A DNA stretch of 32,000 nucleotides from Mucisphaera calidilacus. GTDB lineage: Bacteria; Planctomycetota; Phycisphaerae; Phycisphaerales; Phycisphaeraceae. Of this stretch, positions 1 through 32,000 are shown piece by piece. The position numbers were made by a program, and so were the translations under genes. Numbering within the stretch: the first letter of the stretch is position 1; each line of letters starts with the position of its first letter. The stretch spans positions 930,001-962,000 of the forward strand of contig NZ_CP036280.1 of assembly GCF_007748075.1 (NCBI RefSeq), read 5' to 3'. The notes beneath the pieces were generated by a model. That model saw nothing but the letters and a program-made list of their open reading frames with translations. It had not been told where the DNA came from and ran no database searches.

Positions 1-55
1 TTGATGAGGCCAGGAGAGCGAGGATTGCTGTGAAGCTGATCAGAAGACGTTGCAT
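1..55 (-). CDS. 5' end of a CDS running off the window; N-terminus looks like a signal peptide (MQRLLISFTAILALLASS...)
   Basis: ATG at 55..53 (minus) with GGAGA about 7 nt upstream. 18 codons stay open to the window edge and the N-terminus is hydrophobic. Absent from the ORF track because it is truncated. Confidence 0.35.
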   Translation of the reverse strand, partial: MQRLLISFTAILALLASS

Positions 56-82
56 GGCTGATCTCCGGAAGGGTTGGGGGTG

Positions 83-631
83 TCATTCCTTGAAGTGGTC
101 GACGTGTGCCCAGGGGAGGTTGCCGCCGTTCTCCCGTTTTTTCTGCTTGAGTTTCTCGATGACGATGTGGGGCAGGAGCTGGTGGAGTCGGTCGATCTCG
201 CCGCCTGCCGCGATCTGCTTGATGAGTGTGGAGCTGGTGAAGGCGTAGTGTTCGCCTGTCATGATGAAGACGGTCTCGATGCTGGTGAGTGCGCGGTTGG
301 TGAGTGCGAGCTGGAACTCGAAGTTGAGGTCGGTGACGTTGCGGAGTCCTCGGACGATGGCGTTGGCCTTGATGGACTTGGCGTAGTCGATGGTGAGACC
401 TTCGAAGCGGTCGACCTCGACGTTGGGGAGGTCGGAGACGAGTTCCTCGATGATGGCGACGCGTTCGACGGAGGGGAAGATGGATTTCTTGGCGGGGTTT
501 CGAGCGACGGCGACGATGAGGCGGTCGAAGAGGGGGCAGGCGCGTCGGATGATGTCGAGGTGTCCGCTGGTGATGGGGTCGAAGGTGCCGGGGAAGAGGG
601 CGGTCTTGGGGTGGTGGGGGTAGTCGGTCAT
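83..631 (-). CDS. coaD: phosphopantetheine adenylyltransferase
   Basis: 182 aa. N-terminal GTFDPITSGHLDIIRRA (nucleotidyltransferase H-x-G-H motif), then VAVARNPAKK and later FIMTGEHYAFTSSTLIKQIA, as expected for CoaD. ATG at 631..629. Confidence 0.9.
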   Translation of the reverse strand: MTDYPHHPKTALFPGTFDPITSGHLDIIRRACPLFDRLIVAVARNPAKKSIFPSVERVAIIEELVSDLPNVEVDRFEGLTIDYAKSIKANAIVRGLRNVTDLNFEFQLALTNRALTSIETVFIMTGEHYAFTSSTLIKQIAAGGEIDRLHQLLPHIVIEKLKQKKRENGGNLPWAHVDHFKE

Positions 632-682
632 GGGAGGAACAGTTTAGCAGGGGCGTGGTGAGCCGATAGAATAAGGGTCGCC

Positions 683-766
683 GCGGGTGTGGCGGAACTG
701 GCAGACGCGCGAGATTTAGGTTCTCGTGGGATAAAACCCGTGCAGGTTCGATTCCTGTCACCCGCA
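683..766 (+). tRNA. tRNA-Leu (anticodon TAG), class II with long variable arm, no encoded CCA
   Basis: Folded by hand. Acceptor GCGGGTG/CACCCGC, D-arm GCG-GAACTGGCAGA-CGC, anticodon stem CGAGA/TCTCG with loop TTTAGGT. Variable arm TGGGATAAAACCCGT, T-arm GCAGG-TTCGATT-CCTGT, discriminator A. Confidence 0.9.
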
Positions 767-797
767 TTGTTGACGCTTTGAATGAAGGGCTGTTTTG

Positions 798-1649
798 ATG
801 AACCGACGCCGATTCCTGCGGGTCTTGTTGTCGTTTGTGCTGGTGGTGGTGCTGCCTGGGTCTCTGGCTGCGGAGCCGGTGCGGGTGTTGTTCGTGGGGA
901 ACAGCTACACGTATTTCAACAATCTGCCGGAGCAGGTTCGTCAGATGGCGGCGTCGCGTGGGATCGAGGTGGAAGTTCATCGCGCGTTGCACGGGGGTTA
1001 TTCGTTCGAGCGGCATTGTGTGGAGGAGGATGGTTCGCCTGGGGATGCGTGGGCTCGGATTGCTGAGGGCGGCTGGGACGTCATTGTGATGCAGGAGATG
1101 AGCACGGGGACGCTCTGGGATCGGCGGCCGCGTTTTTTTGAGTATGGCGAGAAGCTGGTGGGTCATGTGCGGGCGCACGAGGAGGCGGAGGATCCGGCGA
1201 GGATCGTGCTGTACATGACATGGGCACGTCGGTGGATGCCCGAGACGCAGCCGTGGATCACGCAGGGGTATTCGGAGCTGGCGACGGAGTTGGGTCTGGA
1301 GGTGGCGCCGGTGGGTTTGGCGTGGGAGCGCAGCCGTGTGGAGCGGCCGGATCTGGAGTTGTTCGATCCGGACCAGACGCACCCGGGGCCGAGCGGTTCG
1401 TATCTGGGGGCGTGTGTGTTCTTCCAGGTGATGTTCGACGAGCGTCCGGTGGGGTTGCCGCGGCGGATGGAGGGGAAGAAGTGGCAGCCGAAGGACGGTC
1501 TGCCGACGCTGGTGGATCTGAGCGCGGAGGATGCGAGGTATTTTCAGCGTCTGGCGGAGGAGGTTGTGGGGTCGTACGACCCTTCGGAGCACGTGGGTGA
1601 TCTGGGCGAGGCTCCGCCCTGGCGTAACCCGCCGAAGCGGCCGGAGTGA
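798..1649 (+). CDS. secreted SGNH/GDSL-like hydrolase (DUF4886-like)
   Basis: N-terminus MNRRRFLRVLLSFVLVVVLPGSLAAEP is Tat/Sec-signal-like. It is followed by VLFVGNSYTYFNNLP, which resembles the SGNH block-I motif. ATG at 798 is preferred over the TTG at 795 used by the ORF track. Family assignment is from motif memory only. Confidence 0.6.
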   Translation: MNRRRFLRVLLSFVLVVVLPGSLAAEPVRVLFVGNSYTYFNNLPEQVRQMAASRGIEVEVHRALHGGYSFERHCVEEDGSPGDAWARIAEGGWDVIVMQEMSTGTLWDRRPRFFEYGEKLVGHVRAHEEAEDPARIVLYMTWARRWMPETQPWITQGYSELATELGLEVAPVGLAWERSRVERPDLELFDPDQTHPGPSGSYLGACVFFQVMFDERPVGLPRRMEGKKWQPKDGLPTLVDLSAEDARYFQRLAEEVVGSYDPSEHVGDLGEAPPWRNPPKRPE

Positions 1650-1682
1650 TGTGAGGAACGTGCAGGTTGTTCGGGGTTCGAC

Positions 1683-1711
1683 TTGACGCGGGGTCGTGGG
1701 CGGTCATACTT
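1683..1711 (+). promoter_or_regulatory. candidate sigma70-like promoter for the leader/DAHP synthase transcript
   Basis: TTGACG (1683..1688), 17-nt spacer, ATACTT (1706..1711); alternatively a 16-nt spacer with CATACT. This would place the transcription start almost on the leader ATG at 1717. Weak -10, no experimental support. Confidence 0.25.
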
Positions 1712-1716
1712 CGGGC

Positions 1717-1788
1717 ATGGACATGGTCTTTAGCTGGTTTTTTGGCTATTGGTTTACGCGGCGAGCGGCCGTGGCGGTGTCCATCTAA
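1717..1788 (+). CDS. candidate regulatory leader peptide MDMVFSWFFGYWFTRRAAVAVSI (aromatic-rich)
   Basis: 23-codon ORF, ATG to TAA. Codons 5-13 are F S W F F G Y W F, using TTT x4, TAT and TGG x2. It lies between a gene stop (1649) and the DAHP synthase start (1969) and is followed by a terminator. No clear Shine-Dalgarno. Confidence 0.5.
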   Translation: MDMVFSWFFGYWFTRRAAVAVSI

Positions 1789-1816
1789 CCCTTGATTGAT
1801 TTAAGGCATTGACGGA

Positions 1817-1849
1817 CCCCGACGCGGCTGAGCGTCGGGGTTTTTTGTT
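1817..1849 (+). terminator. intrinsic terminator, candidate attenuator
   Basis: CCCCGACGC (1817..1825) pairs perfectly with GCGTCGGGG (1832..1840) across the 6-nt loop GGCTGA, followed by TTTTTTGTT. It lies 120 nt upstream of the aroF ATG. Confidence 0.8.
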
Positions 1850-1968
1850 GTCATTGGGCCTGGCGTTCAGGTTCAAAGCCCCGACGAGTCTGATTCTGCC
1901 GATAGAGGTACTTCGTTGGCAGATCGGTCAGCCCCGGCTGGAAAGCCTGAAAGCAGAAGGAAACGGCC

Positions 1969-3009
1969 ATGATCATTGTGATGCGTGCGGGAGCCCGTCA
2001 GGAACAGGTGGATCACGTGTGTGAACGGGTACGCGAGATGGGATTGCAGGATCACCCGATTGTCGGGACGGACCTGACGGTCGTCGCGGTGATCGGCGAT
2101 GAGAACAAGGTGGACGGCGGTGTGATCGAGCAGCTGCCCGGCGTTGACCGCGTGATGCGGGTGATGGCGAAGTACAAGATGGCGGCGTTGGCGGCGAAGG
2201 ACGGGCGGCGGAGCGAGATCGAGATCGCGCCGGGTGTGTCGTTCGGCGGGACGCTGGTGCCGGTGATCGCGGGGCCGTGTTCGGTGGAGAGTGCGGAGCA
2301 CATCCTGGCGTGTGCGCAGGCGGTGAAGGCGTCGGGGGCGCACGCGCTGCGTGGCGGCGCGTTCAAGCCTCGGACGAATCCTTATGCCTTCCAGGGTCAT
2401 GGCGAGGAGGGGCTGAAGATGCTGGCGGCGGCGCGTGAGGCGACGGGGTTGCCGATCGTGACGGAGGTTCTGACGCCCTCGGAGGTGGGTCTGGTTTCGG
2501 AGTACGCGGACTGTCTGCAGATCGGGACGCGTAACGCGCAGAACTTCAAGCTGCTGCAGGCGTGCGGGCAGCAGCCCAAGCCGGTGCTGTACAAGCGTGG
2601 GATGGCGATGACGATCGAGGAGTATCTGCAAGCGGCGGAGTACATTCTTGCGGCGGGTAACCCGAACGTGATCCTGTGCGAGCGTGGGATCCGGACGTTC
2701 GAGGACCACACGCGGAACACGCTGTCGCTGTCGGCGGTTCCCGAGCTTCATCAGCGGACGCACCTGCCGGTGGTGATCGATCCGAGTCACGGGACGGGTC
2801 ATGCGCGGCTGGTGCCGGACATGGCGCGGGCGGCGATGGCGGCGGGGGCGGACGGCCTGGCGATCGAGATGCACCCGGACCCGGAGCACGCGATGACGGA
2901 CGGTGCGCAGTCGATCACGCCCGAGGCGTTGACGGATCTGATCGTGAGTCTTGCGCGTGTGGCGGCGGCGGTGGACCGGACGTGCGGGGCTGAGCGGGAG
3001 GTGGTCTGA
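1969..3009 (+). CDS. aroF: 3-deoxy-7-phosphoheptulonate (DAHP) synthase, type I-beta, with N-terminal ferredoxin-like regulatory domain
   Basis: 346 aa. The core ([59 protein letters not shown]) matches the KDO8P/DAHP I-beta family. The ~70-aa N-terminal extension MIIVMRAG...VDRVMRV resembles the Thermotoga-type regulatory domain. AAGGAA lies upstream of the ATG. Confidence 0.92.
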
Positions 3010-3076
3010 GCAGGTGGAGAAAAGACTGGGAACGGGTTGAGCCATGGGCTAAACTGTAAGGTACAGGAATGCGTGA

Positions 3077-3322
3077 ATGATGAACAAGATCACCATACCC
3101 ATCCCGGACGATCTCGCAGAGGATCAGGTTCGTGAGCTTGAGGGGTATCTATCGGATCAGGTTCGTGCGATCACCGGCGAGTTTGAGGGTGTGGCGATCA
3201 CCGCCACGGCTCGGGAGGAGATCGCGCGACGGATTCGAGCCGGGCTGGAAGCGTTGCGTGCGGGCGAGGTGTTCACGTCGGCCGAGGCGAGGGCGCGGCT
3301 GGAGAAGAAGCTACGGGGTTAA
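3077..3322 (+). CDS. putative type II antitoxin, partner of the ParE-like toxin
   Basis: 81 aa, acidic/helical. It ends 9 nt before the toxin gene, the classic antitoxin-toxin order. The antitoxin family is not recognised from sequence alone. Confidence 0.5.
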   Translation: MMNKITIPIPDDLAEDQVRELEGYLSDQVRAITGEFEGVAITATAREEIARRIRAGLEALRAGEVFTSAEARARLEKKLRG

Positions 3323-3331
3323 GTCGGGTCG

Positions 3332-3634
3332 ATGACGTATCGCGTTGTTTATTCCGGGCCGTTCCAGCGCGACCTTGAGTGTCACGTGGATTATCTGCTG
3401 GGGTCATCCGTTTCGATTGAAACGATCGAGGCCTGGTACAGCCGGTTGTACTCCCGGCTGGAGGGTCTTGAGGTCTGGCCGCGTTTGTATCCGGTGGATG
3501 AGCGTTATTCGGAGATGGTTGGGCATGAGGTCCGGAAGATCAATTTCGGTGACTACCTGATGTTCTATTGTGTTGAGGAGTCCGCTCGTCGGGTGATCCT
3601 GTTGGCTTTTTATCACGGGGCACGGCAGCGGTGA
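3332..3634 (+). CDS. ParE/RelE-family type II toxin
   Basis: 100 aa. The pattern YRVVYS..FQRDLECHVDYL...WP..YP....EVRKINFGDYLMFYCVEE..RRVILLAFYHGAR follows the ParE fold signature (N-terminal hairpin helices, then a Y-x-I/L-x-Y..V-x-I-L-x-hydrophobic-x-H C-terminal sheet). Confidence 0.65.
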   Translation: MTYRVVYSGPFQRDLECHVDYLLGSSVSIETIEAWYSRLYSRLEGLEVWPRLYPVDERYSEMVGHEVRKINFGDYLMFYCVEESARRVILLAFYHGARQR

Positions 3635-3727
3635 TACCGGGTGTCGCGCATGCTGTATCGGTTGAGTGGACGTGCGGGGCTGGCGTGAGGGTATAAACTG
3701 TGGGTCACCTCGAACCGGGAGCCGCTT

Positions 3728-4135
3728 ATGTGGGAAGACTTCTTCGCGAATTACTACGACGTTGTGGATGGCTGGGAGCAGGGTCAGCGTGAGGCGCTGG
3801 TCGATGCGATGGTGTGGACGATGTACGCGGACCGTCACCTGTCGGATGACGAGCGTGGGAGCATCGAGTCGCAGGCGAAGGAGGTCGAGTGGAACAGCCG
3901 GGTGCCGATCGCGGACTACGTGCTGCAGTCGGTTTCGCGGCTGCGTCAGGTCCTGGGTGATGAGGCGAAGGAGGAGGCATATCTCAAGGACATCGTCGAT
4001 CGCCTGGCGACCGAGCCGGCGTGTCGTCAGGCGGTGGAGAGCTGCCGGGCGGTGGCGTTGAGTGATTGTGACGAGGACGCGCGGGAGCACGTGTTTCTGA
4101 GTCGTCTGGAGGGTGCGATCAAGGGGGAGGGGTAG
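3728..4135 (+). CDS. hypothetical protein, weakly TerB-like
   Basis: 135 aa, acidic. Its G/C-ending codon bias matches the neighbouring genes. REALVDAMVWTMYADRHLSDDERGSIE is reminiscent of TerB/DjlA-N repeats, but this is weak. Confidence 0.5.
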   Translation: MWEDFFANYYDVVDGWEQGQREALVDAMVWTMYADRHLSDDERGSIESQAKEVEWNSRVPIADYVLQSVSRLRQVLGDEAKEEAYLKDIVDRLATEPACRQAVESCRAVALSDCDEDAREHVFLSRLEGAIKGEG

Positions 4136-4140
4136 GTTTC

Positions 4141-5058
4141 TCAATACATCAGCACATCGACGATGCCGGCTGCGCCGAGGATGAGGCTGATGATTCCGTT
4201 CAGGGTGAAGAAGGCGACGTCGAGGTGCTTGGTGTGGCTGCGTGCAACGATGGCGTGCTCGGTGATGAGCAGGGCGAGGGCGATGCCTGAGGCGAGTGCG
4301 AAGAAGGCGCCGAGGTGGATGGCGGTGGCGGCGAGGATGACGAGCAGGGCGGCGGCTGTGAGGTGGAGGGTTCGGCTGAGCCAGAGCGCGGCGGTGAGGC
4401 CGAGGCGGGCGGGGATGGAGAAGATGTTGTGCTGGCGGTCGTGTTCGAGGTCGGCGAGGGCGTAGAGGATGTCGAAGCCGGCGACCCAGCCGAGGACGAA
4501 GCCGCTGAGGAGCCAGGTGTCGGGGCGGGTGAGGAAGGCGGGTTCGATGGCGAGCGCGGCGGCGAGGGGGCTGAGTCCGAGGGCGACGCCTAGCACGAGG
4601 TGGCAGAGGGCGGTGAAGCGTTTGGTGAGGCTGTAGAGGGCGAGGACGAGGAGGACGGCGGGGCTGAGGAGCAGTGGCCATGGGTTGTTGAGAAGGAGGA
4701 AGCCGGCGGCGCCGAGGATGAGCAGGGCGGCGGAGGCGAGGCAGGCGACGAGCATCTGCGGGCGGGTGACACGGCCTGCGGGGAGGGCCCGTCCGGCGGT
4801 GCGGGGGTTGTCGGCGTCGAGGCGTGCGTCGGCCCAGCGGTTGAAGGTCATTGCGAAGGTTCGTGCGGCGACCATGCAGAAGAGGATGAGCGCCCACTCG
4901 GCGGCGGAGGGGAGGCGGTCGACGCCTGCGGCGGCGAGGAACATGGCGAGCAGGGCGAAGGGTAGTGCGAAAACGGTGTGGCTGAGCTTGATGTCGGCGG
5001 CGATGGCGTGGAGGAGCGCAAGGGGGCTGCGTGGTGCGGGGGCGGAGTCAGTCGTCAT
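4141..5058 (-). CDS. UbiA-family aromatic prenyltransferase (4-hydroxybenzoate polyprenyltransferase-like / MqnP-like)
   Basis: 305 aa, polytopic. It carries NRWADARLDADNPRTAGRALPAG (first Asp-rich motif region) and DILYALADLEHDR (second motif). It overlaps the ubiX stop by 11 nt. Confidence 0.85.
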   Translation of the reverse strand: MTTDSAPAPRSPLALLHAIAADIKLSHTVFALPFALLAMFLAAAGVDRLPSAAEWALILFCMVAARTFAMTFNRWADARLDADNPRTAGRALPAGRVTRPQMLVACLASAALLILGAAGFLLLNNPWPLLLSPAVLLVLALYSLTKRFTALCHLVLGVALGLSPLAAALAIEPAFLTRPDTWLLSGFVLGWVAGFDILYALADLEHDRQHNIFSIPARLGLTAALWLSRTLHLTAAALLVILAATAIHLGAFFALASGIALALLITEHAIVARSHTKHLDVAFFTLNGIISLILGAAGIVDVLMY

Positions 5059-5713
5059 GGCCGTCGTCTTCCCGGGCGAGCTGGTCGGCCCATCGGACGT
5101 TAAGGTCGTGCTCGATGTCGAGGTGGTCGAGGCAGCGTCCGACGATGAAGTCGATGATGGCGTCGATGGTCTTGGGGAGCATGTAGAAGCCGGGGTTGGC
5201 GGGGAGCAGGAGTGCGCCGGCTTCGGTGGCGGTTTTCATGTTGTTGATATCGATGAGGTTGAGGGGTGTTTCGCGGTGGACGAGGATGAGTTTGCGGCGC
5301 TCTTTGAGGGTGACGTGTGCGGCGCGGTGGATGAGGTTCTGGCTGATGCCGTTGGCGATGGCCCCGAGGGAGTTGGAGGAGCAGGGGATGACGATCATGC
5401 CGTCGTGGCGGAAGGAGCCGGAGGCGATGGTGGCACCGACGTCGCGGTATGCGTGGAGCCTGATGCGTCCGCCGGTGGCGGGGTTTTCGGTGGTGGTGGC
5501 GTTGAGGGTGACGGCGTCGGGTCCGGCGAGGGCCTGGAGGTCGATGGTTTCCATGCCCAGTTCGTCGTGGAGCAGGCGTCGGCCCAGGGGTGAGACGACG
5601 AGGTGGACCTCGCGGCCGGCGGCGACGGCGTGTTGGACGAGGCGGGCGGCGTAGGGTGCTCCGCTGGCGCCGGTGATGCCGACGACGATCCGGGATGTGG
5701 TGTTGCTGGGCAC
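5048..5713 (-). CDS. ubiX: flavin prenyltransferase UbiX
   Basis: 221 aa. IVVGITGASGAPYAARL, VHLVVSP, MIVIPCSSNSLGAIANG and LILVHRETPL are typical of the UbiX/Pad1 family. GTG start at 5713. Confidence 0.9.
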   Translation of the reverse strand: MPSNTTSRIVVGITGASGAPYAARLVQHAVAAGREVHLVVSPLGRRLLHDELGMETIDLQALAGPDAVTLNATTTENPATGGRIRLHAYRDVGATIASGSFRHDGMIVIPCSSNSLGAIANGISQNLIHRAAHVTLKERRKLILVHRETPLNLIDINNMKTATEAGALLLPANPGFYMLPKTIDAIIDFIVGRCLDHLDIEHDLNVRWADQLAREDDGHDD

Positions 5714-5758
5714 GTTCGGGCTCCGGGGACAGTTTAGGAGCCGGGCGTGAGCGGGGCT

Positions 5759-6559
5759 CTAGCGCTTCTCTTTGACGATGGTGACGGTGATGCCTTGCTG
5801 GGTTGTGCTGATGTCGGTCACGCGGACGTCGGTTTTGCGGTCCATGGGGAAGACGGGGTCGAAGGACTTGCCGTTAAAGGCGTCGGCGAGTGTTTTGGCG
5901 CTGCTGGAGGCATTCTTTTTGGCGTACTCGCGGAGTCTCAGGCTGATGTTGTTGCTGGGCATTCGGAGGTGTCCGGCCTCGATGCCGGTGACGGTGACGG
6001 TGGCGGTGTCATGCGTGTTGATCTGGAGTTTGAGGAAGACGGAGACCCATCCGGAGATGCCGTCGCTGGACATTCTGAAGGCGAGTGCGAGTCTGCCGTC
6101 CTTGTGGGTGAGCAGGTAGTCGCGGGCGAACTGCGGCAGTTGACCGCCCTGGTTGCGGACCCAGCTGTCGAGTCGCTGGCTGAGCCAGGCGTTGATCTCG
6201 TCGTAGGACATCGTGATGGTCTGGGGGGCGTTCTCGTCGTCTTCGGAGCTGTTGCGGGCGAGGCTGAGGTCGGGGCTGGTGCCGGCCGAGGCGGTGCCCT
6301 GGAGCAGTTGCCGTGTGCTGTTATCGATGGAACTGGCGTTGTCGCCAAGGCGGTTGGTGAATCGCTGCTCGAGGCTTTCGGCGATCTGGCTGAGTTTGGG
6401 CTGGGGTGTCTGCTCGATGAAGGCCTGTGCCTGTCGTACGTGTCCGGGCGTGGCCAGGAGCAGGTAGGCGAGGACGCCAACGGTGGCGAGTCCGAGGGCC
6501 AGCAGTCCGAGTGTGATTTTGACGATCGGGATGCGCCGCTTCCTGCTCGGTTCAGACAT
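5759..6559 (-). CDS. membrane-anchored hypothetical protein
   Basis: I trimmed the track ORF (5759..6715) to the ATG at 6559, which has AAGGAA 6 nt upstream and removes the overlap with the upstream gene. MSEPSRKRRIPIVKITLGLLALGLATVGVLAYLLL looks like a single N-terminal TM anchor. No family recognised. Confidence 0.6.
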   Translation of the reverse strand: MSEPSRKRRIPIVKITLGLLALGLATVGVLAYLLLATPGHVRQAQAFIEQTPQPKLSQIAESLEQRFTNRLGDNASSIDNSTRQLLQGTASAGTSPDLSLARNSSEDDENAPQTITMSYDEINAWLSQRLDSWVRNQGGQLPQFARDYLLTHKDGRLALAFRMSSDGISGWVSVFLKLQINTHDTATVTVTGIEAGHLRMPSNNISLRLREYAKKNASSSAKTLADAFNGKSFDPVFPMDRKTDVRVTDISTTQQGITVTIVKEKR

Positions 6560-6590
6560 GACGTTTCCTTGTGCCGGGAGAGGGTCGGGT

Positions 6591-7346
6591 TCAGGTCGTC
6601 GTCTTGCTATCGGACGTTGTGTGGGTCCGCTGGAGTAGCCTGGCGTATTCGTAGAGCCGTTGGTGGAGCAACTCGTGGTCGGGTATGGCGTCGACGGCCT
6701 GGGCGATCTGGTCAAGGCTGGCTGGTGTGGCGGGGGGGGTGTTGAGGGCGGTGAGTGCGGCGTTGCCGAGGGTTTCGCAGGCGGCCTGGAACCACGTCGA
6801 TCCGGTGACGGCGTGTTTGTGGCGGGGTTCGATCCAGGTGTCGATGGGGATGTCGCCGGGCGGGGCGGGGATTTCGGCGGTCAGGTTGTTGTCGCCCCAG
6901 CTGCGTGCGACGCGGCTGGGTCCGGAGCCGCCGGCGAGGAGGAGTTCTACCCAGAGTCGGCGTTGGCGGCAGGTTTCCCAGATGATTCGGGTGTCGTCGG
7001 GGGTGAGTGGGGCGGTGACGACGATCTGTGCGGCGCAGATTTCGCCGGGTTGTTTGCCCGGGTGGGTGAAGGGCTTGGGGCCGGGCGGTGGGCCCTGTGA
7101 TGCGAGGTCGTCGAGGAGGGCGTCGCGGTCGTGTGTGCCGATGAGGAGCCAGCCCTCGGCCGCGATGGTGCGGCGCATGCGTCGGCATTCCTGGAGGGGC
7201 ATCAGGATGCGTGCGTAGTCGTCCCAGGCTTCGCTGCTTCGGGCGAGGTCGCGTGCCTGCTCGCAGAGGGACTCGGTGGTGAGGTAGTCGCGTTCGAGCA
7301 GGGCTTGGCTCGCGCGGTTCATGAGGTCGGTGAGGGATGTATTCAC
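6591..7346 (-). CDS. hypothetical protein
   Basis: 251 aa, GTG start. Codon bias matches the neighbours and it is tightly spaced with the flanking minus-strand genes. No family recognised. Confidence 0.55.
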   Translation of the reverse strand: MNTSLTDLMNRASQALLERDYLTTESLCEQARDLARSSEAWDDYARILMPLQECRRMRRTIAAEGWLLIGTHDRDALLDDLASQGPPPGPKPFTHPGKQPGEICAAQIVVTAPLTPDDTRIIWETCRQRRLWVELLLAGGSGPSRVARSWGDNNLTAEIPAPPGDIPIDTWIEPRHKHAVTGSTWFQAACETLGNAALTALNTPPATPASLDQIAQAVDAIPDHELLHQRLYEYARLLQRTHTTSDSKTTT

Positions 7347-7355
7347 GCCGTGATT

Positions 7356-8390
7356 CTAACCGGCAAAGATCAGCAGCAGGATCGGGAGGCAGACGAGCAG
7401 GAAGAGGGAGGTGTTGACGACGAGGAGTCCGCTGGCGAGTCGGCTGTCGAGGTGGAAGAGGTTGGCGATCATGACGGTCTGGATCGCGGTGGGCATGAGG
7501 GCTTCGACCATGTAGACCCGGCTGAGCAGGGGCGTCGAGGGGTTGTTGGTGAGGTGTGTTGTTGCGAGCAGGGCGAGGGTGAGGAGGGGGACGAGGACGA
7601 ACTGGGCGGCGGCGAGGATGACGTGCGGCCCGGGTTGGAGGACGTTGCGGTTGAAGTGGAGGCGGAGGCCGATGCCGGCGTAAGCGCCGAAGGTTCCGGC
7701 GTAGATGAGGATCTTGAGGATGGTTCCCTCGGCGAGGAAGGCGGGGTAGGGGACCTGAAGGATGGCGAGGGCTGCGCCGAGCATGGCGAAGTAGAACATC
7801 GCGGCGCGGAGGCTGACGAGGCTCTTGAAGATGAGGGGTCCGAGTTTTTCGTCGGCGGAGCCTTCGGGGCCGAATCGTCGTGCGAGGGGGAAGAGGAAGA
7901 CGATGCCGCAGGCGGCCATGAGGTTGACGCCTGAGGTGGCGTAGGCGAAGGCGGCCTCTGCGGTGAGTTCGGCGGCGTCGGGTGCGGAGGCGTCGATGCC
8001 CTCGGGGGCGAAGTCGGGGTTGGCGAGGATGACGTAGCAGAGGTAGGCGCCGAGGGTGAAGCCCCGGTTGGAGAGGCCGGCGGCGATGCCGATGAGGACC
8101 GACTTGTCGGGAGAGAAGCCGAGCCATCGGCAGAAGAGCGTGATGACGAGGGCGGGGAGCAGGACGAGGATCGGCTCGAAGGCCAGGATCCAGATGCCCG
8201 AGGGGTGGAGGGGCAGTCGCCAGATGGCGATGAGGGCGATGAGGGACCAGATGACCGAGATGGTGATGAAGTGGAGCGAGCGACTGAGTTCTTCGCGGGC
8301 CCAGCCTCGCTCGCGGGCCCAGTAGCCGCCGAACACGCAGAGAACGCCGAATACGGCGAACAACATGAAGTCGGCGGTCCGTGCGTCCAT
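7356..8390 (-). CDS. AEC (auxin efflux carrier) family permease
   Basis: 344 aa, about 10 hydrophobic segments. GLSNRGFTLGAYL and the C-terminal EALMPTAIQTVMIANLFHLD resemble the two conserved AEC repeats. Confidence 0.7.
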   Translation of the reverse strand: MDARTADFMLFAVFGVLCVFGGYWARERGWAREELSRSLHFITISVIWSLIALIAIWRLPLHPSGIWILAFEPILVLLPALVITLFCRWLGFSPDKSVLIGIAAGLSNRGFTLGAYLCYVILANPDFAPEGIDASAPDAAELTAEAAFAYATSGVNLMAACGIVFLFPLARRFGPEGSADEKLGPLIFKSLVSLRAAMFYFAMLGAALAILQVPYPAFLAEGTILKILIYAGTFGAYAGIGLRLHFNRNVLQPGPHVILAAAQFVLVPLLTLALLATTHLTNNPSTPLLSRVYMVEALMPTAIQTVMIANLFHLDSRLASGLLVVNTSLFLLVCLPILLLIFAG

Positions 8391-8403
8391 GGGGGGTTGT
8401 GGG

Positions 8404-9744
8404 TCAGTCGTCGGCGCGAGGGACGAAGGCGTGGTAGATCGCGTTGAGCGCGGTCTCGAAGTCGTCGGCCTCGACGCCCACGATGATGTTGAGTTCGCTG
8501 GAGCCCTGATCGAGCATGCGGATGTTGACGTTGGCGGCGGCGAGTGCGGCCATGAGCTTCGCGGCGGTGCCGGGCTGGTGGGCCATGGCTCGGCCGACGG
8601 TGGCGATCAGAGCGATGTCGGGGTAGACCTCGACGTTGTCGGGCTGAACGGCGGCGCGGATGGCGTCGACGATCTGGACGATCTTGCCCGAGACGAGGTC
8701 GTCGCGGAGGACGACGGAGAGGGTGTCGATGCCGGAGGGCATGTGCTCGAAGCAGACGCCATGGTCTTCGATGACCTGGAGCACCTTGCGTCCGAAGCCG
8801 ACCTCGGCGTTCATGAGGGCTTTTTCGATGGCGATGATGGTGAAGTCGCGTCGTCCGGCGATGCCGGTGATGGGGCAGTTGGGGTCGGTCGTCTCGTCCT
8901 GGGGGACGATGAGGGTGCCGGGTTCGTCGGGTGCGTTGGTGTTGCGGACCTCGACGGGGATGGCTGCCTCGCGCACGGGGAAGACGGCCTCGTCGTGGAG
9001 GACGGTCGCGCCCATGTAGGAGAGTTCGCGCAGCTCGCGGTAGGTGACGGTCTTGATGCGTCGCGGGTTGGTGACGATGCGCGGGTCGGCCATGAGCAGT
9101 CCGGAGACGTCGGTCCAGTTCTCGTAGCGTTCGGCGTGTACGGCTCGGGCGACGATGGAGCCTGTGACGTCGGAGCCGCCTCGGGAGAAGGTGACGACGT
9201 GTCCGTCGGGGTCGCCGCCGTAGAAGCCGGGGACGACGGCGCGTTCGTGCTGGCCGAGTGCCTCGGCGAGTCGCTTGTAGGTTTCTTCGCGTTCGAAGGT
9301 TCCGTCGCGGTTGAAGGCGATCTTGTCGATGGGGTCGACGAAGGGGGCGTCGAGCGCTGCGGCGATGATCCTGCCGTTGATGTGTTCGCCTCGGCTGGCT
9401 GCGTAGGCGGGTCCGCGGCCGGCGTCGGCCTCGGCGAGGATCTGCTGGCGGGTCTCTTCGAGGATTTGGGGCAGCCCGATCTCGGCGTCCAGATCTGCGG
9501 CGATGGCGAGGAATCGGTCGCTGATGACCTCGAAGGGTTCATCGATCGGGTTGCCGGAGGTGGCCTTGCGGTGGCAGGTCAGGAGGAGGTCGGTGATCTT
9601 GATGTCTTCGCGGTGGCGTTTGCCGGGCGCTGAGGGGACGACGTAGCGTCGGCCGGGATCGGCGTTGACGATCTCGATGGCCTTGCGGATCTGGCCTGCG
9701 TCGGCCAGCGAACTCCCACCAAATTTGCAGACACGGGTGCCCAA
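8404..9744 (-). CDS. lysC: aspartate kinase
   Basis: 446 aa. KFGGSSLA is the kinase N-terminal motif, with VVPSAPG and FSRGGSDVTG, plus C-terminal ACT-like regions (IALIATVGRAM, NIRMLDQGSSELNIIVGV). TTG start at 9744 with AAGGAG 7 nt upstream. Confidence 0.9.
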   Translation of the reverse strand: MGTRVCKFGGSSLADAGQIRKAIEIVNADPGRRYVVPSAPGKRHREDIKITDLLLTCHRKATSGNPIDEPFEVISDRFLAIAADLDAEIGLPQILEETRQQILAEADAGRGPAYAASRGEHINGRIIAAALDAPFVDPIDKIAFNRDGTFEREETYKRLAEALGQHERAVVPGFYGGDPDGHVVTFSRGGSDVTGSIVARAVHAERYENWTDVSGLLMADPRIVTNPRRIKTVTYRELRELSYMGATVLHDEAVFPVREAAIPVEVRNTNAPDEPGTLIVPQDETTDPNCPITGIAGRRDFTIIAIEKALMNAEVGFGRKVLQVIEDHGVCFEHMPSGIDTLSVVLRDDLVSGKIVQIVDAIRAAVQPDNVEVYPDIALIATVGRAMAHQPGTAAKLMAALAAANVNIRMLDQGSSELNIIVGVEADDFETALNAIYHAFVPRADD

Positions 9745-9867
9745 AACGGCGCTCCTTGGGGCGGTCAGAGGGTTTGTAGGGCTTCACTGTAGCCGAGAAG
9801 CGGTGTCGTGTCGGGTTCGGGGTGGCACAAGCGTCAGGTTGTTCTATACTACGTGGCTCGTCCCCAA

Positions 9868-9953
9868 GCCCGGGTGGCGAAACTGGCAGACGCGCCACGT
9901 TGAGGTCGTGGTGGGAGTAAAATCCCTTGGAGGTTCGAGTCCTCTCCCGGGCA
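9868..9953 (+). tRNA. tRNA-Leu (anticodon GAG), class II, no encoded CCA
   Basis: Acceptor GCCCGGG/CCCGGGC, D-arm GCG-AAACTGGCAGA-CGC, anticodon stem CCACG/CGTGG with loop TTGAGGT. Variable arm TGGGAGTAAAATCCCTT, T-arm GGAGG-TTCGAGT-CCTCT, discriminator A. Confidence 0.9.
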
Positions 9954-9980
9954 TTACCAGCCAACAACCAAGCAGGGGGT

Positions 9981-11189
9981 TCAGGCAAGATCGGCAAGAA
10001 CGCGGTCTGCGGCTCGGCTCCCGCTGAGCATGGCGCCCTCGATGGAGGGGGATGCGGTGTGGTCGCCTGCGATGATCGGGGTGTTCTTGTGTGGTGTTTG
10101 GGTGGGCCAGTCACGCGGGAGGGCGTTGGGGATCACGTCGGTGCGGAGGTGACGCCAGCCGCGGACCTGCGGGCCGAACCAGGTTTGCAGCTCGTCGAGG
10201 ACCGAATTGCGGTGGTGGTCGGGTTGATCGATCGGTTCGATGGCGGTGACGCTGATGAGTGCGGCGCCGGGCGGCGCGTAGGCGGGGCAGACATTCGAGA
10301 GCACGGCGAGGTGGTTGAAGGTCGCTTGTGGTGATCCGTTGAGGACTAATATCGGGTCGTCGATCGGTGGTTGATCGGCGGCGAAGTAGATGCAGGTGGT
10401 GCCGCCCATCGGGGGGGTGTTGTCGAGCAGCGGTGAGGCGGGATCGACGGCGAGGACGATGGCGTCGGCGGTGTGTTGTTCGCCGTCGTCGAGTGTTACG
10501 GAGGTACGGGTCAGATCACGCACGGGGGTGCTGGTGCGTATCGCGTGAGGGGGGAGTTGTGAGACGAGTTGTTCGGGGATCTGACGCATGCCGCCCGCGG
10601 GGAGGGCTGTGTCGCCTCGGGAGAAGGTGTTGAAGAGGAAGCGCATGTATGACGCGGGTGCTGTGAGGTCGGGATCGAGCATGACGCCACGCCACCATGG
10701 GCGGAGGAAGGCCGCTTGGAATTCGGCGGTGAAGCCGAGTTGGTCGAAGGCCTGAGATGTCGTGGTGGTGTCGGATGCATCGTCATGGCGGGCTGCGCTG
10801 GACTGGGACCTGAGTCGGCCGATGCGGAATCGGTCCATGGCGGTTCCGGGCCCTCTGAAGAGTGTTTCGAGCAGGCGTTGCGGTCGCCGCCAGGGGTCGG
10901 AGAATCGCGCAAAGCCGTCCTGCCAGCGGATGAGCGAGCCGGGCTCGAAGGCGTGGAGGTCGAGTTGTGCGAGGTCGAGTCGCTGGCGGGCGTGCTCGTA
11001 GCCGGTGAGATAGACCTGGAATCCGCGGTCGAGCAGGAAGCCGTCGGTGCGGTCGGTCTGAACGCGGCCGCCGATGCGTCCTGTTTTCTCCAGGACGACC
11101 ACCTCGACGCCTGCCTGGTGGAGGTCGCGTGCGCAGGTCAGGCCGGCGAGACCCGCTCCGACGACGATGACGGTTGGTTGTTCGGGCAT
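9981..11189 (-). CDS. NAD(P)/FAD-dependent oxidoreductase (amine oxidase / desaturase-like)
   Basis: 402 aa. The N-terminal [17 protein letters not shown]...[13 protein letters not shown] is a dinucleotide-binding fold, and the C-terminal [16 protein letters not shown] is typical of the amine-oxidase superfamily. Substrate unknown. Confidence 0.8.
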
Positions 11190-11226
11190 GCCTGAAGCGT
11201 AGCGCGTGGGAGCTGCCGGTGCGGGA

Positions 11227-12588
11227 TCAGCCCTTCATGCCGGTCATGGAGATGCCTTCGATGAAGGTTCGCTGGGCGAAGAAGAAGAGCAGGATGACCG
11301 GGAGGACCACGAGTGTGCTGGCGGCCATCAGGTAGTGCCACTGGGTGCCGCCCTGTCGGCTCTGGAAGAACTGGAGGCCGAGCGCGAGTGTGAAGTCTTC
11401 CTGATCGGTGAGGTAGATCAGGGGTCCCATGAAGTCGTTCCACGTGGCGAGGAACTGGAAGAGGGCGACGACGGCGATGGCCGGTTTGGCGAGCGGGAGG
11501 ATGATCTGCAGGAAGATGCGCAGGTGTCCGCAGCCGTCGATGGTGGCGGCCTCGGAGAGTTCGCGGGGGATGGTTCGGAAGAACTGGCGGAGCAGGAATA
11601 CGTTGAAGGCGCTGGCGAAGAACGTGGGGACCCAGAGGGGCTGGAGCGTGCCGATCCAGCCGAGATCCCGGAAGAGGCCGTAGAGGGGGACCATGATGAC
11701 GGGGAAGGGGATCATCATGGTGGCGAGGAGGACGAGGAAGACCTTGTCGCGTCCGGGCCAGTCGATTCTCGAGAAGCCGTAGGCGACCAGCGAGCAGGAG
11801 AAGACGGTGCCGACGACGGTGAGCACGCAGAGTGTGAGTGAGTTCCAGAGGTACTGGGGGAAGTAGGCCATCTCCTTGATGGCCGCGGCGAAGTTACCCC
11901 AGCGGGGCATGATGCTGGTGCTGATGTCACCCGCGGCGACCTGCAGTTGTCCGGTCTGGACGAAGGCGAGGGTGTTGCGTTCGTCCCAGTCGACGATTCT
12001 GCGGCGGATGTCGCCGGCCTTGAGGGTGAACTCCTGCTCGGTGGCCATGGCGCTCTCGACGTCGTCGCGCGTCTGCCCGTAGACCCGGCGGATGGATGAT
12101 CCGGGCACGGTGTGCCTGAAGAAAACGCCGTCCGGGTCGGGCACGAGGATTTCCACCTGATCGGGGCTTGCGGGGTCGGGGTTTTCGTCGGCGCGTCGTG
12201 CCTCGACTTCGACGCCTTCGAGTGTCGCCACCCAGGTGTGCATGGCGATGACGTTGATCTCATCGGCGGGTTCTGCGTGGACGAGGTCGCCCAGGGGGCG
12301 TACGGGTACCTGGGCGTCGCCTATGGTCGCGATCCACTGGTAGCTGTAGGCCACGTCCACGGTCTGATCGTCGGGGACATCGAGTTCGGCGCGGCTGACG
12401 CCGACCTGCACCGATCGGCCGAAGCGTTCGACGGTGTAGGCGTAGGGCAACCAGACCGGGGGGTTGGACATGGTCTGGTCGATCGGTTTGAGTGCGGTCG
12501 AGAGCATCCAGAGCAGCGGGACGGTGAAGATGAAGCCGCCGATGCACAGGAGCATGAAACGCAGGATTTGGGGGAGGTTTCTCGGCAT
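11227..12588 (-). CDS. carbohydrate ABC transporter permease (MalG-like) with a ~170-aa extracytoplasmic insertion
   Basis: 453 aa. The C-terminal half carries the EAA-loop region [33 protein letters not shown]. One N-terminal TM is followed by a long hydrophilic segment before TM2. Confidence 0.85.
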
Positions 12589-12592
12589 ACGA

Positions 12593-13477
12593 TCAGTCTC
12601 CCGCGTAATAGACCCGGCTCTTCATGCCGGTGTGCGCGACGTAGGTGAGGATCAGGATGATGAGGAACAGCACCATGGCCATCGCGCAGGCGTAACCCAT
12701 GTTGTTGTACTTGAACGCGTGCATGTAGAGGTAGACGGCGTAGAGCAGGGCTGATCGCTCCGGCCCGCCGTCGGGGAGCATGATGAAGGGTTTCACGAAT
12801 TCCTGCATGGCGCCGATGATGCCCATGATGAGGTTGAAGTAGATCACGGGGGAGACCATGGGGATGGTGATGTTCCAGAACCGCTGGAAGCCGTTGGCGC
12901 CGTCGAGTTCAGCGGACTCGTAGAGGGAGCGTGGGACGTCCTGCAGGCCGGCGAGGAAGAGGACCATGGTCCCGCCGATCTGCCAGACCTGCGAGAGCAC
13001 GAGTGTGTTCTTGGTCCAGTTGGGGTCACCCAGCCAGAGCGGGCCTTCGAGCCCGACGAGGCTCAGGGCGTGGTTGACCAGCCCGTACTGGCCGTTGAAG
13101 AGCCAGATCCAGATCATGGCGACCGCGACGAGTGGGACGATCGAGGGGATGTAGAAGAGGGTCCGGAAGACGGAGCGGCCGGCGATCTCTTTGTTGAGCA
13201 GGACGGCGCAGGCGAGGGCGAGGATCAGGCCGAGGGGGATGGCGAAGACGGAGTAGTAGGCGGTGTTCCAGAGCGCCTGCCAGAAGAGGGCGTCGCCGAC
13301 CATCTCGGTGTAGTTGTCGACGCCGATCCAGACCGGTGTTCGGAGGATGTCGTAGTCGCAGAAGGAGTAGTAGATGGCCATGGCGACGGGGTAGATCCCG
13401 AAGACGCAGAAGCCGAAGATCCACGGGCTGATGAAGGCCAGGCCGAGGACGAGTTGTTGACGCTGGCCTCGGGTCAT
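12593..13477 (-). CDS. carbohydrate ABC transporter permease (MalF/UgpA-like)
   Basis: The track ORF extends to 13888, but that extension is Arg/Pro-rich junk lying inside the binding-protein gene. The ATG at 13477 forms an ATGA overlap with the upstream stop, and MTRGQRQQLVLGLAFISPWIFGF is a typical permease N-terminus (alternative ATG at 13492). EAA-like region VPRSLYESAELDGANGFQRFWNITIPM. Confidence 0.85.
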   Translation of the reverse strand: MTRGQRQQLVLGLAFISPWIFGFCVFGIYPVAMAIYYSFCDYDILRTPVWIGVDNYTEMVGDALFWQALWNTAYYSVFAIPLGLILALACAVLLNKEIAGRSVFRTLFYIPSIVPLVAVAMIWIWLFNGQYGLVNHALSLVGLEGPLWLGDPNWTKNTLVLSQVWQIGGTMVLFLAGLQDVPRSLYESAELDGANGFQRFWNITIPMVSPVIYFNLIMGIIGAMQEFVKPFIMLPDGGPERSALLYAVYLYMHAFKYNNMGYACAMAMVLFLIILILTYVAHTGMKSRVYYAGD

Positions 13478-14937
13478 GGGTTCTGCCTCCATTGTGCCAT
13501 GAGGGCGTCGCGAGTCCGGTCCCATCGTCGGAAGGACGCGTCGAATTTGCGTTGCACGCGGCTCTGGATGATCTCTGCGGCGCGTTCGGGTTCCATGGTC
13601 TGTCGGAAGACGGAGTCGATGTTGTTGATGAGCTCGTCCTTGTACTCGACCCATACGGGCGTCTGGGGGACGGTTTTCGCGTTCGGGCTGCCGGCGAGGT
13701 CGATGAAGACCTGGATATTGGGGTTGGGGTGATCGGTGATGAATCGTTCGGAGGTCTGGATGAGCGGGCTGAATTTGCGTTGTCCGAGGCAGAGTTTCTC
13801 GATGTTCTGCTGCTGGTTGACGAAGGCGATGAATTCGAAGGCCTCGTCCGGGTGCCTGGCGCCCTTGGGGATCCAGAGCACGTCGCACTCCATGATGGTG
13901 ACGCCGGGTAGTCGCTCGGGATCAGCGGAGGGGAAGGGGGCGGCACCCCAGTCCATCCGCGGCGAATACTTCTCGATGAAGTTGTAGAGCCAGACGCCCT
14001 GGAGCACCATGGCGATGCGGCCTTCGAGGAAGGGGTTCTGCGGCGAGCTGAAGTTGCCGAAGGAACTGCCGAAGACGTCCATGTTCTTGGCGCCGTATTT
14101 CGCGGTGTAGCTGTCCATCCACCGGAGCGCTTCGAGGTTTTCTTCGGACTGGATGTTGACGTAGCGTTCGTCGCGGATGAGGCTGCTGCCCCACCAGTAG
14201 CCCCAGAGTTCTTTCCACCAGCCGGGGTAGTTGGGCGAATGCCCCAGCTGGATGATCTTGAACCGGGCGCTGTTTCTGTCGTCGGCCATGTCGGCCTTTT
14301 CCTGCTCGGTCATGTCGGCGTAGCGGGCCAGGACCGTTTCGCCGTCGCGTTCCAGTTCGACGATGGTCAGTTTTTCGGCCATCGCGTCGAGTTCCGCGAT
14401 CGACTGTGGCGGTCGGTCGGGATCAAGGCCAGCCTCGCGGAACATCTGTTTGTTCCAGTGCAGCGCGACGGTGGCGGGGGTGCTCGGGAGGCCCCACTGG
14501 ATGCCCTGGTGGCCGAGCGCGCGCCAGACCGCGGGGTAGTAGTCCTCCTTGCGGATGCCATATTCCTCGATGTAGGTGTCGAGGGGTGTGAGGGCGTTTT
14601 TTTCGGCGTAGGAGGGCGAGAGGTAGCTCCAGCCGCCTGCGACGTCGGGTGGGTTGCCGCCGGCGGTGGCGAGCATGAGTTTCTGGTCGATCTGGCTGAC
14701 CGTGAGCATCTTCACGAAGATGCGGTCCTGTGAGGCATTGAAGTCGTCGACGACGCGTCGCATGGCCTCGCCTTCGAAGGAGGTCCATTTTTCCCAGTAG
14801 CTGACGATGACGCGTCCGTCGGCGGTGCGGTCGTCACGGCGGTCGCTGCAGCCGCCGGTCGCGCTGAGGACAAGCCCGATCACCAGCGTGGTCAGCAGGA
14901 GGCGAAACGGGCGAGCAGCGGGCCGCGTGTCGGTCAT
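13474..14937 (-). CDS. ABC transporter extracellular solute-binding protein (family 1), lipoprotein
   Basis: About 487 aa. MTDTRPAARPFRLLLTTLVIGLVLSATGGC is a lipoprotein signal with a lipobox Cys. Size and composition fit a sugar-binding protein. The track starts at a GTG at 14949; I prefer the ATG at 14937. Confidence 0.85.
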   Translation of the reverse strand: MTDTRPAARPFRLLLTTLVIGLVLSATGGCSDRRDDRTADGRVIVSYWEKWTSFEGEAMRRVVDDFNASQDRIFVKMLTVSQIDQKLMLATAGGNPPDVAGGWSYLSPSYAEKNALTPLDTYIEEYGIRKEDYYPAVWRALGHQGIQWGLPSTPATVALHWNKQMFREAGLDPDRPPQSIAELDAMAEKLTIVELERDGETVLARYADMTEQEKADMADDRNSARFKIIQLGHSPNYPGWWKELWGYWWGSSLIRDERYVNIQSEENLEALRWMDSYTAKYGAKNMDVFGSSFGNFSSPQNPFLEGRIAMVLQGVWLYNFIEKYSPRMDWGAAPFPSADPERLPGVTIMECDVLWIPKGARHPDEAFEFIAFVNQQQNIEKLCLGQRKFSPLIQTSERFITDHPNPNIQVFIDLAGSPNAKTVPQTPVWVEYKDELINNIDSVFRQTMEPERAAEIIQSRVQRKFDASFRRWDRTRDALMAQWRQNP

Positions 14938-15016
14938 GGTGAGACTCACTACGAAGGAAGAAACTCGAATCTTGGATCACCTTACACGATGCTGATTCAA
15001 CCCGGGTCCGACAAAA

Positions 15017-15030
15017 CGCAAACGTTTGCG
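15017..15030. promoter_or_regulatory. perfect 14-bp palindrome CGCAAACGTTTGCG, LacI/GalR-family-type operator
   Basis: Read directly. It has a central CG and AAAC/GTTT arms, as in LacI-family operators (PurR/CcpA-like core). It lies about 80 nt upstream of the binding-protein ATG and just downstream of a candidate -10. Confidence 0.5.
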
Positions 15031-15043
15031 CTAACTCACGTTT

Positions 15044-15072
15044 AATATACGGAATTCGGATGGCGTGCACAA
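15044..15072 (-). promoter_or_regulatory. candidate sigma70-like promoter of the sugar ABC operon
   Basis: On the minus strand: TTGTGC (15072..15067), 17-nt spacer, TATATT (15049..15044). It sits in a locally AT-rich intergenic region, with the palindrome starting 13 nt downstream of the -10. Confidence 0.35.
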
Positions 15073-15098
15073 CGAGCCGCTGTCTGCGGCGCTTTTAC

Positions 15099-15797
15099 TC
15101 AGGGCAGGGGAACGGCCCATTCGGGCATGAGCACCTGGTGGAAGGTGAAGACCGAGCCGCCGATGCCGACGGCCTGGGCACGCTCGCCCGACGCGTGCAC
15201 GTAGCCGATCCGTTGTTCGCGGTGATCCTGCTGCCTGAAGTCGATGGTGCTGTAGGTTCGCGTCGGGGGCGGGAGGTCCGGGTCTCGTGGTGCCGCGGCT
15301 GCATCCAGCAGGAGGGGGACCGTATCGCGGCCTGTTGCGGCGTCGAGTCTCAGGTGTCCGGGTTGACTGTGGTTGTCGTAGTCATCGGGATCGTCGGGCA
15401 GTCCGGCGTGTCCGGTGGCGTTCATGGCGTAGGTGCGGGTCATGACGGCGTCGGAATTCGCCGCGGTCGCGGGGCAGACGAGTACGGAGTTGTCGCTGTA
15501 GAGTTCGTCCGGTGTTGATCCCTGCACGCCTGCCCGGGCCTGAACCTCCATGCCCCAGTTCGGGCGTTGGCCATAGGGTTGTCCGATGGCGGGTCCGTAG
15601 CCGTTATTCGCGTCGGCGTAGGTTCGGATGGCGAGGTAGGCCTGCCTGAGGTTGGATCCGCAGAGTGCGGTTCGGGCTACGTCGCGAGCGCTGCCGAGGA
15701 CCGGCAGGAGGATGGCCATCAGCAGCGCCACGATGCTGATGACCACGAGCAGTTCGATCAGCGTGAAGCCCGTGGTTCGGCAGGGGTGCCGTGTCAT
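15099..15797 (-). CDS. prepilin-type N-terminal cleavage/methylation domain protein (DUF1559-like pseudopilin)
   Basis: Trimmed to the ATG at 15797, which forms an ATGA overlap with the upstream stop. MTRHPCRTTGFTLIELLVVISIVALLMAILLP is the canonical G-F-T-L-I-E class III signal. The remainder resembles the H-x9-DG-type DUF1559 family that is abundant in Planctomycetota. Confidence 0.85.
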   Translation of the reverse strand: MTRHPCRTTGFTLIELLVVISIVALLMAILLPVLGSARDVARTALCGSNLRQAYLAIRTYADANNGYGPAIGQPYGQRPNWGMEVQARAGVQGSTPDELYSDNSVLVCPATAANSDAVMTRTYAMNATGHAGLPDDPDDYDNHSQPGHLRLDAATGRDTVPLLLDAAAAPRDPDLPPPTRTYSTIDFRQQDHREQRIGYVHASGERAQAVGIGGSVFTFHQVLMPEWAVPLP

Positions 15798-16999
15798 GGT
15801 GTGGGGACGATTCGCAGCAGTTTGCCGTTGCCCTCGTCGGTGAGGACGTAGAGGTAGCCGTCGGGTCCCTGGCGGACGTCGCGCACGCGTTGGCCGAGTT
15901 TGAGGGTTTCCTGTCCGACGACCCGGCCGTCCTCGAGGTCGACGCGGCGTATCTGTCGGAGTGCGAGTCCGCCGGCGAAGAGGTCGCCCTGCCATCCGGG
16001 GTAGCGGTCGCCGGTGTAGAAGCAGAGTCCTGACGGGGCGATGCAGGGTGTCCAGACGACCATGGGGTCCTGCATGCCCGGTGCGCTGGCGTCGTCGGAG
16101 ATGCGGGGTCCCCAGTACTCGATGGAGTAGGTGACCGCCGGCCATCCGTAGTTGGTGCCCGGGGTGATGAGGTTGAGTTCGTCGCCGCCTCTTGAGCCGT
16201 GCTCGGTGGCGTAGATCCGCTGCGTGGCGGGGTCGATGGCCATGCCCTGGATGTTGCGGTGTCCATAGGAATAGAGGTGAGGGGCGGCGTCGCTGTCGTT
16301 GACGAAGGGGTTGCCTCCGGCGGGTTCGCCGTTTTCGGTGAGGCGGAGGGTTTTGCCGAGGTGGCTGGTCTTGACCTGGGCGTTGAGTCGGGAGAAGTGG
16401 CCGCCGACCTTGGTGGGTGGGTTGCCGCCGTCGCCGACGGACATGAGCAGTGTGCCGTCGGAGAGCCAGAGCAGTCGGCTGCCGAAGTGCTGGCCGCCGG
16501 ACTTGTCCTGTGAGACGCGGAAGAGGACTTCGACGTCGTCGAGTCGCTTGAGGTCACGGCTGAGGACGCCTCGTGTGAGTGTGGTGCGGTTGGCCTTTCT
16601 CACGCCCGATACGTAGGTGAAGTAGAGCAGGCGGTTCTGTTCGAAATCGGGGTGGAGGGAGATGTCCATGAGGCCGCCCTGGCCGTAGGCGAGGATGTCG
16701 GGCAGCCCCTCGACGCGGTGGTTGGAGAGTTCGCCATCGCGGGCCAGGCGGAGGGAGCCTGATCGCTCGGTGATGAGCATGGTCTGGTCGTCGGGCAGCC
16801 AGAGGACGGACCAGGGGTGACTCAGACCTTCGACCACGGTTTCGGTGCGCCAGCCTGTCGCTGCGGGGCTTTCGCCTGTGGGCGTGATTGGGCCGACGGG
16901 TGGTGTGGCGAGGTCGGCGGCCGGGGCTGATGGAATCAGCAAGATGAAGATGATGAACGAGGCGAGTGCATGTGTGATGCGCATGCGGCGTGTCCTCAT
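15794..16999 (-). CDS. PQQ-dependent soluble sugar (aldose/sorbosone) dehydrogenase, periplasmic
   Basis: 401 aa with a signal peptide. HPWSVLWLPD, GQGGLMDISLHPDF, HFGSRLLWLSDGTLL, YSYGHRNIQGMAIDP, EHGSRGGDELN and NYGWP match the YliI/Asd beta-propeller family. Alternative ATG at 16984. Confidence 0.9.
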   Translation of the reverse strand: MRTRRMRITHALASFIIFILLIPSAPAADLATPPVGPITPTGESPAATGWRTETVVEGLSHPWSVLWLPDDQTMLITERSGSLRLARDGELSNHRVEGLPDILAYGQGGLMDISLHPDFEQNRLLYFTYVSGVRKANRTTLTRGVLSRDLKRLDDVEVLFRVSQDKSGGQHFGSRLLWLSDGTLLMSVGDGGNPPTKVGGHFSRLNAQVKTSHLGKTLRLTENGEPAGGNPFVNDSDAAPHLYSYGHRNIQGMAIDPATQRIYATEHGSRGGDELNLITPGTNYGWPAVTYSIEYWGPRISDDASAPGMQDPMVVWTPCIAPSGLCFYTGDRYPGWQGDLFAGGLALRQIRRVDLEDGRVVGQETLKLGQRVRDVRQGPDGYLYVLTDEGNGKLLRIVPTP

Positions 17000-17853
17000 G
17001 CCGTGAATATAGGCTCGCTGGTGTCGGCGGTCAGGGTGTGGAGTCGGTCGATTTCGTCGCTGTTCAACGGGCTGTCATCGTCGGCGGCGAGTCGGATGGC
17101 GAGCCGCATGAGTTCGGGCAGGCCGGGTGTGATGGCGGCGCAGACGCCGGGGGTGTTGAGTGTGAAACGCAGCTGGAGGTGCGCCACTTCTTCGCGGTCT
17201 TCGGGCAGGTACCAGAGGCGTCCCTCGTTGGGGTTGGTTTCGTCCGGGGCGAACCGTCGCCTCGCCATGGCCTTGATGGCGAGCACGCCGACGTCGTGGG
17301 CCCGGCAGGCTTCGAGGAGCGTGGGGCCGAACCCGCCGGTGTGCCATGCGGCGAAGTTGATCGGGAAGAGGGCGGTCTCGATGTGGCCGGTCTCGATGAG
17401 GCGGATCGCGGCGGCTTCGTTGTGAGCGCTGAGACCGATGTGGTGGATGACGCCGCGGTCGAGCGCGTCGCGGAAAGTTTCCATGGCCCCGCCCGGGGCG
17501 AGGATCTGGTCGACGTCGTCGTCGGTTGTGACGGCGTGGAACTGGTAGACGTCGAAGTGGTCGGTGCGGAGGGCTTCGAGCGAGGCCTCGAGTTCGCGGC
17601 GGGCGCCTTCTGCGGAACGCTCGGTGGTTTTGCAGTTGAGGACGCATCGGCTGCGGTGTTGTTCGAACGCGGGCCCCATGCGTGCCTGGGCGTCGCCGTA
17701 GCTCGGAGCGATGTCGAAGTAGGTGATGCCGGCGTCGACGGCGTCCTGGACGATGCTGCGGCATTCGTCGTCCGGTTGGCCGTTGAGGGCGATGCCGGGG
17801 AAGCCCAACTGCGAGACCTTGAGTCCTGTGCGACCGAGTCTGTTGTGCTGCAT
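16996..17853 (-). CDS. aldo/keto reductase
   Basis: Trimmed to the ATG at 17853, which has AAGGAG 6 nt upstream. MQHNRLGRTGLKVSQLGFPG, YFDIAPSYG, FDVYQFH and IGLSAHN are AKR hallmarks. The stop overlaps the next start as ATGA. Confidence 0.85.
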   Translation of the reverse strand: MQHNRLGRTGLKVSQLGFPGIALNGQPDDECRSIVQDAVDAGITYFDIAPSYGDAQARMGPAFEQHRSRCVLNCKTTERSAEGARRELEASLEALRTDHFDVYQFHAVTTDDDVDQILAPGGAMETFRDALDRGVIHHIGLSAHNEAAAIRLIETGHIETALFPINFAAWHTGGFGPTLLEACRAHDVGVLAIKAMARRRFAPDETNPNEGRLWYLPEDREEVAHLQLRFTLNTPGVCAAITPGLPELMRLAIRLAADDDSPLNSDEIDRLHTLTADTSEPIFTA

Positions 17854-17899
17854 GGCCGTCTCCTTGTTGCCCGCTACAGCATACGCCTTGTGCGCACGA

Positions 17900-17930
17900 G
17901 ACAACACCCGCTTTTGTGGCGGGTGTTGTC
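17900..17930 (-). terminator. 12-bp perfect-stem hairpin without U-tract (possible non-canonical terminator)
   Basis: GACAACACCCGC (17900..17911) pairs with GCGGGTGTTGTC (17919..17930) across a 7-nt loop. It lies between the lipoprotein gene stop (17953) and the AKR start (17853). There is no T-run on either strand. Confidence 0.35.
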
Positions 17931-17952
17931 AGGTGTCGGTGTTATCCGGTGA

Positions 17953-18255
17953 TCAGTCGGTTGGGACCTGCGCGAACTCGGTGGTGTTCGGGAAGGGCAG
18001 GTCCTGTCCGTAGAGCGGACGGGGTGCGCGCATCTTGGCCATACGGTCGGGCTGCAGATCGATGACGCCGAAGAGCTCGAAGCCGAGGGCGTCGCTGGAG
18101 GATAGGTTGATCTGGGTCGGCGAGGCATTAGCCTGGGCGTTGTCGGCCGAGCGTTGGCTCGTGTAGATCGACGCGGCGGGCTCGTCGGTGGTGCACCCGG
18201 TGGTCAGCAGGCCCAGAGCGAGCGTCAGGGCTGCGGTGGTAGCGGTCCGTGGCAT
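17953..18255 (-). CDS. small lipoprotein, function unknown
   Basis: 100 aa. MPRTATTAALTLALGLLTTGC is a signal peptide with a lipobox. AGGAGA lies 6 nt upstream of the ATG at 18255. Confidence 0.55.
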   Translation of the reverse strand: MPRTATTAALTLALGLLTTGCTTDEPAASIYTSQRSADNAQANASPTQINLSSSDALGFELFGVIDLQPDRMAKMRAPRPLYGQDLPFPNTTEFAQVPTD

Positions 18256-18461
18256 GGTGTTCTCCTAGGCGACGGTTCATCCTGCCGGCACAACCGGCTG
18301 GAATCCGCGGCTTCACGGGGTTACCAGCACCATCGGCCTGCCTTCGGTCATGGTTGTGTCCGGCGGGGAGAACCCGGTGATTTGGTCTGTCTGCGGGGCG
18401 TTCAGGAAGATCGACCGGCACAACCGGAAGACTCGCCGCAGTCCGCACCGTTTCGCGCATC

Positions 18462-18490
18462 AAAAAAGGCCGCGGGACGAGCCCGCGACC
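18462..18490 (-). terminator. intrinsic terminator of tpsA
   Basis: On the minus strand: GGTCGCGGG, loop CTCGT, CCCGCGGCC (9 bp with one G-U), then TTTTTT. It begins about 28 nt after the tpsA TAA. Confidence 0.8.
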
Positions 18491-18518
18491 TCGGAGAGGG
18501 GTTCGTATCGGTTGGGGG

Positions 18519-21500
18519 TTACTGATCGATCATGGCCAGTTTTTCGGTCGGCCTGGCGGCTTCGAGCAGTTGTTCGAGTTCCATGTTCTCGGGTGCGAGG
18601 TCTCGGATGAGCGACTCGATGGCGGTAGCGCTTTCGACCGGTGGCAGGGCGAGCAGTTCCATGCTTTCGATGATGCCGCCGATGGCCTCAAGGTTAGCCC
18701 AGGCGGCGAGGTCGTTCTCCTGGACGTAGGCACGGAAGGCCATGGCGTCGAAGGTTCCGCCGCTGTAGTCGGTGTAGGCGTCGTAGGCTGACGCGAAGCG
18801 TTCACGGATCTCGTTATCCACTTTCACCCGCATGGCTTCGCCGGTGTCGGGATCAAACATCGGCTGTCCCGCCTGATCGGTTGCGGTGCGGTAGACGAGG
18901 TCTTCGAAGTCATTGATGACGGCGGAGACGAGGCTGGCGTTGAGTCGGCCAACGGCGACACGTCGGACGGCGTTGGGGTCGGGCATCGCGGAGCGGGGCA
19001 GGTCGTCGTAGAGTCGCTGTCCGACCAGCCATTCGAGGACTTCGGCGAAGCTGTGGTCACGCGCGAAGATATTCAGTTCGGTGAGACGTTCGCTCATGGC
19101 CTGGCTGATCTGCATTTCCTCGACGATCTCGGCGTTCTCGATGCGTGGTGTAGCGGCCGCGATGGCGCTGGAGACGTTGGACGAGGATCCGCTCGCGGCA
19201 CCGTCGCCGATGAACCCGCCCGGGAGGGTGCCGATGATCACGTCGGAAGACTGACCGGGGATGATGGATGTCGGGTTGCCGTTGAAGGTGATCGTTGCGG
19301 CGTCGGTGCTCGAGGAGAGGATGTAGCGGATGGGGCTGAAGGAGGCATCGACGCCCAGGCTGGTGCCGGTCATGATGATGTTCTGGCCAACGACCATGTC
19401 GGCACCCTCGTCGATGACGACGAGCCCGTCGGGTGTGGTGACATTCTCCTGGGCACGCTGGATGAGTGTGATCGAGCCGCCCGATGCGACGCCGATGCTC
19501 GAGGTGGCCGTGAGGTCGGCGATTCGGACGTCGCCGCCGGTGTTGATCTGGATCGAGCCGTTGTCCATGGTGAAGCGTTCGCGGTAGGTCATGGTGAAGG
19601 CGTCACCCGCGGTGAAGGTGAGGATTCCGCCCGCCGGGCTGGCGCTCTGCCAGTAGGCGGTGGCGCGGTCGATGCTGCCCGGTCCGACGGGCAGGGGGAC
19701 CTCGGTGTTGATGACGATGTCGCCTGCTCCGGTGGTGGTGAGCGTGAGGTTGCGTGCCTGGATGCGTTCGAGCTCGCCACGCAGCGCCGAGCCGCTGAAG
19801 CCGTTGTCGCCGGCGCTGATCCACATCTCGTTGGCGCCCTGGGCGAAGCTGGGCGTGAGGTCAACGACCGTGATCTGCTTGTCGTTGGATGCGAGGATCG
19901 AGATGTCGCCGCCCGCGCCGGCACTCAGGGCGAAGTAGTTCTGGGTCCCGGCGGGTGTGGTGAAGTCGAGGTCGCCGGCGATCACGTTCATGTCGTTGCC
20001 CGAGGAGTTGACGGTGGCGTTTGTGCCGACGGTCAGGGTGCCGGTTCCGTCGTTGTCGTTGTCGGCGTCGAGTGTGGTGATGCCGTTGGTGGTGATGTCG
20101 GCGTTGATCGTGAGGCCGTTGTCGGCCGTCATATCGAGCGTGTCGAGGGTTGTGAGGGTGTCGTTGATGGTGAGGAGGCCGCCGCTGACGAGGTCGAGTG
20201 TTCCCAGTCCGTTGAGGCCGCCCGAGGTGGCGTCGAGGGTGAGGTCGCCCGCGGCGGTCAGCATGACGCCGTCGGCGAAGACGATGTCGTCGTTGGTGTT
20301 GGCGAGGTTGTTGAAGTCGCCGTCCATTGCCATGGCACCGGTGTCGGTGGTGACGTTCACGTCGACGCGGATGCGGTCGTCGGCCTGGACGTCGAGGGTG
20401 TTGAAGAAGGACTCGGTGCCCTCGAAGGCGATGCCTTCGCTGCCGGTCTGCCGGCTGATCATGATCAGCGTGCCGCCGATGTTGTTGCTGTTTGCGGCGG
20501 TGACGTTGTCGACGAGGATCAGGCCGTTGGTGTCGAGTTGCAGCGTGCCGCTGGTGATGGACTCCAGTTCGGTTCCGGAGATCGTCATGCCCCCGGCGAT
20601 GACGGCGTCGCCGAGCCCGATGCCGCCCCCGTGGCTCTCGGTGATTCGGATCAGGCCGGCGCCTGAATCGATGCGGGCGGTCGGGTCCATGATCAGGTCG
20701 TTAGCGCCGATGAGGATCTGAGCGTTTGTGGCGCTGGTGTCGATGCGGACGCCTGCGACCAGGGTCAGGTCGCCGCCGGGTGTTGAGGCCGCGTCGGAGT
20801 CGGCGTTGAGAGAGGCGAGCGCGCCAGCGGTCAGGTTGCCGTTGAGCGTGATGCCGTTCGCCGCCGTGAGGATGAGGTTCTGGGAAATGTTGAGTGCGGG
20901 GGTGGTGATGCCACCCGTGCGCGAGGTCAGTGTCAGGCTGCTCGCCGTGCTGCCCGCCACGACGTCCATGTCATCCTCTTCGGTGATCTGGATGATGCTC
21001 GCGGGCGTGGAGACGAACTGGAGTGAGCCGAAACGGTGCACCTCGCTGGCGTCGTCGCCGAGTGTGATGGCCGACGTGCTGTTGAACGTCGCCTGGCTGT
21101 TGATGTCCAGCGTGGTTCCGTTCTCGTCGGTGATGGCGCCGGTGGTGTCCATGGTGAAGTTGTCGGCGGTGTTGGCACCGGTGAGGACCGTGTCGTCGGC
21201 CTCGGTGATGGCCACGTCGCCCGTTGAGTTGAAGGTCAGTGTGCCGAAGGTGCTGGCGGCCTCGTCGAGCGTGATGCCGGCAGCGGTGCTGTCGTTGAAG
21301 TCGGCGTTGTTCGTGATGGTGAGTGTGTCCGAGTCTGAGATTGCGCCGGCGGCATCGACATCGAGGCTGTCTGCCGTGATTGCACCCAGATCGATGGCAT
21401 TGATGTCGTTGATGACCACTGCGCCGTCGGACGTCGCGGCGATGTCGGCGAAGTCGTTGAGCAGGTCGAGTGTGATGCCGTCGGTCCCGCCGGCGGCGTC

Positions 21501-24500
21501 GACGAGGGTGGTGAGCCCGCCGACGGTGATGGTGCTTCCGCCGGCCTGGGTGATGTCGCCATCGGAGTTGACGGTGAGGGTTCCGGTGACGTTGCTGGTG
21601 CCCGCGAACTGTGTGGCGCTGTCTTCGGTGACGGCCACGTTGCCGGCACTGTTGACGGTGAGGGTTCCGAAGTTGGTGGTGTCGCCTGCGTTGTCACCCA
21701 CGGTGATGTTGGCACCGGTGAGGTCGGCGAGGGTGGTGACGGCGAGGGCGGTTCCGTCGGCGTCGGTGAGGTCGCCTGCTGCGACAACGGTGAGGTTATC
21801 GGCGGAGATGTCGCTGAGGATCAGTCCGTTGATGTCGTTGATGCTGATGTCGCCATCGGACGAAGCGGCGATTGTGGCGAAGTCGTTGAGCAGGTCGAGG
21901 GTGATGCCGTCGGTCCCGCCGGCGGCGTCGACGAGGGTGGTGAGCCCGCCGACGGTGACGGTGCTTCCGCCGGCCTGGGTGATGTCGCCGTCGGAGTTGA
22001 CGGTGAGGGTACCTGTTACCGCGTTGGCACCCGCGAACTGTGTGGCGCTGTCCTCGGTGACGTCGACGTTGCCGGCACTGTTGACGGTGAGGGTCCCGAA
22101 GTTGGTGGTGTCGCCTGCGTTGTCGCCCACGGTGATGTTGGCACCGGTGAGGTCGGCGAGGGTGGTGACGGCGATCGTGGAGCCATTGGCGTCGGTGAGG
22201 TCGCCTGTTGCGACGACGGTGAGGTTGTCGGCGGAGGTGTCGCTGAGGATCAGTCCGTTGATGTCGTTGATGCTGATGTCGCCATCGGACGAAGCGGCGA
22301 TTGTGGCGAAGTCGTTGAGCAGGTCGAGGGTGATGCCGTCGGTCCCGCCGGTGGCGTCGACGAGGGTGGTGAGCCCGCCAACGGTGACGGTGCTTCCGCC
22401 GGCCTGGGTGATGTCGCCATCGGAGTTGACGGTGAGGGTTCCTGTGACGTTGCTGGTGCCTGCGAATTGTGTGGCGCTGTCCTCGGTGACGGCCACGTTG
22501 CCGCCTGAGTTAACGGTCAATGTTCCGAAGTTGGTGGTGTCGCCTGCGTTGTCGCCGAGCGTGATGTTGTCGGCGGTGAGGTCGGCGAGGTTGGTGACGG
22601 TCAGCGTGGTTCCGTCGGCGTCGGTGAGGCTGCCGGCATTCACGGTCAGGGTGAGGTTGGCGACCGAGGTGTCTCCGATGGCGAGATCGCCCGTTACGGC
22701 GATGTCGATGTCGCCCGGCGTCGTCAGGGCCAGCACGCCGAAGCTGTTGCCGGGGTTGGCGAGCGTGATGCCGTCGCCGCCACCGACTTCATCGATGAAC
22801 GTCGCGGTTCCGGTGACCTGGATCGCGTCGGGGGCAGCATCCTGCGTGATCGCGCCCAGTGATGTCATGGTCAGGTCGCCGCCGACGACCGAGAGGCCGT
22901 CGAACTGTGTGGCGCTGTCCTCGGTGACGGCCACGTTGCCGGCACTGTTGACGGTCAAAGTCCCGAAGTTGGTGGTGTCGCCTGCGTTGTTGCCCACGGT
23001 GATGTTGGCACCGGTGAGGTCGGCGAGGGTGGTGACGGTCAGCGTGGTTCCGTCGGCGTCGGTGAGGTCACCTGCCGCGACAACGGTGAGGTTGTCGGCG
23101 GAGGTGTCGCTGAGGATCAGTCCGTTGATGTCGTTGATGCTGATGTCGCCGTCGGACGAGGCGGCGATTGTGGCGAAGTCGTTGAGCAGGTCGAGTGTGA
23201 TGCCGTCGGTCCCGCCGGTGGCGTCGACGAGGGTGGTGAGCCCGCCAACGGTGACGGTGCTGGCGGCTGCCTGGGTGATGTCGCCGTCGGAGTTGACGGT
23301 GAGGGTCCCGGTGACGCTGCTGGTGCCGGCGAACTGTGTGGCGCTGTCTTCGGTGACGGCGACGTTGCCGGCGGAGTTGACGGTGAGGGTTCCGAAGTTG
23401 GTGGTGTCGCCTGCGTTGTTGCCCACGGTGATGTTGGCACCGGTGAGGTCGGCGAGGGTGGTGACGGTCAGCGTGGTTCCGTCGGCGTCGGTGAGGTCAC
23501 CTGCTGCGACAACGGTGAGGTTGTCGGCGGAGGTGTCGCTGAGGATGAGCCCGTTGATGTCGTTGATGCTGATGTCGCCGTCGGACGAGGCGGCGATTGT
23601 GGCGAAGTCGTTGAGCAGGTCGAGTGTGATGCCGTCGGTCCCGCCGGTGGCGTCGACGAGGGTGGTGAGCCCGCCAACGGTGACGGTGCTGGCGGCTGCC
23701 TGGGTGATGTCGCCGTCGGAGTTGACGGTGAGGGTCCCGGTGACGCTGCTGGTGCCGGCGAACTGTGTGGCGCTGTCTTCGGTGACGGCGACGTTGCCGG
23801 CGGAGTTGACGGTGAGGGTTCCGAAGTTGGTGGTGTCGCCTGCGTTGTTGCCCACGGTGATGTTGGCACCGGTGAGGTCGGCGAGGGTGGTGACGGTCAG
23901 CGTGGTTCCGTCGGCGTCGGTGAGGTCGCCTGCTGCGACAACGGTGAGGTTGTCGGCGGAGGTGTCGCTGAGGATGAGCCCGTTGATGTCGTTGATGCTG
24001 ATGTCGCCGTCGGACGAGGCGGCGATTGTGGCGAAGTCGTTGAGCAGGTCGAGTGTGATGCCGTCGGTCCCGCCGGTGGCGTCGACGAGGGTGGTGAGCC
24101 CGCCGACGGTGACGGTGCTGGCGGCTGCCTGGGTGATGTCGCCGTCGGAGTTGACGGTGAGGGTTCCGGTGACGCTGCTGGTGCCAGCGAACTGTGTGGC
24201 GCTGTCTTCGGTGACGGCGACGTTGCCGGCGGAGTTGACGGTGAGGGTTCCGAAGTTGGTGGTGTCACCGGCGTTGTTACCCACGGTGATGTTGGCACCG
24301 GTGAGGTCGGCGAGGGTGGTGACGGTCAGCGTGGTTCCGTCGGCGTCGGTGAGGTCGCCTGCCGCGACGACGGTGAGGTTATCGGCGGAGGTGTCGCTGA
24401 GGATGAGCCCGTTTATGTCGTTGATGCTGATGTCGCCGTCGGACGAGGCGGCGATGTCGGCGAAGTCGTTGAGCAGGTCGAGGGTGATGCCGTCGGTCCC

Positions 24501-26735
24501 GCCGGCGGCGTCGACGAGGGTGGTGAGCCCGCCGACGGTGACGGTGCTGGCGGCTGCCTGGGTGATGTCGCCGTCGGAGTTGACGGTGAGGGTCCCGGTG
24601 ACGCTGCTGGTGCCGGCGAACTGTGTGGCGCTGTCTTCGGTGACGGCGACGTTGCCGGCGGAGTTGACGGTGAGGGTTCCGAAGTTGGTGGTGTCGCCTG
24701 CGTTGTTGCCCACGGTGATGTTGGCACCGGTGAGGTCGGCGAGGGTGGTGACGGTCAGCGTGGTTCCGTCGGCGTCGGTGAGGTCGCCGCCTGTGGCTGT
24801 GAAGGTCAGGTTGTCGGCTGTCAGGGTGCCGGTGAGGACGGTCCCGCCGGCTTCGGTGATATCGACGTCGCCGCCGGAGTTAAACGTGAGTGTGCCGAAG
24901 GCACTGGCCGCTTCGTCGAGTGTGATGCCTGCGGAGGCAGTCTCGGTGAAGCTGGCGTTGTTTGTGATGGTCAGTGTTCCGTTATCGATGATCGCTCCGC
25001 CGGCATCGACATCCAGTGCGCCGGCGGTGATGGCTGCGAGTGTGACTGCATCGGTGTGATTGATGGTCGTCGTCGCGGAGCCTGTGTTGATGAGGGCGGT
25101 GTTGTCGAACGTTGTGCCGCTTGAGGAGAAGGTACCGTTGTTGGTGGTGATTGCGGCGGCCACGGTGACGGTACCACCGGCGATCAGATCCACGTTCAGG
25201 GCGTTGGCACCGACGTCGGTGTTGGTGATCACGTTGTTGATGTCGATGTTGCCGGCGGCGTTGATGGTGAGGGTCTGGGTGCTGGTCATCGCGACGATCA
25301 GGTCGGCGTCGAGCGAGACGTTGCCCGGTTGTGCTCCCGTGGCGCCGGTGGTGATGGTCACGTCGGTTGGTGCAGCGATCGCGGGCGGGCCCGCAAAGGT
25401 GCCGAGGAGGATGTCGACGATGTCGTCGACGAGGATGACCGAGTCATCGGTAGCGGCGATGAGGTTGCCTGCGGCGTCGAAGGGGTCGGTGGTCGGGCCG
25501 ACGGCGTCGATGGTCACGTTGCGGGGGTCGAAGAGGATGTGTCCGCCGACCAGCCCCATGACGTTGGGGTCGAAGGCGAGGAACTCCTTGCCGGAGATCT
25601 CGACCGAGGCGTTGGTGGCGTACAGGCTGCCGTAGAAGCCGGTCGCGCCGTCGGACCAGACGACCAGTTCGCCGCCGTCGCCGACCGAGAGCACGCTGTT
25701 GTCGCTGACGAAGGTGGTTTCGGAGTTGGCGAGGTCGCTGCCGCCCTGGTACCCGCCGCCGACGTGGAGGGTATCGCCGGCGCTGACGTCGGCGTCCTTG
25801 ACCACGACGTTCTTCGCGGTGATCTCGGCTTTGTTGCTCGCCGTGACCGTGCCGCTGATTTCGCCTCGTCCCTGCTCGGCGGCGATCTTGAGGTCGCCGC
25901 CTCGGACGGTGCTGGTGTCGTAGAGTGCGAGGCCGAAGACGTCGGTGGAGGCGAGCATGACCTGCCCCTCGCCGCCGTCGAGCGTGCCGGTGTTGACGAG
26001 TGTCGGGTCGCCGTCGAGCTTGTCGGGTGTCTGGTCTCTGGCGAACTTGACCATGATGTGGCCGTCGCGCGGCATCAGGATGACCTCGTCGTCGGTCGCC
26101 ATCATGATGAGGTTCTGATCGGTGAGGATGGAGCCGTGGTTCGCGACGCGTTGGCCGATGAGGGCGGCGACGTCGGCACGGATGGTGCCGTGGTTCACGA
26201 CCTCGCCCGAGATGTTGGTGAAGCGGTCGATGCCGTCGATGAAGTCGGAGTGGGCGAGGTTGCCCGCGGCGGCGTAGAGGTTGCCGACGTTAACGATCGC
26301 GCCGTTGCCGAAGTAGATGCCGGAGGGATTGATGATGTAGACGTGGCCGTTGGCGTTGAGTGACCCGTTGATCATCGATGCGTTGATCGACTTGACGTGG
26401 TTGTAGACACGCGAGCTCGCGTCGGGCTGGATGAAGTTGAACGTCTCGTTCTGGTTGATGTTGAACTTCGAGTACTCGATGATCGCGGTCTGGCTGGTGG
26501 TGATGTTGGTCACGTTGCCGATCTGGCTGATGTCGGCGGTGCCGTGGACCACGTTGGCGCCCTCGATATCGGCTCGTGCGGGCGATCCCAGCCCTGCGGC
26601 GGCGAGGGGCAGGGCGGCGAGGAGCCGCCAGCTGGGGAAGGAGAGGACGCGGGAGCGACGGTGGGCGTTCTCGGTCTTGGTCATGATTCTGTCTTCCTTA
26701 ACAGAGCGTTTTTCGCTCAACGAGTCGGGGAGCAT
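18519..26735 (-). CDS. two-partner-secretion exoprotein (TpsA; filamentous-haemagglutinin-type N-terminal TPS domain, giant beta-helix repeat protein)
   Basis: 2,738 aa from the ATG at 26735 (GGAGG 9 nt upstream). An alternative ATG at 26684 (AAGGAAG upstream) gives 2,721 aa. The signal peptide ends near ...GSPARA/DIEG. The TPS domain (about 25950..26570) reads IIEYSKFNINQNETFNFIQP...VYNHV...INGSLNANGHVYIINPSGIYFGNGAIVNVG. It is followed by HVGGGYQGG and VVWSDGATGFYGSLYA...VEISGKEFL motifs, then G/T/N/D-rich repeats, then a non-repetitive 210-aa C-terminus. Confidence 0.9.
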   Translation of the reverse strand: MLPDSLSEKRSVKEDRIMTKTENAHRRSRVLSFPSWRLLAALPLAAAGLGSPARADIEGANVVHGTADISQIGNVTNITTSQTAIIEYSKFNINQNETFNFIQPDASSRVYNHVKSINASMINGSLNANGHVYIINPSGIYFGNGAIVNVGNLYAAAGNLAHSDFIDGIDRFTNISGEVVNHGTIRADVAALIGQRVANHGSILTDQNLIMMATDDEVILMPRDGHIMVKFARDQTPDKLDGDPTLVNTGTLDGGEGQVMLASTDVFGLALYDTSTVRGGDLKIAAEQGRGEISGTVTASNKAEITAKNVVVKDADVSAGDTLHVGGGYQGGSDLANSETTFVSDNSVLSVGDGGELVVWSDGATGFYGSLYATNASVEISGKEFLAFDPNVMGLVGGHILFDPRNVTIDAVGPTTDPFDAAGNLIAATDDSVILVDDIVDILLGTFAGPPAIAAPTDVTITTGATGAQPGNVSLDADLIVAMTSTQTLTINAAGNIDINNVITNTDVGANALNVDLIAGGTVTVAAAITTNNGTFSSSGTTFDNTALINTGSATTTINHTDAVTLAAITAGALDVDAGGAIIDNGTLTITNNASFTETASAGITLDEAASAFGTLTFNSGGDVDITEAGGTVLTGTLTADNLTFTATGGDLTDADGTTLTVTTLADLTGANITVGNNAGDTTNFGTLTVNSAGNVAVTEDSATQFAGTSSVTGTLTVNSDGDITQAAASTVTVGGLTTLVDAAGGTDGITLDLLNDFADIAASSDGDISINDINGLILSDTSADNLTVVAAGDLTDADGTTLTVTTLADLTGANITVGNNAGDTTNFGTLTVNSAGNVAVTEDSATQFAGTSSVTGTLTVNSDGDITQAAASTVTVGGLTTLVDATGGTDGITLDLLNDFATIAASSDGDISINDINGLILSDTSADNLTVVAAGDLTDADGTTLTVTTLADLTGANITVGNNAGDTTNFGTLTVNSAGNVAVTEDSATQFAGTSSVTGTLTVNSDGDITQAAASTVTVGGLTTLVDATGGTDGITLDLLNDFATIAASSDGDISINDINGLILSDTSADNLTVVAAGDLTDADGTTLTVTTLADLTGANITVGNNAGDTTNFGTLTVNSAGNVAVTEDSATQFAGTSSVTGTLTVNSDGDITQAAASTVTVGGLTTLVDATGGTDGITLDLLNDFATIAASSDGDISINDINGLILSDTSADNLTVVAAGDLTDADGTTLTVTTLADLTGANITVGNNAGDTTNFGTLTVNSAGNVAVTEDSATQFDGLSVVGGDLTMTSLGAITQDAAPDAIQVTGTATFIDEVGGGDGITLANPGNSFGVLALTTPGDIDIAVTGDLAIGDTSVANLTLTVNAGSLTDADGTTLTVTNLADLTADNITLGDNAGDTTNFGTLTVNSGGNVAVTEDSATQFAGTSNVTGTLTVNSDGDITQAGGSTVTVGGLTTLVDATGGTDGITLDLLNDFATIAASSDGDISINDINGLILSDTSADNLTVVATGDLTDANGSTIAVTTLADLTGANITVGDNAGDTTNFGTLTVNSAGNVDVTEDSATQFAGANAVTGTLTVNSDGDITQAGGSTVTVGGLTTLVDAAGGTDGITLDLLNDFATIAASSDGDISINDINGLILSDISADNLTVVAAGDLTDADGTALAVTTLADLTGANITVGDNAGDTTNFGTLTVNSAGNVAVTEDSATQFAGTSNVTGTLTVNSDGDITQAGGSTITVGGLTTLVDAAGGTDGITLDLLNDFADIAATSDGAVVINDINAIDLGAITADSLDVDAAGAISDSDTLTITNNADFNDSTAAGITLDEAASTFGTLTFNSTGDVAITEADDTVLTGANTADNFTMDTTGAITDENGTTLDINSQATFNSTSAITLGDDASEVHRFGSLQFVSTPASIIQITEEDDMDVVAGSTASSLTLTSRTGGITTPALNISQNLILTAANGITLNGNLTAGALASLNADSDAASTPGGDLTLVAGVRIDTSATNAQILIGANDLIMDPTARIDSGAGLIRITESHGGGIGLGDAVIAGGMTISGTELESITSGTLQLDTNGLILVDNVTAANSNNIGGTLIMISRQTGSEGIAFEGTESFFNTLDVQADDRIRVDVNVTTDTGAMAMDGDFNNLANTNDDIVFADGVMLTAAGDLTLDATSGGLNGLGTLDLVSGGLLTINDTLTTLDTLDMTADNGLTINADITTNGITTLDADNDNDGTGTLTVGTNATVNSSGNDMNVIAGDLDFTTPAGTQNYFALSAGAGGDISILASNDKQITVVDLTPSFAQGANEMWISAGDNGFSGSALRGELERIQARNLTLTTTGAGDIVINTEVPLPVGPGSIDRATAYWQSASPAGGILTFTAGDAFTMTYRERFTMDNGSIQINTGGDVRIADLTATSSIGVASGGSITLIQRAQENVTTPDGLVVIDEGADMVVGQNIIMTGTSLGVDASFSPIRYILSSSTDAATITFNGNPTSIIPGQSSDVIIGTLPGGFIGDGAASGSSSNVSSAIAAATPRIENAEIVEEMQISQAMSERLTELNIFARDHSFAEVLEWLVGQRLYDDLPRSAMPDPNAVRRVAVGRLNASLVSAVINDFEDLVYRTATDQAGQPMFDPDTGEAMRVKVDNEIRERFASAYDAYTDYSGGTFDAMAFRAYVQENDLAAWANLEAIGGIIESMELLALPPVESATAIESLIRDLAPENMELEQLLEAARPTEKLAMIDQ
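21345..24785 (-). repeat. eight tandem coding repeats of 429 nt (143 aa) within tpsA
   Basis: The unit start GACCTCACCGACGCCGAC (DLTDAD; AGC replaces GAC in unit 6) recurs at 24785, 24356, 23927, 23498, 23069, 22631, 22202 and 21773 on the minus strand. Units 2-4 are identical at the protein level and about 98-99% identical at the nucleotide level by direct comparison. Confidence 0.95.
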
Positions 26736-26788
26736 GGCTCGTGGCCTCCGCGCGACTCAGGTGTCGGGTCCGTTCGTGGCACGCGGGT

Positions 26789-28912
26789 TTAGTAAAGAAC
26801 AGTCACACTGAAGTGCACGCGGCTGTCGCCTTGTTCGACGACGTCCGGCGTGCCCGATTGGGCCTCAACCAGCGCGACGCCGAAATCGACGTCTGCGCTG
26901 ATGTTCTGTTTGATGAGGAGTCCTGCGCCGACACCGACGCCGAACATCGTCTCGTCCTGCTCGGCGATGTCTCTGCGTTTCTGGGAGACGTAGGTCATGC
27001 CCACGTCCGCGAAGACCTTGAGAGTGAGGTCCCAGTCGGGCTGGGCGTAGAGTTCCTGGGGGGAGACGCGGAACGGCTCACCAAAGAGCGTACGGTCGGG
27101 TGTCCGGTCGACGGGGAAGGCACGCGGCACGTGGTAGCGGTATTCGGCGGAGGCGATAAAGGAGGTGTCTCCCGCCGCTATCGATTCGGGGTAGCCGCGT
27201 ACGGTGTAGAGGCCGCCGACCACACTCTCGTACTGGGGGACCAGCCGGTTGTCGAAACCGTACTGTCCGTTCACGCGGAAGACGGCCTCGTGGGCGAGCG
27301 TTGATGATTCTGGCGTGCTCGGGTCTTCCCACGCGTCGCGGTTGAAGACCGGTTCGAGGTAGGTGGCGAAGTAGCCGTTGTACCGGAGGATCACCCACTC
27401 GGAGTCGGGCTGTGTGCGTCCGAGCTGGCGTAGCGTGTCCGCGTCGTGGTCGAGCCAGTCGAAGTCGGCGACGAGGCGGAGGTCCGCCAGCAGCCGGTCG
27501 CGGTCGGTGACGCGTTCGGCCGCGATGCCGATGTAGGGCGTGAGGAAGTGCTCGGTGGCTTCGATCGGCGATCCGAGGTTCTCGTTGTCGACGTGGATGC
27601 GGCGGAAGTCGATGCCGCCGATGGCGTCGAGGAAGAAGTTGCGTCGCTGGTAGAAGTTCCACGCGAGTTGGGCGTCGATGGCGTAGGTGTTGCCCTGGAA
27701 GTCCTCCCGTGCGACGCCGAGTTCGCTCGCGTCGTATTCGGCGTACATGGCCTGGACCCGGCCGCGCAGGCGCGGGTCAAAGACCGGCAGCTCGTAGGAA
27801 GCAATCGCGGCCTGTGATCCGGGGTCGTGCAGGTCGCTGAAGATGTAATCAAAATTGAAAGAATCGTCGTTGTTGGTCAGTTGGTTGTTGAGGTAACCGA
27901 CCCGGTGGCGGATCTCGCCGGTGGTCTCGGTGCCCGTGTTGGTCAGCTGGTAGTAGACCGACCACATCTTGTTCTCGTTGATGTGGTAGTCGAGCTGGGT
28001 CGTGCCCGGTTCGTCCATCTGTGACAGGGCGACGTCGACGCGTCGGCCGGGATGGCGGTTGAGGTGGAACGTGTAGCGGTCGAGTTGATCTCGGCGGAGC
28101 AGGCTCTTGGGGTTCTGTACCTCGGCGCCCTCGGGCGTGAGTTGCAGGGGCGAGTCGCGGAGGATGCGTTCGTGCTTGGGGTTGTTGACGCGCTGCGAGA
28201 CGTCGAAGCGTTTGCCGGCGGCGATGGTCCGCTGTGCGGTGACCTCGGCCGTCAGGATGAGGATCCCGATCGGGTCGGATGCGCTCTGGCGCAGGTCCTC
28301 GCCGGTGATGGTGATGGTGTCGGGGTCGAAGATCGTGCGCACGCCGACGATGCCGGCTTCGTTGATCGCGAAGCGAATCTCTTCGAGGATCCAGAGCATC
28401 GCGGTGACGTGGAAGACGCGGGTGCCGTCGTAATCGCCGACTTTGAGGTCTTCGCCGAGATTCAGTTTTTCGATGGTGACGGTGACCACCTTGCCGCCGT
28501 AGTCTTCGGCAAGTGTGGGCGAGGTCCATCGGCCATCCACGAAGCCGAGCTGGAAGGGGCGTCGGTCGACCGACTCGATCGAGGGGAGCCCGGGGTTGGG
28601 ACGGGCGTAGGTCGTGACCAGCTGATAGATGGTGTAGGAGGGTCCGGAGAGGTCCGCGCGTCGGGAGAAGACTTCCGGTTTGTCCTCCGAGGTTCGTGAT
28701 TCCTCGCCGCCGGGCGGTGTGGCGGGCATGCGTCCGCTCGGGCCGACCACCGGTGCCGGAGCGCTCTGCCCGAGCGCCGTGCCCGTGCCCAGCAGGGCAC
28801 AGGTCGCCACCATGAGGCTCAGGCGTCCGAGGCTGGCCCACCCCGGACACGGTGAAGATTGAGCTGAGTCGATTCCGTTCTTCTGGATCTTCTTCATCGA
28901 GCGATGTCCCAT
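26789..28912 (-). CDS. TpsB-type outer-membrane transporter (ShlB/FhaC/HecB, Omp85 superfamily)
   Basis: 707 aa with a signal peptide ...GTGTALG/QS. A POTRA-like segment reads LRRDQLDRYTFHLNRHPGRRVDVAL...GTTQLDYHINENK. The loop-6 VRGY motif is present (GGLYTVRGYPES), and the C-terminal beta-signal ends in an aromatic residue (HFSVTVLY). It lies 53 nt upstream of tpsA on the same strand. Start uncertain (ATG at 28912 or 28897). Confidence 0.8.
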   Translation of the reverse strand: MGHRSMKKIQKNGIDSAQSSPCPGWASLGRLSLMVATCALLGTGTALGQSAPAPVVGPSGRMPATPPGGEESRTSEDKPEVFSRRADLSGPSYTIYQLVTTYARPNPGLPSIESVDRRPFQLGFVDGRWTSPTLAEDYGGKVVTVTIEKLNLGEDLKVGDYDGTRVFHVTAMLWILEEIRFAINEAGIVGVRTIFDPDTITITGEDLRQSASDPIGILILTAEVTAQRTIAAGKRFDVSQRVNNPKHERILRDSPLQLTPEGAEVQNPKSLLRRDQLDRYTFHLNRHPGRRVDVALSQMDEPGTTQLDYHINENKMWSVYYQLTNTGTETTGEIRHRVGYLNNQLTNNDDSFNFDYIFSDLHDPGSQAAIASYELPVFDPRLRGRVQAMYAEYDASELGVAREDFQGNTYAIDAQLAWNFYQRRNFFLDAIGGIDFRRIHVDNENLGSPIEATEHFLTPYIGIAAERVTDRDRLLADLRLVADFDWLDHDADTLRQLGRTQPDSEWVILRYNGYFATYLEPVFNRDAWEDPSTPESSTLAHEAVFRVNGQYGFDNRLVPQYESVVGGLYTVRGYPESIAAGDTSFIASAEYRYHVPRAFPVDRTPDRTLFGEPFRVSPQELYAQPDWDLTLKVFADVGMTYVSQKRRDIAEQDETMFGVGVGAGLLIKQNISADVDFGVALVEAQSGTPDVVEQGDSRVHFSVTVLY

Positions 28913-29049
28913 TTCAAAAATGAAGATGGAGGATGTCAGGCTCTCCGGCCCGTGACGCGTGAGATGCTGCCCTTCACCATGTCCTTTTCTCTCATGATGA
29001 CCACAATATATAGGGGTTCAGAGTTCTGTAGCCACAAGTACTCTCTTGG

Positions 29050-29078
29050 AAGGTAAGACTGGGGATACAGGCTGTCAA
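29050..29078 (-). promoter_or_regulatory. candidate sigma70-like promoter for tpsB-tpsA
   Basis: On the minus strand: TTGACA (29078..29073), 17-nt spacer, TACCTT (29055..29050). It lies within an AT-rich 291-bp intergenic island about 140 nt upstream of the tpsB ATG. Confidence 0.3.
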
Positions 29079-29203
29079 GAAAAAACAGAGGCTTCGCGCA
29101 GCTTGGGGAAAGGTCTCGTCCGTGTACGGCCGGGAGACTAGGTGAAAACCCTGTGTTTCCCCTATTGAGCTTTGAGATGGATTGGCGGAGCGCGTCGCGA
29201 GGA

Positions 29204-30169
29204 TTACGGGGTGTTTGTGCGTGGTTCGGAGGCGGCTGCCTGGGCCAGCGCTCGTTCGCGTCGACGGCGGTTGATGGCGCCAAAGACGCCGGGCATCAGA
29301 GCGCCCGCGGCGAAGACCAGCTTCTGTGATACTGAGAGATGGGGCCATCCGAGCGACAGGGCCTTCTTGCGTTCTTCGGGTGTGCCGTCGGTCAGCGCGG
29401 TTGCGATCGCGCCGCGTGCCACGCCCCGGATGATCTGGCGGTAGTCCTCGGTGTTGTAGCGATCGACGTTGAGCGACAGCGCTCGCAGCCGGTACCACTC
29501 GGCCTCGGGCACGTTCTCACGCGAGATGCTGCCGACGGACTCGCAGCGGTAGACCGTCACGGGCATGGGGTTGTAGGCCCAGGTGTGGCCGTGGATCACC
29601 CGGAGCCACATCTCGAAGTCGTGCCGTCGCCGCTGCTCGACGTTGAATCCGCCGACGGCCTCGAATCGGTCGCGACGGACGACGGTCGGGCCCATGGCGA
29701 ACTTGAAGTATTTCCGCCAGCAGCGGACGTAATCGTCAGGCGTCAGGCCGTTGGTTGCCTGGGTGATCGGCCAGCGGTTGGGTGTCTTGAGCATCGAGCC
29801 GTCGTTGAACAGGTAGTCGTCCAGCGCGGTGTACCCCACGTCGTTGCTGCCCTCGAGTCGTTTGGCCGCCTCCTCGAGGTGGTGGGGGTACCAGTAGTCG
29901 TCGGCATCGAGGAAGGCGATCCAGTCGCCGGTTGCGCGTTCCAGGCCGTGGTTGCGGGCCGCGGCGGCGTTCTTGAACGAGGTTTCCAGCAGGGTGACAT
30001 CAACGCCCGACTGGCGGATGACCTGCGCGGAGTTGTCGGATGAGTTGTCGTTGACCGCGATGATCTGGTGGGGCGGCAGTGTCTGTGTGGCTGCGCTCTT
30101 GAGCGCCTGTTCGACGTAGCGCTCGGCGTTGTGACAGGGCATGATCACACTGAATCGAAACTCGGGCAT
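29204..30169 (-). CDS. family 2 glycosyltransferase
   Basis: 321 aa. FSVIMPCHNAERYVEQALKSAATQT, IAVNDNSSDNS and WIAFLDADDYW (DxD) match the GT-A/GT2 signature. Confidence 0.9.
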   Translation of the reverse strand: MPEFRFSVIMPCHNAERYVEQALKSAATQTLPPHQIIAVNDNSSDNSAQVIRQSGVDVTLLETSFKNAAAARNHGLERATGDWIAFLDADDYWYPHHLEEAAKRLEGSNDVGYTALDDYLFNDGSMLKTPNRWPITQATNGLTPDDYVRCWRKYFKFAMGPTVVRRDRFEAVGGFNVEQRRRHDFEMWLRVIHGHTWAYNPMPVTVYRCESVGSISRENVPEAEWYRLRALSLNVDRYNTEDYRQIIRGVARGAIATALTDGTPEERKKALSLGWPHLSVSQKLVFAAGALMPGVFGAINRRRRERALAQAAASEPRTNTP

Positions 30170-30337
30170 GAAGGTTCCCTCAAGGATCGGCCGGCATCGC
30201 TGCGCTTGTCCCGACGCCCGCGAACCCTACCCCTTCCAACGCCGTGTTGCCAGCGGGGCAGGGCTGTGAGGATGGTGTCAGCACCGCCGGCCGTGCTGGT
30301 AAGCTACCAGCCCTCCACACCCCCCCCCGAGAGGCCC

Positions 30338-31858
30338 ATGGATCAGCCGAACACCGAGCAACCACGCGTCGAAGCGATTGGCTCGCGTGTGCGCGGCGGG
30401 GCGGTGATCCTCCTCGCCGGCCGCCTGATGGCCGGGGGTTTTGGCACGCTGGTGAGGATGGTGATCCTGGCGAACCTGCTGGGGCCTGATGAGTTCGGTC
30501 TCTTCGGCGCAGCGCTTCTCGCGGTCGGCCTGCTGGAGGTCTTCACGCAGTCGGGCCTGCGTCACGCGGTGATCCAGACGGATGATGTGAGTCGGGACAC
30601 GCTCGATACCGCCTGGACCATCCAGGTGCTGCGTGGCTTGCTGCTGGGGCTGTTGCTGCTGGTGGCGGCGCCGTGGCTGGCGATGTTGACGGACCGCCCG
30701 GAAGCGGCTGCGCCGATCCGAGGCCTCGCGCTGGTTCCCGTGCTGATGGGGCTCTCGAGCATCGGCATCAACTTTCTGGAACGCCGGCTTCAGTATGGCC
30801 GCTACGTCGTCCTGACTGCTGGTATCTCGCTGATTGAGCTCGTTGTCAGTGTCTTGTACGCCCTTTACAGCCCGACCGTCTGGGCGCTGGTCGTCGGCCG
30901 TATTGCAGCGACCGCGATGCGTCTGATCCTTTCTTACTTCCTCTGCGACACGCACGCGTGGTTCGGGTTCAAGCTGGGCAAGGCCAAGGCTCTGTTTTCC
31001 TACGGCATCTGGATTCTTGTCTCGGGGCTGATCGCCTACGCCCTGATCAAGGGCGGCGACTACGTGGTTCTCCACTGGCTGACCGAGAGTGATTTCGGTC
31101 TTTACTTCCTTGCTTACCAGCTGGCGACGCTCCCCATCATGCAGGTTGTCCAGACCGTGGACGCGGTGACCTTCTCGGGGTACAGCCGGCTCAAGAACGA
31201 GATCCCGCGGCTGCGTGAAGCCTTTCTCAAGTCTTTCCTGGTGATCGCGACGGTCAGTTTCTTCCTCTGTTCGATGGTGATCGCGGTTGCCTACCCGTTC
31301 GAGCGGCTGTTTTTGAGCGATGCTTACACGGGGATCAGCCGGCTGATCGAGATTCTCGCGATCTGGGGGCTTTCGCGCGGGCTGGGAGCCGCGAACAACT
31401 CGCTCTTCCTGGCGGTCGGTCGTCCTGCGCTCGCCTCCATCTTCCAGGCTGTCATGCTCGTGCTCTTCGCCGCTGCGGCCATACCGGCTGTCACCACCTA
31501 TGGTCTGGAAGGGATCTGCTGGACGCTGGCGTGTGTCGGTGCGGTTGTCCAGCCGATGCGCTATCCCCTGACGGCGAGAGACCTGCAGATGTCATCGTGG
31601 AAGATCTATCTGCGTGTCGCGGTGCCGTTATCGGCGGCTGTGGCGGCGGTTGCCGCGGCGAAGGCTCTGGCGTGGGTGATGCCCGGCTGGAACCCGTGGT
31701 TGCACCTCTTCCTGGACCCCCTCGCCGGGACGATCGGTTTTGCCGCGGTCATGATGCTGTGGATGGCCAACCGCGAACTCGACCTGAAGCGGGTTCTGAC
31801 CGAACTCATTCCTGTGAGGTACCAGATCTGGAGGGCCATCGGTGTTGGGACTGGTTAG
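30338..31858 (+). CDS. polysaccharide/oligosaccharide flippase (Wzx-like, MOP superfamily)
   Basis: The track ORF starts at 30068 inside the GT2 gene. I trimmed it to the ATG at 30338 (GAGAGG upstream), giving 506 aa; an alternative in-frame ATG is at 30272. Many TM segments, and the N-terminus GRLMAGGFGTLVRMVILANLLGPDEFGLFGAALL is typical of polysaccharide biosynthesis (Wzx/RfbX) proteins. Confidence 0.8.
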   Translation: MDQPNTEQPRVEAIGSRVRGGAVILLAGRLMAGGFGTLVRMVILANLLGPDEFGLFGAALLAVGLLEVFTQSGLRHAVIQTDDVSRDTLDTAWTIQVLRGLLLGLLLLVAAPWLAMLTDRPEAAAPIRGLALVPVLMGLSSIGINFLERRLQYGRYVVLTAGISLIELVVSVLYALYSPTVWALVVGRIAATAMRLILSYFLCDTHAWFGFKLGKAKALFSYGIWILVSGLIAYALIKGGDYVVLHWLTESDFGLYFLAYQLATLPIMQVVQTVDAVTFSGYSRLKNEIPRLREAFLKSFLVIATVSFFLCSMVIAVAYPFERLFLSDAYTGISRLIEILAIWGLSRGLGAANNSLFLAVGRPALASIFQAVMLVLFAAAAIPAVTTYGLEGICWTLACVGAVVQPMRYPLTARDLQMSSWKIYLRVAVPLSAAVAAVAAAKALAWVMPGWNPWLHLFLDPLAGTIGFAAVMMLWMANRELDLKRVLTELIPVRYQIWRAIGVGTG

Positions 31859-31862
31859 ACGC

Positions 31863-32000
31863 ATGCTGCCTCGGGGACTCAAGCTGTGGGCGTTCGAGCG
31901 TGTGGTGCGTTCGCCCGTTCTCTCGCGCTGCTATTACCTGTTCAGCGGCGCGTTCTCGCGCGAGTACGCGGCGGTGCTCTACGGCCGGCTCCAGCACGTC
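31863..32000 (+). CDS. 5' end of a CDS running off the window, function unknown, probably part of the polysaccharide cluster
   Basis: The ATG at 31863 lies 4 nt after the flippase stop. 46 codons stay open to the window edge with strong G/C third-position bias (MLPRGLKLWAFERVVRSPVLSRCYYLFSGAFSREYAAVLYGRLQHV). Not in the track because it is truncated. Confidence 0.5.
   Translation, partial: MLPRGLKLWAFERVVRSPVLSRCYYLFSGAFSREYAAVLYGRLQHV

Follow-up and report, generated by a model that had tools for sequence, protein, structure and literature searches.

A candidate ribosome-mediated attenuator with a mixed Phe/Tyr/Trp leader peptide upstream of the DAHP synthase gene aroF in Phycisphaeraceae

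Among described systems, the aroR-aroF attenuator of Corynebacterium glutamicum, for which the source study is reportedly that of Neshat et al. in 2014 (J Biotechnol 190:55), resembles the locus analysed here in having an aromatic leader ORF before a DAHP synthase gene, in the principle that ribosome stalling gives more read-through, and in the pathway step that is controlled. Later accounts of that system describe ribosome-mediated attenuation of the DAHP synthase gene through a leader that contains Phe-Tyr-Phe (PMC11802643; PMC4046766), and in one of them only Phe limitation is effective (PMC11802643). The uORFC-13-1 motif of Acholeplasma, which occurs exclusively upstream of aroF, was predicted by comparative genomics as a uORF with Phe codons before a terminator (Brewer et al. 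2021, PMC8632094), and it shares with the present element a conserved Phe-codon uORF situated just before an intrinsic terminator upstream of aroF. The trpL, pheL, and hisL leaders of Proteobacteria (Yanofsky 1981; pheL PMC3082878) are alike in combining an ORF that carries regulatory codons, mutually exclusive 2:3 and 3:4 helices, and a stop codon at which the ribosome masks region 2.

The locus under study lies in a 32,000-nt stretch of DNA from Mucisphaera calidilacus (Phycisphaeraceae, Planctomycetota), referred to below as the window, and all positions given are those of its forward (+) strand. To our knowledge, gene regulation in the Planctomycetota is almost unstudied. No account of attenuation in Planctomycetes or Phycisphaerae emerged from a literature search, and PMC4833913 gives, for Planctomycetes, only statistics on the distance between leader gene and structural gene. 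Comparison with Rfam at gathering thresholds matched no leader, T-box, or riboswitch family, the only match being to a tRNA, and a search of positions 1640-1975 with E-values up to 10 returned only sub-threshold chance matches, mostly to sRNA models that contain a terminator. The mechanism considered here is textbook and attenuation of aroF has precedent; the element itself is outside every described sequence family.

The gene concerned, aroF (1969..3009), encodes a type I-beta DAHP synthase and is separated by 319 nt from the stop codon (1649) of an upstream ORF (795-1649) on the same strand. The aroF product matches PF00793 and aligns over its full length to PDB 1rzm/3pg9 (E = 4.6e-88), and the ferredoxin-like regulatory domain that the original prediction had placed at its N terminus was borne out by a match to PF18152. 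The enzyme is 87% identical to its counterpart in a Mucisphaera genome, and its best 80 genomic relatives all belong to the Phycisphaeraceae/Phycisphaerales (Planctomycetota). Within the gap before aroF lies a leader ORF of 23 codons followed by TAA (1717..1788), which encodes MDMVFSWFFGYWFTRRAAVAVSI. The regulatory run of this ORF, F S W F F G Y W F, occupies 1729..1755 with aromatic residues at seven of its nine codons (four TTT, one TAT, and two TGG) and constitutes an AT-rich patch, its GC content being 0.33 as compared with 0.645 for the whole window. A possible region 1 (CGCGGC, 1757..1762), which pairs with 1768-1773 in the minimum-free-energy fold, is weak and optional. Region 2, the 5' strand of the predicted antiterminator (GCCGTGGCGGTGTCC, 1768..1782), lies within the final leader codons. 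Region 3 (1814..1828) includes the 5' arm of the terminator (stem 1814-1825) and also provides the 3' strand of the antiterminator, and region 4 (1832..1849) comprises the 3' arm of the terminator (1832-1843) and the T tract TTTTTTGTT (1841-1849). The remaining segment (1850..1968) would form the 5' UTR of the aroF read-through transcript and carries a Shine-Dalgarno-like GAAGGAAA ahead of the aroF ATG. All coordinates and sequence statements of the original prediction on the leader region, among them the extent of the gap, the presence and product of the small ORF, and the number of aromatic codons in its run, agree with the sequence and the ORF list.

We consider it highly probable that these features constitute a ribosome-mediated (leader-peptide) transcription attenuator controlling aroF, a reading supported by conservation together with aroF, by covariation in both helices, by fixed spacing, and by a computed switch. 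All of the attenuator features that are testable computationally were found except a clear region 1. In the mechanism proposed, a promoter at 1683-1710 would start the transcript on the leader ATG (1717) or a few nucleotides from it, and a ribosome would immediately begin to translate the ORF of 23 codons, probably from a 5' end that is leaderless. When charged tRNA-Phe, tRNA-Tyr, or tRNA-Trp is scarce, the ribosome would stall on the run at 1729-1755 and leave region 2 (1768-1782) free to pair with region 3 (1814-1828) once the latter has been made; this 2:3 pairing would block the terminator and allow RNA polymerase to read through into aroF. When all three charged tRNAs are plentiful, the ribosome would proceed at least three codons beyond the run towards the TAA at 1786 and cover region 2, whereupon the 3:4 terminator would form and an RNA of ~130 nt would be released. 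Read-through would thus be expected to respond to the supply of aromatic amino acids, with all three of them counting.

The comparison set comprised 81 related aroF loci of the Phycisphaeraceae, the window being counted among them. By ORF search and covariance model the element was found in 71 of the 81, and the small ORF, the aromatic run, the antiterminator strand, and the terminator, whose conservation in relatives the original prediction had put forward as a means of checking it, are kept in these loci. A leader ORF of 17-32 aa (mostly 22-25 aa) with 4-8 aromatic residues per nine is present in 68 of the 81 loci, a typical leader peptide of a relative being MNERSFFFGYFWFDRTHTALGTE; the covariance model added divergent copies in loci L040 and L071 and a copy truncated by the contig in L042. 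This model detected no element in the ten other aroF loci among the 81, which indicates that the element is dispensable. Candidate cultured relatives with the element are Poriferisphaera sp. WC338 (L022), strain ZRK32 (L059), and Planctomycetes bacterium syqfu (L034). The covariance model had been trained on 65 relatives with the window left out, and it matched the window at 1732-1849 over its full length (77.2 bits, E = 1.6e-19), the sole full-length match within the 32 kb. As a chance control, 3,476 ATG ORFs of 15-35 aa were collected from both strands of all 81 loci. Those with at least six aromatic residues in nine numbered 64, and every one of them lies within 400 nt upstream of aroF and on the aroF strand, while just six ORFs located elsewhere reached five aromatic residues in nine; the occurrence of the aromatic leader ORF is therefore far beyond chance.

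The leader unit remains attached to aroF whatever lies before it. Sixty loci have a recognisable upstream neighbour, and these neighbours fall into 41 unrelated protein clusters and are on the opposite strand in 33 of the 60 loci; because they are unrelated, the leader unit belongs to aroF. The distance from the leader stop to aroF varies widely among relatives (80-270 nt), and for this reason no further conserved element is expected in the read-through 5' UTR. Leaders before other genes were sought in metagenomes with a DNA pattern that is independent of aroF (TGGTTT-N13-CCGYGNNGG-N28-55-CCYGAYGC); this pattern is too degenerate for the size of the database, and among the matches listed (at least 120) 118 were chance occurrences and two (L099 and L196) were genuine, both of these being located before aroF.

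Properties at the codon level lend indirect support to translation of the leader ORF and to a response of read-through to charged tRNA. In the window, the contrast to which the original prediction drew attention was confirmed, the leader having four TTT and one TAT and aroF having five TTC and no TTT, and the Tyr codons of the window aroF are four TAC and two TAT. Across the loci, leaders favour these rare synonymous codons: TTT makes up 69% of the Phe codons in leaders as compared with 15% in aroF (Fisher p = 1e-43), and TAT makes up 58% of the Tyr codons in leaders as compared with 18% in aroF; we infer that TTT and TAT are the more slowly decoded codons. Phe is present in 67 of 67 leaders, Tyr in 63 of 67, and Trp in 61 of 67. 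The openness of the leader frame was dropped as evidence of coding because the frame had been chosen for being open, and entropy by codon position took its place. The three codon positions of the aromatic run have entropies of 0.95, 1.49, and 1.24, with position 1 (T) the lowest and position 2 (T/A/G) the most variable, a pattern that is to be expected when selection acts on the class of aromatic codons and not on a particular sequence or an ordinary protein. The eight codons that follow the run have no such periodicity (1.45, 1.48, and 1.41), which fits a constraint imposed by RNA pairing.

The original prediction had described a 9-bp hairpin (1817-1825 with 1832-1840) followed by TTTTTTGTT; the hairpin is present, and a terminator scan lengthens its stem to 12 pairs spanning 1814..1843 ahead of the T tract, with a free energy of -23.7 kcal/mol. 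The alternative pairing of 1768-1782 with 1814-1828 comprises, as predicted, 13 pairs in 15 positions with one G-U (alignment A1). Its duplex energy in the window is -23.8 kcal/mol as compared with -17.4 +/- 3.1 for shuffled sequences, so that the energy comparison proposed with the original prediction finds antiterminator and terminator nearly equal. The window RNA 1700-1860 folds to -66.8 kcal/mol (z = -3.35). A strong terminator is present in every unit, with energies from -12 to -29 kcal/mol, and begins 18-45 nt past the leader stop; the alignment reveals no conservation in the stretch that separates stop and terminator.

Both helices covary. Pairs were counted in alignment A1, which contains 66 sequences. 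For the terminator, columns 121-131 with 141-151 are paired in 92% of cells as compared with 34-50% in slid controls, changes on both sides are found in 7 of 11 pairs, and RNAalifold recovers the helix independently. For the antiterminator, columns 59-70 with 123-134 are paired in 81.8% of cells as compared with 33-42% in slid controls, and compensatory changes on both sides are found in 10 of 12 pairs; pair 64-129, for example, occurs as G-C in 54 sequences and as A-U in 9. In the same manner, a terminator arm with GATGC goes with a leader that has GCATC, and an arm with GACAC goes with a leader that has GTGTC. The compensatory changes that the original prediction had suggested looking for are thus found on both sides of pairs in both stems. 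Antiterminator duplexes formed within a locus have a mean energy of -21.2 kcal/mol as compared with -13.4 for shuffled leaders and -18.8 +/- 0.3 for pairing across loci, and none of 5,000 permutations reached the observed value; these shuffling and permutation controls leave shared ancestry in, and they are supportive rather than a formal proof. The folding energy of the whole leader is unremarkable across the loci (mean z-score +0.26). The signal is confined to the specific 2:3 and 3:4 helices and does not extend to the energy of the leader as a whole.

The position of the helices relative to the ORF is largely fixed. The distance from the last aromatic codon to the start of region 2 is 12 nt in 47 of 66 loci, and 6 nt separate the end of region 2 from the leader stop in 45 of 66. 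The consequences of ribosome position were computed by masking the RNA to 12-13 nt 3' of the A-site codon, an assumed footprint, and folding the remainder. A ribosome placed on the last aromatic codon leaves the 5' arm of the terminator sequestered in 66 of 66 loci as long as region 4 has not been made, and one placed at the stop codon allows the terminator to form in 61 of 66. Counted in codons from the last aromatic codon, A-site positions -8 to +2 yield the antiterminator in at least 94% of the loci; the share is 27% at +3 and does not exceed 11% between +4 and the stop. In this model, therefore, the switch is sharp and falls between codons +2 and +3 after the aromatic run. The run ends just before this point of no return, so that read-through should follow wherever in the run the ribosome stalls. 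The geometry of the trp/pheA type and the mutually exclusive terminator and antiterminator that were originally proposed are accordingly supported by the fixed 12-nt and 6-nt spacings and, in the computation, by the switch. When the complete stalled transcript is folded, the terminator remains the equilibrium structure in 43 of 66 loci, and hence the model relies on kinetic, co-transcriptional folding. A kinetic folding switch also holds in other attenuators.

Hairpins of the region-1 type, formed between the four post-run codons and region 2, occur in most minimum-free-energy folds, with a mean energy of -9.0 kcal/mol and a mean z-score of -0.9 across the loci, and their register differs between clades. 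As a result of this weakness and change of register, a conserved 1:2 anti-antiterminator is not claimed. The folding model does not need region 1, and in it the role of the anti-antiterminator seems to fall to the ribosome itself, so that a classical region 1 would be unnecessary. When untranslated RNA is folded before region 4 has been made, the antiterminator is favoured at equilibrium in 59 of 66 loci; the default state in the absence of translation would therefore be read-through, unlike that of E. coli trp.

The candidate promoter proposed at 1683 was recovered by a consensus scan as TTGACG-16-CATACT (1683..1710), with a -35 box TTGACG at 1683..1688 and a -10 box CATACT at 1705..1710, one of only two such sites in 6 kb. 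Its equivalent is conserved in relatives: a -35 sequence TTGAC(A/T/G/C) is at the matching position in 62 of 67 related units, the consensus of the -10 sequence is (C/G/A)ATACT, and the spacer between the two is 16-17 nt in 56 of 62 units. The interval from the -10 hexamer to the start codon is 6 nt in the window and 6-10 nt in 59 of 62 units. From this spacing, transcription is predicted to begin on the leader ATG or only a few nucleotides away, too close for a Shine-Dalgarno sequence to fit in; the absence of such a sequence had been remarked upon in the original prediction. Given the same spacing, the mRNA from which the leader ORF would be translated is probably leaderless, and efficient leaderless initiation is predicted. 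Leader ORFs in C. glutamicum are also leaderless. In the window, the consensus scan found no promoter-like site between the terminator and aroF. The element also flags features that annotation pipelines overlook, namely a promoter, a predicted transcription start, and a small ORF.

Several other readings of the region were weighed. The hairpin could serve simply to terminate transcription of the gene upstream (795-1649), and the aromatic ORF could be a frame that is open by chance. The gene is on the same strand in the window and ends 164 nt before the hairpin, and no other terminator-like site follows it; a conserved promoter, however, sits between the gene and the hairpin, the aromatic ORF exceeds chance by far, and the leader and terminator stay with aroF although the neighbours belong to 41 unrelated clusters and are on the opposite strand at 33 of 60 loci. 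That the hairpin merely ends the upstream gene, which the original prediction had named as an outcome that would speak against it, is excluded by these neighbours as a general explanation, and the probability that we attach to this reading is next to negligible. It is also conceivable that the unit is a stand-alone gene for a small RNA of ~130 nt that acts in trans, with an ORF that is untranslated or irrelevant and with aroF not subject to read-through control. Such a gene would account for the presence of a separate promoter, a strong terminator, and high conservation at the nucleotide level, and attenuator-derived RNAs with functions in trans exist, an example being rnTrpL in Sinorhizobium (PMC6614838). 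Against this, the unit is always directly upstream of aroF and on the same strand whatever the neighbours are, its run is conserved by codon class and not by sequence, the ATG and the stop have fixed positions relative to the helices, the alternative helix covaries with the terminator arm, and no promoter for aroF is seen after the terminator. We regard an independent small-RNA gene as very unlikely, and the terminated ~130-nt RNA might have a role in trans in addition to attenuation.

The two other readings retain control of the terminator and differ in what is sensed. In one, the nascent aromatic peptide would itself be the sensor and would control the terminator through ligand-induced ribosome arrest, as with TnaC and tryptophan, which would be in keeping with the fairly conserved motif F-x-x-F-W-F-(T/D)-R and the near-invariant Trp-Phe at the end of the run. 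The interchange of F, Y, and W, however, suits the sensing of codons better than a specific contact of the peptide with the tunnel, the post-run codons lack coding periodicity and are explained by RNA pairing, and the bias towards rare codons points to the speed of decoding. Such an arrest would, moreover, increase expression at high levels of the amino acid, the opposite of what a biosynthetic gene calls for, and we judge a peptide sensor to be highly improbable. In the other, a TRAP-like protein or a small-molecule riboswitch would select between terminator and antiterminator and the ORF would be incidental. The pair of helices, taken alone, is compatible with any effector; this reading is nevertheless extremely improbable in our estimation, given that there is no Rfam match (T-box and riboswitches included), that no conserved structured aptamer is present from the promoter to region 2, a segment made up of the AT-rich aromatic run with its conservation by codon class, and that the spacer from stop to terminator is not conserved.

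As a candidate attenuator that would sense aromatic codons by means of a translating ribosome, the Phycisphaeraceae element differs in several respects from the systems described at the outset. The aroR leader has three aromatic codons, whereas the Phycisphaeraceae leaders have 5-8 in nine codons, with Trp in 61 of 67; the Phycisphaeraceae enzyme is of type I-beta with a ferredoxin-like domain, a further difference from the C. glutamicum system. Because aroR-aroF belongs to another phylum, homology is not expected, and the resemblance may be taken only as a functional analogy. The uORFC-13-1 motif, compared here by its description, belongs to the Mollicutes and not to the Phycisphaerae, and it has a ribosome binding site and a U-run that codes for at least one Phe, whereas the present leader has no room for a ribosome binding site and has a mixed F/Y/W run. 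Each classical leader (trpL, pheL, and hisL) senses one amino acid and has a Shine-Dalgarno sequence, in contrast to the mixed F/Y/W run of the Phycisphaeraceae leader and its probably leaderless start. The classical leaders also have a clear 1:2 hairpin and undergo super-attenuation without translation, whereas here region 1 is weak and the untranslated RNA is predicted to read through. The new aspects are the lineage, the extent and quality of the comparative evidence, and the position of the mixed Phe/Tyr/Trp run immediately ahead of a sharp switch point, together with the probable leaderless start and the apparent lack of region 1. We advance only tentatively, with slightly less than even confidence, the more specific proposal that this is the first family of leader-peptide attenuators in the Planctomycetota, in which a leaderless mRNA translated from its first nucleotide, a mixed F/Y/W run that integrates all three amino acids, and the ribosome as sole anti-antiterminator are combined without a region 1.

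Represented more than 70 times and supported by covariation in both of its competing helices, the element constitutes a cis-regulatory family of Rfam grade and adds to what is known of regulation in the Planctomycetota. If the attenuator operates as proposed, the committed step of the pathway would be governed by one mixed run that gauges the supply of Phe, Tyr, and Trp together. The type I-beta enzyme of Thermotoga is allosterically inhibited by Tyr and Phe. Control of aroF in the Phycisphaeraceae would be two-layered, acting on transcription through the leader and on the enzyme through its allosteric ferredoxin-like domain, and because the leader nearly always contains Trp and the enzyme type is inhibited by Tyr and Phe, the attenuator may supply a Trp signal that is absent from the enzyme. 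The cell plan of the Planctomycetota has been debated, and classical attenuation requires ribosomes that follow close behind RNA polymerase. A conserved attenuator with this requirement argues for coupled transcription and translation in these bacteria, and its conservation would, if the proposed mechanism is true, be genomic evidence that the coupling in Planctomycetota is tight.

In the minimum-free-energy fold for the window, the 5' terminus of the leader upstream of aroF, the type I-beta DAHP synthase gene, is paired over positions 1717–1727 (AUGGACAUGG) with the final leader codons at 1776–1786 (GGUGUCCAU). As judged by eye, about five pairs of this helix are possible at L001, the closest relative. 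The predicted helix could block a leaderless start codon or, alternatively, may serve as a long-range form of region 1, the strand that in classical attenuators pairs with region 2 (here, 1768–1782). Within the leader alignment, the aromatic codon run closes with a near-invariant Trp-Phe pair (TGGTTT), and in 28 of 65 leaders it is interrupted by a Gly codon four codons ahead of its last aromatic one (position -4), as in FFFGYFWF; in the window this codon is GGC (1744–1746).

The gene that precedes aroF (795–1649) encodes a 284-residue protein that has only a weak match, to DUF4886, and, by eye, an apparent N-terminal signal sequence; the comparison of upstream neighbors showed it to be common only to the window and L001. 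Farther upstream, a tRNA-Leu gene with anticodon TAG (683–766) lies just 3' of a promoter-like site, TTAGCA-17-TAGAAT (644–672), and a second tRNA-Leu (GAG) is located at 9868–9953. Two small ORFs, coding for 81 and 100 amino acids, directly follow aroF (3077–3634) and probably represent an inserted type II toxin-antitoxin pair: the product of the second belongs to the ParE toxin family (PF05016), and the first, for which no Pfam match was found, has the size and position of an antitoxin. At 4141–5713, the minus strand encodes a UbiA prenyltransferase (PF01040) and a flavoprotein (PF02441), the latter of which we read as UbiX-like. The two genes share 11 nucleotides (5048–5058) and probably form an operon that serves prenylated-FMN or quinone-type chemistry. 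An ORF of 318 codons on the same strand (5759–6715) gave no Pfam match.

Among the related Phycisphaeraceae aroF loci, neither leader nor attenuator was detected at 10 (L011, L014, L021, L031, L039, L046, L049, L053, L060, and L074). At L053, aroF is probably a member of an operon because it lies only 28 nucleotides behind the upstream gene. A conserved upstream ORF that ends ~80 nucleotides before aroF is common to L039, L046, and L049. The stretch directly 5' of aroF at L011 resembles a tRNA gene by eye.

Five further loci that form one clade (L006, L028, L045, L047, and L067) have a different terminator, in which the usual ACCCCGACGC...GCGTCGGGGT of the aroF leader is exchanged for AGCCCGGC...GCCGGG. 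The leaders of this clade contain CCCGGCC repeats, and the duplex between the leader and the new terminator arm still has a predicted energy of -19 to -24 kcal/mol. The attenuator switch in this clade seems to have undergone rebuilding, not loss.
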